Both the position numbers and the translations under genes were made by a program. Below the pieces are notes generated by a model. It worked only from the letters and a program-made list of their open reading frames with translations. It made no database searches and was not told the DNA's origin. Shown piece after piece: positions 1 to 64,000 of a DNA stretch of 64,000 nucleotides. The DNA is from an uncultured Bacillota bacterium. Its GTDB lineage: Bacteria > Sysuimicrobiota > Sysuimicrobiia > Sysuimicrobiales > Segetimicrobiaceae. Location of the stretch: positions 439,457 to 503,456 of the forward strand of contig CAWDRG010000015.1 of assembly GCA_963804645.1 (NCBI GenBank), in the 5' to 3' direction. Within the stretch, counting starts at the first letter, position 1; each line of letters begins with the position of its first letter.

Positions 1-80
1 TCGCCTGGGAGCGGGCCGAGTCGGTTGACACGGATCGGTGGCCCAACGGACGCGGCGCGGCCGCGCAGAGCGGGGGAGCT

Positions 81-855
81 ATGTATCTCGGGTGCAGTTC
101 TCAATCGTACGACGACGTCCTGCAGAGCGGGGAGCTCACGCTGGTCGATTGGCTCACGCTGGCGGCGGACGACCTTGGGCTCCGCGCGGTGGAGTTGGAG
201 GACAAGCACATCGGAGACCCGACGCCCGCGCGGCTGGATCAGCTGCGTGCCGCCGCGGAACGACACGGCCTGGAACTTGTGAACATCGCGTTGATGAACA
301 ACTTCGGCGTCGAGCGCGCAGACCGCCGGGCCGGCGAGGAGGCCCGCACGATCGAATGGATCGCTGTCGCACGGCGTCTCGGGGCACGGCATCTGCGGAC
401 CTTCGCCGGGTGGCCGGAGGGGGACCGCGAGGCGCGCTGGCCGGGGATGGTGGCGTCGCTGCGACTCGTGTGCGCAGGCGCGGCGGCGGCGGGGATGCCG
501 CTCGTGATGGAAAACCACAACCACGGGGGATTCGTCCAGACCGCCGCGGATGTGGAGGCGATTTTCGGCGCCGTCGCGAGCCCCGCGCTCGGGCTGCTGC
601 TGGATACGGGGAACTTTCTCGACGGTCTGCCGTCGATCATCCGGACGGCGCCGCTGGCCGCGCACGTCCACGCCAAATGCATGCGCATCGCACCGGACGG
701 GCATGACGAGCGGGTGGACAACGAAGGCGCGCTGCGTGCCGTGAGCGGCCGCCGGCTACCGGGGCTGCGTGTCGGTGGAGTACGAAGGCGAGGAGCCGAG
801 CCGGACCGCCGTGCCTCGCGCGATCCAGTTTCTCCGCCGGCTGCTCGGCGAGTAG
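81..855 (+). CDS. Sugar phosphate isomerase/epimerase (xylose-isomerase-like TIM barrel), frameshift near 750
   Basis: Motifs LVMENHNHG, LLLDTGNF and HVHAK. The C-terminal GYRGCVSVEYEG...LLGE* lies in another frame and ends at TAG 853-855. Confidence 0.8.
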
Positions 856-877
856 CTTCCGCCCGGGCGCCGGTCGC

Positions 878-1792
878 ATGCGCACCGTCGTCGTCACGGG
901 TTCGCACGGGCTGATCGGGTCGGCCCTCGTGCCCGCGCTGGAGGCCGGGGGAGCCCGTGTGATCCCGCTGGTGCGCGCCGCAGGCGCGCCCCGGCCGGGC
1001 GCGCTGTCCTGGGATCCCAGCCGGGGGCGGCTCGATCCGGGCGGCCTGGAGGGCGTCGACGCGGTCGTTCACTTGGGCGGGGAGAATATCGCGGCGGGGC
1101 GGTGGACGGCCGACCGAAAGACGCGCATCCGGCGCAGCCGGATCGAAGGCACGGCGCTGCTCGCGCGTACGCTGGCAGGGCCTGGGACGCGCCCGCGCGT
1201 CTTTGTGTGCGCGTCCGCCACCGGCTACTATGGCGATCGCGGCGACGAGGTATTGGATGAGGAGAGCCCTCCGGGAACCGGCTTTCTGGCCGACGTGTGC
1301 CGGGAGTGGGAGGCCGCGGCCGATCCCGCCCGGGCCGCAGGCGTCCGTGTCGTGCATCTTCGAACGGGAACGGTGCTGTCGACGACCGGAGGGGCGCTTG
1401 GCCAGCTGCTTCCCGTCTTTCGCATGGGGGCGGGGGGACCGCTCGGCAGCGGCAGGCAGTACATGAGCTGGATCGCGCTGGCGGACGCGGTGGCGGTGAT
1501 TCAGCACCTGCTGGCGCACGAGGAGATCGCGGGACCCGTGAATGTCGTGGCGCCCCACCCCGTCACCAACCAGGAGTTTACCCGGGCGCTGGGCCGGGTG
1601 CTCCACCGGCCGACGCTTGTCTCTGTTCCGGCCGTGGCGCTGCGGATGCTATTTGGTGAGCTCGCCGACAGCGCGCTGCTGGCGAGCGCGCGCGTCGAGC
1701 CGGTCCGGCTGCTCCGGTCGGGGTATGCGTTCCGGCTGCCCGAGATCGAGGGCGCCCTTCGCGCGCTCGTGTCCCCGGGCGCACGTAGCTGA
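878..1792 (+). CDS. TIGR01777-family NAD-dependent epimerase/oxidoreductase (YfcH-like)
   Basis: VVVTGSHGLIG Rossmann motif, SATGYYG, GFLADVCREWE, GGPLGSGRQYMSWI, GPVNVVAPHPVTN. Confidence 0.92.
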   Translation: MRTVVVTGSHGLIGSALVPALEAGGARVIPLVRAAGAPRPGALSWDPSRGRLDPGGLEGVDAVVHLGGENIAAGRWTADRKTRIRRSRIEGTALLARTLAGPGTRPRVFVCASATGYYGDRGDEVLDEESPPGTGFLADVCREWEAAADPARAAGVRVVHLRTGTVLSTTGGALGQLLPVFRMGAGGPLGSGRQYMSWIALADAVAVIQHLLAHEEIAGPVNVVAPHPVTNQEFTRALGRVLHRPTLVSVPAVALRMLFGELADSALLASARVEPVRLLRSGYAFRLPEIEGALRALVSPGARS

Positions 1793-1801
1793 ACGGGGGG
1801 G

Positions 1802-1831
1802 TTGCGGGCGAGGCGACGGGTTGGATATAAT
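1802..1831 (+). promoter_or_regulatory. Putative sigma70 promoter of tRNA-Ala
   Basis: TTGCGG (1802-1807), 18-bp spacer, TATAAT (1826-1831), about 75 bp upstream of the tRNA. Confidence 0.55.
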
Positions 1832-1905
1832 TGGGTCGGCCTCCTGGTGTGAGCGGGGCGGCGGTCCGTGTGCGGCGGAACGCGACAAACGGTGCGAACG
1901 TCTGT

Positions 1906-1981
1906 GGGGACGTAGCTCAGCTGGGAGAGCGCCTGAATCGCACTCAGGAGGTCGGCGGTTCAAATCCGCTCGTCTCCACCA
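1906..1981 (+). tRNA. tRNA-Ala (anticodon CGC)
   Basis: 76-nt cloverleaf: GGGGACG/CGTCTCC acceptor stem with the G3:U70 Ala determinant, anticodon loop ATCGCAC, T-loop TTCAAAT, encoded CCA. Confidence 0.97.
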
Positions 1982-3070
1982 TCGAAAAGAATTCGAACCA
2001 CCGTCCCGGTTTGTCACTTCCTCGGGGGTTTCCAGGAGCGTCAGGGTATTGAGTGACGTGGTGGCTCGGTAGTAGGGGGCGGCCGATCCGGCCTCTCGTC
2101 GGCTCAAGGCGTAACGGACCGAGCAGGGTCCTGAGGATCGGTCCGGAGCGGCCGGGGGTTCGCTCGAGGATCTCTTTGAATTGACCGAGGCGCTCCTCGA
2201 GCCATTCCAGCGGTGGCGCTTGGAAGACTTTGTCCCGACTGCGGCGCAATCCGTGAAGCTCGTCGTTGAGCGAGGTCACTTTGCGTTCGGTGTCTTCCAG
2301 GGCCTGCGCGACGCTGCGGCTGCCGCGGCCCTCGCCGATGAAATCGAGAAAGTTCGCCAGCCGCCGTTCTTCGGCGATGGAGTTCGGTCTCCTTCAGCCG
2401 GATGGCGTCCGGGACATGCGCATACAGTTTGGCGACTTCCTCCTCCACGCGCCGGAGGGTGTACTGGAGGTGTGCGGGCTTCGACAGCCGTTCGCGGACG
2501 GCCTCGAGGACGATCCGTTCCACCAAGGTGCGGCGGACGAGCAATTTGTTGTCGCAGGCGCCCTTGGTGGCGCCAATGCACCCGTAGTACCCGCCCGCTT
2601 TCCCGCTCACCTGGCCGATGGTGGCCCCACAGAGACCGCAGACGAGCGTCCCGGAGAGCAGGTGGGTGGGGAAGAGCTGCTCGCGGCCTCCTTGGGCGGC
2701 GGAGAATCCGCGGCGTCCCTTCCCGCCCGGCCAGCTGCGTCGGACCTCGAGGCGGCGGGCGCGGACAGCGTCCCACACGTCCGCCGGCACGATGCGCAAC
2801 GTCGCGTCCTCGTGGGCGATCCATTCCGAGGCCGGCTTCGGAAAGGGACGCCGTCTGCCGGTTTTGGGATCTCGGCGCAGTTCGTGCTTGTTCCAGACCC
2901 AGTGGCCCACGTATTTCTCATTGTCGAGGAGGCGGCTCACCGTCGCCGGCGACCAGCCGTTGGCGGATGCGAATGCGGCCGGGCACGGCATCCTGATTCA
3001 GCAGGCGGACGATGCGGATGAGGGCCACGGCGAATTCGAGCACATTCCGGGCGGAGAAGCGGCGACTGCT
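1982..3070 (-). pseudogene. Large serine recombinase, 5'-truncated and frameshifted (recombinase domain, zinc ribbon and coiled coil remain; catalytic domain lost)
   Basis: RIVRLLNQDAVP...GWSPATVSRLLDNEKYVG, LRIVPADVWDAV, LLSGTLVCGLCG, YYGC...C. Pieces lie in ORFs 2918-3196, 2104-2991, 1944-2279 and 1649-2107. Confidence 0.85.
2002..2467. repeat. ~460-bp direct repeat, copy 1 (LSR 3' end); copy 2 at 13397-13856
   Basis: Near-identical sequence from cgtcccggtttgtcacttcctcggggg to ccggagggtgtactgg at both loci. Confidence 0.95.
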
Positions 3071-3093
3071 GCCGCGCCCGTTGGCACGTGCTC

Positions 3094-3357
3094 TCATGAC
3101 GGCGCAAGACGCGCGCTCGTCAAATGGGTGTGCCTGTGCTTGTTCGCGTAGTGTCGCCGACGTCCGCGTTGTCCGCTCCCAACCACCCACCGCCACAGTC
3201 TCGGGCGGCTGAGACGAACCGCACGACCCAAGCGAATAGTGATCCCCTCCGGGAAAACACCCTGAGCTACAAGCGCATACAGTCTCCGCGGCGACATGCC
3301 AAGAAGCCTTGCAGCTTGCGGGACTGTGAGGAGCAACATGTTCTCTACTGCACTCAC
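3094..3357 (-). CDS. Excisionase/AlpA-like helix-turn-helix DNA-binding protein
   Basis: LLLTVPQAARLLGMSPRRLYALVAQG...IRLGRAVRL is an HTH_17/Xis pattern; it lies directly upstream of the recombinase. Confidence 0.75.
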   Translation of the reverse strand: MSAVENMLLLTVPQAARLLGMSPRRLYALVAQGVFPEGITIRLGRAVRLSRPRLWRWVVGSGQRGRRRHYANKHRHTHLTSARLAPS

Positions 3358-3503
3358 CTCGAGGTCTCGAAGGTGACGGGACCGGTTGCTGCGGGATCAG
3401 TGCGCCGGTGTATGAGGCTGTGGCGGGGGTTACCCGTGTTGAGGTTCGTCGTGATCGCCACCATGCGAACCCGTCTGATTGGCAGACCCAATTTACTACC
3501 GGT

Positions 3504-3532
3504 ATATTACTAATAGGAGGTCAGTTTGTCAA
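3504..3532 (-). promoter_or_regulatory. Leftward sigma70 promoter for the Xis-like gene and recombinase
   Basis: Minus strand TTGACA (3532-3527), 17-bp spacer, TAATAT (3509-3504). Confidence 0.6.
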
Positions 3533-3556
3533 GAGAGTCAAGAGAGTCAAGAGAGT
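3528..3556. repeat. Tandem 9-bp repeat (GTCAAGAGA)x3
   Basis: gtcaagaga gtcaagaga gtcaagaga gt, overlapping the -35 box in the divergent intergenic region. Confidence 0.9.
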
Positions 3557-3585
3557 TAGTATATGAGTGAGGGTAATAGAGTTTA

Positions 3586-3594
3586 TGGTATAAT
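3586..3594 (+). promoter_or_regulatory. Extended -10 promoter (TGGTATAAT), probably giving a leaderless transcript of the Zn-ribbon gene
   Basis: TGnTATAAT ends 6 nt before ATG 3601. Confidence 0.55.
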
Positions 3595-3600
3595 CGGTCT

Positions 3601-3765
3601 ATGGCCAAGGTGAAATTATCGGGTTACCGCTGTGAGCGTTGCGGCCACGAATGGGTACCCCGCGAGAAGGGGCAAGAACCACGGGTATGCCCTAAGTGCA
3701 AGAGTTCCTATTGGGATGTCCCTCGCGGTAAGGGTAATACGCGAGACAAGAAGTCTCCAACATAG
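3601..3765 (+). CDS. Small zinc-ribbon protein (54 aa, absent from the ORF track)
   Basis: MAKVKLSGYRCERCGHEWVPREKGQEPRVCPKCKSSYWDVPRGKGNTRDKKSPT*, with two CxxC pairs. Confidence 0.8.
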   Translation: MAKVKLSGYRCERCGHEWVPREKGQEPRVCPKCKSSYWDVPRGKGNTRDKKSPT

Positions 3766-3793
3766 CCTGCAGCGGCGGGAAGGAGAGGGGTAA

Positions 3794-4066
3794 GTGCGGA
3801 CTATCAAGGCAAAATACAGGACGCACGGCGGGTTCTTCGAACCACTCGAGCCGGTGGAACTTCCCGATGAGGCTGTCGTCGATGTTGCTGTCCCCGACGC
3901 CGAAGCCGGAGAGAACATGGATGCTATCATCGTGGCCGAGCCGACCGAGGAGACGATCGAGGCCTTTCACCGCTCCGCTGGTGGCTGGAAGGACCTGCTC
4001 ACGGAGGAGTTCATCGCGGAGGTCCACAAGCGACGGGAAGTTCAGCGTCCACCGATTGACCTGTGA
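3794..4066 (+). CDS. Antitoxin, AF2212/DUF104-like
   Basis: TIKAKY..GFFEPLEPVELPD pattern and GTGA overlap with the PIN toxin. Confidence 0.75.
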   Translation: MRTIKAKYRTHGGFFEPLEPVELPDEAVVDVAVPDAEAGENMDAIIVAEPTEETIEAFHRSAGGWKDLLTEEFIAEVHKRREVQRPPIDL

Positions 4067-4473
4067 GACTGGCATACCTCGTCGACACCGATTGGGCCGT
4101 TTGGTGGATGCGCGGCCGGTCCGAAGTGATCGCGCTTCTTACCCCAAAGGAGCGCGATGGGCTCGCGATCAGCGTCGTGACCCTGGCGGAGCTTTACGAG
4201 GGGATCGAAAGCACGAGGGACCCCAGCGCGGCCCGGCCTGTGCTGGATGACTTCCTGAAGCTCGTGACGGTCATTCCTTTCTCAGAGAAAGTGGCAGCGC
4301 GTTTCGGGGTAGAATCGGCCAGGCTGCGACGTCTGGGGCAACCTCTTCCTGACTTCGATCTTGTCATTGCGGTGACGGCCATGCAGCACGCGCTTACCCT
4401 GCTGACAGAGGACCGCCACTTCGAGCGGTTCCCGAACCTTGTCATTGAATCGATGTACGGGACCGGTCGTTGA
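4063..4473 (+). CDS. vapC: Type II toxin, VapC/PIN-domain ribonuclease
   Basis: YLVDTD, ISVVTLAELYEG, DFDLVIAVTA, LLTEDRHFERFP. Confidence 0.92.
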   Translation: MRLAYLVDTDWAVWWMRGRSEVIALLTPKERDGLAISVVTLAELYEGIESTRDPSAARPVLDDFLKLVTVIPFSEKVAARFGVESARLRRLGQPLPDFDLVIAVTAMQHALTLLTEDRHFERFPNLVIESMYGTGR

Positions 4474-4632
4474 AGGCGAGAGTGAAAGGGTATGCGCTGT
4501 GCCGGTCGCTTGCCCGCCAGTCTTTTCGCGACCCGCTTCCTAGGCCGATGAGCCACTCGCCAATCTCCATAAATAACATCAAACAACATCGCCCCGTATA
4601 GTGGTCGGGGTCCGGCCGGTCAAGGGCGCGAT

Positions 4633-4791
4633 ATGATGAACTTGGTCGTCCAGAACGCAATGGCAAAACCGGAACTCCCAGCCACGATTCGCATCGTCCG
4701 TGAAGGCGATGCGTTGATCGCGTACGCCACGGAGCTTGACGTTGACCTACCAGGAGAAGATCGGGCCACTGGGCTTGGCCTTTCACTGTGA
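4633..4791 (+). pseudogene. Possible HicB-like antitoxin N-terminal remnant
   Basis: 52-aa ORF with TIRIVREGDALIAYATELDV, resembling the HicB N-terminus and then diverging. Confidence 0.3.
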
Positions 4792-4927
4792 TGGCGCTCA
4801 GTAGCCAAGATGCTCCCTCAAGCGACCTCAGGGCGCGGTAGGAAGTCGACTGCCCTGTGGTCAGCTGGCTCGCCAGCGTCCGCGTAATCGTGAGACGGTT
4901 TGAGCCATTACTTCGAGACGTTCCGCG

Positions 4928-6877
4928 TCATGTGGCATCAAGCAGCTCCGTGAGCGCCGCCCGCAGGTCGACCGGGACCACAGCGACTCGTGCGCGTTTG
5001 GCTTCTACCGCTGCCCGGCCGACGAAGACCAGGCTGGCGAGTCGCAGGCGACCCAGCGAGCTTGCCGGCGGGTCGTCGCCCCAGAAGTAGCCGTCGTCCT
5101 CGTCGCTGCCGAACCGGCGGGTGATTGTTCCCACTCGCGCCCACCCGCCCCGCTGCAAGAGCAGCCTGAGCAGCATTTTGCCCTGGCCGTCGTGGTCCAA
5201 ACCGGCCAGTACACGTAGGGCCGCCGCGGGGTCGCTCACAATGACGCGGGCGACCTGACGGGCTCGGTCGCGACGGAGGCGGGCAGGCGATCGGACGGAG
5301 TAGAGTCTGCAGGCAGCGTCCAGCCACTCGGCCGGAATTCGGTCGAGCGCGCGCGGCAGAGTGAGCGTCTGCGGTGAGATGGGACGCTCGTCGACCTGCC
5401 GGCGGTACTCCTCTTCGGCCCGCTCCATGAGGTACTCCGGCAGCAAATGGGGCTCCAGGCGGTCGGTCATCGCCGTCAGTTTCTCGGCCAGCCCCGGCGG
5501 CAGGTCGTCGGTATCGATGGCTTCGAGATGCCGCCGCGCAGTCGTATAATCGCCCTCTTCGGTACACACGCCGGCCAAATTGAACAGGACCACTGGATGG
5601 TCGGGGAGCACCCCCTGCAGCAGTTCGAGAAGACTCCGTGCTTCCTTGCGTTCGCCCTGCGTTCGCAGGATGTTGGCATATGCCACTGCGGCGGCGGCGT
5701 AGAGCCGGTCGCCATGGACCAGTGGCTCCAGAATCCGGCGTGCGTCACGCAGCCGGCCGGCGTCGCGGTGCGCGAGCGCCTCGCGATAGCGCGCCTCCAA
5801 TTCCGGGTCCGGCTCCGTCACGAGTTCCACCCGCTTGAGGGCCACCTGCATGGAGCGGCCTTCGATCAGCATCGTGACGGGCGCGTCAATGGCGATGGCG
5901 CCGGATCTGTGCAGACCTTCGAGGGCGGCCATTTTCCACGGCGTCGGCGCGCGCGAAGCGGCGAACAGCGAGTGCGCCAAGCGCTCGCCCCATTCGCCAC
6001 CGCCGCCGACCAGCGCACCAATCATGGCCGCCCTGCTCTCGACCGTCGATCCGGCCATCGGGGCATCCGGGACGAAGAGGTTGTAGAGCAGCACGAGAAG
6101 GTTCGCCGGGTCCGCGATGATCCGAGCCGCCACGTCCTCGGGCGGTGCCGAGTTGACGTCCCCGACCGCCCGCGAAAAATCCTCCTCGCTGGGCGTGGCA
6201 TACGGAAGGCGGAACGGCGGTACCATTCCGAGGTCGCACAGCTCGGCGACCCCGGCGTACGCCTCGAGCATCCGCCACTTTGGGTGACGGACTCGCCGCC
6301 AGACTCGCCCGGCCTGCTCGAACCTGCCGAGGTTGAAGAGCGCGGTGCCGGCAAAGAAGCCGCACAAGGGAAGGACATGCCACTGCTGCCACCGCTGAAA
6401 GAGCGTCCATACCTGCCGGTCGTCGCCGATGTCGCCGGCCGCCTGGAGAATGATGGCGGTGTACTCGGCCACATTCACGAGCTCGCTGCCCAGCTGGCCG
6501 CCGAATCCCTCGACGACGTCTTCGAAATGGCGGATCGCGGCATCCAGGTGGTGACGGGCGAGGGCCGCAAAACCGAGGCTGGAGTGACAGCGCGCCGCGA
6601 GCGCATGCGCGTACGGCTGCGGGGCCGAATCCTCGAGGTTGGGGGCGAGGGTCTCGAGCGCTGCGGTAGGGTCGTTCCGATGTTCGAGTTGGATCAGCGC
6701 GAGGTTGTTGAGGGCAGCCGGTACGGCGCACGCTTCGACGGCCTTCTCGAAATACTCGGCGGCCTTCGCCAGATCTCCGCTCGCGGCGAAGCCGCGGCCC
6801 TCGTCAAGCAGGCGCTCGGCCTCGGCCACCGCGTTCACGTCGTGCAGGCCGTCCTCGAATCCAAGGTGCCCTTGCAC
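4928..6877 (-). CDS. Tetratricopeptide-repeat protein (~649 aa) with a C-terminal domain of unknown function
   Basis: TPR-like helices (AAEYFEKAVE..ALNNLA; VVLFNLAGVC). The GTG at 6877 has a GGAGG RBS; the ORF-track extension to 7330 looks non-coding. Confidence 0.75.
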   Translation of the reverse strand: MQGHLGFEDGLHDVNAVAEAERLLDEGRGFAASGDLAKAAEYFEKAVEACAVPAALNNLALIQLEHRNDPTAALETLAPNLEDSAPQPYAHALAARCHSSLGFAALARHHLDAAIRHFEDVVEGFGGQLGSELVNVAEYTAIILQAAGDIGDDRQVWTLFQRWQQWHVLPLCGFFAGTALFNLGRFEQAGRVWRRVRHPKWRMLEAYAGVAELCDLGMVPPFRLPYATPSEEDFSRAVGDVNSAPPEDVAARIIADPANLLVLLYNLFVPDAPMAGSTVESRAAMIGALVGGGGEWGERLAHSLFAASRAPTPWKMAALEGLHRSGAIAIDAPVTMLIEGRSMQVALKRVELVTEPDPELEARYREALAHRDAGRLRDARRILEPLVHGDRLYAAAAVAYANILRTQGERKEARSLLELLQGVLPDHPVVLFNLAGVCTEEGDYTTARRHLEAIDTDDLPPGLAEKLTAMTDRLEPHLLPEYLMERAEEEYRRQVDERPISPQTLTLPRALDRIPAEWLDAACRLYSVRSPARLRRDRARQVARVIVSDPAAALRVLAGLDHDGQGKMLLRLLLQRGGWARVGTITRRFGSDEDDGYFWGDDPPASSLGRLRLASLVFVGRAAVEAKRARVAVVPVDLRAALTELLDAT

Positions 6878-7197
6878 GGTGAGGCCTCCCAGGAACGCAT
6901 GTGTCGCGCTTTTGCGGCGGTTCTGTGGATTACCTTGTGGGCAACCGGTGAGTTGCAGATATCGCCGTGTCCAATGCTGTTGGGCACCTGTGACGCATGC
7001 GCGCGCTCGGGTCGTTGGCGGTTCTTCCCCTCTTGGGCAGCGCGCGGGTGGGCAGTGTGAGTATCGCGCTGGTGTGCTCAACGAATAGGGGCTTTCCCCA
7101 ATCGTGAGCATTACGCCTTCGTGTCCCCCGCGAATCGTCGCGCGACATCGCTCATCGGAGTCCTCGGCGTGCCAGCGAAGTAGCCTCTTTTCGTCGG

Positions 7198-7700
7198 TCA
7201 GTCCAGCCTGTATTCCCAGTAGGGACGCCAGTGGAACGGTGTTTGGATTACTTCGGGGAGCGCCTTTCCTTCGAGCAGGACCTGAAGGCTCCACTTCGTC
7301 GCGCGGTGGCCAATGATCAACGGCCGGCACGTGGAACCACTGTCTTTGATCTCCCGCAGGAACGCCTCCACCATGGCCACCCGCTGCTGGTAGCTTTCGC
7401 CGTTCGGGAATGGCACCACGATGTGCCTAATTCGAAGCGGCTCAATATCGTCAACCCTCATGCCGGCGCAATCGCCATAGTGGAAGCAGCTGGTGGAGGC
7501 CTCCGGGAAAACCCAGAAGGTCATCGCCAAGACGGCCCAAGTGCCGGAGCCGAATCTCACCAAGATAAGCGTGGGGAGATAGTACCGACTCTCGACACGA
7601 TTGCGCGCTTGACGCGAGCGGCACTTGGGGCCGGTTTGGAGGTTCGCGTTGTGCGGCCGAGATCCCCAAGGAGGAAGGTCGGTAAGGTTGACCCGATTGT
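7198..7700 (-). pseudogene. Histidine phosphatase (phosphoglycerate-mutase-like) remnant
   Basis: HYGDCAG..PFPNGESYQQ...LIIGHRATKWSL...WRPYWEY is a C-terminal half; the N-terminus is degraded. Confidence 0.6.
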
Positions 7701-7938
7701 GCTGAACGCGTAGCCACGGAAGATACCCATCCGTCCCGTGCCGCTGCTGGCCACCCAGGAGAGTGTGGTGGGAGGAGTTGGGCGGTCGGAGGAGTGCATC
7801 GCCTAAGATCCGGAGACACCTCCGTATCGGCGGTCTCCTGGAATTAGACAAATGGTATGCGGCGAATTATACTGTTTGTGTGCACAATTTTAGAACGATG
7901 ATATGCGCTAACCTATCCAAAATATATGCAGGAGTTTC

Positions 7939-8250
7939 ATGGTGACTAAATCGAGGGGTACACGGCTTCCTTCCTCGCAGAGCCCCCGCGAAGTCGGCGT
8001 GTCCTGGTGGCGGCGTAGTGCTGAGAACCAGCGTTACGTCGTAGCATCCAGTGAACAGCCCGGTGGTGCAGCGAGTCGGTTTCTCCGTCAAGAAGGATAT
8101 GTGGTTGAGGTTGCTGGCGGCAAGGTGTGGATCCTAAAGACGCCCGATCGGGACGACGTTCGAGAGCTGTGTCTCGCTAACTACTGGTCCATCGTTCGGC
8201 TGATACTAGAGCAATACGTGCCGGCGATCGTCAACCGCTGCCAGTACGTC
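7939..8250 (+). pseudogene. Truncated hypothetical protein (N-terminus only; possibly the N-terminal region of a Fic/AbiEi-like protein)
   Basis: GGAG RBS and ATG; protein-like sequence to about ...LANYWSIVRLILEQYVPAIV, then an abrupt junction with the GH39 region. Confidence 0.35.
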
Positions 8251-8285
8251 CTCAACGGGCGCAGATCCAAGCACCGAGATGAGAA

Positions 8286-9768
8286 TTGCGCCACCCGCGG
8301 CGTGACGTGTTGATCGCGGGGAAGAAGGACAAACTGCCTCACTTCACGTGCAGTCTTTCGCAACAGCCGACGTCATTTGTGCACTTTTGGGAGCACACCG
8401 TTGGGAGTGGACATGCCCCGCTCGCGTTGCGCGCTGATTGGCAACGGCAACTGCTCCGCTGCCACACCGAATTGGGATTTCGTTACGTGCGCTTTCACGC
8501 GCTTCTGTCGGACGAAATGGGCACCCTCGTCGATGAAAACAATACATTGCTCCATTCCTTTTTTAATGCCGATCAGATCATGGATTTCCTCGTCTCAATC
8601 GGGATGCGTCCATTTGTCGAGCTGAGTTTCATGCCCGAGACGCTCGCGTCCGGATCGACAAAGGTATTCAGTTATCAGGCGAACGTCACGCCGCCAAAGA
8701 ATTACCGGCAATGGTCAGCGTTGATCCACAAGCTGGTTGCGCACTGGGTCGACCGCTTCGGGATCGACGAAGTGCGTGAGTGGTTCTTTGAAGTGTGGAA
8801 CGAGCCGAACCTGAAAGCGTTCTGGACGGGCACGCAGCAAGAGTATTTCAAGCTCTACAAGGTCACGGCTGAGGCGATCAAAGGGATCGACGCACTGCTC
8901 CAAGTGGGCGGCCCAGCTACGGCGAACAACGCGTGGATCCCGGAGCTGTTGGATTTCTGCCAGCAGCATCGTCTGCCCATCGATTTCATCAGTACCCACC
9001 ATTATCCGACTGACGCGTTTGGGGAGATTGGGGCGAACACTACCACGCAACTGCAACATGCCCCGCCGAGCATCCTGCGTGATGATGCGCGGCACGTTCG
9101 CGATCAAAGCCGAGGCCTACCGGTGTATTACACGGAGTGGAATATCTCATCAAATCCCCGCGATCCGTTTCACGACGAACCCTTCGCTGCCGCCTACGTC
9201 ACGAAAATCATCATGCAGGCAACGGGCCTGGTGCGCGGCTACAGTTTTTGGACCTTCAGCGATATTTTCAGCGAGAACTATTTTCCGTCCGTTCCCTTTC
9301 ATGGCGGCTTCGGACTGCTGAACATTCACGGGATTGCCAAACCCACGTATCGAGCCTTCCAAATCTTGCACGCGTCTGGGCACGGATTTGCTCGCGGTAG
9401 AGGGCAGTTGCGGGACAGTCGACGCGTGGGCGGTTCGCAAAGCGCATGCGGTCGCCATCCTGCTCACGAACCACGCGATGCCGCGCCACTCAATTCATAC
9501 GCAGGAGGTCAGCGTTCGTGTCACCAGCGCGCAGAAGCCACGCTTGTGTTATGTGGAGAGAATCGACGACGACCACGCGAATCCGCGCCGTCACTGGGAG
9601 GCCATGGGCAAGCCCACTTACTTGAGTGCAAAACAATTGGATGAGTTGCAGCACGCGTCATTGGTCCGCAAAGATCCGCAATCCTGGAGATACAGTCATC
9701 AAAGTGTCGATCTCAAAATCACCCTGCCGCCTCACAGTGTTGCGGCGGTCACGATGGAATTTGCCTAA
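8286..9768 (+). CDS. GH39 beta-xylosidase, frameshift near 9375
   Basis: VGSGHAPLALR, GFRYVRFH, FEVWNEPN (acid/base), VGGPATA, YYTEWN (nucleophile), FHGGFGLL. The C-terminus is in ORF 9334-9768. Confidence 0.9.
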
Positions 9769-10091
9769 GCGCGGGACGTACCGATGCGACAACGGCTCTG
9801 CTCCGGCTCACGCATGTCATCTGAATTGCCAGCAGGGTTAATCGGGATCCAACAAGAAATATTCGCCAACTGATCTCGCTGCGGCGAGATTCTGTACTCG
9901 TGTTGAGGGTTTTGGCGCCGGCGTGAATCGACATGGACAGCCCAGAGCCTTATTCTTCGAGCAGTAGACATGCGTGAAATCACTTCATCACTCACTATGC
10001 ATTGGTCCCGCCGACCTGACCGAGAGCGTATGGTGATCATCGAGGTCGAGCCGCCGCCGCAAAAAACCGTAAGTACCGATTTGGCGCTGCC

Positions 10092-11432
10092 ATGAAAGTG
10101 CCCGTTCCCAACCCCCCGTTGCCGGTTCTTGATCCTCAGGGGACCGATGCAGAGATGCTTGGGAGTTTGCAGCGCGCGACATTCGAATATTTTCTGAACG
10201 AAGTCAATCCGCAAACCGGGTTGATCGCAGATAAGACGCAACCGGGAGCACCTTCCAGCATCGCGGCGGTGGGCTTGGGCATCGGCGCCTATGTGGTCGG
10301 GGTTGAACGGGCATTCCTTTCACGCGCCGACGCGATCGAACGGATCCTAGCAATTTTTCGGTTCTTTGACTCCAGTCGCCAGGGACCAGAAGCCGATGCC
10401 ACGGGATACAAGGGATTCTATTACCACTTCCTCGATATGCAGACCGGCCGACGGGCCTGGCACAGTGAATTGTCAACGATTGATACCGCGATCTTAATGG
10501 CCGGAGTGCTCACCGCCCGAAGCTACTTTACCGGTGACAGCAAAGAAGAAACCGAGATTCGTGAACTTGCCGATCGTCTCTATCGCCGCGTTGACTGGAA
10601 CTGGGCGTTGGATAACGGGACGACTATTTGCCACGGGTGGAAGCCGGAGTCAGGTTTTCTCGCGTATCGATGGGATCGCGGCTATAGTGAGGCGCTAATT
10701 CTTTACACACTTGCGATCGGCTCGCCCACGTTTTCTGTCGATCCAGCAAGCTACCGAGCATGGACGTCTACGTTTGAATGGCGGAAGATCTACGGCGTCG
10801 AACAGCTCTACGCCGGACCCCTGTTTATTCATCAGATGTCCCATCTGTGGCTGGACTTTCGCGGCATCCATGACGATTTTAATCGAAAAACCGGAATTGA
10901 TTATTTCGAAAACAGCCGACGGGCCACATACGTGCAACGACAATATGGCATAGAAAACCCACTGGGTTTTGTCCACTACAGCAGAAATGCCTGGGGACTG
11001 ACCGCGAGCGATGGACCGGGCCCGGCGGTCCGGAAGATCCATGGGGTGCAACGAACATTCTATGACTACATCGCACGAGGCGCTCCGTTTGGCCCGGATG
11101 ATGGCACCATTTCACCATGGGCGGTTGTGGCATCTCTCCCGTTCGCACCTGAGATTGTGATCGACACGATTCGTCACGCGATCGAACGCCTCAATTTAAG
11201 AGACCCTCGGTTATATGGGTTTGATGCGAGCTATAATCCGACGTATCCGGAACGAGGCAGAAATCCGTACGGTTGGGTGTCGCCGTGGAGATTTGGCTTG
11301 AACCAAGGTCCGATTGTCCTCATGATCGAGAATTTTTACTCGGAGTGCATTTGGAAGATCATCCGGGAATGTCCGTACATCGTGGATGGCTTACGTCGCG
11401 CTGGCTTTCGCGACGGTTGGCTTGACAGTTAA
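10092..11432 (+). CDS. Glucoamylase-like family protein (DUF3131 / GH144 beta-1,2-glucanase-like)
   Basis: PSSIAAVGLG, GFYYHFLD, ELSTIDTA, HGWKPESGF, GPLFIHQMSH, DYFENSRRAT, WGLTASDGP, GLNQGPIVLMIEN. Confidence 0.88.
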   Translation: MKVPVPNPPLPVLDPQGTDAEMLGSLQRATFEYFLNEVNPQTGLIADKTQPGAPSSIAAVGLGIGAYVVGVERAFLSRADAIERILAIFRFFDSSRQGPEADATGYKGFYYHFLDMQTGRRAWHSELSTIDTAILMAGVLTARSYFTGDSKEETEIRELADRLYRRVDWNWALDNGTTICHGWKPESGFLAYRWDRGYSEALILYTLAIGSPTFSVDPASYRAWTSTFEWRKIYGVEQLYAGPLFIHQMSHLWLDFRGIHDDFNRKTGIDYFENSRRATYVQRQYGIENPLGFVHYSRNAWGLTASDGPGPAVRKIHGVQRTFYDYIARGAPFGPDDGTISPWAVVASLPFAPEIVIDTIRHAIERLNLRDPRLYGFDASYNPTYPERGRNPYGWVSPWRFGLNQGPIVLMIENFYSECIWKIIRECPYIVDGLRRAGFRDGWLDS

Positions 11433-11657
11433 GTTTAGAATACCGTTTTGGGTACGATCCGAAATCTCCGCTTTGGTTCTTGACGTGCATTCGGGTTGAT
11501 CCCACGGCAACACCCTTCGATAGCGGGAGAGACCGTATCCGGCGTGCGGGTCATTGCGATCGACTCCTTACCCGGGAACGGCGGCGGCCCCCTCAGCAAG
11601 ACGAGGCGCCCGCCCGAGGCTCAAGCGTCCTGAGTTGCGCTCCGAACGGACGGCGTT

Positions 11658-13169
11658 TTAGAAATAGACGACCTCAAGCCTGGGCGCCTTATACTGTGTC
11701 ATGCAGGCGGACGGGGTGACCGGCTTGAGTGCGGGGTTATCTCCCGCCACCCGGAGAATGAATCCGTCGTCGCCAGCATCGTGGTCGTTGGCCCAGGTCT
11801 GCACGATGGACGTGACGTCGGTCTTGATGGACGTCGCGGGGCCGTAGGCGAAGGACGCCTTTTGAGAGTGGTAGCCCCACGCGTTCAAGTTTGCCACGGT
11901 CCACCATTGTCCCGCGGCGGCGTCGGCTTCCGTTACGCACGAGTAACCGCTCGTGCGCGTGAACTTGCCGGACCGGATCACCACCGACGGACCAACGCCC
12001 ATCATCAAGGTCGCCGAGTACACGCGATGTCCGGAAAGCGGCCCCAGTGGAAATGCGACGCCGCTGAGCGAGTACGCGTCGGCGTTGTTATTCGTCGTAT
12101 TGTACGAGCCCAGCTTGCCGCAATCAAGAAATGAAAATGCCTGCGTGCTCGAGTGAATCTCGAAGGCGGCACCCAGCGCTCCCACTTCGAGGACGGAGCT
12201 TTGCCGGTTTACTGTCCAGTTACCGCCAGCTGTTGCGCCGCTCAGCCATGAAAAGTACGACGTAAACGTCGTGCCGAACAAGGTCTTCAAGCCAGTGAGG
12301 ATCTGGTTCGGATCGATATTGAGGCCGCAGGCGTTGTTATAGTTCTGCAGGCTCACGCTCCGCGTGGTCAGGGAGGACGACTGATTGGGCGTGAGCGTCT
12401 TGACCGTCGCCGTGGAGTCGCTGGTGGCGCAGAAGCGATCGCTGGGCCGGGATTCGAGCGTACCGGAATAGGCCTCGACCACATAGCAGCGCCCCGCAAA
12501 CGGTCCCTGTGACTTGGACAGCCCCACGAACCTGGCAGCTGCCCCGTTTGAAACGGTAGCGACGAGGGTGTGCTGGCCGCCGTCGACCCGATAGACCTTG
12601 TAGCCGTTGAGCGTCGTGGCATCGTCGTTCCACGCCAGCATGATCCCGCCGCTGCGGATCAGGCCATCGCAAATCAACGGACCGGCGATCGGCGGCGGGA
12701 CGGTACCGCACCCCTTCCTGCTCGTGATTTCGTGCACGTCGTGCGGCGCTGCAAGCGAGAAGCATGATACCTTGATGGACGCCTGCTTGACGGGCCCGCC
12801 AGGCTCGACCGCCGTTACCGCGATGTAGTCGTTGGGGCCGGTCAGCACCGGAACAGGGACGGCGTAGGTTGCTTTTGCCACTCCCGAAGCCGGCATCGTG
12901 GCCGTGACGGGCGTACCCAAGATGTCGGCAGGCGGCTTGCCGTTGAACGCCGTTGTGTACGTGACGGTGAGGGGCTGTCCGGGCGTTCCGTGGGCGGTCC
13001 CGGTGACGTGAACGGTGCCGGGGCATCGAACGTTCCGGTTATCCGTCGAGGTCAACGTGACCCTCGTAATTGCAGCCGAGGCCGGCTGCGCTATGGCAGC
13101 AACGCCGAGGGCGACGACGGCCGCCAAGCTGCACATGCGCCGCAGAGAAGGTTCCATCAAGGCCTCCAC
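11658..13169 (-). CDS. Secreted multidomain protein (signal peptide, FnIII-like segment, DNRLRE/CBM96-like C-terminus)
   Basis: Signal peptide ending ASA-A; LAWND...GYKVYRVD...CYVVEAY; DVTSIVQTW...GFILR...PRLEVVY; multiple Cys. Confidence 0.65.
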   Translation of the reverse strand: MEALMEPSLRRMCSLAAVVALGVAAIAQPASAAITRVTLTSTDNRNVRCPGTVHVTGTAHGTPGQPLTVTYTTAFNGKPPADILGTPVTATMPASGVAKATYAVPVPVLTGPNDYIAVTAVEPGGPVKQASIKVSCFSLAAPHDVHEITSRKGCGTVPPPIAGPLICDGLIRSGGIMLAWNDDATTLNGYKVYRVDGGQHTLVATVSNGAAARFVGLSKSQGPFAGRCYVVEAYSGTLESRPSDRFCATSDSTATVKTLTPNQSSSLTTRSVSLQNYNNACGLNIDPNQILTGLKTLFGTTFTSYFSWLSGATAGGNWTVNRQSSVLEVGALGAAFEIHSSTQAFSFLDCGKLGSYNTTNNNADAYSLSGVAFPLGPLSGHRVYSATLMMGVGPSVVIRSGKFTRTSGYSCVTEADAAAGQWWTVANLNAWGYHSQKASFAYGPATSIKTDVTSIVQTWANDHDAGDDGFILRVAGDNPALKPVTPSACMTQYKAPRLEVVYF

Positions 13170-13396
13170 CTGTGATTGAAGTCAAGTCGAAACGAGTGTT
13201 CGTCGTCGACTCATCGCGCCCTCCATTCCCCATGGTTGTTCAGGCGGGAGCGAGTGAGTGGTGAGGACACGTCTTCCCTTCGCGCGACTCGGGGATTGCG
13301 AGTTCCGCGCGGATGAACACCCGTGCGTATCCTCGTCGTGGACCTCTTCGGGGGCTGCGCTCAAACTGACAAGGTTGTCGGCGCACACCGCGAGCG

Positions 13397-13856
13397 CGTC
13401 CCGGTTTGTCACTTCCTCGGGGGTTTCCAGGAGCATCAGGGTATTGAGTGACGTGGTGGCTCGGTAGTAGGGGCGGCCGATCCGGCCTCTCGTAGGCTCA
13501 AGGCGTAACGGACCGAGGGTTCCTGAGGATCGGTCCGGACCGGCCGAGGTTTCGCTCGAGAATCTCTTTGAATTGACCGAGGCGTTGCTCGAGCCATTCC
13601 ACCGGTCGCGCTTGGAAGACTTTGTCCCGACTGTGGCGCAATCCGTGAAGGGTCGTTGAGCGAGGTCACTTTGCGTTCGGTGTCTTCCAGGGCCTGCGCG
13701 ACGCTGCGGCTGCCGCGGCCCTCGCCGATGAAATCGATAAAGTTCGCCAGCCGCCGTTCTTCGGCGTGGAGTTCGGTCTCCTTCAGCCGGATGGCGTCCG
13801 GGACATGCGCATACAGTTTGGCGACTTCCTCCTCAACACGCCGGAGGGTGTACTGG
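13397..13856 (-). pseudogene. Second copy of the LSR 3' fragment (direct repeat copy 2)
   Basis: QYTLRRVEEEVAKLYAHVPDAIRLKETELHAEERRLANFIDFIGEGRGS matches the copy at 2002-2467. Confidence 0.9.
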
Positions 13857-13926
13857 GGCACGGCCTCTTTTCCGCTCCCTTATAATGGGACAAGAATACG
13901 GTTGTGTTTTTGTGAGGTGAAGGGCC

Positions 13927-14981
13927 TTGGATGAATACATCGTGGGCCTCGGTGAGTCGTGCTCTGATTCCAGCAGCGGAATAGCATGGGGAACCTCACG
14001 CCCTCCGCTCGCCTCGGTCATCGTCGCAACGTACAATCGCGCGAAGGAACTTGGTGTGACGCTGGAAACGCTGCTCACACAAGAGACCGACTTCCCATAC
14101 GAAGTCATCGTTGTGGACAACAATTCGTCCGATGACACCAAGGCGCTGACCACTGGCCTGGAGCAGAGAGACGGGCGTGTCCACTATCTCTTTGCCCCAC
14201 GCCGGGACTGTCCAACGCTCGGAACGCCGGTGTCTCGGCCGCGCGTGGGGAGATACTTGTCTTTGCGGACGACGACATCACGGCCCCTCCTCATTGGCTC
14301 GCGGGGATCGTAGCGACGTACCGGAATCTTGATGACGCGTGGTGCGTCGGCGGAAAGATCGTGCTGGCGCTGCCAGAACGAGGACTTCCGGATTGGTTCG
14401 ATTCTCGATTAGGATGGGTTCTGTCGGGGCTTGACCTCGGTGACAAGGTGGTAAAGCGTCAGTATCCCAACGATGTCTGGGGAGCCAACTTTTCAGTGAA
14501 ACGCGACGCTTTGCGTAGGGTGGGCCTGTTCAACCCTAACCTCGGTTCCCGGGGGGAGCGGAAGATGGCCGCTGAGGAGACTGAATTAGTGTGGCGGATT
14601 CAGAGAGCAGGAGGCTCGGTCTACTATTGCGCCGATGCGGTGGTCATGCATCGGGTACCCAGTTCACGGTTCACGAAGAGATTCTTCCGGCGCACAGTTT
14701 ACTGGCGAGGCAGGGCGTATGGACTGCTGCGGTTCAACGACGCCCAGTACACTTGGCGCAGGTTGGTCGCTAGAGTGGCACTAGTCGTAAAGACTTGGAT
14801 CAGGTCGCGACTTCTCCTTGCTCGGGTGGACGACACACTTGCCTTTCACGAAGAACTTTTGCTGTGGTGGAACATCGGCCATGTTCATCAGCGCTTGTTA
14901 CGAGAACGATTGGGTCAAGCACCGGTCCTAAAAGAGGTACCCACCGCACCGGGAAGCGTCCAGCCTGGGGCAGCGATCTGA
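13927..14981 (+). CDS. GT2 glycosyltransferase, frameshift near 14200
   Basis: SVIVATYNR, EVIVVDNNSSDDT, FADDD, VGGKI, WGANFSVKRD. Confidence 0.85.
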
Positions 14982-14997
14982 GTTTGCATCAAGACCG

Positions 14998-15393
14998 ATG
15001 CTGACTTCCGTTCGTCGTTCGGTAATTGGGGAACTCAGGGCCGCAATGCAGGCGGTTGCCGACGTATTTGCATGGATCGCTCGTGAGCACGAAACTCAAG
15101 GGGCGGCCATTGAAGGGAAGTGGACCAACGACGGAGACGTCACCGCCGCCGCTGAGGGTCGGCTTCGCTCGCACTATTTGGGCCTCTATCTTCGGGTCGA
15201 CGGCAACGACGTGTCGGGCATTGTGCAGTCTCGCGCCCTCAACTCCGGAGCGACGCTACACAACGGGTTCCTCAAGGGACGGCGACAGTGGGGACGTATC
15301 TCCGCGTCCATGGTTCGACAAGAGCGGTTGGTCACCTACGGTCTTGCTGCGTTGCGCTTGCGCGGTCGCAAGCTGAAACGATTGCTTGAATAG
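14998..15393 (+). CDS. Hypothetical protein (possibly a fragment)
   Basis: 131-aa ORF with a beta-rich pattern; no family recognised. Confidence 0.3.
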   Translation: MLTSVRRSVIGELRAAMQAVADVFAWIAREHETQGAAIEGKWTNDGDVTAAAEGRLRSHYLGLYLRVDGNDVSGIVQSRALNSGATLHNGFLKGRRQWGRISASMVRQERLVTYGLAALRLRGRKLKRLLE

Positions 15394-15581
15394 CGCCTCG
15401 TGGACGGCACTGCAGATCACCGGCCCAAAGCGACGGTGCTGTGGAAATACGATCCCGATGCTGTCAGATGGGTGCAGGAAACGATCCCCGGCCTTACAGG
15501 TTTTCCCGCGCGCTTGTAGGTAGGCTGGAAAACCACAGTGAAGTTGCTTGGCCGCGAATGGACGCCCGAGGAGGCGGAACG

Positions 15582-15800
15582 TCAGCACCCCGCTTGGTAC
15601 GCTGCGCTGACCGATGAATGATCGCGCTCTGGCTCCACGTAACGAACGAGCTTCGCCTCGCAGAAGTCAAAAGGACGGGGGCCGAAGTGGATGATAGTGT
15701 CCTGGGATGGCCCCCAAGGGCTAGGAGGAAGAATGACAAACTTCGCCATCGCAGCCCTCAGGGGGTACAGCGCCTTGCGAGGCTGGAGTGAGCATGGCGA
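15582..15800 (-). pseudogene. Degenerate duplicate of the TylF methyltransferase 5' end
   Basis: KALYPLRAAMAKFVILPPSPWGPSQDTII matches KALYPLRATMGKFVILPTPSVPSQDTII of 15863-16642. Confidence 0.7.
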
Positions 15801-15862
15801 AAGCTTTGGGCGGAGGGCAGTGAGCCTGGACATCGATTCTAAGAGTCTTGCGGAAAGCAAGT

Positions 15863-16642
15863 TTAGCCTACGTCCCTTTTGGCCTTATTCACGATGAAAC
15901 TGTTTCGCCACGGCCCTTCCTTCTGGTAGTGGGTGGCAATCCATTCAGGATGGGATGCGAGCCATTCGCTCCACGCCCGCTGCTCTCCCATATTTGGGTT
16001 CCCGCGAAACGTGTACCAATCATCAAAGATGATAACGGTTCCATCTACTAGGAGCGGCGTGACGAAGGCCAACGCCAGCTTGGCCGATTCGTACAGATCC
16101 GAATCGATATGGACGATCGCGGCGTTTCGCAGATTGTGTTTTTGGATGGTGGCCTCGGTCAGGGTGTCAGCAAACCACCCAGGCACGATGATGGCACGAT
16201 CTCGCGGCACGCCCGCGCGCGTGATGTTCTCTTCGAATCCGCGCTGGGAGATCGTGAATTTCCCCTCAACGAAATCCCTCGACTGGGCATCGATCCCTGC
16301 GGAGGCGGGGAGACCCTGGAACGAATCAAACCCCACGAATCGGATCTGCTTCCAGAGTTCGCGCCGTTCCACAACATCCCGCGCCGTGTTCCAAGCGTCC
16401 AGGGTCGATGCATCTTGGAAGGCTCTCTGCATCGCATGAAATGCGGAGGCGAACGAGGCGCCGGTGTACACGCCGAACTCGAGGTAGTCCCCCACCACCT
16501 TCTCGGCCGCAATGAGCCGTGCGGCCTTGTAGATGATGGTATCTTGGGACGGCACCGAAGGGGTAGGAAGAATGACGAACTTCCCCATCGTAGCCCTCAG
16601 AGGGTACAGCGCCTTGAGAATGATCGATTTGACTCGTCTCAT
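15863..16642 (-). CDS. TylF/MycF/NovP-family O-methyltransferase
   Basis: GDYLEFGVYTG, FVGFDSFQGLP, VPGWFADTL, VHIDSDLYES, IFDDW. Confidence 0.9.
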   Translation of the reverse strand: MRRVKSIILKALYPLRATMGKFVILPTPSVPSQDTIIYKAARLIAAEKVVGDYLEFGVYTGASFASAFHAMQRAFQDASTLDAWNTARDVVERRELWKQIRFVGFDSFQGLPASAGIDAQSRDFVEGKFTISQRGFEENITRAGVPRDRAIIVPGWFADTLTEATIQKHNLRNAAIVHIDSDLYESAKLALAFVTPLLVDGTVIIFDDWYTFRGNPNMGEQRAWSEWLASHPEWIATHYQKEGPWRNSFIVNKAKRDVG

Positions 16643-17144
16643 CCGCGGACGGGCCCCCTTAGTTCCACGGCGGGTATCTCGAATTGGGCGTTCCGGCAGC
16701 TTCCGTGCGTATCATTTTGCGCTCAGGCAGAAACCCCCTTGTACCACCGTGGATGCCCGTCGAACCCATCCGCCGAGTCCGGCATCGGGGCGTCGCTCAT
16801 GCCGTCCATATCGCACGTGCCCGGTCCCAGTGGTCTTGGCTCGATCCTCGCGTCAGCCCCTTTCAGTCTGGCGGTTCGCCAGGCTGTTGTTCGTCGCCTT
16901 ATTCATATCCCCCAGGGAACCGGGCAAGGATCGGTGCGGGCAGGGCGTTGTCCAGACCCACGAGCAGCGTGTTCCCGCCGTCCAGCGTTGGCACGGGTGG
17001 TGGGCGTTCTCACATCGGCCCTCCCAAAGTCTCACCATTTCGGGGTCAGACGCCTTGAACGTTCGGCTCCCGCGGAGTACCATCGTGACAGGCCGCAGGC
17101 GTGTACCCGCGCGAGAACTGCCTGCCCGGGAAGGGAGCACACGC

Positions 17145-17513
17145 ATGGCAACGACTGCCGTCAAGGTTCAGGCCGTCGCCGCGAAGGGTGCGGCAGCCGC
17201 AGGCAATAACAACAACGCCCATATTCTGGTGGTGGTCACGGAGCCGGCCACCGGGGCCGGAGTGGTGACCCTGGCGCAGGCAGATTTCGCCGTGATCGAT
17301 CACTTTTCACTGCCCGGCCAAGCCTGCGGCTTCAGCAACAACATCACCGGCTTCAACAATGTTGGAACGGGCGCCTACCAGATCCTGGTGGCCACGCACT
17401 CGACCACGCCACCGCCGGGTGGGTGCAAATGGGTCGGCGGAAACTATCTCGGGCAAGTCATCGTGAAGACGGCGGCGGTGACGGGGCAAGCGGTGTTCGT
17501 GTTGTCGATCTAG
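17145..17513 (+). CDS. Hypothetical 122-aa beta-rich protein
   Basis: AAGGGAG RBS and ATG 17145; MATTAVKVQAVAA...QAVFVLSI; two Cys. Confidence 0.65.
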   Translation: MATTAVKVQAVAAKGAAAAGNNNNAHILVVVTEPATGAGVVTLAQADFAVIDHFSLPGQACGFSNNITGFNNVGTGAYQILVATHSTTPPPGGCKWVGGNYLGQVIVKTAAVTGQAVFVLSI

Positions 17514-17554
17514 TCCCAGCGCACCGAACCGGCGCGGACTGCCGGGTGAACGAC

Positions 17555-17598
17555 CGTACAAGATGCGGCGGCGGATGCCGGCGCATCTTGTACGTTTG
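17555..17598 (+). terminator. Strong hairpin / putative intrinsic terminator
   Basis: Perfect 13-bp inverted repeat CGTACAAGATGCG...CGCATCTTGTACG followed by TTT. Confidence 0.6.
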
Positions 17599-17627
17599 GG
17601 GCCGACGCGGATGGGCGGCCGTATCGC

Positions 17628-19696
17628 GTGTCCAGAGGGCACGCGCGATGGAAGGAGGTGGTGTCGGGAGGATTGAGCGCGTAGCCCGTAAGCTCGTCAC
17701 CGCCAGCGGGTGAAAGTCCCGTCCAGGTAATCGCCAGGGAGCCTGGTAGCAGGCTCCCTGGCGGCGTCAGGGGGAAACGCTTGACGCCGAAGCCCAGCGT
17801 CGGAAGCCTCACGGAGGTAGCAACCGAGCGGTCCGCAGCATGACGTGAAGTCTGCCGCGGCGTTAGACCAGCCCGAAAGGGACCAAGGGGGAGCCGAGCC
17901 CGGAATACCAGGGCGAAGGCCACGGAAGGCGTGGAGAGCCTGGAAATGCAGCGCCGAAGAACCCCCCGCCGTAAGGGGCGCGGAACGTTCGGACGGTGGT
18001 GACGGGAACTGGAGAGGCCCTCCCCGGCCCCGGGTCTGCGATCCGGGAGCAGCCAGTGCGTATAACCGCCAAACGGGAAGTCGCACTGAGCCGGGAGGGC
18101 GTCGGATGGGGCCATATTAGCGACGACCGGCGGGACAACATAACCCGCCCGAGCGAAGGGCCCCTGCTTCGTCCACGTTTGTGGGAGAGGGAGGAACTGG
18201 TGCATGGCCGTGAGGCCCAACAACACCCTCGATAAAGTTCGAGCCCTTCAACACAAACTGTACCGGACGGCCAAGCAGTCGCCGAATCGACGTTTCCACG
18301 CGCTGTATGACCGGGTCCATCGCAGGGACGTTCTCCGGCGCGCGTGGTTGGAGGTGCGCGCCAACCAGGGAGCACCGGGAATCGACGCCATCACCATCGC
18401 GGATATTGAGGCGGCCGGCGTAGAGGTGTTCCTTGACGACCTAGAGGCCAGCCTGCGCGACGGGACGTACCGTCCGCAGCCGCTGCGGCGCGTCTGGATT
18501 CCCAAACCGGGCAAGCCGGACAAGCTGCGTCCGCTTGGGATCGCGAACGTGCGGGACCGGGTGGTCCAGCAAGCGCTGAAGATCGTCATCGAACCGATCT
18601 TCGAGGCGGACTTTCTGCCCTGCTCGTACGGGTTTCGGCCCCGGCGAGACGCCCATCAAGCATTGCAAGCAATGCGGGAGGCAATTCGGGCAGGAAGGAC
18701 ATGGGTGGTGGATGCCGACATCGAGAGTTGCTTCGATCGACTTGCGCATGGCCGCATCCTGGAGTGTCTCCGGGAGCGGATCAGCGACCGGAAGGTCGTG
18801 GAGCTCATTCGGTGCATCCTGTCCGCCGGGATACTCGACAGCGGTACGCTGACGACCCCGACGGAGGGCTCTCCACAAGGTGGGCCGCTCTCGCCAGTCC
18901 TGGCTAACGTGGTCCTGCATCATTTGGACCGAGCCTGGATGACGGAGCACCAGCCGTTGGGAGTGCTCGTTCGCTACTGTGACGATCTTTGCATCTGCTG
19001 CTCAACTCGGGAGAAGGCTGAAGCCGCGAAGGCGGTTTTGGCAACAACCCTGGAAGAGCTGGGGCTGACATTGTCCGGCCCCAAGACGCAGATCGTTGGA
19101 GTCGCAAGCGGGAGCGCGGGATATGACTTTCTGGGTTTCCATCATCAGATGGTGCCCTCGCGGCGTAGACCGAGCTTTCGCTATCCGGCGTGCTGGCCGA
19201 GTGCCAAAGCCGTGCTCCGGTGCCGTTCTCGGATTCGGGAACTCACCGGGCGCAATCGTCGCCACGTCCCCACGCACACGGTTGTGGGCGACCTCAATCG
19301 TTTTCTCGGGGGATGGCGCGAGTACTATCGGTATGGCAACTCGACTCGTTGCTTCGCCAAGTTGGACCGGTATACGGTCGAACGAATGGCGTTGCTGCTC
19401 TCCAAACGACATGGACGGAACGGGCGGGGACGCGGCATGAAGTACATCATCATGTCCGGCAACCGCCTCAGTTTGCTCCGGTTGGTCGGAAGCGTTCGAT
19501 TCGAGCGGGGCGAAAACCGTCGGTGAAGGACGTCGGTGAGCCGAGTGACCGGAAAGGTCATGCTCGGATCGATGAGGAGGGGTTGGAAACGTGTGTCGCC
19601 CGGGACGAGGGCTGGAGGCTGCAAGCCACCGATGGAGGTGGACAGGCTGTACCCCTAATCGGCAGGGCGGCGCGGCGCGCCAACTCCTTACTCTAC
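17628..19696 (+). mobile_element. Group II intron (ribozyme plus RT/maturase ORF)
   Basis: 5' GTGTCC (boundary approximate). Domain V GAGCCGAGTGACCGGAAAGGTCATGCTCGGATC at 19538-19570. Domain VI closes with ...CCAACTCCTTACTCTAC, ending at 19696. Confidence 0.88.
18204..19526 (+). CDS. ltrA: Group II intron reverse transcriptase/maturase (no endonuclease domain)
   Basis: GAPGID, RRVWIPKPG, RPLGI..RDRVVQ, SYGFRP, DADIESCFD, GSPQGGPLSP, RYCDD, FLGF, domain X GWREYY. Confidence 0.95.
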   Translation: MAVRPNNTLDKVRALQHKLYRTAKQSPNRRFHALYDRVHRRDVLRRAWLEVRANQGAPGIDAITIADIEAAGVEVFLDDLEASLRDGTYRPQPLRRVWIPKPGKPDKLRPLGIANVRDRVVQQALKIVIEPIFEADFLPCSYGFRPRRDAHQALQAMREAIRAGRTWVVDADIESCFDRLAHGRILECLRERISDRKVVELIRCILSAGILDSGTLTTPTEGSPQGGPLSPVLANVVLHHLDRAWMTEHQPLGVLVRYCDDLCICCSTREKAEAAKAVLATTLEELGLTLSGPKTQIVGVASGSAGYDFLGFHHQMVPSRRRPSFRYPACWPSAKAVLRCRSRIRELTGRNRRHVPTHTVVGDLNRFLGGWREYYRYGNSTRCFAKLDRYTVERMALLLSKRHGRNGRGRGMKYIIMSGNRLSLLRLVGSVRFERGENRR

Positions 19697-19899
19697 TCCG
19701 GCGCGGGGCCTTATCACGCTGATCGATCACACGGAAATATTCCCCGGGAAGGTGTCACCAGCGCGGCCCGCGGTGCGACTGCGGGCCGGACGCGCTAGGC
19801 GTGGCGCCTTCGGTGGCCCCACGGCCGCGGAGGCGTAGCGATCGAGGCGTAGCGATCATTGATGTGTGCTACCTGGGCAAGATCATGGGGGAAGTGTCG

Positions 19900-20215
19900 A
19901 GCCCGAAAGCCACGACCGGTTTCACCTCCTCGGGCTACACTTCACGCGCGAGCAGGCGAAGTTTGTCGCGCTGAACGGCATCCGTGGCGGGCTTGTCATC
20001 ATGGCCGGATCCGGGATGGGCACGGGGGGACGAGTCCGCCATCACCTCGAGCACAACCTGGGGCGCGAGGAGTCAAGCGTGGTGTTCGTCGGGTACGCGG
20101 CCGAGGGGACCCTCGCGCGACAGATCATCCACGGCGCTGCCAAGGTGCATCTCTTCGGGGAGGAGATCCCGGTGCGCGCGCGTGTATACGATCAACGGGT
20201 TCTCCGCGCACGCCG
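19900..20215 (+). pseudogene. MBL-fold/beta-CASP ribonuclease C-terminal fragment, interrupted by IS21 (continues at 25814 to ~25900)
   Basis: IMAGSGMGTGGRVRHHL, VVFVGYAAEGTLAR, INGFSAHA|DRDELLPWH...TFLV; the SAHAD motif is split by the IS. Confidence 0.85.
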
Positions 20216-20321
20216 TGCGTATTCCGATGAATTCGTCCAGCAATTCCGGGGTTATTCGTCCACCGATTCCAATTTGAAATCGTCCACCCGTTCCAACGGA
20301 TTCCGACCAAGCCTCGGAGCG

Positions 20322-20763
20322 TCAGCGACGGCGCGGCTTCTCCTCCCCGGGTTGATTTGACGGTCCCTTGCCCATTACCTTGCGCATCGACTCTCCTTTC
20401 TTAAGACTGAGCTTGTGCGCATGGTGCACCAGCCGATCGAGAATCGCGTCCGCCACTGTGGGATGGGCGATCGCCGAGTGCAGGTTCTCGAGGGGCAACT
20501 GAGACGCGATGAGGGTCGCGCGCGCCTGCACCCGATCCTCGATCACCTCCAAGAGTTCGCGGGCGTCCGGCGCCGCGAGGGGCGCCAAGCCCCAATCATC
20601 GAGGATGAGCAGGTGCGCCTTCGCGAGTCGGGTCAGCAGCCGCGGGTACGACCCATCCGCATGCGCGAGGTTGAGATCGGAGAGCAGCCGCGGCACGCGA
20701 TAGTAGCGGGTGCTGAAGCCCTGGCGACACGCCGCATTGCCCAAGGCGCACGCGAGCCACGAC
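20322..20763 (-). pseudogene. istB: IstB ATP-binding helper, C-terminal part
   Basis: [46 protein letters not shown]. Confidence 0.9.
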
Positions 20764-22414
20764 GCGGGTCACGCTCGTCTTGGTGCTGTCGGATACCACT
20801 GTCTTTGAAAGTCAAACGGAAATTGCCTGACACAGGGATCGCCAACTGTATTTCGAGGCGTTCCTCGGTGACAATCACGCGTTCGACGAGAAGGCGCAGG
20901 ATGGTCTGTTTGGTATCAAAGTCCGCTTCCAGCAGGTGAGGCCGCAGCTGTTCGACGAGGGCGGCGGCACCATCGGCCCGGGTGCGAGTCACTTCCGCCT
21001 CCAGGCGCGCCGTTTTCAGTTCCGCCAGTGCAAGCTCGGCTGAGCGGAGCGACTCCTCGACGACTTCAGTCCGTGTGCGAAAGACTGCAAGAGAGAGGGC
21101 ACCGAGCTGATACGCATCGGTGAGGCGATCGCGCTGCCGGCACAGCTCCTTGACCCGTTGCTCAGCGTGCTGAAACTGCGGATCCCGTTCCGGCCGCGTC
21201 GTGGTCGTTCGCTCCACCCAGGCCGCGAGCTGCTGGTGTAGCTCGTCCGAGTTGAGCAGCAGATCGCGGACGGTGGTCCAGACGGCCTCGTTCACCCCCG
21301 CGACATGAAGGCGCCAGTTTTTACAGCGGTGACGTAACCCACTGTTGATCGTCGTAATGCGTGCACAGCAGGTGTAATAGTGGTAGAGGTATTGACTGCC
21401 GTCGCGGCGGCGTCGGGGTTCATGGTGAGTTTCGCCGACGTACGCGTGACCGCAGACGCCACATTTGAGGAGGCCTTTGAGAAGAAAGACGCCCTCCTGC
21501 TTCAGCCGCCGGCGCGCGAACCGCCGATTCTCCTGGATGCGCTGTTGCACACGCGCAAAGAGTGGTTCGTCGATGATAGGCGGGACAGCCACCGCGATCC
21601 ATTCCGCGGGAGGCCGCGGGATCAAGGTCATCTTTGCGATCTTCCGCCCTGAGCCATCGGGCCCGGATCGCTCGTTGCTGCGGCTCCGGGTGCGATTGTA
21701 GTAGGCCTTGCCGATGTACCACTCGCATCGCAGCATGCGCAACACGGTCGTCCCTGTCCACGTGGGCTTGCCGCACTGAGGCCGCCACGGGGAGACGTTG
21801 AGACGTTGCAGCAGTTTGTACAGCGTCATCCCGTCTTCGGCGTACCACGCGAAGATCTGACGGACCGTCGTCGCTTCTTCTTCATGGATGCGGATACGCC
21901 CGTCCCCGCCATAGCGCTTTGGCGCATAGCGGTAGCCATACGGAGGATGACTGTGGCCAAGCTCTCCCAGCCGGGCGCGATAGAGACGCCCGCGGCGACA
22001 TCGCTCGAGAATCTTGGCCCGTTCGTATTCGGCGATCGCGCCTTGGATCTGCAACAACAGTTGATCATCTGGCGAATCGGTGATGGGGCGCTCGCAAAAG
22101 TGGACCGGCACGCCGACACGCGCGAGCTCCTCGATCAACAGCACTTGGTACGCATACTTGCGCGCGAGCCGATCCGGACAGAGCACCACGAGGGCCTGAA
22201 ACCGTCCTTCGCGTGCGTGATCGCGTAACTCGTCCAGCGCTGGCCGATCGAGACGGCTGCCGCTGAAGCCTTCGTCGATATAGGTGAGCGCCGCCATCGT
22301 GTGGTATCCGTGATCCTCTGCGTAGTGTCTAATGGCAGCCAACTGGCTCTGGATGGTCTGCTCCTGTTCTTGCAGTTCCGTCGACACCCGTGCATACAAC
22401 GCGGTCATGGTCAT
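20633..22414 (-). CDS. Large serine recombinase (intact catalytic, recombinase and zinc-ribbon domains); stop codon lies outside the element
   Basis: [58 protein letters not shown]. Confidence 0.93.
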
Positions 22415-22780
22415 GGCGGCCTCCTCGGCGCGAGGCGATCAGGTTCACCAGCACCTCATGCAAACGCGCGGCGCGGACGTGCGCATCTGCGGTGCCAACG
22501 GGAACGACTTCCACATGATACGGCTCCGCTGCGGTGACGCCCCAGGCGTGGCCTGCAGGATCGCGGTCGAGAAGGCCAAGCATGCCGAAACGCTCCACGC
22601 GCGTCAGAAGAAACCGCGCCACGCTGGTCTGGGGACGCTCGTGGCTCGGCAATAACATGTAACTCCGGACGGTCTCGTAGCGCTGTTGGGCAAGACCACC
22701 GAGCGCCGCGAATGGGACCGTGAGTGGCTCGGGAGGCAACTCGGGAGTCGGCGCGAGGGGCGCGGCGCTTCCATCAGCGG
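22329..22780 (-). CDS. Small hypothetical protein of the LSR element (start uncertain)
   Basis: LAQQRYETVRSYML...RFGMLGLL; overlaps the recombinase start and lies between the HTH gene and the LSR. Confidence 0.5.
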
Positions 22781-23232
22781 TTTTTTTTGACGCGCGCGGC
22801 AAGCAGGCGCTCGATCGTTCGGCGATGCACATCGATGCCTTGCTCGGCTGCCAGGCGCTGCGCGATTTCCTGCCCACTCAATTCGGGATGCGCCCGCAGC
22901 AGTGTCTCGACCCATCGCACGGCGTCGGGCGTCAGCTTGAGCGGCCCGCGGCGCCCGCGCTTTTCATCGGTAAGGCCGACAACGCCGAACGCCTGGAAGT
23001 CGCGCAACGTCACATAAAACGTTTCCCGCGAAAAGCCAAACTCACGTGCGACCATGGTTACATGCTGGCCGTCGAGCGCGTGGGCGCGCAACATCTCATA
23101 TTTAACCTGCACCTTGTCCAAAGGGTCGAAGAAACGATGCCGTACGAACAGCGACGCCCGCACGTGCTCGGGATGCAGATGCAGGGCGCCGATGGACTCG
23201 AGGAACGCGCGTTTCGGATGCCGGCTCGGCAT
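22774..23232 (-). CDS. Helix-turn-helix protein (FFDPxDxxQVKYEMLR type)
   Basis: GGAGG RBS; FFDPLDKVQVKYEMLR, AREFGFSRETFY, GLTDEKRGRRGPLKL, VHRRTIER. Confidence 0.8.
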   Translation of the reverse strand: MPSRHPKRAFLESIGALHLHPEHVRASLFVRHRFFDPLDKVQVKYEMLRAHALDGQHVTMVAREFGFSRETFYVTLRDFQAFGVVGLTDEKRGRRGPLKLTPDAVRWVETLLRAHPELSGQEIAQRLAAEQGIDVHRRTIERLLAARVKKNR

Positions 23233-23593
23233 GCACCACCTCCGTTGGCGCCAGCATAGGCTCCCTGGAGCGTTATGTCAAGTATTGTATGACGCACACA
23301 TCTCCCTCGCCCGGGGCCTCGAAAGATAACCGCGTTTCTTTATGCATCACTACGGTGGAATCCGAGCGACCGCGCGTTCCACTGTCAAGTGGTCGAATCT
23401 GATCGCCATAGATTACCGGACACTTTTCGCGCCCGATTGCCTTTGAGCCTGCCTGCCGCTATCTCCTTCTGTGTGCGGCGTTGCCGGCGCAGGACCCACC
23501 AGCCCGTATAGTCGTCCGTGACTACCGAAAAGCGGATCCGGTGATTTGAGATTCTAAGACAAGCACCTCGCTGACGCCGCCGAAATAGTCAAG

Positions 23594-25002
23594 GAGTCAA
23601 TACCAAAGTTCGTTGAGAAATAGGGGAGCGACCACCCGGCATGGTCACGCCGCCGGCACCTCCTTCCCCAACGCACGTTGTAGCGCTTCGCGAAGTTTAG
23701 GCAGCGCCCGGTAGCCGCGCACCCGGCGCAGCCGCGGTTCGATGTCCAGCAACGCGCTCGCCAGCCACCGCTGTTTCTGATCACTCGTGCGCCACCGATC
23801 GACTTTGCCGGTCCGCGCTTCCACCTGCGCCATCACCGACTCCAGCGCGTTCGTGGTCTTGAAGCTGCGGCCCAGCTCGCCGACGACGCCAAGCCGGTGC
23901 AGCGTCAGGGTTTCGTCCAGGCCCTCGGCCAGACTCCGCGCCGCGCTCTCATTCAGCACCCGGAGCTCACGCGCCAGTCGGTCCAGCGCGGCCTTCGCCT
24001 CCGCGTGCGTCGGCTGCTCGTACGCCCGCTGGAGCTTCTGCCGCCACGTCGCCTGCTGCCCCTTGGGCAGATGCGCGACCACATTCTCGCGCTTGTGCCA
24101 GGTGCACCGTTGCACCGCGGCCGCGTCCCCGAAGACCTCCTGGACCCCGCGGCGCAGGCCCTTGCTCCCATCGATGACGACCAGCAGGCCTTGCTCGTAC
24201 CGCAGCCCCCGCGCCACCAGATCGCGCAGCAACTCGGCGCAGACCCGGGCGTTCTCGGTGGCGGTTTGCACAAACCCCAGGAGGACCTTGTGGCCTTGGA
24301 CCGTCACGCCGAGCACGATCACCATCTCGTCCTCGGCGAACGTCTTGCCATCCAGCAGCACCGCCACCAGATCGTAGCTCTCCAGGCGGCGTTCATTGAG
24401 CGCCCGCAGCTGCCGCGCGCTGGCCCGAATGTAGCGCCGGGAGACCGTCGACGGCGCCAGCCCAAAGGCCTCGGGCACCGCCTCGGCACACTCCGCATAC
24501 CGCCGGCAACTCAGGCCCAACAGCACCCGCCGCATCAATCCCTCATCCAAGGCCCGGGGTTGCTGGAAGCGCTGGTACGTCTCGAGCGGGACCTCGACGT
24601 CGCGGAGCTGATCACGCACACGCTGATAAACAATCGGGAGTTTTTGATCGCCCAGGTACACCGAGCCACGCTCCTTGCTCCAGCGGACGTGGCCGGGCCG
24701 GCCACCCTCACGCGCGTAGCGCGCCCCGGCGAGGCTCCTCGACCTCCCGCTGTAACACGTCCCGCACGGCCTCCAAGCCCGAGGGGAATGAGCGCCTGGA
24801 TCACGGCCACCCGCGTGCCCAGATCCTCAGCCAACTCCCCCGCCTGCCGCCGGCCGACAAACTGCACCTGGCCCTTTGCGCCCACACGTAGTACCTTAGA
24901 CATGGAGCGTCCTCCTCAGCACGGTTTGTGGACTTGTCCGCAAACAATCCATTCACCATGCCGGGGGTCGCTCCCTATTTCTCAACGGACTTAACACACA
25001 CC
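23594..25002 (-). mobile_element. IS256-family insertion sequence within istA
   Basis: Inverted repeats AAGTTCGTTGAGAAATAGGG / CCCTATTTCTCAACGGACTT. Flanks AGTCAAGG / AGTCAAAG form an imperfect ~8-bp duplication. istA reads AFD|YFGG across the element. Confidence 0.85.
23645..24903 (-). CDS. IS256/Mutator-family DDE transposase, frameshifted near 24700-24760
   Basis: LLDGK, VIDGSKGL, VQRCTWHKRENV, TTNALES. Confidence 0.9.
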
Positions 25003-25603
25003 AGTCAAAGGCACGCGTGTGGGCGCCGATCCAGATCGGCTGCGTCTGGGCGAGGGCGCCCTCAAGGTAGGTGAAGTTGCTCATGCCCAGCGTGGCGACG
25101 AAGATGGACACGTCCCGGACCTGCCCCGTCGCCGGGTCCACGATCGCCAGCGTGAGGCCCGCCCAGTCGACGAACATCTTCTCGCCCGCGCGGTGCGGCT
25201 GTCGGAGGACCACATCGAGCTTGCCTTCCCACCGGCGATCCCGCTCGCAGAACCGGCTGTACTGGTACCCGTCGGGATAATCGCGGCGGTACTCCTGCCA
25301 CAAGAGCCGCAGGGTCACCCCTTTGCGGCGCAGTTCCCGATAGATCGCCTCCCACGCTGGCTCCCCCCGGCCCGCGGTCTGCCCCGCCGTCGGTGGGTAA
25401 AGCTTGCCTTCCAGCGTGGCATCGTCGAGCTCGGCAGGCAGGGGCCATGCCAGGCCCAATGCCGCGGCTCGATGGAGCACGCCCATGACGGTGCTGTGCG
25501 CCAGGCCCAGGCTCTGGGTGATCTGCCGGCCCGCCAACTGATGCTCAGTGTGCAGCCGAAGAATATCGCGAACGTTGCGCATCGGTAGTCTCCTGCGTGC
25601 CAC
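25003..25603 (-). pseudogene. istA: IstA transposase N-terminal part
   Basis: RRLPMRNVRDILRL, KGVTLRLLWQEY..YPDGYQYSRFC, HRAGEKMFVDWAG, IFVATLG.SN.TY.E. Confidence 0.92.
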
Positions 25604-26320
25604 GGTGCTCGCACCCCGCTCCCGGTGAGTCATGCTCACCGGGGTTGCGGTGGAGTAACACGAACACCTGTACGCCTCGACTGCCGACGCTCACGATGGC
25701 CGAAATGCCCCGGAATCGCTGGACGATTTAGCCCGGATTCAGTGGACGATTTGCCCCGGAATCACTGGACGATTTGGATTGGAATCGCTGGACGATTTGC
25801 GTCGGAATACGCACGCCGATCGAGACGAACTCCTGCCCTGGCACCGCCACACGGCGTCGGGGCGCACGTTTCTCTTGGTTCGGCTGGCGGCCTGCCTGGG
25901 GTGCGCAGCCTCGGTTAGAGGGATCGGCGTAACCGGCCAGCGCGGGGCGTCCCGCGCGTCGCCAAGGGGTGGATAGGCTGGCGCGGTCCCCCGGGGCGTT
26001 CACGGTTCTTCACCGGGGCGTCATCGAGGCGGGGCGCCGCCTTTATCCCTGACACCTGCTATGGACGGCCTCGCCCAACTGTCCCTCTGATAAGTGAGAA
26101 TCTTTCGAATGGAGGATGGGCGAGTCGTCCCGCAAGTGCAACATTCATATAAAGGGCAAGAACTCGGTGGTGCGTCTGACTTTGGGAGGGGTCATGATAG
26201 CAACCACGACACGGCTTTCCCTGGGGGAATGTTGAACTACCCGGGGTCCCTGGGGCGAGTTCCTCGTCCTAGGGGGGGCTTGTGCTATTGGGGCCAGCTT
26301 ATTCCTGAGAGGAGCGTCAA

Positions 26321-27196
26321 ATGACAAAAGGGAAAATAGGCTTACTCTCTGGGGTGTTGCTGAGCGTAGTGTGTCTCATAAGCTTCTCAGGCACCGCCAG
26401 CGCAGATGAGTACATTTACGGCAACAATGCCAGCTACGGTCCGGACACTGTCTCCCAAATCGACATCACGACAGGAACGGTAACCAACAACATTGTTGTA
26501 TCGCCCGGAAATGGGCGAGGCGTCGTCCAAGTCGGCAACATCCTGTATACAACCACAGCCAGTTCCAATGACGTATACAAGTACGATCTCGTCTCAAACA
26601 CCAGCTCAGTCGCCTTCTCGGTAACCGGCTCAAGCGCGCTATCAACGATCTCCTACGATGGCACAAACTTCTGGATCGGCGACTACAGCGGTAGCAACAA
26701 TGTGTATGAGTACTCGCCGACGGGCACCCTCCTGAAGACCGTTCCCTTGTCTCTGTGCACCGGTTATTGCGACGGGGTGGGGTATCTCGCTGCAAACGGC
26801 GGGGAGCTCATCTCCAATGAGTTCGATGGGTATGACGCTAACTCCCCATACGATATCTACAATCTCAGCGGAACGCTACTGCAGGCCGGTTTCATCAATT
26901 CGGCGACCGGCTGCACCACCAGCCCCGGATCCACCGGACTGGCTTTCGACGGGACTGACTATTTCATCTCGTGCATTAACGAATCCACGTTGGCTGAGTA
27001 TAATCTCGCTGGAACGTTTGTCCAAGACATACCATTCACGGGTGATAACAGCAACGCTGGCCCTCTGGTGGAGGGCATTTCGGCCAATTACGCAGTGGTC
27101 TTGGGCCCGGTGCCTGAGCCCAGCACGCTGATGCTTTTCGGCCCGCTTGGGCTCGCGATGCTCCCAATTCTTCGGCGCCGCAGGTTCCGCAAGTAG
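26321..27196 (+). CDS. PEP-CTERM sorting-domain protein (Ser/Thr/Asn-rich beta-propeller-like ectodomain)
   Basis: Signal peptide (ASA-DE); C-terminal VPEPSTLMLFGPLGLAMLPILRRRRFRK. Confidence 0.93.
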   Translation: MTKGKIGLLSGVLLSVVCLISFSGTASADEYIYGNNASYGPDTVSQIDITTGTVTNNIVVSPGNGRGVVQVGNILYTTTASSNDVYKYDLVSNTSSVAFSVTGSSALSTISYDGTNFWIGDYSGSNNVYEYSPTGTLLKTVPLSLCTGYCDGVGYLAANGGELISNEFDGYDANSPYDIYNLSGTLLQAGFINSATGCTTSPGSTGLAFDGTDYFISCINESTLAEYNLAGTFVQDIPFTGDNSNAGPLVEGISANYAVVLGPVPEPSTLMLFGPLGLAMLPILRRRRFRK

Positions 27197-27252
27197 GACG
27201 AAGAACCAGGGCTGCAAGGCTGGCTCGCAGTCACGGCGAAAGCGGAAACAGA

Positions 27253-27282
27253 GAAGGCGGCCGCCCTCCGGTCGCCTTTTCT
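27253..27282 (+). terminator. Intrinsic terminator
   Basis: AGAAGGCGGCCG...CGGTCGCCTTTTCT hairpin after the PEP-CTERM gene. Confidence 0.65.
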
Positions 27283-27489
27283 GCTTCCTGGCGACGGACC
27301 GACATCGACGCGCTCCGAATGAGGGGAGGGCGTCGCGCCCGCGCCAGCGGTCCGGGTGGGTCCGCGTGACGTTCCGAGGCGCCGGTGAGGCTGACCGCGA
27401 TTTGACACGTGATGTCCGAGAACGTTGCGGCAAATTCCTTTCATATGGTTGGTCTGATGTGGCGGAGTGCGTCGGACCAGTTTCGTCGA

Positions 27490-28620
27490 TTCTGTTCCAT
27501 ACCCGCCGATAATACCGTTACGCTCGATGCGAAACGGCTCAAGCGGGAATTCCGCGGCGAACTGTAGGCTAAGAAGTGGAAGTCTGCGCCGTCCTGGGTC
27601 GCCTGTTCAGCCGCGTGCAACGTCGTGATCGGCTTCCCGAAGCTCACCTCACCGCAAGTTTCGGAATCGGTCCTGCAAGCGGCCGATGGCGCGCGCGCCG
27701 CGGTGGCTAGAACCATTGTCTCGATCCAGAAGACACGGTGCGCCCGGGCATAGGCGCGCGTCGTCATCACTTGCTCCACCAGCCGATCGAACGGCAGGAT
27801 CCCCGTGCGTGGTTCACAGCGTCCAAAGAGCTTGGCCTGGTGGCAGTCCCAGGCGGCGAGATATTGCAACGTCCCCCCTCGCTCATACTCGTGCTCGACC
27901 CGCATCGCCCGCGCCCGGGCGGCGGCGGCAGCGGGCCTGGATCGACGTCTTTTCTTCGGCCGACCGCACATACTCGTCAGGGCGCAAGACGTGGCCGTCA
28001 AACGTACGTTGGTAGAGGTCCAGGACGACACCGGCCCGGCGCCCAACCGCGGGTCCCGGGGGAAGACCCAGCGGCGGTGCTGCCACGGGTTGATGGCGTC
28101 TTCCGACAGCCAGTGCCAGATCGTCGTGTCGGAGATCGCGGCCACCACGCCGCGCGCGATCGCCGCCGCCCGAATATCGGGAATCTGGAAACGCGACAGA
28201 GGGACGCCCAGTTTGGCGGGCATTTCACAGGCCAGCGCCTTGACCTCGACGACGACGTCGGGCGGGAAAGACCGCCGGGGGTCCGGTCCGGCTGCGTTCT
28301 TGCAGGCCCGGCAGGCCTTCTTCAAAGAATCGCTTCCGCCATTTCGAGACGATCTGCCGCGGCAAATCGATGCGCGCCGCGATGGCTTCATTCGACAGGC
28401 CCTGAGCCGCATAGAGTACGACTTTCGCCCGCACGACGTCCCGATACGATGACGAATATTTCCCCGCGACGGCTTCCAGGGCCTGCCGTTCGGTTGTGGA
28501 GAGCTCGATGCGAAATGGACTGCTCCTAGCCATCCCCCCTCCCTTCGAGGAGAGCATACCCTGAACGACCGGTAGAAAGCTAGAAACTATTCGTCATCGT
28601 ATGTATGGTGGAGACTGCTT
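27490..28620 (-). mobile_element. IS630-family element, degenerate (transposase ~28533 to ~27530, several frameshifts); ends approximate
   Basis: RAKVVLYAAQGLSN..IVSKWRKRF..GL.ERSRTG.P, TIWHWL...PWQ, EKTSIQAR, EHEYERGGT. Confidence 0.8.
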
Positions 28621-29338
28621 AGGGCAACGGGCCAGGGGGGTCGGTGGTTCCCGACCGCGCTCCGTTGGTGGCGAGGGACCCATTGGTGATGGCGACGGCC
28701 AGGGCCTGAGTGCGGTTCCGGACCCCGAGCTTCCGGTAGATCGCCCGGAGATGACTCTTGACCGTGGACTCAGACAAGAACAGCTTCGTCGCCGTCCGCT
28801 TGTCGCTCAACCCCTCGGCGAGAGCGGCGAGGATGTGCAGTTCTCGTTCGCTCAGACGGTGCGGGCCCCTTCGTGCGGGGTCGACGCGCGACCTGTCGTG
28901 CGTGCCGTTGTTGAGCACGTACTGAGCCATCTCCGCGCCGACCATCGCATGGCCGTGGCGGATGGCTTGGATCGCGGTCACCAGTTTGTCGGGGTCGACG
29001 TCCTTCAGGAAGTAGCCGGCGGCCCCCGCGGCTGAGGCTCGCCGGAGGAGCTCGGGACTTCCGTGCGACGCCAGGATCAAGACCTGCGTCGCAGGGCACT
29101 CCTGCCGGATCGCCTGGGTCGCCTCGAGTCCGTCCCCGTCGCGCCACTCGAGGTCCATCAACACCACGTCCGGGCGTAGCTCGCGCGATCGGATGACGGC
29201 CTCGCGCGCCGCGCTCGCTTCGCCCACGATCTCGATGTCTCGCGCCCACCGCGCGTGTTCCAGCAGGGCGTGCAATCCCCGCCGGAACAGGGTATGGTCA
29301 TCGGCGATTAGTGTTCGGACTCTCGGTTCATCCATCAT
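28619..29338 (-). CDS. NarL/LuxR-family response regulator
   Basis: LIADDH, DVVLMD, GYFLKD, LSERELHIL..LAEG, LFLSESTVKSHL. Confidence 0.92.
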   Translation of the reverse strand: MMDEPRVRTLIADDHTLFRRGLHALLEHARWARDIEIVGEASAAREAVIRSRELRPDVVLMDLEWRDGDGLEATQAIRQECPATQVLILASHGSPELLRRASAAGAAGYFLKDVDPDKLVTAIQAIRHGHAMVGAEMAQYVLNNGTHDRSRVDPARRGPHRLSERELHILAALAEGLSDKRTATKLFLSESTVKSHLRAIYRKLGVRNRTQALAVAITNGSLATNGARSGTTDPPGPLP

Positions 29339-29707
29339 GTGTCCACCAGGCCCACGGACGGGCGTCACCCGGCCCGTCGCATTCAGTAGTGACTCATCGC
29401 CCCGCCAGCCCGCGGTTTACAGATTTGGCCTGCTCGTGCCCCCACCCGCTTGTACCCGTTTCGATCGAGATTCGAGACCACGAGTGCATACACGGGGTCC
29501 GCGCGATGCGATCATGCCATCGTTCCGTGCCGGGTATGCGGGGTCGCGCACGCCGCGTGCGGGGCCCTGAGATTACACGCGTAGTGTAGATCACGCGACC
29601 CGATCGCACCATGGGATCTTGGGACTAGCCCGATCGGCCTACGGCAAGCGAGCGGGAGCGCGGACCGGCGCCGCCGCCGCGTCCCGGGGATCGCGCGCCG
29701 TGGTAAG

Positions 29708-29998
29708 GTGAAGTGTGGGCCGGATCGACGTGGTTCGTGGAGGTGGAGGGTGGCATTTGATGCGGGGCAGCAGCGTTTCCTAACCAACCCGTTGTGGCGG
29801 TGGCGCATCGTGCATCGTCGCGACGCCCGCGAGGTCGAAAACATTCTGCGGCTCGTGCCGGGGCGGGTGGAGCGTCTTGAACTCGGCGACGCGGCACCGA
29901 CGCCGCTCGAGCTACGGAAGTTGGAGCGGTTGACCGGCCTCGCCGACCTCGAACGCCAATGGGAGGTGTGGGCGGCTCAGCGGCCCACCGTATCGTAA
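29708..29998 (+). CDS. Small hypothetical protein (possible HTH-like)
   Basis: 96-aa ORF with VERLELGDAAPTPLELRKL; alternative GTG start near 29750 after GGAGG. Confidence 0.35.
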   Translation: MKCGPDRRGSWRWRVAFDAGQQRFLTNPLWRWRIVHRRDAREVENILRLVPGRVERLELGDAAPTPLELRKLERLTGLADLERQWEVWAAQRPTVS

Positions 29999-30092
29999 GA
30001 CCGCCGATATCCGGGCCTCGGGTTCGCGTCTTTGTTCGGGGCGGGGTCCGGAACGCGCTCGACGGCGGTCGCGGCAGGGAGGGGGGACGTTC

Positions 30093-31112
30093 GTGTTGGG
30101 TGAGCCGATCCGGGTGGCGGCCGCCGACTTTTCTGTCCGAGATATCCCGGTGGGCGTCCGGCAGCGGCTTCGCTTGGTGATCGACCGGCTACCCGATGGC
30201 CAGGATCTCGCCATGCCGGCCCTGGTCGCGCGCGGGTGCAAGGCTGGGAAGACGCTGCTCGTGACCGGCGCCGTCCACGGCGACGAGTACGAGGGACCGA
30301 TCGCGATTCAGGACGTGTTCGCGGAGCTGGATCCGGCGAGGATGCGGGGGACGTTCGTCGGGGTGCCCGTCACGAATGGGCCGGCGTTTTCGGTGGCAAC
30401 GCGCGAGGGCGCCTGGGATCACCAGAACTTGGCGCGGATCTTTCCGGGGCGCCGGGACGGCACGCCGAGCGAGCGAATCGCGCACGCGTACGTGACGCAT
30501 CTGCTCCCGCAGGTCGACCTGCTGCTCGACATGCACAGCGGGGGAAACGGATACGCGATGCACCCGCTTGCGGGCTATCAGATGCGCCAGGGTGATCTGG
30601 GACGCGTCCAGCGCGCTGCGGCGATCGCCTTCGGCTTGGACCTCGTCTGGGGCACCGGTGGGCTGCCCGGCCGTTCGCTCTCGGCCGCCGGCGAGCGCGG
30701 CCTGCCCGCGATCTACGTGGAGATGCCCGGTGAGGGGCGCTGCCGGCCCGTGGACCGGCGCGTGGCAGCCCGCGGCATTCGAAACGTCATGACGTTCCTT
30801 GGGATTCTTGAGGGCGCGTATCCAGTCGATCCACCGCGTCATCTTGTCGAGATGTCGGCGCAGGGGTCCGGTCACCTGCAGGTCGATCATCTGAGTCCGA
30901 CGTCGGGGCTGTTTGTGTCCGCGGTCGCCGTCTGGGACCGCGTCACGGCTGGCCAGCGGCTCGGCGAGGTGCGCGATCCGGATGGGGCGGTGCTCGCCGA
31001 AGTGGCGGCGGCCCGTGCGGGGCGCGTGCTGTTTCTCCGCACACTTCCGCGCGTCGTGTCCGGCGATGCGTTGGCATTCGTGCTGCCGCTGGCCGAGGAT
31101 GTCGCTCCGTGA
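30093..31112 (+). CDS. Succinylglutamate desuccinylase/aspartoacylase (M14) family protein
   Basis: GAVHGDEYEG, NLARIFPG, LLDMHSGG, IYVEMPG, C-terminal hybrid-motif domain. Confidence 0.88.
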   Translation: MLGEPIRVAAADFSVRDIPVGVRQRLRLVIDRLPDGQDLAMPALVARGCKAGKTLLVTGAVHGDEYEGPIAIQDVFAELDPARMRGTFVGVPVTNGPAFSVATREGAWDHQNLARIFPGRRDGTPSERIAHAYVTHLLPQVDLLLDMHSGGNGYAMHPLAGYQMRQGDLGRVQRAAAIAFGLDLVWGTGGLPGRSLSAAGERGLPAIYVEMPGEGRCRPVDRRVAARGIRNVMTFLGILEGAYPVDPPRHLVEMSAQGSGHLQVDHLSPTSGLFVSAVAVWDRVTAGQRLGEVRDPDGAVLAEVAAARAGRVLFLRTLPRVVSGDALAFVLPLAEDVAP

Positions 31113-31732
31113 CCACGGCTGCACACGTTCCGCCGGTCGCGACGCCGGTCCCGGCAGCGTAGCGCATCTCCCGCGGCAGGGGTCTCGGCCGGGGCCCCAC
31201 CGCGTGTCTTGCCGAGGGGCGACACGTATCCGCCCGCGGACGATCGTTCGGCGAAACGCGGGCTGCGCAGCCTGGCGACATAGCCTTCCGCATCCGCACG
31301 TGTGAAAATTGCCTGGCCCGTGAGACAACTCTGCGGCTCGAACGTCTTCAGAGATGAGGGCGCACCGCAGGGTCGCGGGGTGGTTGCAGAGGGCCGAACT
31401 GGTGCCTCGTGCGCTTCCTCCGGCGAGGGTGCGGAGTGGTTGGACGCTTCCGGCGGTTCGGTCGCGAGAGCAGCAAAGGTACGTGGTACGCGACTCGTCG
31501 GGCCTGGGGGGGAGTCGACGAGCTCTGCGGGCCCCTTGCGGTTGGCCGCCGGAAGCGAAGTTTCCATCGTGGACGAGAAATCTCTGGCGGTCGCGCTCGG
31601 GCCCGCACGGCCGTGGGTGACGAGTGGCCCAGTCGCCGCCAGGCCTCTCTTGGCCGGCAGATGTTCCCCCCCATCGGGACCGGCCAAACACGGCCGGACG
31701 CCAAAGACGCGAAAGATGATGGGGGGCGGGGC

Positions 31733-32335
31733 GTGGATCGGCGTCGTCTGGCGGTTCGGGGCATGCTCGTCGCGGCCGGAGCGGCCCTCGTGTCCCAGCT
31801 CATCGTGGTCGGGGCGGTGCCGCGCGTTCTCGGCGCCATCGAACCCGAGTCCTACGTCCTCCCATATCGCGCCACCGACGCGCAGCCGAGCAATGTGCTC
31901 GCGCGTGAGGCGTTCGTTCTGCTGAACCAGGCCCGCGCCGCCGTGGGGCTCGCGCCGCTCGAGCGCCAGGATGCGCTCGACGCCATTGCCCGCGGGTACG
32001 CATGCGCACTGTTCGCGGCCGGCTTTCTGTCTCACGTGTCCCCAGACGGCGGGGGTCCCCGAGCGCGTCTCCTCGCGGCCGGCGTCCAGGCGGATGTCTT
32101 GGGAGAGAATCTCGCGTATGCCGCGAGTGTGCCTGACGCACACGATGCGCTGATGGCCAGCCTGCCGCACCGGGAGAACATCCTGTACGCCGGATACCGC
32201 CGGCTAGGGATCGGCGTCGCCGATGGGGCCCGGAAAGGCGTGGTCGTGGTCGAGGACTTCGCGAGCGACGTCCGCTTGTCCAGGCGGCCACCCGCGCCGG
32301 AAACGGAACTGCTCGTCGGGCCCACAATTCCCTAA
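31733..32335 (+). CDS. CAP/SCP-domain protein, membrane-anchored or secreted
   Basis: LLNQARAAVGLAPL, SHVSPDG, GENLAY, LMASLPHRENIL, LGIGV; N-terminal hydrophobic segment. Confidence 0.85.
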   Translation: MDRRRLAVRGMLVAAGAALVSQLIVVGAVPRVLGAIEPESYVLPYRATDAQPSNVLAREAFVLLNQARAAVGLAPLERQDALDAIARGYACALFAAGFLSHVSPDGGGPRARLLAAGVQADVLGENLAYAASVPDAHDALMASLPHRENILYAGYRRLGIGVADGARKGVVVVEDFASDVRLSRRPPAPETELLVGPTIP

Positions 32336-32869
32336 CACGCTCGGCACGGAGGGGGCGGGCGCCCGCGCGCTCAACCGCCTCGCCCAGAGGCGGGCATCGC
32401 TTCCGGGAGAGGTCACTCGCGGCATGCGGCGTCCTGCCATCAAAGCGTATTCTGAACCTCACTTTCCCCGAGCAGCCGAAGCCCCGTATCGGATTCGGCC
32501 GATAGATCATCGGCAGAATGGGCGCGGTCTGGGGGTATCCCGGGTTGGGTTCACGCGGCGCCCGACGTCGGTGCGACCGGCTGGTTCCACCTACAGCGGG
32601 CCGCGGTGGTCCATCGGTGCCCGTTCGGCTGCTAAACCGCGCGGGGCCTGTTGCAGCGATCCACGGTGTCCGCCACGCTTGCCATCATCCTTTTGGAGCA
32701 AGATCCCTCATTCGATTGATCCAGGAATGACCTTTGCAGGGCGCAAGAAACAGGTGTGACGACCAGACCCCCGTCACGGGTTCGCCCGGACGCGCTTTGC
32801 GGTCTCGGCGCGAGACGGAATCGTTCAAGCGCAAGATGGGAATCACGTCAAAAGATGACTAAATCACAC

Positions 32870-33230
32870 ACTGCCCGATGTGGTTCAGGTCGAGAGTGTT
32901 CGGTCAGACGCCGCTGACCTGTCCCTCCGCCTGCTGGATCCCGCCCGTGGTGCGATACAGAGTTCGTTCTGAATGCGAACGGCACGTTGAGCACGTTGGC
33001 GAACTCACCGAACCCGTACGACGGCGCTGACGACCAGCTGATCGGCGTCATCAACAACGATCCGAACTTCAATATCGGTGGCATCAACCTCACCAGGCCG
33101 TCCGACCTCTTCGGGTTCGACGGCAACGGCATCTGCACGCACGGGCCGTTGAACCCATTCGGGAACACCGTGGCCACACCGTCGGGGATTCTGGGGTACT
33201 GCACGCAGGACCAGCGCAACCCCGCTCACG
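32870..33230 (+). pseudogene. Fragment of a secreted, PEP-CTERM-type surface protein
   Basis: NPYDGADDQLIGVINN...LFGFDGNGIC pattern and Asn/Gly-rich composition; no intact start or sorting tail. Confidence 0.5.
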
Positions 33231-33587
33231 AACGGGGAGCCACACGTCGTGGCGAACGAAGGCCCGGTCTCCCGGACCGTCTCCGGCTCGCGCAACCACT
33301 AGCGCGTTGTGGCAGCCGCCGGGCCGCGCTGCTCCGTGGTTCTCGAGGGTAAACGGACACGTTCCGCGGATGCGCCGCGTGTCCCGCGCTCAGGGCCGGC
33401 GCCGCCGCTCAGCAGACTCCTGTTGTGCCGCCGCGCCGCCGATAAGCTCGCCGGCCTCAGCAGTGAGTGTCCGAGGCACGGTGTCTCCTGATCGATGCGA
33501 GAGATCCGAGCGCGGGGCAACTGACGCCGTACACGCGGCGACGGGGCGGCCGCGCGTCCTCATCCTCCGCTCTCCGCTCGGCCGGGA

Positions 33588-35909
33588 CTAGCCGCCGAGC
33601 GCTGACAGAGTCCTGCGCGCGTCGTCGGAGCCGACAAACGGCTGGTGCAGGCCGAGCGCCGTGGTCAGTTCCTGCTTCGCCATCGCATGGTTTCCCGCAC
33701 TGTCGTACGCCATTCCGAGATGGTAGTGGACCGCGGCATCGTTGGAAAGCCCGCGCGCGCTCTCCTGCAGAAGCGGAATGGCGTCCTGGACGCGTCCCTT
33801 GCGATAGTACGCCCATCCGAGTGTGTCCGCGATGCGGGGGTCGTTCGGGGACGCGCGCCGCGCCGTCTCCGCCAGGGTGACGGCCCGATCGATACTGCCC
33901 CCGTGCTCGAGGTAGGACCAGGCGAGATTGTTCGCCGCGGGTGCGAACGTGGGAGAGATGGCCAGCGCGCGCTGGTACGCCGACTGGGCCTCCGCGCTGT
34001 TCCCCTCCTGCTCGTACAGTCCCCCGACGACGACGTAGGGGGGAAGAAAGTGGGGGTTGCGCTGGATGGCTTCGTTGTACTTGCCCACCGCCATTTCATA
34101 CGCATGCTCGTGCGCGTACAAATTGGCCAGCATGAGATATGATCCCGGGGTGTTTTGGTCGAGCGCGATCGCTTTGTAGAATGCTTGCTCGGCCCTGTCA
34201 TTCTGGCCCAGCACCTGGTAGGTCGTGCCGAGCAGATCCTGCAACGCCGGGTTCTTCGGGAAGCGCGCGATGGTGGCTTGGATGCGTTGAATCGCCAGAT
34301 CGTTCTGATGTGCGGTGATGGCGATCGCCGCCTCCTGTTCGAGCGCCTGAATCTGCTGGGGATCGATCGCGAGGGCCGCGTCGAACGCGCGCATGGCGTC
34401 CGCCGTGCGGCCCGAGAACCGATACGCGATGCCGAGGCGAATCAGCACGTTGGGGTCCTTCGGCACCAACGCGGCCGCGCGCTGGTAGGCATCGATCGCC
34501 TGGGGAAACTGGTGCACGTTCACGAAGAAATCGCCGAGCAGTACCTGCGCGGCCGGGTTCCGCGGGGTGCTTGCGACGAGGTGTTCCACGTCGCTTCGCG
34601 CCACGTCGATGTGGCCGGCCCGCACGTCCAGGCCCGCCAGCGCCGACACGGCGTCGACCAGGCCTGGATTGATACTCACCGCTTCGGCAAACTGTTCGCG
34701 CGCCAGCGCGACGTCTCCGTTTGCCAGATACGCCTTGCCCAGATAGTCGCGCGCAATCGCCGCGCGCGGCTGCGCCTCGATGACCTTCTGAAACGCCTGG
34801 ACCGCCCCGGTCGGGTTGTTCATCGCCAGCGCGAGGCGCCCCGCGAAGAACTGCACCACTGGGTCGTCAGGATGGGCCGCCGTAAGCTGTTGGACGCCGG
34901 CCTGCGCTTGGGCGAGTTTCCCCTGAGATTCCAGCAACCCGATCAGCTTGATCGCCGGCACGGGCGAGCCCTGGGCGCTGGCCTGCGCATGCTGGTACGC
35001 TGCGGCCGCCAAGTCGGAGTGTCCTTGCCCTACGTAGAAATCGCCGAGCGCGACCCACAGGTTCATGTTGGCTGGTATCGCACGGACGGCCGCCGCAAGC
35101 GTCGCTTGCGCCTCCGGCAGGTGATGGGTTTCTTCCAGTAGCATGGCGAGGGCAAGGCGCGGTTCCGGATCGTTCGGGGATGCCGCGATACCCCGCTGGA
35201 ACGCCTCGACCGCCGCGGCGCCGTTGCCGCGTACCGCGTACAGGGTTCCGAGGACCGCGTACGCGTGACCGGACGGCGCCTGTGCGGCGGCCTGTTCGGC
35301 CTCCTTCAACGCATCCGGCCAAGATCCGGTCCCGGCGAGCCCCTGCGCCAGGATCAACCGCGCGGCCGCGTTGCCGGGATCGGCACCCAAGACCACCTGT
35401 GCCTCCCGCGTCGCGCCGGCAAAGTTTCGACTCTTCAGCAACAGGTCCGCCATCTGCAGATGCGCGTCTCGGTCGGTCGGGGACGCCTTAAGCGCTCGGT
35501 TGAGGGCGTCGTAGGCGAGCTGCGGTTTGCCGAGCGCGAGTTCGGTGCGCGCCAGCTGATCCAAGGCGGTGACCGACGGCGACATCTGGACGACGTTCTG
35601 GAAATCGATTTCGGCTTCTTGGTAGCGCCCGGCGGCGAACGCCGCATTTCCCTGCCGCCAGTACCGTCCGAGTCGGTGGCTCGGCTGATTCGTCCACCAC
35701 AGGACGGACGCGGCGGCGACGACAACGGCAAATGCGGCGATCGGCACCACGCGGCGCAACCCGCGAGATCCCCCACGGGATTGGGGGGGTACGCTGGTGC
35801 CGGTCGCGGGCGTGACCGAAGACGGACGTCGGGTGCCCAAACCGGGCAAGGCTCTTAGAAAGCGCACGATGCCCCCCTTTTGGCGGATGACCGACCGGCC
35901 AGGATACAT
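33588..35909 (-). CDS. Long TPR protein, PrsT-like (PEP-CTERM system-associated)
   Basis: N-terminal transmembrane helix and many TPRs; C-terminal AANNLAW...DTLGWAYY...VHYHLGMAY typical of PrsT; adjacent to exosortase. Confidence 0.82.
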   Translation of the reverse strand: MYPGRSVIRQKGGIVRFLRALPGLGTRRPSSVTPATGTSVPPQSRGGSRGLRRVVPIAAFAVVVAAASVLWWTNQPSHRLGRYWRQGNAAFAAGRYQEAEIDFQNVVQMSPSVTALDQLARTELALGKPQLAYDALNRALKASPTDRDAHLQMADLLLKSRNFAGATREAQVVLGADPGNAAARLILAQGLAGTGSWPDALKEAEQAAAQAPSGHAYAVLGTLYAVRGNGAAAVEAFQRGIAASPNDPEPRLALAMLLEETHHLPEAQATLAAAVRAIPANMNLWVALGDFYVGQGHSDLAAAAYQHAQASAQGSPVPAIKLIGLLESQGKLAQAQAGVQQLTAAHPDDPVVQFFAGRLALAMNNPTGAVQAFQKVIEAQPRAAIARDYLGKAYLANGDVALAREQFAEAVSINPGLVDAVSALAGLDVRAGHIDVARSDVEHLVASTPRNPAAQVLLGDFFVNVHQFPQAIDAYQRAAALVPKDPNVLIRLGIAYRFSGRTADAMRAFDAALAIDPQQIQALEQEAAIAITAHQNDLAIQRIQATIARFPKNPALQDLLGTTYQVLGQNDRAEQAFYKAIALDQNTPGSYLMLANLYAHEHAYEMAVGKYNEAIQRNPHFLPPYVVVGGLYEQEGNSAEAQSAYQRALAISPTFAPAANNLAWSYLEHGGSIDRAVTLAETARRASPNDPRIADTLGWAYYRKGRVQDAIPLLQESARGLSNDAAVHYHLGMAYDSAGNHAMAKQELTTALGLHQPFVGSDDARRTLSALGG

Positions 35910-36102
35910 CTGGCCTTCAGGGTCAGACCGCTCTCATCCTAGAGCAGGAGGTCGATCGGATCTCTCCCGCAAGTGAAGGAGATCTTCTCGTTCCTTCGAG
36001 CGCATAGTTTCGGTCGCGGGATGGCTAGTCGAAATATGACGTACGTATGTGCGTGGGTACGAAGCCAACTCTTTGACAGTCGAGGACTGGATCATCAGAG
36101 CG

Positions 36103-36552
36103 TTACGTGAAAACCGGGGTCGCGTTCACGCTCAACCAATACTGGCCGAGCGCCCTCACGACCTCGCTGAACTGCTTGAAATCCACCGGTTTCACCACGT
36201 AACTGTTCACGCCGAGGCGGTAGCACTCCAAAACATCGTCGGCCTCGAGCGACGATGTCAACACGACCACGGGGATCGTCCGAGTCACAGGATCCGCCTT
36301 CAGTCGCGTCAGCACCTCGCGGCCGTCGATTTTCGGCACGCGGAGGTCCAGCAGGACCACCTTGGGGCCGTCGCGGTCGGGCCGTCTCGGGGTGTTGCCC
36401 TCCGGGCCGAACAGGAACGTGAGGGCTTCCACGCCATCGCGCACCACATGCACGTGCGGCGCGAGGCTGTGCACGCGGAGCGAATGCAACGCCAGTTCTA
36501 CCTCGTCGAGGTTGTCCTCGACGAGAAGGATCTCGATGGACCGGTCACTCAT
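36103..36552 (-). CDS. Single-domain response regulator (Rcp1-like receiver)
   Basis: ILLVEDN, VVLLDLRVPKIDG, IPVVVLTSS, GVNSYVVKPVDF. Confidence 0.92.
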   Translation of the reverse strand: MSDRSIEILLVEDNLDEVELALHSLRVHSLAPHVHVVRDGVEALTFLFGPEGNTPRRPDRDGPKVVLLDLRVPKIDGREVLTRLKADPVTRTIPVVVLTSSLEADDVLECYRLGVNSYVVKPVDFKQFSEVVRALGQYWLSVNATPVFT

Positions 36553-38263
36553 GACCGGACCCTGCGGGCAACGAGAAGTAGAATGTCGCCCCCCGGTCGA
36601 GTTCGCCCTCGGCCCACACACGTCCGCCGTGGCGGTCGATGATGCGCTGGATGATCGCGAGGCCGACGCCTGTTCCCTCGAACTCCTCTTCCCGGTGCAA
36701 CCGTTCAAACACTCCAAAGATCTTGTGGGCGTACTGCATATCGAACCCGACCCCGTCGTCCCGCACGAAGTACACGTGGTAGCCCGGTGTGGCGCCCTCG
36801 TTGCGCGAGCCCACTTCGATGCGCGCGTGCGCACGGGGACGCGTGAATTTCAACGCGTTGGAGAGGAGGTTTGTGAACACCTGCTTGAGCAGCCCGAGGT
36901 CCGCATAGCAGATTGGCAGATCCTGCACGAACACCTCGATGTCTCGGCCCTCGTATTCCCCTGCGAGTTGCTCGAGGACTTCGCGCACGAGTTGCGTCGG
37001 GGCGAGCAACTGTTTCCTCAGCGCCTGCCGGCCCAGCCGAGAAAAGAGAAGCAGGTCGTCGATCAGGCGTCCCAGCCGCTCCGCGTTCGCCTGCACCAAC
37101 CCCAGATACCGCTGCGCTCTATCGTCGAGGGTGCCGGCGGCCGTATCAACGAGAATGTGGGCGAATCCGTCGATCGCGCGCAGCGGCCCCCGTAGGTCGT
37201 GGGCGACCGAGTAGGTGAACGATTCCAGCTCCCGGTTGGCGGCCTCGAGAGATGCGGTGCGGTCGGCGATCCGCTGTTCCAGGGCGGCGTTCGCGGCGCG
37301 CAGCGCGTCCTGCGCCCGGTTGCGCTCGACGGCGCGGCCCAAGAGCAGTCCGACATTGCGCACGATGAGCAGAAACAGATCGTCCGCCACGGCGGGCACG
37401 TCCGTGAGGAATTCGAGGACGCCTGCGACATCGGTGCCGACGAGAATCGGGGCCGCGATCGCCGCGCGCACGTCGTTTCGTAGGCGGGAACCCAGCGAAC
37501 CGGCGGCATCGGTGACCCAGAGCGGCGCCGCACTGGCCCGGACGCGTGCGACGAGGTCGTCGGGCGGGACGGCGTCCAGGCCTTCCGAACGGAGGCGGAG
37601 CGCCCGGAATCGTTCCTCGTCGTTGACGTGCCAGATCCGTGTCGACACGAGCCGCGCAGGGTTGTCGTCTGCGGCCAACCAGATATGCCCGACCGGCCAT
37701 CCCGCGTGCTCGCACACGCGATCAAGCGTCACGCGAAAGAGCTCCGAGACGTCCGTCGACTCGTTCGCGGCGATGAGCACCCGATGGAGCAGCTCCAACT
37801 CGTGCTCGCGCCGCTCGAGCGCTGCATCGGCGCGGTGCCGGTCGGTGACGTCGCTGATCGCCACAAGGCGGTCCCCGCGACCTCGTCCAACGGACCACGG
37901 CGACGCGCTCACTCGCATCGTCCGGCGCTCCCCGGACACGTGGAACTCCAGTTCCATGTCCTGGATGTCATCCTGGCCGCTGATGAGTTCGAGGAGCGCC
38001 GACCGCAGGTGGGAGAAGTCGTGGGTCGAGCCGGTCCCGCGCATCGGCGCCATGTTGAACAATTGGCGGAACGTTCTGTTGACCGCGACCACGCGCCCCG
38101 CGCCATCCACCACCAGGAGCGGTTGGTCGAAGGCATCAAGGATCGAGTCCGGGTCGCTTGATGCTGCCGGTTGTCCGGCGTTGTGAGCGTCGCGAGATGC
38201 CATGCACCACACCGCTTCCATCACAGAATACCTGGCCGAGGGCTCGGCGGCCCGGCCGCGCAC
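36545..38263 (-). CDS. Cytoplasmic PAS-GAF sensor histidine kinase
   Basis: PAS (LLVVDGAGRVVAVN), GAF, H-box SVAHDLRGPL, NLLSNALKF, DDGVGF, GTGVGLA. Confidence 0.92.
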   Translation of the reverse strand: MRGRAAEPSARYSVMEAVWCMASRDAHNAGQPAASSDPDSILDAFDQPLLVVDGAGRVVAVNRTFRQLFNMAPMRGTGSTHDFSHLRSALLELISGQDDIQDMELEFHVSGERRTMRVSASPWSVGRGRGDRLVAISDVTDRHRADAALERREHELELLHRVLIAANESTDVSELFRVTLDRVCEHAGWPVGHIWLAADDNPARLVSTRIWHVNDEERFRALRLRSEGLDAVPPDDLVARVRASAAPLWVTDAAGSLGSRLRNDVRAAIAAPILVGTDVAGVLEFLTDVPAVADDLFLLIVRNVGLLLGRAVERNRAQDALRAANAALEQRIADRTASLEAANRELESFTYSVAHDLRGPLRAIDGFAHILVDTAAGTLDDRAQRYLGLVQANAERLGRLIDDLLLFSRLGRQALRKQLLAPTQLVREVLEQLAGEYEGRDIEVFVQDLPICYADLGLLKQVFTNLLSNALKFTRPRAHARIEVGSRNEGATPGYHVYFVRDDGVGFDMQYAHKIFGVFERLHREEEFEGTGVGLAIIQRIIDRHGGRVWAEGELDRGATFYFSLPAGSGHE

Positions 38264-38413
38264 CCATCGAGGTCCGCGGGCGGTGCACCGCGGCGGCGCG
38301 GGGCGCGGCAGGCGTTCGGTCTGCGGTTAGGGTTCTCACTGGTATGGCGATCCCCCTCCCGCCAATGCCACTCAGACGTCGCTGGACCATGCCGTTGGTG
38401 TCTAGGGGAGGCG

Positions 38414-39286
38414 TCAATTCGGAAGGAGCCGCGAGAGCGCCGGGAAGGCGGCCTGCACAAAGGAAATCTCGCGCGCGATTGTGGCGTCCACCGAACCCGC
38501 GAGCACGGTGTTGATCCGCACGAGCGCCTCGTCGCTGTGCCGCTCGGTCAGCGCGGTCCAGGCCAGGGTCGCGGTGGCCGGGAGTTCCTTGGCGACCACC
38601 TGTCCGTGGATCTGATACCAGTAGACGACGACTTGCTGGACATCGTCCTTCTGAATGAGGTTGCTGTTGACCACGATCGTACGGGACCCCAGGCGGATCG
38701 GGGTGACGCCAGAGCGGGCGATGACCCAGCCGGCGCCCGGCAGGCAGACCGAGGGCGAATGGACGCGCTCTTGTCCGAGGCGCTGCGCGCCCCAGTAGCC
38801 AACGTACAGCCACATCGTGCCGGTCGTCGAGGTCTGATAGCGTCGCAGGACGTAGTCATCGACGTGCAGCGCGGCAACGATATCGGGATCGAAGTAATCA
38901 GTTTCACCGCGCCATGACCCCAAGGTATCCGGGAGTCCTTGAAGGGGGTGCGTAATAGGCACGTTCTCGGTGCCCAACCCGTTCAGCAACCCTGCGCTCA
39001 AGAGAAGCGTCGCGCAGGCGATGACGTAGCTGGGCAGCCACCGTCGACCCCGTCCGATGTCGGGGGACACGCCGCCTGTCTGAGAGTGGTGCAGCGCGGC
39101 CGCCGCGAGGGGCACCCACCGGCGTGCTCGGTTCCATGCGCGCGCTCCCGCGGCGCACAGGCGGACGCCGAGCCGTGCGGCGAGGGCCGCGTGGCCGACA
39201 GCACGCGCGGGCGCGCGCAGCGGGGGCGCAAGGAGGCGCCCCGACGGTCCGGAGTATCGCGTCACGCGCGTGCCCGCTCCTTCCAT
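38414..39286 (-). CDS. epsI: EpsI-family exosortase-associated protein
   Basis: LPDTLGSWRG, LYVGYW, HSPSVCLPGAGW, YWYQ, ALVRI. Confidence 0.85.
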   Translation of the reverse strand: MEGAGTRVTRYSGPSGRLLAPPLRAPARAVGHAALAARLGVRLCAAGARAWNRARRWVPLAAAALHHSQTGGVSPDIGRGRRWLPSYVIACATLLLSAGLLNGLGTENVPITHPLQGLPDTLGSWRGETDYFDPDIVAALHVDDYVLRRYQTSTTGTMWLYVGYWGAQRLGQERVHSPSVCLPGAGWVIARSGVTPIRLGSRTIVVNSNLIQKDDVQQVVVYWYQIHGQVVAKELPATATLAWTALTERHSDEALVRINTVLAGSVDATIAREISFVQAAFPALSRLLPN

Positions 39287-40149
39287 CCGAGTAGCAGTCG
39301 CGAGAGCACCAGGCCCTCCGCAGCGAGCAGCAAGAACGCGAGCACGAAGATCACGAGGCCCGAGAACTCATGATAGAATCCGAGGCCCGCGCCCGGCCCG
39401 AAGATTTCCACGAGAACGCCGGTGAGCGTAATCCGCGCGGCGTTGGTGACGATCGCGATGGGAACCGCCGAGAGGGCCAGAAACACCCGGGGCCCCCAGC
39501 GCCGCTGCGTCAAGTAGGCGAAGATGACGGCGAGCGCGAGCAGGGCGACGAGTGACCGGATGCCGCTACATGCTTCCGTGACTTCCAAGCGCACCGCCGC
39601 GAGCGCGATGACGTTGCCTTCGCGGAAGACCGGCACCCCCAGCACGTCCAGGGTATTGGTCGCTAACTTGGCCGCCATCGTTTGCAGGGGAAAGGCGACC
39701 GCATTCATCACGACGGCCGGTGGCGGAATCATGAACAGTAAGTAGGCGAGCGGGAACGTGACAATGCGCAGCGCGTCGGCGCCCCGGAGGAACACGATCA
39801 GGCCGGCGAGCGCCAGCAAAAACGAGACGCGGGCCGCGTAGCCAAATGTCGCGGCTTCGCCCACCATGAGCAAGGCGATGCTGGCCACGAGGAGGACGTA
39901 CCCCCACGCGTTGCCGCGGTCTCCGGAGCGCTGCAGTGCCTCGCGCCGCTCCCACACGAGATACGCGGTGATCAGGGGAATGACAAATCCGTGGGAGTAA
40001 TTGGGATCGCTCACCCACTGTGCAACGAGATCCTGCAAGACCGGAAGGTATAGGTACAGCAACGCGGAGCCAACGGCCACGCCGGGCAACCATCGGGCCG
40101 CCGCCACGCGCAGCGCCTCTGGGCCGTCTAGCCGCACCTGCTGCCACAA
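39262..40149 (-). CDS. epsH: Exosortase (EpsH/Xrt family)
   Basis: Multi-pass membrane protein; DPNYSHG, FPLAYLLFMIP, VTEACSGIRS (Cys), NAARI (Arg), FYHEFSG (His). Confidence 0.93.
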   Translation of the reverse strand: MWQQVRLDGPEALRVAAARWLPGVAVGSALLYLYLPVLQDLVAQWVSDPNYSHGFVIPLITAYLVWERREALQRSGDRGNAWGYVLLVASIALLMVGEAATFGYAARVSFLLALAGLIVFLRGADALRIVTFPLAYLLFMIPPPAVVMNAVAFPLQTMAAKLATNTLDVLGVPVFREGNVIALAAVRLEVTEACSGIRSLVALLALAVIFAYLTQRRWGPRVFLALSAVPIAIVTNAARITLTGVLVEIFGPGAGLGFYHEFSGLVIFVLAFLLLAAEGLVLSRLLLGWKERARA

Positions 40150-40260
40150 GTCCGCGTACCTGAGAATCGCTGCGCCCCTTAGGCCGGCATCGGATGTACC
40201 CGCTCAAGACCCAAGGATAACCCGGCGTAGGCCTGTTGGCCTTCGTTCGATCGAAGGATC

Positions 40261-41046
40261 TCAGAAACTCGGGCGCGGGATGCGGGCGAAAGTGGGGAGC
40301 GCGCCGGCGCCCGATCGTTCTGTCTGATCCGTCGGACTTCCGCGCCCGGCCGAAGGCTCGGGCGATTGCCGGTCCGCGCCCAGATCGATCGGCGCGGCGT
40401 CGACGAGATTCCGCTCGATCGCGAATGCCGCCGCGTGTGCGCGGTTGCGCAGCCGCAGTCGCCGGTACACCGTCCGCAGATGGCTCTTGACGGTCGATTC
40501 CGAGAGGAAGAGCTTCGCCGCGATCTCCTTGTCGCCGAGTCCGCGCGCCACCTCCGCGAGCACCTCCGTGTCTCGCTGCGTGAGGCCGTGCGGGCCCCGC
40601 CGTACCGATTCGCCGCCGGACGTACTGTTGGCCAAGTCATCGAGGAGTTGCCGCGCGATGTCGGGCGCGATGGTGGTCTTGCCCTGATGCACCGACCGGA
40701 TCGCGCCGATGAGTTCGACGGATGAGACATCCTTCAGCACATAGCCGGCCGCACCGACGGTCGCCGTGCGCCGCAGCAAATTCGAATCGCCGTACGAGCT
40801 CAGGATCAACACCCGCGTGGCCGGACACTCCTGGCGGATGGTCTGCGTGGCTTCGACGCCGTCGCCGTCTCCCATTTTGAGGTCCATGAGCACAACGTCG
40901 GGCCTCAGTTCGCGCGCGAGTGCGGCCGCTTCCCGGCCGCTCGCGGCCTCGCCCACGATGCTGATGTCCTGCGCATCTTCCAACAGCACGCGTATACCCA
41001 TCCGTGCGAGCATCTGATCGTCCGCCAGCAGTACGTTGATACTCAT
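40261..41046 (-). CDS. NarL/LuxR-family response regulator
   Basis: VLLADD, DVVLMD, GYVLKD, KEIAAKLFLSESTVKSHL. Confidence 0.92.
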   Translation of the reverse strand: MSINVLLADDQMLARMGIRVLLEDAQDISIVGEAASGREAAALARELRPDVVLMDLKMGDGDGVEATQTIRQECPATRVLILSSYGDSNLLRRTATVGAAGYVLKDVSSVELIGAIRSVHQGKTTIAPDIARQLLDDLANSTSGGESVRRGPHGLTQRDTEVLAEVARGLGDKEIAAKLFLSESTVKSHLRTVYRRLRLRNRAHAAAFAIERNLVDAAPIDLGADRQSPEPSAGRGSPTDQTERSGAGALPTFARIPRPSF

Positions 41047-41422
41047 CGGGTCCCCCTTGTGCGCAGACAGCATTACCGTTTTGCAATATTCCACGGGGAT
41101 TGTTCGCCGCGAAGAGCGCCCCCAGCAACGCGTCGGCTTCGAAATGACCTAATTGTACTCACGGAACTGATTATAGCCCCTCAATTAGGAACATCCCCTA
41201 AAGCGCCCGGGTTCAAACGGAGGAATCCTGATTATTTTCTCGCGCAAGCTAGGGCGTGCGCTGCGCGACACCCCTACGTATGTTCCCCTATCAGAAAGAG
41301 CGCGGAGTCATCCGAAAGACGTTCGAGAATGTCCGGCCGAACGTGGGGATCTGGCGCCGAGGCCCCCAAATTGGGGTACTGCAAGGCAATCGGCTCGTGC
41401 ACGACCATAATGGTCCCCTCAG

Positions 41423-42088
41423 GTGAGCCTAGTGGCAGCGCTGCGGGTTCTCGTGGCTGATGACACGACGTTGTTTCGTCAAGGGGTAAGAAGTCTGCTC
41501 GAAAAGAGCCACGGATTCGAAGTGGTAGGGGAAGCGTCGAGCGCCCAAGAGGCGACGGAACTGGCGGGCACGCTCACGCCCGACGTCATCCTGCTCGATC
41601 AGGACATGCCAGGGCTCGATACGATCGAAGCGATCAAGCTGATCAAGACCCGGCATCCAAAGGCGGAGATCATCGTGCTGGCGGAGGAAGCCGATGAGGA
41701 GATGCCGTTTCGGATGCTCGAAGCCGGCGCGACCGGGTATGTGCTGAAGGATATCAATCCGGAGAACCTGGCGCGCGCGATCGACGGCGTCTGCAACGGG
41801 CGCACGCTGATTCATCCGCACGTCGCGCGGCAACTCGTCGAACGGTTCCGGGTGCTGTCCCGCGAGAAGGATGGGACAAACGGGAACCACCTCGGTGGAT
41901 TGACCACCCGGGAGTTTGAAATCCTCTTGGAGGTATCGAAAGGGTCAACCGACCGTGAGATCGCTCAACGGATCTTCCTGAGTACGACGACCGTGAAGAG
42001 CCACATCCGCGCAATCTTCCGCAAGATCGGCGCCCGCAATCGCACCCAGGCCGTCGTGTACGTCCTCAAACACCGGCTCATCAACTAG
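41423..42088 (+). CDS. NarL/LuxR-family response regulator
   Basis: VLVADD, VILLDQDMP, GYVLKD, LTTREFEIL, EIAQRIFLSTTTVKSHI. Confidence 0.92.
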   Translation: MSLVAALRVLVADDTTLFRQGVRSLLEKSHGFEVVGEASSAQEATELAGTLTPDVILLDQDMPGLDTIEAIKLIKTRHPKAEIIVLAEEADEEMPFRMLEAGATGYVLKDINPENLARAIDGVCNGRTLIHPHVARQLVERFRVLSREKDGTNGNHLGGLTTREFEILLEVSKGSTDREIAQRIFLSTTTVKSHIRAIFRKIGARNRTQAVVYVLKHRLIN

Positions 42089-42140
42089 TCGTTCGACCAG
42101 TCTGCGGCGTCGGCGTAACCCGCCGGAAAGGAAGGGGACG

Positions 42141-42371
42141 ATGGCTCGAGCAGGCCTGATCCGGCACCAGGTGTGGGACGAGCGGAAACGCGCCCGGTGG
42201 TCGGTCGGTACGACGATCGCGTATCAGTCGGCGATTTGGCGCGTGCAGGGCGTGCTGATTGCCGCCACGCCCGGCGGCGCGCCCGAGCTTCGGTGGGTCC
42301 TCGACGAGCAAATGGCCCAGGGTATCGATGTGGGCGGTGACGGAGAGAACGGAGGAGAGGCCGATGGATAG
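42141..42371 (+). CDS. Small hypothetical protein (76 aa)
   Basis: GGAAGGGG RBS; its stop overlaps the wza start at 42364. Confidence 0.45.
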   Translation: MARAGLIRHQVWDERKRARWSVGTTIAYQSAIWRVQGVLIAATPGGAPELRWVLDEQMAQGIDVGGDGENGGEADG

Positions 42372-43416
42372 AGTACGCTCGTCCTGGCGGCTCGCGCTGG
42401 TCGCCGCTGCCGTGATGACCATGGTCTGGGCGGGAATGGCGCCCGCGGTGATTGCGGCCGCGCCCCCGTCGTCGCCGTCGCCGGATCCGTCGGCCCCGTC
42501 TGCGCCCGGTCAACAAGCGACGCCACCGGCCCCGAACCCTTCCGGGCCGCAACCGGTCGTACCGCCTGCACCTGCGGATACGACGGGTCCGGCGTCACTC
42601 GAATATCGCGTGTCGCCCGGTGACATCCTGACCATCTCGGTGCTCGGCGAGGCAGAGGTGAGCGGCCCGTTCTTGGTCGCCCCGGACGGCACGATCTCGA
42701 TGCAGCTGATCGGGCAAGTGCAGGCGGAGGGTCTCACGCTTCCGGAGCTCACCGAGAAAGTGACCCAAGCGCTCACGAAGTTTATCCGTAAGCCGCAGGT
42801 CGCCATTGCGATCCAGTCGACCTCCGGCAACCAGAAATTCGTGTACCTGCTCGGCCAAGTGAACCGGCCGGGCGCGTATCCGATGCAGGCGGGGTGGACG
42901 ATCGCGGCGCTGATGGCGACGGCGGGCGGGTTCACGGGCGCCGCGGAGCTTCCCAGGTCGTTCATCCTCCGGAAAGACCAGACCCTGCCGGTGAATCTCG
43001 AGAAGCTGCTGATTGACGGGGACACCGATGCGAACGTCGAGCTCCTGCCTGGCGATGTCGTCATCGTCCCCGAAACGAAGGCCCGCGTCCTCGTGGCGGG
43101 GTACGTGCAGAAGCCGGGCCCGTACCTCATCCAGCCAACAGACCGTGTCGTGGACGCGATCGCGGCGGCGGGGGGCCCGCTCCCGAGTGCCCAAATGAAA
43201 GACGTGGGGGTCATCCGGAAATCTGCGGCGGGCACAAAGGACGTGCCCGTGACGCATCTTGACCTCACCGCGTACTACAAGAGCGGGGACACCAAACAGA
43301 ATATCCTCTTGCAGGACGGGGACGTTGTCTACGTGCCAAACCCGGGCTTCAACTGGCTGAACGTCTTGAACGCGATCGGCAGCGTGGCATGGATTACCTA
43401 TTGGATACATCCTTGA
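42364..43416 (+). CDS. wza: Polysaccharide export protein (Wza/Poly_export plus SLBB domains)
   Basis: EYRVSPGDILTISV, VAPDGTI, VYLLGQVNRPG, LLPGDVVIVP, LQDGDVVYVP. Confidence 0.88.
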   Translation: MDRVRSSWRLALVAAAVMTMVWAGMAPAVIAAAPPSSPSPDPSAPSAPGQQATPPAPNPSGPQPVVPPAPADTTGPASLEYRVSPGDILTISVLGEAEVSGPFLVAPDGTISMQLIGQVQAEGLTLPELTEKVTQALTKFIRKPQVAIAIQSTSGNQKFVYLLGQVNRPGAYPMQAGWTIAALMATAGGFTGAAELPRSFILRKDQTLPVNLEKLLIDGDTDANVELLPGDVVIVPETKARVLVAGYVQKPGPYLIQPTDRVVDAIAAAGGPLPSAQMKDVGVIRKSAAGTKDVPVTHLDLTAYYKSGDTKQNILLQDGDVVYVPNPGFNWLNVLNAIGSVAWITYWIHP

Positions 43417-43463
43417 CCCGGCGCGACTCGACTTGCACGCAGTGAACAAGGAGGCTTGGGATC

Positions 43464-45647
43464 ATGGAGTTCTGGAGACTATATCGGGTACTCCGTCAGC
43501 GGCGAAAGCTGATCTTGGCCGTGACCGCCGCCGCGCTCATCGCGGGCCTCGTCGCCGGTCAACATAAAAGCAACGATTACTCTGCCACGGCAACGCTGAC
43601 ATTACCGACCGTCCAGCAGTTCTTCTTTGTCTCCGGGATGGGCTCGGACGCCGGGGCTGCGGCGGCAAACGGTGGAACGCTCATCGTCGATATGATTCGG
43701 AGTCGCGAAGTCGCGAACCGGGTCATCCAGCAGCTTCAACTCCCGATTCCGCCGGATGAGCTGGAGGGCCGCATCACGATCTCGCAGGATCCCAATACGC
43801 CCAGCGTGTTTCGGATCACCGCGACGGGGCAGACCCCGTACCAGGCGGTGACGATCGCGAATGCGTTCGCGGACAACGTCGCCGCGTACGATCAGGAGAC
43901 GCAGCGTCAGCAGGCCACGCTCGCCCGCGAGTTTGTCGAGAAAAACGTGAACGACACACAAACGCGGCTGGCCGACGCCGAGAACCAGTTGCTGGCGTTC
44001 CAACAGCATAACGGGACGGTATTGGCCACCGGGGCGAGTGCGGTCTTGAGCAATCTCCAGGCGAACGCGCGGCAGATCGACTTTGACATCCAGGCACAGA
44101 CCGCGCGGCTCGACGCGCTCGCCCGGCAGATGAACGGCCAGCCCAGAACGCAGACCAATCAGTTGCTGTTCCAGAACCCGGTCGCCCAGCAGCTGGAAGG
44201 GCAGTTGATCCAGCTGCAGGTGCAGTTGACGTCGCAACTCGCGATCCACACCGAGAGCTATCCCGGCGTGGTGGCGATGGAAGCCACGGTGCAGGCGATC
44301 AAGGATCGCCTGAACACCGAAGTCAGCAAGATCATCTCCGCGCAACAGGTCGTACACAATCCGCTTTATGATGCGCTGTCGCAGCAACGCGTCGCGGGCG
44401 AAACGGATCTGCTGGCGCTCGATGCGCGGAAGCAGGCGGTCGCCAGCGCGATTGCCGGGATCACGCAGCAGCTGCCGGGAACGGCCCAAACGCAGCTGGA
44501 CCAGGCGCGCCTGACTCGGACGGCCGACATTCTCACCCAGCAGTTGACCAACCTCCAGAACCAGCTCGCGCAGGCGAACTTGCACGAGCAGGAGGTCCAA
44601 AATATCGGGAGCCTGAGCGTCCTCGATCACGCGCGGTCGGCCGCGCAATCGCCCCTGGGAGGACTGCGCTTCAAGCTCATGATCGCGCTGGTCCTCGGAC
44701 TCTTGGGCGGCGTGGCCCTCGCGTTCTTCCTCGAGTATCTGGACAATCGGCTCAAGACCCCGGAGGCCGCCGAGCGTCTGCTGGGCGTGCCGGCGCTGGT
44801 CGCGATTCCGAGCCACAACCCGCCGTTCGACGAAGCGTACCGGATGCTCCGGATCAATCTGGGTATCCACGAACGCGGGGACGTGATCACCCTGACGTCG
44901 CTGAAGCCGCGGTCGGGCACCAGCACGGTGGTGGCCAATCTCGCTCGGGCGTTCGCCCAGGCGGGGAAGCGGACGATCGTCGTGGACGCCGCCTTTTCCT
45001 CTCCCGCGCAGCATCGGCTCTTCGACGTGCCGAACGAGCGGGGATTAGCTCAAGTCCTTGCCGGGGACGCCACAATCGCGGACGTGTTGGCGCCGGCGGG
45101 GACGAATCTCTGGGTTGTGCCCTCCGGCCCGGAGCCGTGCGGAGAATCGCGGGCCTACGTCGGGAATGGCGAAATGACGGCGGCGCTCGACGCGTTGCGG
45201 CAGGCCGGGGACGTGGTCCTCATCGATACGGCGTCCGCGGGGGCCTTCGCCGATGCGTTCGATCTCGCTCCGCTCACCTCCGGTGTGCTGCTCGTGGTTG
45301 ATGCGAATCAGGTGCCTCGGGGAGTGGAGGAACAGATTAAGCTGCAGTTCGATCGTCTGCAGACGCCCGTGATTGGCGCGGTGTTGACGAAGGTGGCCCC
45401 GTCGCAGGTGGATAGCTACTTCTACCAGGAGCGCTTCTACAACCCGGCTCCTCGCCGCCGCCTGACCGTGACGCCGACAGTGGCCGTGTTGATTGGGTTC
45501 TTGCTGGCCGCGGCCTTGATTGCAGGACGCATCGCCTGGATGCGGAGTGACGCGCGCGCGGCGACCGTCTCCACCATGGAGAGTAACTTGACGGCCGCGG
45601 TGCGTGCGGTCCAGCACGATGCAAGCGTGTCCGACTTTGGGAGGTAA
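43464..45647 (+). CDS. wzc: Polysaccharide co-polymerase / Wzc-like chain-length regulator with degenerate kinase domain
   Basis: Two transmembrane helices flanking a coiled coil; EYLDNRLKTPE, EAYRMLRINL, VVANLA, VLIDT. Confidence 0.82.
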   Translation: MEFWRLYRVLRQRRKLILAVTAAALIAGLVAGQHKSNDYSATATLTLPTVQQFFFVSGMGSDAGAAAANGGTLIVDMIRSREVANRVIQQLQLPIPPDELEGRITISQDPNTPSVFRITATGQTPYQAVTIANAFADNVAAYDQETQRQQATLAREFVEKNVNDTQTRLADAENQLLAFQQHNGTVLATGASAVLSNLQANARQIDFDIQAQTARLDALARQMNGQPRTQTNQLLFQNPVAQQLEGQLIQLQVQLTSQLAIHTESYPGVVAMEATVQAIKDRLNTEVSKIISAQQVVHNPLYDALSQQRVAGETDLLALDARKQAVASAIAGITQQLPGTAQTQLDQARLTRTADILTQQLTNLQNQLAQANLHEQEVQNIGSLSVLDHARSAAQSPLGGLRFKLMIALVLGLLGGVALAFFLEYLDNRLKTPEAAERLLGVPALVAIPSHNPPFDEAYRMLRINLGIHERGDVITLTSLKPRSGTSTVVANLARAFAQAGKRTIVVDAAFSSPAQHRLFDVPNERGLAQVLAGDATIADVLAPAGTNLWVVPSGPEPCGESRAYVGNGEMTAALDALRQAGDVVLIDTASAGAFADAFDLAPLTSGVLLVVDANQVPRGVEEQIKLQFDRLQTPVIGAVLTKVAPSQVDSYFYQERFYNPAPRRRLTVTPTVAVLIGFLLAAALIAGRIAWMRSDARAATVSTMESNLTAAVRAVQHDASVSDFGR

Positions 45648-45653
45648 CGAACA

Positions 45654-46982
45654 GTGAATGCGGTGACCGCTTTTGCCCATGAATCGGTGCTCGAGCCGAA
45701 GATCTGCACCCATACGGCCCGGGTCGGTGTGATCGGCCTCGGGTATGTGGGGTTGGCGCTCGCCACGGAAACGGCGCGAGCCGGCTTTTCGGTCGTCGGG
45801 GTGGAGGTGGACCCCGCGCGGGCCGCGATGGTCAACGAGGGGCGCTCCTACATCACCGATGTGCGGGACGACGACCTCCGCAGCCTCGTGGAGAGCAAGA
45901 AACTCACGGCCACGACAAGCTATGCGGCGCTCGACGGCGCGGACGTCTTGATCATCTGCGTTCCAACGCCGCTGACAAAGAGTAAGGAGCCCGATCTTTC
46001 CTACGTGACCGCCGCAACGCGGGACTGCCTCTCGGCCGTCCGGCCGGGGATGCTCGTCGTCCTCGAAAGCACGACGTATCCCGGCACCACGGTCGAGGTG
46101 ATCGAGCCGATGCTCGCGGCCCGCGGCCTTCGGGCCGGCGACGAGGTCGCGCTGGCGTTTTCGCCGGAGCGGATCGATCCGGGAAACCACGGCCATCCGT
46201 TCCGCAGCATCCCAAAGATCGTCGGTGGACTCACGCCTTCGTGCACCCGGATTGCGCAGATGTTTTATCAGCAGATCGTCGACCGGGTCGTGCCGGTGTC
46301 GTCTCCGACGGTCGCCGAGATGGTGAAAGTGTACGAGAATGTCTTCCGCAACGTGAACATCGCGCTCGTCAACGAACTGACGCTGTTGTGCGATCGCATG
46401 GGGCTCGACGTGTGGGAGATCATCGAGGCCGCGTCGACGAAGCCATACGGGTTCATGCCGTTTTATCCCGGTCCGGGCATCGGCGGACACTGCATTCCGG
46501 TCGATCCGTATTACCTGTCGGCAAAGGCGCGCGAGTACGATTTCCACGTCCGCTTCATCGAGCTCGCCGCGACCGTGAATGACAGCATGCCGTATCACGT
46601 GGTATCGCGGACCACGACCGCGCTCGAGGCGTCGGGGAAGAGTGTGCGCGGCGCGAACATCATGCTGCTCGGCGTCGCGTACAAGCGGGATATCGCGGAT
46701 GTGCGGATGTCCCCCGCGCTGAAAATCCTCGAGCTGCTGGAGAAGCGCGGTGCGCGGGTGACCTACCACGACCCGCTCGTGCCTCAAATCACGGTGCCGA
46801 ACCCCGGCGTCCTCGACTCGGTGGCGCTGACCGAGGAGGCGTTGTCGGGGGTGGATTGTGTGGTCCTGACGACGGATCACAGCAGCGTCGACTACGCGCG
46901 GGTGCTCCGGTGCGCGCCGCTCATCGTCGACACCCGCAACCGGCTGCGTGATACCCGGGCGCCGCACGTGGTGCGGTTGTGA
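45654..46982 (+). CDS. UDP-N-acetylhexosamine 6-dehydrogenase (WbpA/WecC-like)
   Basis: VIGLGYVG, ICVPTP, LESTTYPGTT, FSPERIDPG, GPGIGGHCIP, GVAYKRD. Confidence 0.92.
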   Translation: MNAVTAFAHESVLEPKICTHTARVGVIGLGYVGLALATETARAGFSVVGVEVDPARAAMVNEGRSYITDVRDDDLRSLVESKKLTATTSYAALDGADVLIICVPTPLTKSKEPDLSYVTAATRDCLSAVRPGMLVVLESTTYPGTTVEVIEPMLAARGLRAGDEVALAFSPERIDPGNHGHPFRSIPKIVGGLTPSCTRIAQMFYQQIVDRVVPVSSPTVAEMVKVYENVFRNVNIALVNELTLLCDRMGLDVWEIIEAASTKPYGFMPFYPGPGIGGHCIPVDPYYLSAKAREYDFHVRFIELAATVNDSMPYHVVSRTTTALEASGKSVRGANIMLLGVAYKRDIADVRMSPALKILELLEKRGARVTYHDPLVPQITVPNPGVLDSVALTEEALSGVDCVVLTTDHSSVDYARVLRCAPLIVDTRNRLRDTRAPHVVRL

Positions 46983-47018
46983 CGAGGCGGCCCCGGGGCG
47001 TGGTGCGGGGACTGTAAT

Positions 47019-48502
47019 CGTGGCCATCGAGGCTGGACGGACCGCAGGCGATCGGTCTATCATCGCGATCGCAGTCGCCGCGGGCGCGCTCGTGGCGGCG
47101 TCCCTGGTGGTACTGCAGGGCTCGCAGGTGGTGCTGCCGGCCGTTGCGGTGGCGGCAGCGATGCTCGCCATGTTCAATCGGAAAGTGGCGCTCTACCTGA
47201 TCCTGCCGGCGATGGCGCTCTCGCCCGACATCTCCCTCGCGGGAGTTCCGGTCCGAGTCGAGGACCTCCTGATGGTCCCGCTCGCCATCGGATGGCTCGC
47301 GCACCTGTGCGTGACGCACGAACGACAGAGGACGCCGCTGGACCGCTTGCTGATCGCCTACGCGTTGGTCGCGTTCGCGGCGACCGGATGGGGCATGCAC
47401 CTGGGGACCGTGCATCTGTTCAGCGTCAGCAAGTACGTGAGTTCGTCGTTTCAAGTCTTGAAGCGGGTGGAGTTTGTCCTGCTGTTCCTCATCGTCGCCG
47501 ATACGGTGCGGACGACCCGTGATGTCCGGACCATGAGCTACGTGCTGATCGGCTCCGCGGTCGCGCTGAGCATCTTCGCCGCCCAGCAGTACGCGAACAA
47601 CGGGTCCATTGCGCTCGGGCCCGAAGGCGCTCCGATCCACGAGCCCGGGTTTGCCTCGATGCTCACAGTCGCGCTGGCCCTCGGCATGATGCGGGGCGCT
47701 ACCACCCGCGGCAAGCTCATGCTGGCCGCGGTCGTGCTGTTCGCGATCGCGACGCTCCCGCTGTCGCTCGGCCGGAACTACATCGCCGCGACCGCGCTGA
47801 TCCTGTTGTACGTCGGCTGGAAAGAACAGCGCTGGATCTTTGCGGTGGTGCCGATTCTCGTCGTGCTGACGTTTCTGGTGTACCCGCAGCGGGATCACCA
47901 ACGCATTTCGACGCTCCAGAACGTCTTGTCCACCAACACCAAACTGGGGAACACCGCGGTGGCCCCGACGTCCGTCTTTTTCCGAGCAGAGGCGCCACTG
48001 TATTACGCGAAACTCGCGCTTGGACATTCGCCGGTGTTCGGCTACGGCATGGGGGTCGTGCCCCTCGGGGCGGTCGACAGCGAGTATGTGATTCAACTGG
48101 CCTACACGGGTCTTGCCGGACTGATTATCTTCTTAATCTTAGGCGTGCAACTGTTCCGCCTGACGAAGGAAGCACGGCTCGCGGCCAACACGCCGTTCGA
48201 TGGCGGGTTTGGCCTTCGGCTTTCAGCTCGTGATCGCCGGATACGCGATCTACAGCCTCTTCGCGGCCTCGGTGTCGGCCACGCATACGGGCGGGCCGTT
48301 TTTCGTCGTGGCCGCGCTCGCGGGGGCGCTGCTCCGCTCCTCGGTCGCCGAGCGCGCAGAGCAGGGGGCCCGGGGTCCGGCCGGCACGATCGTGCGAGCC
48401 GTGGCCGGCGGGGAGGCACGCCTCGCGGTCTCCGCGCGGTTCGCGGCCAGACGACAATTGTGGCTCGCACATCCACTGACCGAGCGGAGCGGCGGGCGGT
48501 AA
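47019..48502 (+). CDS. O-antigen ligase/Wzy-like multi-pass membrane protein, frameshift near 48205
   Basis: About 11 transmembrane segments; SLGRN, HSPVFGYGMG, DSEYVIQLAYTGLAGL. The C-terminus is in ORF 48200-48502. Confidence 0.75.
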
Positions 48503-48606
48503 GCCGCCGTGCTCGGGGACGGCGGCATGGTTCGTCCCCGCGATTCGTTCCACCATGCGCGCGGAGATCGTGGCGGGTACGGAGCGACACGGGAGGTGTC
48601 ACGGGA

Positions 48607-49962
48607 ATGCGGATAGCGGTGATCGGCGCCGGGTACGTCGGGTTGACGATCTCGGCGTGCTGGGCGCGCCTTGGGCATCACGTCACGTGCGTCGAGAGCG
48701 ACCCCGAGCGCCTGGCGACGATTCGCGCGGGCACGGTGCCGTTCTACGAGCCGGATCTCCAGGAGCTCGTGACGGAAGGGATGGAGCGCGGGGCGTTTGG
48801 GGTGACCGACGCGTTCGGCGATGCCGTCGGGCCGGCGGAAGTCGTGTTCATCGCGGTGGGCACACCGTCTCTGCGCACCGGCGAGCCTGATCTCTCGGCG
48901 ATCGACGCGGTCACCGACGCGCTCCGCCGCATGCCCGGCTCCGACCGTGTGGTCGGGATCAAGAGTACGATCCCCGTGGGGACGACCGATCGGATCGCCG
49001 ACGCGCTTCGGGGCAGAGGGCCGGCCCGGGTGGCGCACACGCCGGAATTCCTCGCCGAAGGATCTGCCGTGTCCGACTTCTTTCACCCGTACCGGGTGAT
49101 TGTGGGTACCCGTTCTCAGACCGCTGGGCGGGTCCTTTCCTCGCTGTATCAGCCGCTGGGATGTCCGATTCTGGTGACGGATCCGTGCACGTCGGAGATG
49201 ACCAAGTACGCGTCCAACGCGTTCTTGGCGACCAAGGTGTCGTTTATCAACCAGGTCGCCGTCCTCTGCGAGCGCGCCGGAGCGGACGTGTTGACGGTGG
49301 CGAACGGCATGGGACTGGATCCCCGGATCGGCACGAATTTCTTCAAGCCCGGAGTGGGGTTCGGCGGGTCCTGCTTGCCGAAGGACACGCGCGCGCTCAT
49401 CGCACTGGCGCGTCAGTTCGAGGTGCCCTCGGATCTGTTCGACGCGGTGCTGGAGACCAACGAGGCGCAGCGCGGCGCGTTTGTGGAGAAGGTGCGCGCC
49501 GCCGTCGGCGATCTCTCCGGCAAGCGAGTGGCCGTCTTCGGGTTGGCGTTCAAGGGCCGCACCAGCGATATCCGGGAGTCGCCCGCGATCGACATTGCGG
49601 GGCGTCTCGTCGCTGAAGGTGCGGTGGTCCGCGCGTTCGATCCTGCGGCTGAAGATGCCGCGGCGCGCGCGGTCCCGGGGCTCTTCTGTTGCCCGGATCC
49701 CTACGAAGCGGCAGAAGGCGCCGACGCGATCACGATCCTGACCGACTGGCCGGAATTTTCGGCACTTGACTGGGGCCGGCTGCGTCAGATCGTGCGACAG
49801 CCGCTGGTACTGGATGGACGTGCCTTGCCGGTCGCGAAGGCCGCGATCGCTGCGGGATTTGTGTACACGGGGCCGGGGGCCGTTCCCGCGGCGCCTGCGG
49901 CGACCGCCGCGGTGCGTGAACACAGTGCCTCGATGCCTGTGCTCGATCAGGCCCGAGGGTAG
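48607..49962 (+). CDS. ugd: UDP-glucose 6-dehydrogenase
   Basis: GGAGG RBS; MRIAVIGAGYVG, IAVGTP, KSTIPVGT, PEFLAEG, KYASNAFLATK, GFGGSCLPKD. Confidence 0.93.
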   Translation: MRIAVIGAGYVGLTISACWARLGHHVTCVESDPERLATIRAGTVPFYEPDLQELVTEGMERGAFGVTDAFGDAVGPAEVVFIAVGTPSLRTGEPDLSAIDAVTDALRRMPGSDRVVGIKSTIPVGTTDRIADALRGRGPARVAHTPEFLAEGSAVSDFFHPYRVIVGTRSQTAGRVLSSLYQPLGCPILVTDPCTSEMTKYASNAFLATKVSFINQVAVLCERAGADVLTVANGMGLDPRIGTNFFKPGVGFGGSCLPKDTRALIALARQFEVPSDLFDAVLETNEAQRGAFVEKVRAAVGDLSGKRVAVFGLAFKGRTSDIRESPAIDIAGRLVAEGAVVRAFDPAAEDAAARAVPGLFCCPDPYEAAEGADAITILTDWPEFSALDWGRLRQIVRQPLVLDGRALPVAKAAIAAGFVYTGPGAVPAAPAATAAVREHSASMPVLDQARG

Positions 49963-50808
49963 TGGGCGCCGTGGCGGTTACCCAGGTTGAACTGGTCATC
50001 GAGGGCGGCGCCTCCGGGCGTCTGCCTGCGCGGCTCCGCGAGTTGTGGGCGTACCGTGAAGTCGTGTGGGCGTTCGCCGAGCGCAATGTACGGCTCAAGT
50101 ACAAGCAAGCAGCGCTCGGCGCGGCCTGGGCCGTCCTCCAACCCCTGATTTTTCTGGCCGTGTTTTTCGTCGTGTTCGGTCGTCTCGCAAAGGTGTCCGG
50201 GGGCGGTACGTCATATCCCGCGTTCGCATTGGCCGCGCTCGTGCCCTGGTTCTTCTTGCAGACGTCGGTGTCGTTCGGCGCGCAGGCGCTGCAGACGGAT
50301 GGCGCACTGGTGCGGAAGATCTATTTTCCGCGCGAGTCGTCGGTGCTCGGCGCCGTCTTGAGTTCCGGTCTCGATTTCGCGTTTGGGTTGGGCCTGCTCT
50401 TGGTGCTCGAGCCGTTCCTAGGCGGACGTCTGTCCTGGAGCCTCGTCGCCATCGTTCCGCTGTGGCTGATGCTCGCCGCGCTGGCATCGGGCGTAGCGCT
50501 CACGTTGGGGGCGCTCAACGTCTACTATCGGGATTTTCGGCATGTGCTGCCGGTGATGTTGCAACTGTGGATGTTCGCGAGTCCTGTGGCCTATCCGCTG
50601 ACGAGCATCCGATCAGAGTACAAAACGTTGTATATCGTTGCGAACCCGGCCGCGGGAATTCTCGACGGTTTTCGGCGCGTCCTCACGCAGGGGCAATGGC
50701 CCGACCCTAGTTTGTTCGCCATCAGCGCCGTCGAGTCGTTGCGCCATCGCCTACGTGGGCTACTGGATCTTCAAGTCTCTCGAACCGGGCTTTGCCGATG
50801 CGATCTAA
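49962..50808 (+). CDS. wzm: ABC-2 polysaccharide transporter permease, frameshift near 50740
   Basis: ELWAYRE, KYKQAALGAAWAVLQP, VRKIYFPRE, LNVYYRD, SPVAYP; the true end is FKSLEPGFADAI*. Confidence 0.9.
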
Positions 50809-51054
50809 ACCGTACTCTTGGCGTTCCGGCCCAAACACGGCGCGAGGCGATATCGCCGCACACGTTGTGCGACCCGCCGCTCAGCGCCCCTCGTGACCGT
50901 TCCTCTGCGGTTACGTTGGCGTGATGTCCGTGGCATGGTTGCAGACTGCAACATTCTGGGCTGCACTAGTCCGCAATTGCGACGGCGCAGGTCTCTGTTG
51001 GCGTCGCCCGCACGTGAGTCGATCGGCGTTGGATCGGGTCTGGCGCGAGCACGC

Positions 51055-52291
51055 ATGACCAAAGCACGTGTGAGCGTGATTATTCCCACATACAATTACG
51101 GCCGGTTCCTCGAGGCCACGCTGAGTAGCGTGCTCGGGCACGTTCCCGGGATACCTGAGGTGATCGTGGTAGACGACGCGTCGACCGACGACACCGCGTC
51201 TGTGGTAGCGAAGTTTCCGCAGGTTCGCTATGTCCGTCAGGATCACCTGGGCGTGGCTGCCGCGAGGAACCGCGGAGCCGCGGAGGCTGACGGCGAGTTT
51301 TTGTGTTTTCTTGACTCGGATGACCAGCTGTATTCCTGGTGCACTACGTGATCATGGGGCGTTCCTTGAGGCTCATCCTGACGTGGATGCGGTGGTGGGC
51401 GGATGGGTGTACATGGATGCCTCTGGAGCCCCGCTGCCGCAAACGGGTCGGATTCCAGCCGGACCGGTTACCGCCCGGCAGATCGTGCGGGAGGGGTGCC
51501 AGCCGGCAACCCCGGGAACCGCATTGGTTCGGCGCAGCGCATTCGATCGGGTCGGTGGGTTCGATGGGACGGTGTCACCCGCCGAGGACCTGGATTTCTG
51601 GATTCAGGTGGCGGCGTCCGGGGGCCGGATCGTCGGGGTGGAACGCCCTGCGGTGCGCATGCGAGTCCACGAGGGGAGCGCAACCACGCAGGTGGAGAGG
51701 ATGGCGCGACAGGCGACCATCGTCTACGAACGGTTCTGCGCCGGCGCGGGAGGGGCTGGCGCGCTCAGAGAGTCCGCACTGTTCTACACGCGCGTGGCGC
51801 TGGCCGCCGCCTACTGGCAGCGTGGGCAGCGGGAAAGCTGGAGAGCGCATCTGTTGGATCCGCTGGTGGAGACTTCATCCGCGTGGGAATCTCCTGAGAT
51901 CTTCGTGCGCCTCGCCTGGCTGCTGCTGCCAAATGGTTGGCGTGCCGCTTCCGTGTTGCGTGCGCGGTTGTCCGAGGTCGCGGAAGGTCTCTGTGACGCC
52001 ATCGAGACTCTTGAGACAGGGCCATCACGAACCCGGCGGCGTGCTGCGGCCGGGTTCGTGGCGCTGGCGGATCTCTACTGGGCTTCCGGTCGAACGGATT
52101 CGGCGCGTCGGGTTCTGCGCCGCGCGCTTGCCGAATATCCGATGGCACTTCGGTTCCCACGCGTGACGCTCGATGCTGTTGAAAAGCCTGCTCCCTGCGC
52201 CGGTGCTTGGCCGGATCCGATCCTTGCGCCACGCGAGTTCTGGGCGGCAGGCAGCGCACGATGCGTAGCCGGGGGGATGAGCGGGAATTAA
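51055..52291 (+). CDS. GT2 glycosyltransferase, frameshift near 51335
   Basis: VSVIIPTYNY, VVDDASTD, ARNRG, FLDSDD, VGGFD..AEDLDFW. Confidence 0.85.
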
Positions 52292-52379
52292 GGCGGCTGA
52301 GCGCTCGGGAACGGGGACCCGAGGCCGGCCGTCTGCGGGCGCGGGACGCGACGTACCTCGGCACGAGCCGCGCGACCCG

Positions 52380-53632
52380 GGCCACGGCACACCGACTGGC
52401 CGCCTGCTGACGATTTACGTGTCACACCCGTCCGCCTGCCTCACGGACCACTTGCCGCACGGCGACGGTCTCATGGCTTACGAGTTCATCAGCCGTTTGG
52501 CGCGGCGAGGGCACACCGTCCACGTGGCCGTGCCGCGTGCCGAGATCGCTGGGCCGCTGCCTGACTCCCTAGTACTCCATCCCTACCAGGTCCACGCACC
52601 GCGTCCCTCGCTTGCGCCGCTTGCCACGATGCTTCACGTGCGCCGGATCGTCCGCGAATCTCGCGCGTTCGCGGATGCCCGACATCATCCACCAGTGGAA
52701 CCCTGTCGAGCCCGGGCTGAGCGTGCTTGTCAGCGGGATGGGCGTTCCGCTCGTCTTGGGGCCTTTCGTCCCGGACTGGCCGCATGAGGACGTCCCGCGG
52801 GCCGCGACGGCGTGGGCCACTTGGGCTGGCCCGGGCTGCAACGGCGGCGCTCGTCGGTCGGGCTGATCGCGTTCAAATGCGGCGAGCCGCAGCGCTGCTG
52901 CTCTCCACGCCCGCGGCGGCGGTCCGATTGCCGGCTCGGATGCGCCGTGCGGACACGGTGCGCATCCTCCCGTATGGCGTGGACACGCAACGATTCTCGC
53001 CGCCCACGGTCGCCGTGCAGGGCCCGCCCCGTATCCTGTTTCTGGCCAACCTCTTTGCCCGGAAGGGGATCTACACTCTGCTCGAGGCCTTCCGGGTGAT
53101 CAGCGATGCCATGCCGCAGTGCGAGTTGTGCATTGGGGGAACGGGGCCTGAACTCCCACGCGTTCTCAAGACGGTGGGTGCGATGGCGAATCGGTCGCGG
53201 ATAACCGTCATGGGGGCGATCGCCCGGTCGCGCGTGCCTGACGTGATGCGGACTGGCACCGTCTACTGCCTGCCATCTCACGGCGAGCCCTTCGGCGCGA
53301 GCGCCCTGGAAGCGATGTCATGCGGTCTTCCGCTCGTGGTCACCGATGCCGGAGGACTCCGGTACCTCGTGGATGCGGCGGGCGGGCGCAGGGTCCCGGT
53401 CGGCGATCCGGACAGACTGGCGGAAGCGGTGCTCGAGATCATTCGCGCCCCGAAACTCGCCGAAGCCATGGGACGCCACAATCGGGCGCGGGCAGTCCGC
53501 GAGTATGACTGGGATGTATTGGTTGATCAACTAGAGGCTGTATACAATGATGTCATGGCCACGCGTCTCCGGCGAAGTAGAAGTAGTGGAATAGGCGGAT
53601 GTGTACCCGAACCAGCCGCGGTGCAACGTTGA
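52380..53632 (+). CDS. GT4 glycosyltransferase, frameshifts in the N-terminal half; start uncertain
   Basis: PHGDGL, YGVD, ILFLANL..RKG, PSHGEPFG..LEAMSCG. Confidence 0.82.
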
Positions 53633-53849
53633 GCAGAACGACGCACGCCGCGATATTCATGCGAACGCGATGTCGCGCTCGAACTAGCGATCGTGCGGAT
53701 TTCCGTTCGCGCTCGGGCCTAGGTCGAACGGGGCTCGTCGTGTGTTCAGCAAATAAGCGTCCGAGCAGGGTGCCTCGCATGGCGAGGGTCAGACGTGCGC
53801 CACGCGGCGCCGAACTGAAAATCAATCGCGCTTGGAGGATGATTCGCTA

Positions 53850-55175
53850 ATGCCTTGGGCAGTGAAATTCGAACACGTGACGAAGCGATACGGCCAAACG
53901 ACTGCGTACGGGGCGACTCTGCGTGAGTCGATCGCCGGCCTAGGTCGTTATGCGGGCAGCTATTTTGGCCGGAGACGGGCGCCTCACCCCCGAACGAGCG
54001 TACCCGTTGCACTGGACGATGTCAGTTTCGAAGTAAAAGAGGGTGAGTCATTTGCGCTCATCGGCCCCAACGGGGCCGGCAAGACGACTGCACTCAAGAT
54101 GTTGTCTCGGGTCAATTATCCGACAAGTGGGCGGATCCGGGTCCGGGGCCGCGTGGGAGCCCTCATTGAGGTAGGGGCTGGTGTGCACCCCGATTTGACC
54201 GGTCGGGAGAACATTTGGTTGTACGGGCGCATTATGGGGCTCACAAAGCAGGAGATAGCCCGACGTTTTGACGAGATCGTGGAATTTTCAGAGCTGGAGC
54301 ACGTCCTCGACCGGCAGGTCAAGCAGTATTCCAGCGGGATGCAGCTTCGCCTTGGGTTTTCCATTGCGAGCCATATCGATCCCGATGTCTTTGTTGTTGA
54401 CGAAGCGCTCGCAGTTGGCGACGCCTCGTTTCAGGTGAAATGCGTGGAGCGTATGATGGGTCTCGTCGCTAGCGGCAAGACGATCTTGTTCGTGTCTCAC
54501 CATTTACCCGCAGTTGAGAGCCTTTGCCATCGCGCGGTCTTTCTCCGAGACGGTCGCATTGTGGCGGAGGGGGACGCCAAGAGCATCATCAAACAGTACC
54601 TGAGATGGACTGAAGAGGAAAAGGCCAGGCGCCGTCAGCGCAAGGCGCAAACGACGCCCCAAAACGGCGATGCGCCGTTGGAGATTGTAGGAGCCACCTG
54701 CCACGACAGTCAAGGCCGGGAAGTGTACAACTTCACGTGGGATGAACCGATTGAGATTCGGTTGCGTTTCCGCGCGCGTCGACCGATTCATCGGCCGCAT
54801 ATTACGATCGGCATCTCGGATGGAAGAGCTCAAACGCTGGTGATGTGCTCGACCCTACACCGCGGGCAACAGCCGACCGTTATTGAGGACGAATGGATCG
54901 CGGCCTGTACGATTGAACGACTCGGGTTGATGCCGAGACTCTATCATGTCTGGTGCGAGGTGAACTCCGAACATGGCTATGCGGCGTTCCTGGCTGATTG
55001 GCAGGAGGTCGCGGCGTTTCGAATCACATCGTCGGAGGCTGACGAGGAATTACAGGGGAAAGCGGGCGTGACCTTCGAAGCCCTGGAGGGGGTCGTCCGG
55101 ACGAACTACCAGTGGACGTATCGGCGACTCGAACAGGAAGCAATGGCAACGGGATCACCTCTCGCATCGGGCTAG
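53850..55175 (+). CDS. wzt: Polysaccharide ABC transporter ATPase with Wzt C-terminal carbohydrate-binding domain
   Basis: GPNGAGKTT, LTGRENI, YSSGMQLRLGFS, VDEALAVGD, VSH, C-terminal Ig-like domain. Confidence 0.92.
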   Translation: MPWAVKFEHVTKRYGQTTAYGATLRESIAGLGRYAGSYFGRRRAPHPRTSVPVALDDVSFEVKEGESFALIGPNGAGKTTALKMLSRVNYPTSGRIRVRGRVGALIEVGAGVHPDLTGRENIWLYGRIMGLTKQEIARRFDEIVEFSELEHVLDRQVKQYSSGMQLRLGFSIASHIDPDVFVVDEALAVGDASFQVKCVERMMGLVASGKTILFVSHHLPAVESLCHRAVFLRDGRIVAEGDAKSIIKQYLRWTEEEKARRRQRKAQTTPQNGDAPLEIVGATCHDSQGREVYNFTWDEPIEIRLRFRARRPIHRPHITIGISDGRAQTLVMCSTLHRGQQPTVIEDEWIAACTIERLGLMPRLYHVWCEVNSEHGYAAFLADWQEVAAFRITSSEADEELQGKAGVTFEALEGVVRTNYQWTYRRLEQEAMATGSPLASG

Positions 55176-55620
55176 CCTTGCAGACGGCCGCAGCGACTTG
55201 TGACCGCCCGTTGTCGAATTACTGCATGCATGCGTGCGCGTGGACGGACGAGCTTCTCTGCAATCGCGTGGCCGGCCGAGCGCTGAGCCGACAGGAAGAG
55301 CGGGTGGTGACAGATATCCATCTACTTGGTCAGCCAGGCGGTGTCGCGGCGCTCCCTTTTGGCTCCAACGAGATCACTATTTCATCCGCGGTGTCTTCAG
55401 CGATATTGGCCATCCTAACCCAGCCGGTCTCGCCGCTGCGGACCGTCCCCGGCATGCCGTGCTTTGCGCCGGGGGAAGAGTTGACGCAGACCTGATGGGC
55501 GAGCAGACCGCGGTATTGCGCTCCGGTACACTCGCCTCGTGGCTGGGCAACGGTTGCGTCGCGAGCACTGTCGCGGGTCGTCCGGTTGCGCGCCGCAAGT
55601 TCGTGGCAACGAGGTAACTC

Positions 55621-56838
55621 ATGCGCGCTATCGTGAGCGTCGTGGTTCCGGTCCATAATCGCTTGCATCTCCTACGGAGAGCGCTCGACACAGTTTTTGC
55701 TCAAGAAGGCGCGGGCGAACTGTTCGATTTGGATGTGATTGTCGTCGACGACGCTTCTGACGCGGTGTCCGAGCGCGACATCCGTCATGTTATCGAACCC
55801 TCGCCCGTGCGCTACGTCCGACACGCCGTCAATCGTGGCCTCTCAGGATCCCGCAACACCGGGATCCAGCTGGCGCGGGGGGCATACGTCGCGTTCCTTG
55901 ACGATGACGACGAATTCCTGCCCGGCAAGTTACGCGATCAGCTGCCGATTCTCATCGATGATCCTGAGATCGCTATGGTGTGCGGACCGTGTATCGCGAG
56001 AACGGAGAATCGCCCAGAAGAAATCTGGCTGGGGAGACCGAACGGACGGTTTTTTCAGGAATTGCTGAATTTCTACTGCCCACAGGTCGCAACGGTGCTC
56101 GTGCGTCGATCGGTGCTCGAACGCCATGGGGGATTCGATGCAGATATACCGGCATGGGAGGACTACGACTTGTGGCTTCGGATAGCGGGTCAGGCGACCG
56201 TCGTCTGCGTCCAAAATCCTGTGGCCATCTACTTTCATTCTATGGGGAAGCTCCGTCGGGATTTGTCGGACGGGACGGCGCTCAGCTGTCTGTTCAAGAT
56301 CGCCGACAAGGTTGCCACATATGCTCCGCGTGAAGCCGACGCCGCGCGGCTCGCGCTCCAGGTGACCTGGCTACTCAACGCGAGGGGCGTCCTTCCCCGC
56401 GCCGAGGCGTTGGATGCGATACAGCGGGCACTGGTGACGTACCCCGAGTTGGCGACGACGTGGCTGCTCAATGTTCGGGGCGCCCTGCCTCATCCCCAGG
56501 CATTGGATGTCGCAGCGCAAGTATTCACGATCTACCCTGAATTGGCGAACCAGCGCCGTCTGATTGAAGCGGTTTCGCTACTCGTGCGAGACGCCGCTGT
56601 TGTTGATGCGGCACCCATTTCTTCGGCTGAACGCGTCTGCGCATCGTTTCCGGGCTCGTTATTCCCGGCCATCTGGACAGATCTGACTCTTAGCCTGCTG
56701 AAACGCGGGAAAATGGTTCCGGCGGTCGGCGCTGCCGCGAGGGCCTTGAGATCCGGCCCTCGCGAGAGTTTCAGAGTAGCGTGGGATCGCTGCACACGGG
56801 TTGGCAAATCTGCGCAGACGGCGGCTTCGAGCCCGTAA
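55621..56838 (+). CDS. GT2 glycosyltransferase
   Basis: VSVVVPVHNR, VVDDAS, SRNTG, AFLDDDD, GGFD..WEDYDLW. Confidence 0.9.
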   Translation: MRAIVSVVVPVHNRLHLLRRALDTVFAQEGAGELFDLDVIVVDDASDAVSERDIRHVIEPSPVRYVRHAVNRGLSGSRNTGIQLARGAYVAFLDDDDEFLPGKLRDQLPILIDDPEIAMVCGPCIARTENRPEEIWLGRPNGRFFQELLNFYCPQVATVLVRRSVLERHGGFDADIPAWEDYDLWLRIAGQATVVCVQNPVAIYFHSMGKLRRDLSDGTALSCLFKIADKVATYAPREADAARLALQVTWLLNARGVLPRAEALDAIQRALVTYPELATTWLLNVRGALPHPQALDVAAQVFTIYPELANQRRLIEAVSLLVRDAAVVDAAPISSAERVCASFPGSLFPAIWTDLTLSLLKRGKMVPAVGAAARALRSGPRESFRVAWDRCTRVGKSAQTAASSP

Positions 56839-57026
56839 CCTGATCGGGTAACTCGAAGACGTGACGTGTGACTACTTGACGTACGGTGGCAAACACATGA
56901 GGACGCCGGCAGGCTGCTCGTTCCGCGGGGCGGAGGGCTGTCGCTTGAGGTACGCAGGGGCATTCCTCCCCGTCATCGCGACCTTGTCTCGAGAGGGACT
57001 GGAGTCATTTGAAGGGAGTCAGCCCG

Positions 57027-58088
57027 ATGTGTGTTGCAAAGAGCGTTGATCCCGCGGTGGCGCCGCCGAAGGGGTCGACCGCCGTCTTGGAGGAGATGAC
57101 GCCATCAGGTGTTGCGTGCTCTATCATCGTGTCGACGCGCAACCGGGCAAGTGATCTGGCACGCCTTCTTCCGCTGCTGATGGGTCAGGAGACGGATAAG
57201 CCGTATGAGGTGATCGTCGTCGACAACGAGTCGAGCGACGCGACCCGCGTGGTCGTGGACCCTTTCCTGGCGCACCCGGCATTCCGGTACATCGTTGAAT
57301 CGAGGATCGGGGCGAGCCACGTACGCAACCGCGGCATCGTCGAATCCCGCGGAGAGATCCTGCTCTTTGCCGACGACGATATTATCGTCGATCGTAACTG
57401 GATGCAAAGATTGACGCAAGTCTACCGCGATCATCCAGATGCGTGGGCGGTCGGCGGTAAGATAGTCTTGGAGTACGCCGCGCCGCTACCGCAATGGTAC
57501 TTCGATGTTGGGGCGCCGTATTGGTATGTAGGACCGCACCTTGACTATGGTGACGACACAATCCTCTTGGGTCCCGGGACCGAGCTGTGGACTGCCAACC
57601 TGTCCATACGTCGTGACACTATCTCGCGGATCGGGGGTTTTCGGACCGATCTCGGGCCCAAGGGAAAACGGCGGCTTCTCGGAGAGGATAGTGAGTTTTG
57701 TCATCGCGTGCATTCGCACGGCGGCCGTCTGTACTACTGCGGAACAGCTGTCGTGCGTCATCCCATTCCGCCAGCGCGCTACACCGCCCGAGCCATACGG
57801 CGCAGCGCGTATTGGACAGGGCGCACGAACTCATATTTTTTCCCTCCCGAACACGTAGCTGTTCCCGTGATGCGCAGCATCATCAGAGGAGCGGCGAACT
57901 ACGGCCTAGGCCGAAACGTGGTGGGTCTCCGCTACGAGTTAGCGCTTCGACTGTATCTCGGATATTGGCACGAGAGAGCGTTGGTTCGAATGGGGTTGCG
58001 GCGTGCGGAGGATCCTGTGCGGGCGCTCGACATCGCCTATGCGGGTAAAGTCGCTGGTTCTGATACAACCGCCAAACGTCATACGTAA
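57027..58088 (+). CDS. GT2 glycosyltransferase
   Basis: SIIVSTRNR, VVDNESSD, RNRG, FADDD, VGGKI, GEDSEF. Confidence 0.9.
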   Translation: MCVAKSVDPAVAPPKGSTAVLEEMTPSGVACSIIVSTRNRASDLARLLPLLMGQETDKPYEVIVVDNESSDATRVVVDPFLAHPAFRYIVESRIGASHVRNRGIVESRGEILLFADDDIIVDRNWMQRLTQVYRDHPDAWAVGGKIVLEYAAPLPQWYFDVGAPYWYVGPHLDYGDDTILLGPGTELWTANLSIRRDTISRIGGFRTDLGPKGKRRLLGEDSEFCHRVHSHGGRLYYCGTAVVRHPIPPARYTARAIRRSAYWTGRTNSYFFPPEHVAVPVMRSIIRGAANYGLGRNVVGLRYELALRLYLGYWHERALVRMGLRRAEDPVRALDIAYAGKVAGSDTTAKRHT

Positions 58089-58199
58089 CCGTGGGCATGA
58101 TGGTCGACGAGATGGAGGCACCGGCGGCGTACGGACCCACCCATCTGCGTTCCCCGAGTCCGAGTCATTCCGCTCTTCGCGCCCCGCACCGCGCCGCGC

Positions 58200-58580
58200 T
58201 CGTCATCGATGACGGGTCGACGACGTGACTGTAGACGAGGGTCGTGCCTAGAGAGCGCTGCTCAAGGGGTCTGCGGCCGGAAGTGACCGGCTTCCCAGGC
58301 ATTCAGCAACCGGATCAGGTATGTGTGCGGCAGGCGGTGCGGGTTGCGCCGGGTCCCGATTGTGGCTCTCCGGCGTTCCACGCGCTGGCCGGTGCAGCGT
58401 GTCGTGAGGCGCTTCGACGTCTCGTCAAAGAGGTGATCCGCGCCGGGGGCGTTTCGCATGGTGAGGGACGCGCACAGCGCCCGAATCGTGCCTGGGTTGA
58501 GGTAGACGAGCCGATCCCGTTGAAGATTGGCGTGTTGGACGGTGCAGCCGGCGGGGGCGAGGTCGACGTCATCGTATCGC
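58200..58580 (-). pseudogene. Tyrosine recombinase (XerC/D-like) catalytic-domain remnant
   Basis: DVDL...QRDRLVYL...DHLF...NPHRLPHTYLIRLLNA, a degenerate HxxR box. Confidence 0.55.
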
Positions 58581-58639
58581 TGCCAGTCCGTTTGGGATGG
58601 CGCTCGACAGATTCTCGACCATGGACAGGCGGCGAAACT

Positions 58640-59610
58640 CGCCCCACGTTTCCAGGCTGCATCCTTCCGAGACCTTGGTCAATACGGTCTTCCAACGGCA
58701 GGCACAGCGCTGTGCTCACAGCCGCGACCGCGGGAGGCCGGGGACGCCCGCAGATGTGATCCTACGGCTCCTGGTGCTCCAGCGGCTGTGCGGCTGGGCG
58801 ATCGATGAGACAGAGCGAGAAGTACGGGCGAGACTGGGCTATCGATGGGTCAGCCACATTTACTTGAGGTCGGTGCCAGATGCGAAGACCACCTCCGACA
58901 TTTCACGGTGATCGGTGACGCCGAGGTCCGTACGCTGCGTGAGCGCATCGTGACGCTGGCGCGCATCGACCTCAAGGTGCAAGCGTGCCGGGTGCTGGTC
59001 GACACGACCGTCGCCGAAACGAGCATCCACTATCCGGCCGAACTCCACATTGCTCATGGATGGGATCCGCGTGCTGACGCAACAGCGTTGCGCGTGGCTG
59101 CCGCGACGGGCCGGGCGGGCCTGGGTATTCGCAGTCGGCTGCGGGCGGCGAATTGCCGGGTCCGTGAAATTGGACGCGCGAGGCGGGGCAGCGCGAGCTA
59201 AGACCGGGAGCGATTGCAGCTGGTCGTGGAAGAACCGAGATCAGGCTGAAGAGGCCGGCGTGAAGCGTGAGTGTGTATGTCCCCGCGACCGGATGTCCCT
59301 CCAAAACGCAACGACAGCGACAGCACCAGCGGTGGTTCCGCCGCGGACAGCGATGGCGCACTGGATCAGAAGGACGCGTCAGTGTCCTCAAACGTCGTGA
59401 CGGTTTAGATCGATGCCGGTATCGGCGCTTCAGCGGAAGCGAGCGCTGGACCGGCTGGGACGTCCTCGCCCACAACGTTCGTCTGGCAATCGACCCGACA
59501 AGCCCGCTCCCGGTCGAAAGGTCCGGGCCACACCGCTCTGGTCTCGTGCACCAGGAGAAGGCCCGTCTACATGCCAATTCTCCGAGCAGACTTTTGCACC
59601 GGAAAGTAGC
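58640..59610 (+). mobile_element. Degenerate IS5-like/ISNCY transposase remnant
   Basis: GRPGTPADVILRLLVL, VPDAKT, VDTTVAETSIHYP, QRWRTGSEGRVSVLKR; end-like sequence TTTTGCACCGGAAAGTAG. Confidence 0.72.
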
Positions 59611-59885
59611 AGGAAACGGCGTTGGGAGGTGGAAGAGCCGAACGGATACGCGAACAAGTGATCGGTATTTGGTGGATCAATCGAAGGATCCCGTCCAATA
59701 AAACGATGAAAAAACATCATGCGGAGCGAAGGCAACCCTACCAAGCTGCGCCAATGAAGAAAGGGAAGCGTCCGATATTGGGTGAGGAGATCCTTACCAT
59801 GACGGCGTGGGAGCTTTGGTAACGGGCAAGAGACATATCGCTAATCACGCTCGGCGGACCTGCGTGATGATCGAGAGGAGGGATA

Positions 59886-61080
59886 ATGATGACGCCGATG
59901 CCAGGAAATAGGCTAAGGATCCTCTTCCTGTCGCAGGAGTATCCACCAGAGACCGGGTGGGGTGGCATCGCGACGTATGTCCAAATCACGGCGCGGGCGC
60001 TCGCGCACCGCGGACATGAGGTGCACGTTCTCTCGACTGTGGAGGGACAAGCCGAACGCCATTACCGGGATCAAGACGTCCATGTGCACCGTTTCGGTCA
60101 ATGGTTGTGGCCTCCGTTTGACGAACGAATACGGTATCGGGTGCCTTTGACGAGGCAGAGGATCCGAACGGCGGTGTCCAATTACTTCGCCTGTCGGCGC
60201 CTCCGGCTGAAAGTCGATATCGTTGAAGCCCCTGAGTGGATGGCGGAAGGATTGGCGTTCTCGTTCGTGCGCCAGTGTCCGGTCGTGACGCACCTGCACG
60301 GCTCGTTGGCCAACTGGCTGCGCGGCAATGGCCTCGGATCGGGACACGCGCATGGCGATTGGCTTGGAAAGCACGAGTATTCGGAGGTCTGACCACATCA
60401 CGGCGGCCGCGGTGGCGTCGCTTCCGAACGACGGCCTGGGCCGGCGGTCGCTGCACAACGCGCATGACGATCGTGCCGCATCCGATGCCTCGCTGATGAA
60501 CAACAAGGGACTCCGTGGACCGCACGCATCCGTGGGTGCTGTTTGTGGGCAGGCTCGACGCAAAGAAGAATCCAGCGGTGATCGTGCACGCCGTGCCGCT
60601 GGTACTCAAGGCGGTCCCGGATGCGAAGTTCATTTTTGTCGGGCACGACAACGGAGAGATGGATAAGCTGCGAGCGATCGCGGATGCTGCGGGCGTCGGG
60701 TCGTCGATCGAATGGAAGGGCAGGCTCGAGCGCGCGAAGATCGAGCCGCTTCGTGGGCAGGCCAGAGTCTGCGTCGTGCCGTCCAAGTGGAGACGTTCGG
60801 GTTGGTCGTTACGGAGGCGATGGCAGCGGGAAGACCGGTGATCGCGTCGCGGATCGCGCGCTAGACAACATCGTCAGGGACGGGGAGACCGGTATCTTGG
60901 TGGATCCGGAAGATCCAGCTCAATGGGCAGACGCGATGATTCGCTCTGTTGAACGATCCCGTGTTGGCGAGCGCGATGGGCGAGCGTGGCTCTCAGGGAT
61001 GTTCAGGAGCGCTTCAGCCCAGAGCAGGCAGCCGCGCGGCGAGAGGCGGTGTACCTGCGCACGTTGTCCGCGTGGGCCGG
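59886..61080 (+). CDS. GT4 glycosyltransferase, several frameshifts
   Basis: ILFLSQEYPP..WGGIATY, GHEVHV, LFVGRLD..K, PSKWETFG..EAMAAG, ETGILVDP. Confidence 0.82.
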
Positions 61081-61254
61081 TCGCCGATTTCGGCCCATCT
61101 CGACTCAGACCGAGCCGTCGGTGGCGGCCGTCTCGAGGGCAATGGTCAATCTTCTTCCCTCACTCAACGAGGCGACGGGCGTGGTGAAGGCAGCCCAGCC
61201 GCACCGTCATCCGGGTACAGGGCGCAGCTGAGGTGGGAGCGGGGACCGACGGCA

Positions 61255-62328
61255 ATGTGGCGTAAGGCTTCCGCGGATCCCTATCGGCCCCTCCAGGCGC
61301 TGATGGATGCGTGCGGCGGCACGATGCCATCATTGCGCGAATTCTACTGGGAGGTCAATCGCGCGTATCACGCCGCAGAGGCGCCGGTCTATGAGCAAAT
61401 TCATCTTGATATGGTGCACGAACTGCCGACCAAATGGGCGCGGCTCGTGTCGCCGCTGTCGAGCGGGGAACCACGCTCGCTGCGGTGGCTCGACGTCGGA
61501 TGTGGGACAGGCCTCGTCGGGTCCATTCTCAGTGGTTTGATCGGGCATCGCATCGGTCAGGCGGTGCTCCTGGACCCCAGTGAGGCCATGATCGAGCAAT
61601 GCAAGCGACGCGTATCCTCGTGGGGCGTTGGGGCGTGTCTTGCCGTCGGCACGATTGAATCGCTCGCCGCACGCCCGTCGTTTGACCTCATTACCGTGAA
61701 CAGCGTGCTTCACCACGTGGCCGAATTGGACCAGTTCTGTCAGCACGTCTCCCGTATGCTCAGGCCCGGTGGGTACTTCATCACGTGCCAGGACCCACGG
61801 GCGAAGAGTTGGTCGGACGTTGTGTTCGTGTCGAGGAGATCGCTCGCACGGTCCCAGGGTGCCGCGCGGACATTGCGATACCGTATGTTGGGACGTCTTC
61901 CGCGGACACACGCGCTCACCAAAGTGGTGCGGAGTCTCAGGCCGCGCCGGGAGAGTCTTCGGGTTCTCGACACGGCTACCGGGGTGGCATCGCCCGATGC
62001 GCCGCCCGACGCGGATGCTGTGATACGCGCGACGAACGACGAGCTCCTCCGCCGAGGCGTCATTGGGCGGGCGCTCAGTCCACAGGAAGTATGGGCGGTG
62101 ACAGACTTTCATGTGCCCGGGCAGCCGGGACGGTTCGGTGCCGGTATCGCGCTGACATACTTGACGCGGCATCTGGATCCGTTGCGGGTAGAAGACTACT
62201 TCACCTACAATTTCTTCGGCTATGCAGGGCAAACTCTCCCAGACTATCTGGTTCCGGCGGAGAATACTCTGTTCCAGCGATCTGACCGTCACGGGATGTT
62301 GTTCGCCTCGCGCTGGCGGAAGTCGTGA
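61255..62328 (+). CDS. Class I SAM-dependent methyltransferase
   Basis: WLDVGCGTG, DPSEAM, FDLITVNSVLHH, LRPGG. Confidence 0.85.
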   Translation: MWRKASADPYRPLQALMDACGGTMPSLREFYWEVNRAYHAAEAPVYEQIHLDMVHELPTKWARLVSPLSSGEPRSLRWLDVGCGTGLVGSILSGLIGHRIGQAVLLDPSEAMIEQCKRRVSSWGVGACLAVGTIESLAARPSFDLITVNSVLHHVAELDQFCQHVSRMLRPGGYFITCQDPRAKSWSDVVFVSRRSLARSQGAARTLRYRMLGRLPRTHALTKVVRSLRPRRESLRVLDTATGVASPDAPPDADAVIRATNDELLRRGVIGRALSPQEVWAVTDFHVPGQPGRFGAGIALTYLTRHLDPLRVEDYFTYNFFGYAGQTLPDYLVPAENTLFQRSDRHGMLFASRWRKS

Positions 62329-62681
62329 ACGGGAGTTTGAAAACCTTGCAATTTCGGTGAGTTTCGAGACGCGAAATCTCACGGTTCGTTGAAGGCCGTT
62401 CTCCAAGACTGCTCTGCACTGTTGCCGGAAACTTGGCCTGCGGCTAAGCGGACCTCTATTGCGCCTGCTTCCGCCGTTTGGATCGCGCGGCGATCCTGCC
62501 GTATGGGTGCGCACAACACTCTCGTCATTATTACGGCCGTGGGTTCGACCGTGTCTCTAGTCATGATAGCGTGCCTGGCCGCAAAGATCGGCGGAGGGAG
62601 GAGTGTAGTATGAAACGGAGAAACCGCTGGCGTTCGCCAGCGGTTTCTCCCGGAGCCGGGACCGTCCTTTTCAGCTATCCC

Positions 62682-63429
62682 CTAGAGCAACTTTCCACGC
62701 CTCCGCAACGCCCCAACCATCCCGAGGAGACCAGTACCCATCAGCAACCCGCTGCTTGGGTCAGGAACGGGCAACAGTCCACCGCCGTTCGGCAGGTTAG
62801 TTTCGAAAACTGCGGGAGAACCACAGCACTCGGAGTAGATCAACTGGATATTCGCGTTGTTCAGGGTCGGGCCGGTGTACGTGATAGTGGTTTGAACCGG
62901 TGCTGTCGGCCCGCCGCTGATTCCTGGGATGAGATGCCGTTGACGTAGAATGACGCGCCGTCGTCATGCGTGACAATGAATGATTCACCGTTTGTTACGT
63001 TCGCGGTCCCCGTGAAGGACCGTAGGAGTTATCCATCGTGTTAGCCGCGACGGCCGCGAGGCTCATCCCGCTGGGGCTAGACAAACCCGAGACGACCTGC
63101 GTACCGACGACGGGCGGGGTGCCTACCCACCCAGTCGTCGCGTTGCCGACGGTATACGCATTATTGGGTCCCGTGCACACCCCGAGAGGTGTAAGAGTCG
63201 CGCAGGAGCTGAAGAAGAGGTCATCCGACGATGTCACCGTAAACTGCAGATCCGGCAGCGAGGCAGGAGTGGGGAGCGTCGCATTCTGGGAAATAGAGGT
63301 AGGCTGGTTAGCCACAGTATCTCCCGTCAAGGTCACAGTGACTGCCCCCGCTGCGGTTGCTCCGAGAGCCAACCCCACACCACACACAAAGATCATCGTA
63401 GCGAGTTTCACCAACATCCGTCGGTTCAT
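62682..63429 (-). CDS. PEP-CTERM-type protein with VPDP variant tail, two frameshifts (~63020 and ~62930)
   Basis: Signal peptide MNRRMLVK...AGA; continuation FTGTANV..THDDGA...YSECCGSPAV...LPVPDPSSGLLMGTGLLGMVGALRRRGKLL*. Confidence 0.8.
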
Positions 63430-64000
63430 ATTCGATTCTCCTCCAGAGGTGCCGTTCTATTCAGGGGTTCACGTGCCAATAGTAGGTATGGGCCCTCTAA
63501 GCCGCTATCCTTCCTTAGATCAGTTTGAGCACGTGGCTTTAAGAGAGTGCGCCATCTTACGGCTTAACCCATCAATACGATCATATGTTCGCCTTATAGC
63601 TAGCAGTCGTTCAGCGAAGGAAAGGGACTCGTGACGGGTTTTCCATACATAGGCGCTGCCGGCGACACGGGAAGAGTGTCCGGAAGGGTATCTTTGGTGT
63701 ACTCGGAGGTGTCGAAGGTATCATGTGAAGCCGTGCGCGGCTCGGAGGCGTAGCTGAAGTCGGCGGATAGGCGATGTCACCCCATCCCCCCGCCGGACTG
63801 AACGTCGTGGGGTGCAGATCTCCACGTGGTCGCGTAAGGCCATTATAGGATCATTATTATGGGTGCGGCTTGCCCTAACCCTCCTCGCGAGGGCCCCGGT
63901 CCCCCCGACGGCTGGGCGCGACTGGGTCACACATGTTGTCCAGTGTTGTGCGCCTTGCTGGCGCGACTGTGGTGGCCCGTAGTTGTTTGCTGCCGGATTG

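Follow-up and report, generated by a model that had tools for sequence, protein, structure and literature searches.

According to the accessible text of the Islander study (PMC4383910), no serine integrase is known that uses a tRNA or tmRNA gene. Among the literature that we found, the only clear published exception to this rule is the group of ssrA islands of Dehalococcoides, which carry a serine recombinase, DsiB, encoded by a gene that overlaps attL (McMurdie et al. 2011, PMC3146451). As described in the available portion of that paper, the DsiB stop codon lies outside the island and tandem arrays occur, and its authors suggested that the gene is perhaps complete only on the circle or beside another island. 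A preprint on tycheposons counts large serine recombinases (LSRs) in 27 of 937 elements and gives no detail of LSR sites in its accessible text (10.1101/2020.12.28.424599). The use of tRNA genes by LSRs is likewise not treated in the available parts of two Sandia resource papers (PMC12884075, PMC12424338).

The LSR of the Roseburia phage Shimadzu has its site within its own gene, and its C-termini differ between the prophage and the free form (Cornuault et al. 2019, 10.1101/575076). A second copy resides in a tRNA. Shimadzu is a gut Firmicute phage; the difference between its two forms covers about 20 residues at the end, for which the text available names no domain (10.1101/575076). SSV-type archaeal tyrosine integrases also carry attP in the integrase frame, and integration into a tRNA gene splits their gene (PMC7253208, Mol Biol Evol 2020). 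They belong to an unrelated enzyme family, and the split, as far as the accessible part of that article describes it, destroys the integrase. For the Listeria LI integrase, the zinc-ribbon motif has been placed at bp 16-24 of attP and at bp 11-19 of attB (Rutherford et al. 2013, PMC3783163, available text).

We analysed a stretch of 64,000 nucleotides, called the window throughout, in which an LSR remnant meets the 3' end of a tRNA-Ala(CGC) gene. Comparison with homologous loci makes it very probable that positions 1957-1999 of the window represent the attL of a decayed element inserted at this tRNA 3' end by an LSR. The original prediction, an att site of a tRNA-targeting LSR, thus receives its support through relatives rather than through the window copy, which is dead and has lost its far end.

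The junction at tRNA-Ala(CGC) and the LSR remnants

The features of the locus are listed in Table 1. The tRNA-Ala(cgc) is the only RNA gene that ARAGORN reports in the window. In the putative B half-site the T-loop box GGTTCAA (1957-1963) comes first, at positions 19 to 13 counted from the crossover centre, and is followed by the 3' strands of the T stem and the acceptor stem. In the putative P' half-site CACCA (1977-1981) restores the tRNA 3' end, and an inverted T-loop box, TCGAACC, lies at 1993-1999 (positions 18-24). Taken over nine bases, the box of the P' arm (ATTCGAACC) and that of the tRNA arm (ATTTGAACC) are identical at 8/9 positions.

Table 1. Features of the attL locus and of the LSR remnants in the window
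Feature	Position	Strand	Basis
tRNA-Ala(CGC), probable integration target	1906-1981	+	ARAGORN; CCA encoded; same gene at the orthologous loci of relatives
Putative B half-site of attL	1957-1974	+	Register table of relatives
Inferred crossover dinucleotide TC	1975-1976		tRNA positions 70-71
Putative P' half-site of attL	1976-1999	+	One mismatch against the 18-nt family half-site; codon test (DNA-level constraint)
LSR pseudogene	1958-3046	-	tblastn, frame map, Pfam Recombinase and Zn_ribbon_recom
Fragment of the family's MerR-like accessory gene, 20 codons (GRGSSRRFSARNVLEFAVAL)	3020-3079	-	Alignment of five ORFs against the frame map
Second fragment of the same LSR	13395-13852	-	Residues 391-544, three frame pieces

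The observation from which the prediction started, an inverted match of 12/15 positions between 1991-2005 and the reverse complement of 1951-1965, is reproduced by direct comparison. Taken alone, this match stands out only modestly: when the 60 downstream bases were shuffled 3000 times, 27 shuffles gave a 15-mer matching the tRNA 3' half at 12/15 or more positions. A repeat search of 1880-2080 with a smallest seed of 6 reported no repeat, because the longest exact run is 5 bases and falls below that seed. A third GGTTCGAAT, at 57983, was considered as a further site and rejected, as no P-arm-like sequence follows it and its frequency is within chance expectation. No remaining attR, P arm or helix-turn-helix (HTH) exon of the element was found in the window or its contig, and the junction described here is the single one that survives. 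To the right of it the window is a mosaic of genes with a foreign look.

In four frame pieces (3046-2969, 2985-2377, 2375-1995 and 2077-1958), the window LSR covers residues 197-558 of a homologue that is 559 residues long. The last piece carries ..GGSNSFRWWRRADLNRRPPECDSGALPAELRPH.. and reads on across the whole tRNA, in agreement with the earlier remark that the LSR frame is open antisense through this gene: the minus-strand frame has no stop from 2275 to 1652 and therefore spans the entire tRNA. PF07508 (1.3e-11) and PF13408 (6.5e-9) match window 2404-2997, with the Recombinase domain followed by the zinc ribbon. The catalytic domain (residues 1-196) is deleted, and a PF00239 search of the window LSR gave no match. 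The accessory-gene fragment is fused through a deletion to LSR residue ~200. The second LSR fragment shares 94% DNA identity with 2002-2300; it lacks the P' arm, since the likeness starts at 2002, just outside the box. Beyond these two, no further copy of the LSR is found in the genome. The window LSR is a dead remnant of the family described below, which itself has the features of the LSR class. It is unable to act, because the catalytic domain is gone, the frame is shifted and the contig holds no attR or HTH exon. A site pair on another contig of the same genome (C22) was rejected as an intact element: no LSR lies between the sites, and both are part of a degraded array located 16 kb away from the tmRNA gene.

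A family of LSRs abutting tmRNA and tRNA genes

We used the recombinase and zinc-ribbon part of the window LSR as query and obtained 430 longer homologues, of which 120 were listed. The listed proteins share 62-79% identity and mostly have ~570 residues. In intact relatives PF00239 is present on most matches, and the YARYSSENQ motif (S10) is invariant in 27 sequences. At their C-termini the listed homologues have a variable linker, then GGSNSL, then W-W-R-R-R-E-S-N-P-R-P or a variant of it, which is the antisense translation of a tRNA-type acceptor stem and T arm. A strict first pattern, GS(N/K)x..W, is found in 87 of the 120 and the T-arm antisense continuation as well in 73, and in five of the 120 this DNA is translated in a different frame, giving RFEFF. 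SPbeta SprA (YokA) has a protein-coding target gene and a separate directionality factor. Among solved full-length structures, it matches the family profile best (PDB 9dxh and related entries), over positions 187-514, and it has the canonical LSR domain order, the match being a distant one (E 4.5e-8). A search of IMG/VR found no close relative (8 loci, at most 32% identity).

A profile made from the 27 sequences was run against 185,579 species, each represented by a single genome, and detected 437 loci, of which the best 80 were analysed. The family extends over at least eight phyla, the best 80 loci coming from Myxococcota, Gemmatimonadota, Acidobacteriota, Actinomycetota, Arenicellales, Methylomirabilota and others; it is widespread and only partly described in print. 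Homologues had been expected to adjoin tRNA 3' ends, and they do so: in 58 of the 80 loci ARAGORN shows the LSR 3' end meeting a convergent gene, which encodes a tmRNA in 38 and a tRNA in 20. The tRNA genes are tRNA-Ala ggc and tRNA-Met (five loci each), tRNA-Glu ttc and tRNA-Glu ctc (three each), and tRNA-Ala cgc, tRNA-Ala tgc, tRNA-Ser and tRNA-Val (one each). In nearly all loci that abut tmRNA (38/58) the LSR match and the tmRNA gene end overlap. One locus counted among the 58 (L008) has its complete gene 195 nt off and a tmRNA 3' fragment in direct contact. The other 22 of the 80 have no complete abutting gene: three stop short of the LSR 3' end, four are on contigs that stop within tmRNA-like antisense sequence, six have tRNA or tmRNA 3' fragments only (four containing the T arm, two the acceptor alone), four have palindromes and five have other sequence.

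On a quick-method tree of 60 LSRs, 45 of them with a target label, at least seven target switches are needed; tmRNA is the most frequent target and tRNA-Ala was adopted several times. The acceptor end of tRNA-Ala is similar to that of tmRNA. The original suggestion that such an enzyme might target many tRNAs therefore stands for the family, given these switches among tmRNA and tRNA-Ala, Met, Glu, Ser and Val; for any single enzyme it is a conjecture.

Register of the junctions, attP palindrome and crossover

When anchored on the T-loop, the junctions share one layout: T-loop heptamer, 11 bases, two central bases, 16 bases, inverted heptamer. The inverted heptamer, GGT(T/G)CGA or a near variant, is found at the fixed distance in 54 of 57 junctions, and it is this recurrence at the same distance from the T-loop that gives the 12/15 match of the window its weight. 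The three exceptions are L008, which does not abut its gene directly, and L034 and L042, each with a 1-base indel. On the LSR strand the junction centre is GA in most loci. In L076 (twice), L065, L022, L053, L073 and L034 the LSR frame ends in a 48-bp near-palindrome composed of an 18-nt arm, 5 bases, GA, 5 bases and the inverted arm. The central GA corresponds to the TC of ..CC[TC]CACCA in the tRNA, and in the window to the dinucleotide of Table 1. In the best palindrome (L076) the arms agree by eye at 22/23 positions around GA/TC. A pseudo-palindromic attP of ~50 bp with a non-palindromic central dinucleotide is thus present in relatives, also where attP is rebuilt from attL and attR. The attP of the Listeria A118 family (LI) is described in similar terms, as pseudo-palindromic with 25-bp half-sites and a non-palindromic central dinucleotide (PMC3783163, accessible text).

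Right ends were found upstream of the LSR in 15 loci and consist of a P arm, TC, CAC(C)(A) and then unrelated flank (attR). Elements with both ends measure 2.8 to 11.4 kb. A block common to attL and attR surrounds the centre in 13 of the 15 pairs and measures 4-10 bp; the shortest, TCCA, occurs in four (L007, L008, L064 and L077). In the remaining two a 1-base indel upsets the register, and one of them (L042) has by eye TCC alone in common. Because the common block can be as short as TCCA, exchange would take place within these four bases, and symmetry selects TC among them. We infer that the crossover dinucleotide is exactly TC; the sequences themselves narrow the crossover no further than TCCA. 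The predicted crossover at about 1975-1976 agrees with these data, as it coincides with the palindrome centre of the relatives and lies inside TCCA as well as inside the 9-letter block of the empty site described below.

The 5-bp offset between the two kinds of arm, which had been proposed from the window, proved exact and constant: the nine-base box, A(A/T)TCGAACC when followed from the centre outward, spans positions 16-24 in each of the two attP arms and 11-19 in the arm from the tRNA. For the heptamer box the corresponding positions are 18-24 (attP arms) and 13-19 (tRNA arm), and they describe sequence geometry only. These positions suggest that the zinc-ribbon domain would read the T-loop box. 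Unusually for an LSR site, a zinc-ribbon box is missing from the right attB arm. The LI integrase differs in that its target is a protein-coding gene (PMC3783163, as far as available), whereas here a universal RNA-gene motif forms one attB arm, and the other arm is almost sequence-free.

In the two lineages with a GGTGC T-loop in their tmRNA (L064 and L078/L079, three loci) the attP arm is also GGTGC, and a GGTGC T-loop is paired with a GGTTC arm in 0/3. Eleven Arenicellales junctions combine a GGTGC or AGTGC arm (GGTGCGA) with a GGTTC T-loop (GGTTCGA), so the boxes of attP and tRNA are not necessarily identical. The apparent covariation of T-loop and attP arm is only suggestive.

DNA-level constraint on the box

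We compared codon usage inside and outside the box at 48 loci, in which third-position GC of the LSR frame averages 0.77; these loci were picked by likeness of the box, which biases the set toward conservation and not toward codon choice. Gly is encoded by GGT in the box of 47/48 loci, compared with 13.6% of the Gly codons elsewhere in the gene. All 36 Asn codons of the box are AAT (20% in the rest of the gene), and 42 of its 43 Leu codons are TTG (8%). In the P arm the same DNA is inverted and encodes a different peptide, QRIRT. The GGSNS box is, judging by this codon choice, conserved as DNA rather than as peptide.

Empty sites

An element-free locus had been predicted to lack 1982-2005. We compared six orthologous tRNA-Ala(cgc) loci of relatives, and this segment is indeed absent from the four that are free of the element (G001, G003, G015 and G006), where unrelated sequence follows straight after CCA. 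At the fifth (G010) an LSR and a canonical P' arm adjoin the tRNA, and at the sixth (G019) the contig stops at the tRNA.

Three peat-metagenome runs have contigs that carry one 2.8-kb element with two genes (L010). In run X2, one contig connects L010 position 7511 with 10275, with 2763 bp missing and 9 letters common to both sides, and these letters are the block common to the attL and attR of this element. The empty site rests on this one contig, at a depth of 3.5; contigs of runs X1, X3 and X5 contain no joint across the element. These data show the presence and absence of the element in one habitat rather than an act of excision.

A helix-turn-helix exon displaced by integration

Carried on across attP, the LSR frame reads W-T-R-(T/S)-Q-R-I-R-T at 18 of 21 P-arm sites. 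It then continues through ~60 conserved residues (..PP.YQ.IA.KA.HLRELG.S..AIAR.LGVSDKTVAKAI.W) to a stop. In the other three the match is due to chance (L040), the exon is missing (L065) or it is truncated (L020). Pfam HTH_23 matches one exon at 26.9 bits against a cut-off of 24.6, and the other exons score under the cut-off. The AlphaFold model of the exon has a mean pLDDT of 83.5 and four helices at residues 27-68, the attP-encoded part being of low confidence. Foldseek with the HTH model returned nothing at E <= 0.001, and its top rows are HTH domains of the ParB, LuxR and IstA types. The median pairwise dN/dS is 0.30, with values below 1 in 108/108 usable pairs (153 pairs in total). The exon is therefore under purifying selection, despite its separation from the gene in the integrated state.

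On these grounds, the true C-terminus of the LSR is most probably the conserved HTH exon, which integration moves to the far end of the element (attR). Integration splits the LSR gene, and the tRNA-antisense tail would therefore be a by-product with no meaning of its own. In L032 and L033 the palindrome is cleanly deleted and an in-frame LSR-HTH fusion results; a full-length LSR-HTH frame intact in one piece was not seen among the loci examined. Beside the LSR lies an ORF of ~190 residues with a MerR-like N-terminus, which is conserved in five elements and whose product is a candidate directionality factor.

Proposed mechanism and alternative explanations

We propose that attP of an intact element is the 48-bp near-palindrome within the 3' end of the LSR's own frame, in which a non-palindromic TC at the centre is flanked on either side by five inner bases and then by an arm of ~18 nt that ends in GGTTCGA. 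The terminal part of a tmRNA or tRNA gene would serve as the corresponding attB, with a left arm consisting of the acceptor 3' strand and the T arm and a right arm of C-A-C(-C-A) alone, followed by unrelated flank. Strand exchange at TC (tRNA positions 70-71, window 1975-1976) would place the CACCA of the element behind the tRNA body, and for this reason the tRNA would stay whole. The 5-bp shift of the box between attB and attP would be the shift made by the zinc-ribbon domain of LI integrase. Exchange would also divide the LSR gene, the cut falling just behind the second of its Trp codons. On the circle this gene would continue through attP into the HTH domain of ~60 residues, while in the integrated form the HTH exon would lie at attR and the LSR would gain an arbitrary tail antisense through the tRNA.

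Any role that we infer for the gene split is a further step. It is possible, though we hold it only tentatively, that the split is a built-in direction switch and that, jointly with this, the inner bases of attP are enough to re-aim the enzyme. The excised circle alone would then encode the complete LSR with its HTH domain, and this form would integrate. The integrated copy would yield a truncated LSR with a meaningless tail, which, perhaps with the MerR-like accessory protein, would excise or would simply be off. As for re-aiming, the attB arm would consist of the universal T-loop and an acceptor end, and the family has changed its target at least seven times; the inner bases of attP may thus suffice to direct such an enzyme to any chosen tRNA gene.

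Two alternatives would deny that the box is a recombination site at all. The inverted match could be due to chance, the island having been inserted by a tyrosine integrase with the LSR remnant as a passenger. Tyrosine integrases are the usual ones at tRNA genes (PMC4383910, accessible text), 27/3000 shuffles reach 12/15, and the gene mosaic on the right side looks foreign. However, none of the 11 PF00589 matches of the genome falls in the window, and the last 17 bases of the tRNA have no second copy there (allowing up to 3 mismatches), which makes a tyrosine-integrase island unlikely; the recurrence of the junction in register in 54/57 relatives also speaks against chance, and we regard this explanation as extremely improbable. 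Alternatively, the box could be kept since the LSR C-terminus needs the peptide GGSNSL, the DNA not being a binding site. GGSNSL is nearly invariant among the listed homologues, as this explanation would have it, but the codons fixed in the box are rare ones in these GC-rich genes, the linker immediately before it varies freely and the inverted copy in the P arm encodes QRIRT instead. Moreover, a substitution that changes the residue (GCG for TCG, giving GGTGCGA) keeps the DNA box. A requirement for the peptide is thus very improbable as the cause.

The other two alternatives accept an LSR att site and concern its details. The staggered cut could lie 1-2 bases further right, at CC or CA (window 1976-1978): attL and attR have TCCA or more in common, so identity allows three dinucleotides, and the L010 empty site has 9 ambiguous letters. 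Against such a shift, the arms of L076 agree by eye at 22/23 positions about GA/TC, the L042 pair has by eye, with a 1-base register shift, only TCC in common, and the 5-bp rule fits TC exactly; a shifted cut therefore seems improbable to us. It could also be that the zinc ribbon does not read the same box in both sites, the T-loop likeness of the attP arm being a relic of descent, from an attP that started as a captured tRNA 3' end, or a box read by the HTH domain. The HTH domain would be present just in the form that needs to find attB, and the attP and tRNA boxes of Arenicellales differ, as either version would allow. However, positions 16-24 in attP and 11-19 in attB are those of the zinc ribbon in the LI integrase model, and the GGTGC T-loops (three loci in two lineages) are matched by GGTGC arms, with a GGTTC arm in 0/3. 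We consider this last alternative unlikely, though not negligible, and retain the reading of one T-loop box, shifted by 5 bp, as the probable LSR recognition element of both sites.

Comparison with described systems

The family resembles the DsiB islands, by comparison of descriptions, in having an LSR at the 3' end of a tmRNA gene and an LSR gene that overlaps attL. The DsiB islands have a 20-bp repeat, an insertion midway along the T-loop, a DsiA partner and a six-gene module (PMC3146451, available portion), whereas the elements studied here have a common block of 4-10 bp, a MerR-like accessory gene, no DsiA among 44 ORFs, and tRNA targets too. A palindromic attP, a 5-bp box shift and a displaced HTH exon do not appear in the accessible text of the DsiB paper. 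In contrast to the SSV-type integrases, the split of the family's LSR leaves the catalytic, recombinase and zinc-ribbon parts joined and removes the C-terminal HTH domain alone. A literature search covering main texts found no account in which a palindromic attP mimics the T-loop, the box is shifted by 5 bp at a tRNA, or an HTH exon is displaced. What is new here is that the tRNA-antisense tail is incidental and that the real C-terminus is a displaced HTH exon, with DsiB (2011) and Shimadzu (2019) as precedents.

The sites of this family offer a natural test of the zinc-ribbon shift model, as one box, which in attB is the universal T-loop, stands at 11-19 there and at 16-24 in attP. Each integration costs the integrase an entire DNA-binding domain, which makes the direction control of serine integrases testable in a new way. 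For genome engineering, an enzyme with a landing site in every tRNA gene would be of practical interest.

Tandem junctions and cargo

A metagenome scan for the palindrome found 13 loci, all on long contigs and 0 of them circular. The LSRs beside these palindromes are N-terminally truncated where this can be judged, starting at residue 100 in L110, 220 in L107 and L115, and 96 in L114. We think that palindromes on chromosomes are probably the junctions of two elements inserted in tandem rather than free circles. We scanned 44 cargo ORFs of 9 elements with Pfam and found neither a second resolvase nor a homologue of DsiA, ParB or Mom. The cargo includes methylases, a PLD-type nuclease, SMC-like ATPases and TonB-dependent receptors.

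Fate of attP and an accessory reading frame

In relatives of the large serine recombinase (LSR), attP is a 48-bp near-palindrome inside the LSR reading frame. At two loci, L032 and L033, this palindrome has been cleanly deleted from the LSR gene (about 3100-3200), and the LSR is fused in frame to its conserved helix-turn-helix (HTH) C-terminus without an att site. Where a complete attP-like palindrome does stand in a chromosome, the adjoining LSR is N-terminally truncated in all judgeable cases (loci L076, L107/L115, L110 and L114), which suggests that chromosomal attP-like junctions last only where the enzyme is dead.

Five elements carry, beside the LSR, a conserved ORF of ~190 residues that begins with a MerR-like HTH (Table) and is a candidate directionality factor. 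The entire 2.8-kb element of L010 consists of the LSR, the HTH exon and this ORF.

Positions of the accessory ORF and of LSR element relics
Feature	Location	Positions	Content
MerR-like accessory ORF	L010	7796-8365	
MerR-like accessory ORF	L024	9193-9750	
MerR-like accessory ORF	L029	9211-9780	
MerR-like accessory ORF	L013	9187-9744	
MerR-like accessory ORF	L042	9187-9759	
Fragment of MerR-like accessory ORF	window	3020-3079	
Second fragment of the same LSR	window	13395-13852	residues 391-544, three frame pieces
Element remnants	G000 contig C22	about 131600-136400 and 151264-151614	two tmRNA 3' fragments, P' arm, attR-like site

Element relics and possible spread of the family

The second LSR fragment of the window is 94% identical in DNA sequence to the first copy. 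Their similarity starts 2 bases beyond the 24-base P' half-site, and the att arm is therefore absent from the second fragment, which may be what remains of a tandem copy. Elsewhere in the same genome (G000), contig C22 carries a tmRNA gene and, 15-20 kb beyond it, remnants of the same element family. The HTH exon at their attR-like site is frameshifted, and no LSR is present among these remnants; they are a second decayed array of the family.

The LSRs of L004 and L005 are nearly identical (tree branch lengths 0.024 and 0.028), and their source bins are labelled Spirochaetaceae and Myxococcota. This indicates either a recent inter-phylum transfer or a binning error.

Other features of the window

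A small zinc-ribbon ORF is preceded by an AT-rich spacer in which, at about 3528-3556, the 9-base unit gtcaagaga occurs three times in tandem, as seen by eye. At 3794-4470, the ends of a small AF2212-like ORF and a PIN-domain ORF share a few bases, an arrangement like that of VapBC-type toxin-antitoxin pairs. Two adjacent ORFs at 13927-14978 are apparently one family-2 glycosyltransferase, split probably by a frameshift, and the ORF at 18204-19523 has group II intron maturase and reverse transcriptase domains.

Follow-up and report, generated by a model that had tools for sequence, protein, structure and literature searches.

The question raised by this locus is what kind of element interrupts the IS21 transposase gene istA, how it moves and how it chooses its site. 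In the window (the whole 64,000-nt stretch of DNA that was analysed), three ORFs on the minus strand, encoding an HTH protein, a small protein (ORF2) and a large serine recombinase (LSR), occupy positions 20800-23561, next to a 2-bp core. Our collective results suggest, with a probability of roughly 0.8, that we are dealing with an integrative element of IS size, autonomous and free of cargo, which comprises 2762 bp and a 2-bp crossover core, is moved by its LSR through conservative site-specific recombination and homes to an attB within IS21 istA. The 2.76-kb element itself is real and recently mobile. A second copy, on contig C4, is 98.4% identical and has exactly the same ends (the BLAST match covers element positions 3-2764), and its flanks are unrelated to those of the window copy and not alignable with them by blastn. 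The two copies differ at 45 positions, none of them in the arms; the differences include 7 nucleotides in the HTH gene (1 amino acid), 9 in ORF2 (5 amino acids) and 19 in the LSR gene (4 amino acids). Moreover, public contigs of three of four runs (X1, X2 and X6, from two studies) join position 20797 directly to 23562, skipping 2764 nt, with sides of 30-31 nt, and keep a single dinucleotide at the empty site, CT (AG on the plus strand). An initial annotation of this DNA had described a compact element with an LSR as its sole recombinase and had mapped its ends; the former is borne out by the three ORFs and the lack of cargo, and the latter by the limits of the C4 copy and the empty-site joint, the search for further copies with aligned flanks, which it had recommended, having yielded the C4 copy with its identical ends and the same cassette in relatives. 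The empty-site contigs may derive from a strain or from an IS21 copy that the element never entered, and excision is not proven by them. We postulate that the element excises as a circle; a joint leading from the right arm back to the left arm was not found in the Logan contigs of the four runs over 20500-23860. Contigs drop rare forms, so the absence of the circle joint is weak evidence. In the ISfinder sense, the element has the properties of an insertion sequence, being shorter than ~3 kb (2762 bp), carrying only mobility genes (three ORFs), ending in terminal inverted repeats (14/17) and being present in several copies (two).

The two 17-nt arms of the element, placed around the core, would constitute attP. 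The left, HTH-side arm (23545..23561, minus strand) reads TGTCTTAGAATCTCAAA on the minus and TTTGAGATTCTAAGACA on the plus strand and is identical in the C4 copy; the right, recombinase-side arm (20800..20816, minus strand) reads TTTGACTTTCAAAGACA on the minus and TGTCTTTGAAAGTCAAA on the plus strand and encodes the last recombinase residues. Initially counted as 13/17 identical, the arms are in fact complementary at 14 of 17 positions. Taken alone, this inverted repeat is not above chance, ranking 18th by length among 95 inverted pairs in the 3-kb stretch; its weight comes from limits that match both the C4 copy and the empty-site joint and from its conservation in relatives. The junction dinucleotides are, as originally described, CT on the left (23562..23563, minus strand; AG on the plus strand), which equals the empty-site dinucleotide, and GT on the right (20798..20799, minus strand; AC on the plus strand). 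No target-site duplication was found at the window copy, the C4 copy or the empty site, as expected for serine chemistry, and the single dinucleotide of the empty site agrees with the initial annotation on this point. Target-site duplications are not made by all IS families. In element orientation, the flanking pairs of the complete insertions in the family (related loci carry L numbers) are CT/GT in the window, AC/AC in C4, L008 and L002, AC/AT in L001, CA/CA in L087 and GT/GT in L103 and L104. Hence, 6 of 8 complete insertions carry the same dinucleotide on both sides, which a 2-bp core would predict, and the other 2 carry unequal ones. Judged from these junctions, unequal pairs would need mismatch tolerance, core inheritance or later mutation, and since the empty site is CT, the recombinase-side GT of the window would stem from the incoming element or from a later mutation. 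Possibly, the core dinucleotide is inherited from the previous site, with a one-base mismatch being tolerated at the variable position.

The LSR (20800..22414, minus strand, start at 22414) comprises 538 aa inside the element. Its Pfam domains, PF00239 Resolvase at residues 5-150 (E 1.8e-33), PF07508 Recombinase at 178-296 and PF13408 Zn_ribbon_recom at 311-383, follow the order of LSRs, in which an N-terminal catalytic domain precedes the recombinase and zinc-ribbon domains. Residues R9, S11, D81, R82 and R85 are invariant in 37 sequences, as are the zinc-ribbon cysteines C318, C321, C349 and C364. The behavior of an LSR with a 2-bp core, i.e., the same dinucleotide at both junctions, one at the empty site and no duplication, was also observed, though the window copy reads CT/GT. 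The description of the LSR as intact holds for its uninterrupted ORF and not for its stop codon, which is absent inside the element, so that the frame reads through the right arm to 20633-35 in the flank. The best NCBIfam matches, CcrB (115.5 bits, cut-off 900) and XisF (95.7 bits, partial, cut-off 375), lie far below their cut-offs. Only the three Pfam families named above were matched at E<=0.01, DUF4368 being absent.

We propose that attB is the DNA for a conserved part of the IS21 transposase IstA (F-G-G-V-P-x-x-x followed, across the break, by V/L/I-x-x-D-N), and that crossover would take place a few codons ahead of the D-N motif, where it would use the first two bases (NT) of a hydrophobic codon. 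The 5.3-Mb genome holds five IS21-transposase loci, and the only two copies of the element occupy two of them, splitting two diverged transposase genes at the same position and in opposite orientations. Upstream flanks end in the NCBIfam profile NF033546 at position 180 (C4 copy), 178 (L008), 179 (L102) and 179 (L080), and downstream flanks start at 182 (L100) and 181 (L111); thus six flanks, the C4 flank among them and summarized as five insertions of relatives, break at positions 178-182 of 294. Such profiles were used for the flanks, as tblastn with local IstA pieces against the loci gave weak matches only, and at 29 and 35 nt the istA flanks of the window copy fall short of the length needed for the profile test. 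The upstream fragment, ending in DYFGGVSEV (23564..23592, minus strand, 29 nt), is where contigs diverge, at 23592, into an intact istA, and at the downstream fragment of 11 aa (20763..20797, minus strand, 35 nt) the loose ends that X1, X3 and X6 show at 20763 run on as istA. The host IS21 itself is badly broken: an IS256-like transposase gene (23645-24661) separates the istA N-terminus (24953-25639) from the 29-nt istA piece, and ~35 nt to the right of the element istA is deleted into the IstB C-terminus (20322-20744). Excision would nevertheless restore istA exactly: the restored frame foreseen in the initial annotation (DYFGGVSEV, then L/V, then downstream istA) is found in the empty-site contigs, and the comparison with an intact istA homologue that it had advised shows that the uninterrupted homologue at C15:~234.6 kb is collinear across the junction, matching the C4 flanks after removal of the element and one GT.

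The junction dinucleotides at istA sites read NT in istA orientation in 12 of 12 cases, and the element can sit in either orientation. It lies in the same direction as istA in the window, L080, L102, L109 and L111 (n=5) and in the opposite one in C4, L008, L100 and L107 (n=4), the flanks of L107 and L109 (<20 aa) being too short for the profile test and read by eye only. In canonical LSR chemistry, a non-palindromic core should fix the orientation of integration; a fixed orientation was not found here, one istA position being occupied both ways. From the junctions, two orientations at one site would need either an attP core that varies or a tolerance of mismatches, and the orientation could flip with a palindromic AT core.

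The element is a member of a large family whose recombinase clades each home to a conserved site of their own, in most cases within genes of other mobile elements. The HTH-ORF2-LSR cassette also occurs in L001-L009, at least 552 of the 599 listed metagenome candidates were confirmed, and HTH homologues are present in 134 plasmid records, including the long-known pNGR234a. The family extends across phyla, its presence among relatives being patchy (6 of 101 related genomes, and 0 of the 6 other genomes of the same genus). Sister clades target IS91 transposase genes and DUF222 genes (L103 and L104), and more distant, recombinase-only relatives of 2 kb lie in IS66, IS256 and ISL3-like transposase genes; in a quick tree the clades match the targets, with an IS91 trio, a DUF222 pair and basal istA rows. 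The flanks of clade B (GTTCGAGTC...) were also considered as tRNA 3' ends, and ARAGORN predicted 0 genes in 17 loci and Rfam gave 0 matches at E<=0.01 in 7 loci.

Upstream of the recombinase gene lie the two small genes. The HTH gene (22774..23232, minus strand, 152 aa; matches to HTH_32/28/29/23) encodes a protein that resembles the N-terminal DNA-binding part of IS630, IS481 and IS21 transposases (IS630 55 bits, IS481 49 bits) and is 60-71% identical in 44 loci. It is preceded by a leader of 312 nt (23233..23544, minus strand) with blocks conserved in relatives (CACCGGAT.CC, GACGAC.GA and GTGGTGG); no Rfam match was obtained at E<=0.1 in 20500-23900. The leader includes a resident promoter-like site, TTGACA-17-TATGCT (23253..23281, minus strand; 10/12 matches), upstream of the HTH gene; two promoter-like sites were found in total, compared with 0.7 expected in shuffles. 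Additionally, the right arm holds TTGACT, a -35-like hexamer (TTGAC[AT] in 18 of 21 right arms), and positions 6-11 of the left arm read TAGAAT, a -10-like hexamer. In this -10 slot, A2 and T6 are present in 15 of 16 anchored left arms versus 0 of 21 in the mirrored slot of the right arms; the count uses the stricter left-arm anchoring (16 loci), the relaxed anchor having misplaced several arms. The circle junction would thus create TTGACT-17-TAGAAT, the 17-bp spacing following from the arm geometry, and could assemble a sigma-70 promoter that drives HTH-ORF2-LSR. The -35 hexamer of this putative promoter is also simply part of the inverted repeat. Since a resident promoter already stands ahead of the HTH gene, the junction promoter may be dispensable.

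ORF2 (22329..22781, minus strand) lies in the +1 frame relative to the HTH gene and has 150 aa when counted from a run of eight A (22781..22788, minus strand) placed 4 nt before the HTH stop, our proposed slippage site between the two genes. A run of A8-A10 at this distance from the stop was found in 41 of 44 loci (HTH identity >=55%), and the ORF2 frame that follows is +1 in most loci and -1 in L090, L091 and L112. No ATG, GTG or TTG occurs within 30 codons after the run, a stretch that holds the start of the ORF2 motif, in 13 of the 41 loci (14 with the window's element); some such codon follows the run in the other 28. The A run and the shifted ORF2 frame suggest, at the level of sequence, an HTH-ORF2 fusion by slippage, in which the A8/A9 run would let a fraction of transcripts or ribosomes shift frame. 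ORF2, which has a conserved helical core, gave no Pfam or NCBIfam match; its AlphaFold model (mean pLDDT 66.5) is confident only at residues ~24-75 and returned 0 Foldseek matches in the PDB at E<=0.001, and hhalign against the small ORF of pNGR234a gave a probability of 7.8%. Complex prediction, using our own alignments, scored ORF2 with the LSR at 0.67, compared with 0.00 for the best of three controls (the score being model confidence); of 157 solved complexes, 116 come up to the mark used for such predictions, as do 2 of 215 mismatched pairs. The runs share at least 73% of their contacts, with a partner pLDDT of at least 64, and the predicted interface involves LSR residues 317-323, 373-399 and 486-529 and ORF2 residues 52-64 and 83-118. 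The model therefore supports a predicted binding of ORF2 to the recombinase. The small genes had been suggested at the outset to act as regulator or directionality factor, and what gains support from the model (0.67 vs 0.00) is a small gene as a partner of the LSR. We speculate that ORF2, alone or as a fusion, may bind the zinc-ribbon domain at the base of the LSR coiled coil and act as a directionality factor.

The initial annotation had proposed an IS-like transposon whose LSR has relaxed target choice, the istA location being incidental, and had itself named a single fixed attB as the observation that would speak against it. We consider this reading improbable. It would account for the differing flanking dinucleotides of the window copy, for arms and target that share no obvious similarity and for the several target genes used by the wider family, and the specificity is indeed not absolute, since L001 sits in an unrelated PD40-repeat gene. 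The flanks of L001 were also considered as istA, which Pfam and longer ORFs ruled out in favor of the PD40-repeat gene. However, L001 and the istA site of its sister L008 share GAGCGGCAC, a 9-nt half-site located 3 nt from the core, which points to recognition of the DNA sequence. Moreover, the fixed site did emerge for IS21 istA: both genomic copies and all six profile-testable flanks (five insertions) fall at one profile position, and targets follow the LSR clades. Elements at least 97% identical to that of the window provide three junction sets (window, C4 and the left junction of L080), all in IS21 transposase genes at one position, and a breadth of the TnpX/TndX type (over three clusters of target genes per LSR cluster at 90% identity) was not found, both in a small sample. 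The LSR also gave no match to DUF4368, which is present in 63% of the LSRs of the multi-targeting clade, as given in PMC10083194.

The remaining rivals question whether the element moves at all, or by which protein. A domesticated or immobile remnant that interrupts IS21 transposase genes, or by excision switches them on, and that was copied through homologous exchange between IS21 copies would fit the decay of the host IS21 copies, the partial XisF match and a precise excision that would restore istA, as in LSR-excised elements of developmental genes; yet blastn does not align the flanks of one copy with those of the other, the copies point in opposite directions with respect to istA, the three ORFs remain open in each copy, change in LSR and HTH being mostly synonymous, and the family extends across phyla, with a patchy presence among relatives, all of which makes such a remnant decidedly improbable. 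It is very unlikely indeed that the HTH-ORF2 product is the real transposase, with the LSR only resolving or inverting. IS3 and IS1 elements have an OrfA/OrfAB arrangement with recoding, which the A-run layout resembles, the HTH protein resembles transposase N-termini, and in the pNGR234a record NCBI labels the small ORF "transposase"; ORF2, however, has ~150 aa, is mostly helical and matches no catalytic family, DDE or otherwise, identical dinucleotides at both junctions without target duplication are the signature of a serine recombinase, and the 2-kb relatives move with an LSR alone. Hence, we favor an autonomous element moved by its LSR into a defined istA site.

Such an element has partial counterparts among known systems. 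The clostridial transposons Tn4451/Tn4453 (TnpX) and Tn5397 (TndX) are moved by LSRs, have at least 6 kb, carry cargo (resistance, mobilization or conjugation genes) and use a GA core and many sites. Our element shares with them an LSR as the sole recombinase, a 2-bp core at both junctions, the lack of target duplication and a proposed circle, and differs in its size of 2.76 kb, the absence of cargo and of a DUF4368 match, the NT core, the one sequence-defined istA site and the extra HTH/ORF2 module. In Tn4451, the tnpX promoter is reportedly formed at the circle junction, the same logic as that of the proposed TTGACT-17-TAGAAT. The phiRv1 element of Mycobacterium tuberculosis is a ~10-kb prophage-like LSR element with phage genes and a small directionality factor, which integrates in the repeated REP13E12 (DUF222). 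Common to both are an attB in a multi-copy, mobile-element-like gene, with several usable sites per genome, and a separate small partner protein, and DUF222 is also the target type of a sister clade (L103 and L104); unlike phiRv1, our element has the size of an IS and belongs to a clade that targets a transposase gene. With XisF (fdxN element), for which accessory small proteins are known, SpoIVCA (skin) and the SCC cassettes (CcrA/B), it has in common that precise excision restores the interrupted ORF; those elements span tens of kb, are single-copy and are tied to host development or rlmH, whereas the element described here is multi-copy and parasitizes an IS. PMC10083194 mentions TndX-like LSRs. 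The IS607 family (PMC6188088 and PMC4058570) is likewise IS-sized, with serine chemistry (transposase TnpA) and no target duplication; its TnpA, a small serine recombinase, binds DNA through an N-terminal domain, and its members have no terminal inverted repeats and minimal target specificity. In our element, the catalytic domain is N-terminal (5-150), the reverse domain order, inverted repeats form the ends and target choice is specific, and the LSR scores 34.6 bits against NF033518 (cut-off 110), outside the IS607 family. A further counterpart is a repeated 3.3-kb unit of pNGR234a (Sinorhizobium fredii NGR234), generically annotated and composed of DUF5372, HTH, a small ORF and a 694-aa recombinase, with two identical copies and one 78%-identical copy; the one flank tested lies in an ISNCY-family transposase gene. 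The two share the HTH (41% identical), the layout of an A9 run and stop, and a small ORF followed by an LSR, and the pNGR234a unit differs by carrying DUF5372 in addition, by a longer LSR whose C-terminus bears an HTH, and by another target family and other ends. Our literature search found no paper naming this unit and, in agreement with the initial annotation, no named family or published description of the architecture, although supplementary target-gene tables of PMC10083194 might list transposase genes as LSR targets.

A broader picture, to which we give slightly less than even odds, is a large, so far unnamed superfamily of IS-sized elements (2.0-3.3 kb) that live as LSR-moved hyperparasites of other mobile elements, each recombinase clade having evolved to recognize the DNA of a conserved, often catalytic, motif of one transposase family. 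The targets seen are IS21 IstA at G-G-V-P...D-N, IS21 IstB at D-R-L-x-H-H, IS91 where the Y2 domain begins, IS66, IS256 and ISL3-like transposases at C-x-x-H and an ISNCY/rve-type transposase at K-G-x-x-E-R. In this picture, slippage at a conserved A9 run would give two forms of a DNA-binding partner, HTH-ORF2 would dock on the recombinase and set its direction, and the core dinucleotide would be carried from site to site, with a one-base mismatch tolerated and either orientation usable. If so, the sites would exist in multiple copies, do no harm to the host and travel between genomes with the victim, and reversible, scar-free excision would act as an on/off switch for the host IS.

The element would add a serine-recombinase branch to the IS-like elements, which now include only IS607 and a few large clostridial transposons with such chemistry, and the branch is not rare, given the confirmed metagenome matches (at least 552) and the plasmid records with HTH homologues (134). 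For genome engineering, its interest would lie not in relaxed specificity but in a compact, naturally occurring set of related LSRs that have short arms and attB sites that are defined and differ (IS21, IS91, DUF222, IS66 and IS256), a candidate cognate directionality factor encoded next door and an apparent tolerance at one core position, and thus in a ready-made panel for studying the evolution of LSR specificity and direction. Elements that home to the conserved motif-coding DNA of transposase genes would form a clear layer of parasitism within the mobilome, one that could damp or switch IS activity.

We herein show that the target of the element, a 2.76-kb insertion at window positions 20800-23561 plus a 2-bp core, is one defined site in IS21 transposase genes. 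The element is read on the minus strand throughout: the left arm (23561-23545) is followed by a 312-nt leader, which includes a promoter-like site, TTGACA-17-TATGCT (23281-23253), by the HTH gene (23232-22774; matches to HTH_32/28/29/23), by the small gene ORF2, which has no family match, by the large serine recombinase (LSR) gene (start at 22414; with matches to Resolvase, to Recombinase and to Zn_ribbon_recom) and by the right arm (20816-20800). The LSR reading frame meets no stop inside the element; it crosses the right arm and ends in the flank, at 20633. The arms are complementary at 14 of 17 positions, a repeat that is unremarkable per se (rank 18 by length among 95 inverted pairs in 3 kb). 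A BLAST search of the element's own genome (5.3 Mb, 22 contigs) revealed one further copy, 98.4% identical, on contig C4 (C4:170702-173463); since the match spans element positions 3-2764, i.e., exactly arm to arm, the ends are taken as real. The flanks of the two copies are unrelated, and none of their 45 differences lies in the arms, while 10 lie in the leader. Within the genes, 19 nucleotide differences in the LSR alter 4 amino acids, 7 in the HTH alter 1 and 9 in ORF2 alter 5, and all three reading frames are open in both copies.

Assembled contigs, rather than raw reads, of four public sequencing runs (X1, X2, X3, and X6) were aligned to window 20500-23860. Contigs of X1, X2 and X6 (two studies) contain a joint of 20797 to 23562 that skips 2764 nt, the shorter side measuring 30-31 nt, and this empty site keeps a single dinucleotide (AG on the plus strand, CT on the istA strand). 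No circle joint was seen among the contigs of the four runs across this interval. The three-gene element with mapped ends in istA (the IS21 transposase gene), as described in the initial annotation, is thus confirmed by both the empty-site joint and the identical arm-to-arm limits of the C4 copy. The host IS21 also exists in two other forms: one, marked by a contig loose end at 23592, has no IS256-like insertion, and the other, marked by loose ends of X1, X3, and X6 contigs at 20763, has not undergone the deletion of istA into istB. The IS256-like (Transposase_mut) element, whose gene is at 23645-24661 on the minus strand, fills window 23593-24952 and splits this istA between ...AHTRAFD and YFGGV. 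At ~20745-20763, istA is deleted, after the 11 residues that follow the element, directly into the Walker-A region of IstB; contigs of X1, X3, and X6 run on as intact istA at 20763, one of them still with the right end of the element. Next to this IS nest lies a 440-aa ORF (18204-19526, plus strand) that by eye resembles a group II intron reverse transcriptase/maturase.

The C4 copy likewise interrupts an IS21 transposase gene (...FFGGVPRSG | VVCDCLKSGV), inverted relative to istA in comparison with the window copy. An uninterrupted related IS21 at C15:~234.6 kb reads GAGGCC-GT-CGTGTGCGAC and is collinear with the C4 flanks after removal of the element and one GT, save for one additional C in a C-run of the C4 flank. 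The genome contains five IS21-transposase loci, two of which are occupied by the only two copies of the element; the core position of the three free sites is GT (C22, intact), GT (C15:234 kb) and GC (C20). When flank break points of the C4 copy and of some relatives' loci (numbered with L; from genome, metagenome and plasmid scans) were placed on the NCBIfam IS21 transposase profile NF033546 (294 positions), upstream flanks ended at position 180 (C4 copy), 178 (L008), 179 (L102), and 179 (L080), and downstream flanks began at 182 (L100) and 181 (L111). The flanks of L107 and L109 are too short for the profile test and show the same istA break by eye; the window copy's flanks, of 29 and 35 nt, share this limit, and their translation, DYFGGVSEV | L/V | plus 11 residues, fits the istA site. 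The relaxed target choice proposed in the initial annotation is therefore rejected: both genome copies lie in IS21 transposase genes and the flanks of the relatives break at one place of the profile. Five junction sets share the orientation of istA (window, L080, L102, L109, and L111) and four have the opposite one (C4, L008, L100, and L107). Read along istA, every one of the 12 junction dinucleotides at its sites is NT and forms the first two positions of a Val, Leu or Ile codon. The HTH of L080 is 97% identical to that of the window; its right flank is the window's and its left flank a different IS21, so this locus represents either a third insertion site or a chimeric assembly.

Among eight complete insertions, the flanking pairs (left/right, element orientation) are identical in six, namely AC/AC at C4, L008 and L002, CA/CA at L087, and GT/GT at L103 and L104; both unequal pairs, CT/GT in the window and AC/AT at L001, differ by one base. 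Given that the empty site of the window is CT, its GT was either brought by the element or arose later. Possibly, the circle carries the dinucleotide of its previous site, replication resolves a mismatch of one base at the variable position of the core, and a palindromic AT core, as seen at L102 and L001, permits an orientation flip. Together, an inherited core, a mismatch and an AT flip would reconcile both orientations with serine-recombinase chemistry. Moreover, the right arm, core and left arm joined in this order read TTGACT, 17 bp, TAGAAT, and the circle junction would form a promoter of this composition, in addition to the resident promoter-like site. TTGAC[AT] is present in 18 of 21 right arms, and a -10 slot with A2 and T6 (TAGGAT, TAGAAT, CACAAT or CATAAT) in 15 of 16 anchored left arms; none of 21 right arms shows A2 and T6 in the mirrored slot.

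HTH and ORF2 have the appearance of a single recoded gene. Of the 44 loci whose HTH is at least 55% identical, 41 have a run of A8-A10 placed 4 nt upstream of the HTH stop (A9 in 34, A8 in 6, and A10 in 1), and these loci are GC-rich; the window's own element also has A8, and the exceptions are L100, L111 (A7), and L112 (A9; scored 0 by the script). Most loci encode the conserved ORF2 core, F..GG.AQ.RYE.LR...FDL.R..RFGLLGL, in the +1 frame; L090, L091, and L112 encode it in the -1 frame. The 30 codons following the run contain the start of this motif, and no ATG, GTG or TTG occurs within them in 13 of 41 loci (14 counting the window's element). A-run slippage is known in IS elements, and either transcriptional slippage or ribosomal frameshifting at the run might yield both HTH and HTH-ORF2 products. 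The A-run region also belongs to a 23-nt inverted repeat (22595-22617/22777-22799, 87% complementary), pairing 159 nt downstream in ORF2, which could form a structure that influences the slippage site, or could be due to chance.

Directionality factors bind serine integrases at the zinc-ribbon/coiled-coil region. Structural modelling supports binding of ORF2 to the LSR: the complex model scored 0.67 (best of three controls, 0.00), with runs agreeing in at least 73% of contacts and partner pLDDT of at least 64. In the complex tool's calibration, 116 of 157 solved complexes passed its mark, as did 2 of 215 mismatched pairs; these counts are only roughly applicable to the custom alignments used here. 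The modelled contacts join LSR residues 317-323, 373-399, and 486-529, which belong to the zinc-ribbon domain on either side of the predicted coiled coil, to ORF2 residues 52-64 and 83-118. In a distant member, L042 (3644-5782), no stop separates the ORF2 frame from the LSR frame, and the resulting 713-aa ORF may be a natural ORF2-LSR fusion.

An LSR scan across species genomes yielded 79 loci, of which L001-L009, from Gemmatimonadota, Acidimicrobiia, Anaerolineales, Acidobacteriota and other metagenome-assembled genomes, share HTH (60-68% identity), ORF2 (35-46%) and LSR (57-66%). A metagenome scan with an HTH profile gave at least 552 confirmed loci out of 599 candidates listed; an HTH homologue is found in 6 of 101 related genomes and is absent from all 6 other genomes of the same genus. 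Besides istA, the window element's clade A targets IS91-type Y2_Tnp genes (L002 and L099, Pfam start at profile 7-8; L087, by eye), DUF222 genes (L103, on Pfam basis, and L104) and one PD40-repeat gene (L001). Both the L001 site and the istA site of its sister L008 contain GAGCGGCAC at 3 nt from the core, as expected if L001 occupies a pseudo-site recognised by sequence. A quick LSR tree gives SH-aLRT support of 99-100 to each of three groups, namely the IS91 trio, the DUF222 pair and L001+L008, and places the istA-inserted rows basally in clade A. Sister clade B (L004-L007, L009, L082, L083, L086, L089, L092, L095-L097, L101, and L105) has a GA core and a conserved, apparently non-coding target with flanks common to the loci and a palindrome, GGTCTGGGGAGCCAGACC; searches of this target for tRNA genes and Rfam families gave no match. 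At L006, an inverted partial clade B copy (56-400 and ~585-720) lies head-to-head, directly upstream of a complete one.

LSRs ~40% identical to that of the window form 2.0-kb LSR-only elements (L011, L013, L070, and L071, 2001-2003 bp; L052 and L075, 1977 bp; L012 and L019; L015 and L024) with a ~350-nt leader and inverted repeats of their own, identical copies of which occur in pairs at different sites. They target transposase genes of IS66 (L012 and L013), IS256/Mutator (L015, L024, L052, and L075) and ISL3/MULE-like (L011) type, with breaks, by eye, at a C-x-x-H motif. Distant HTH-bearing relatives (L138, L144, L145, L147-L150, left flanks; L128-L137) adjoin, by eye, IstB-like C-terminal ...DRLxHH..IL or IS91-like ...VFTL ends, which may be further transposase-gene targets. 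A total of 134 plasmid records, mostly of Sinorhizobium and Rhizobium, contain HTH homologues of <60% identity. Plasmid pNGR234a carries a 3333-bp unit (L169 3999-7331, NC_000914.2 33947-37279; further loci L171 and L172) of DUF5372, HTH, a small ORF annotated as transposase and a 694-aa recombinase; the unit occurs three times, two copies being identical and the third 78% identical. It shares the layout of A9 and stop, and the one copy tested is flanked by an ISNCY-family transposase gene (325.7 bits); no publication naming this unit was found in the literature.

In its mode of action the element resembles both the LSR transposons Tn4451 and Tn5397 and site-specific LSR elements such as phiRv1. 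Unlike the TnpX/TndX group, it has no DUF4368 match, no GA core in its clade A and one defined target, and hence we do not place it there; nor is it a member of IS607, since domain order and ends differ. In the literature searches, which took in text of PMC10083194, we found no account of IS-sized LSR elements homing to transposase genes. The element is rated here as a variant of known LSR elements.
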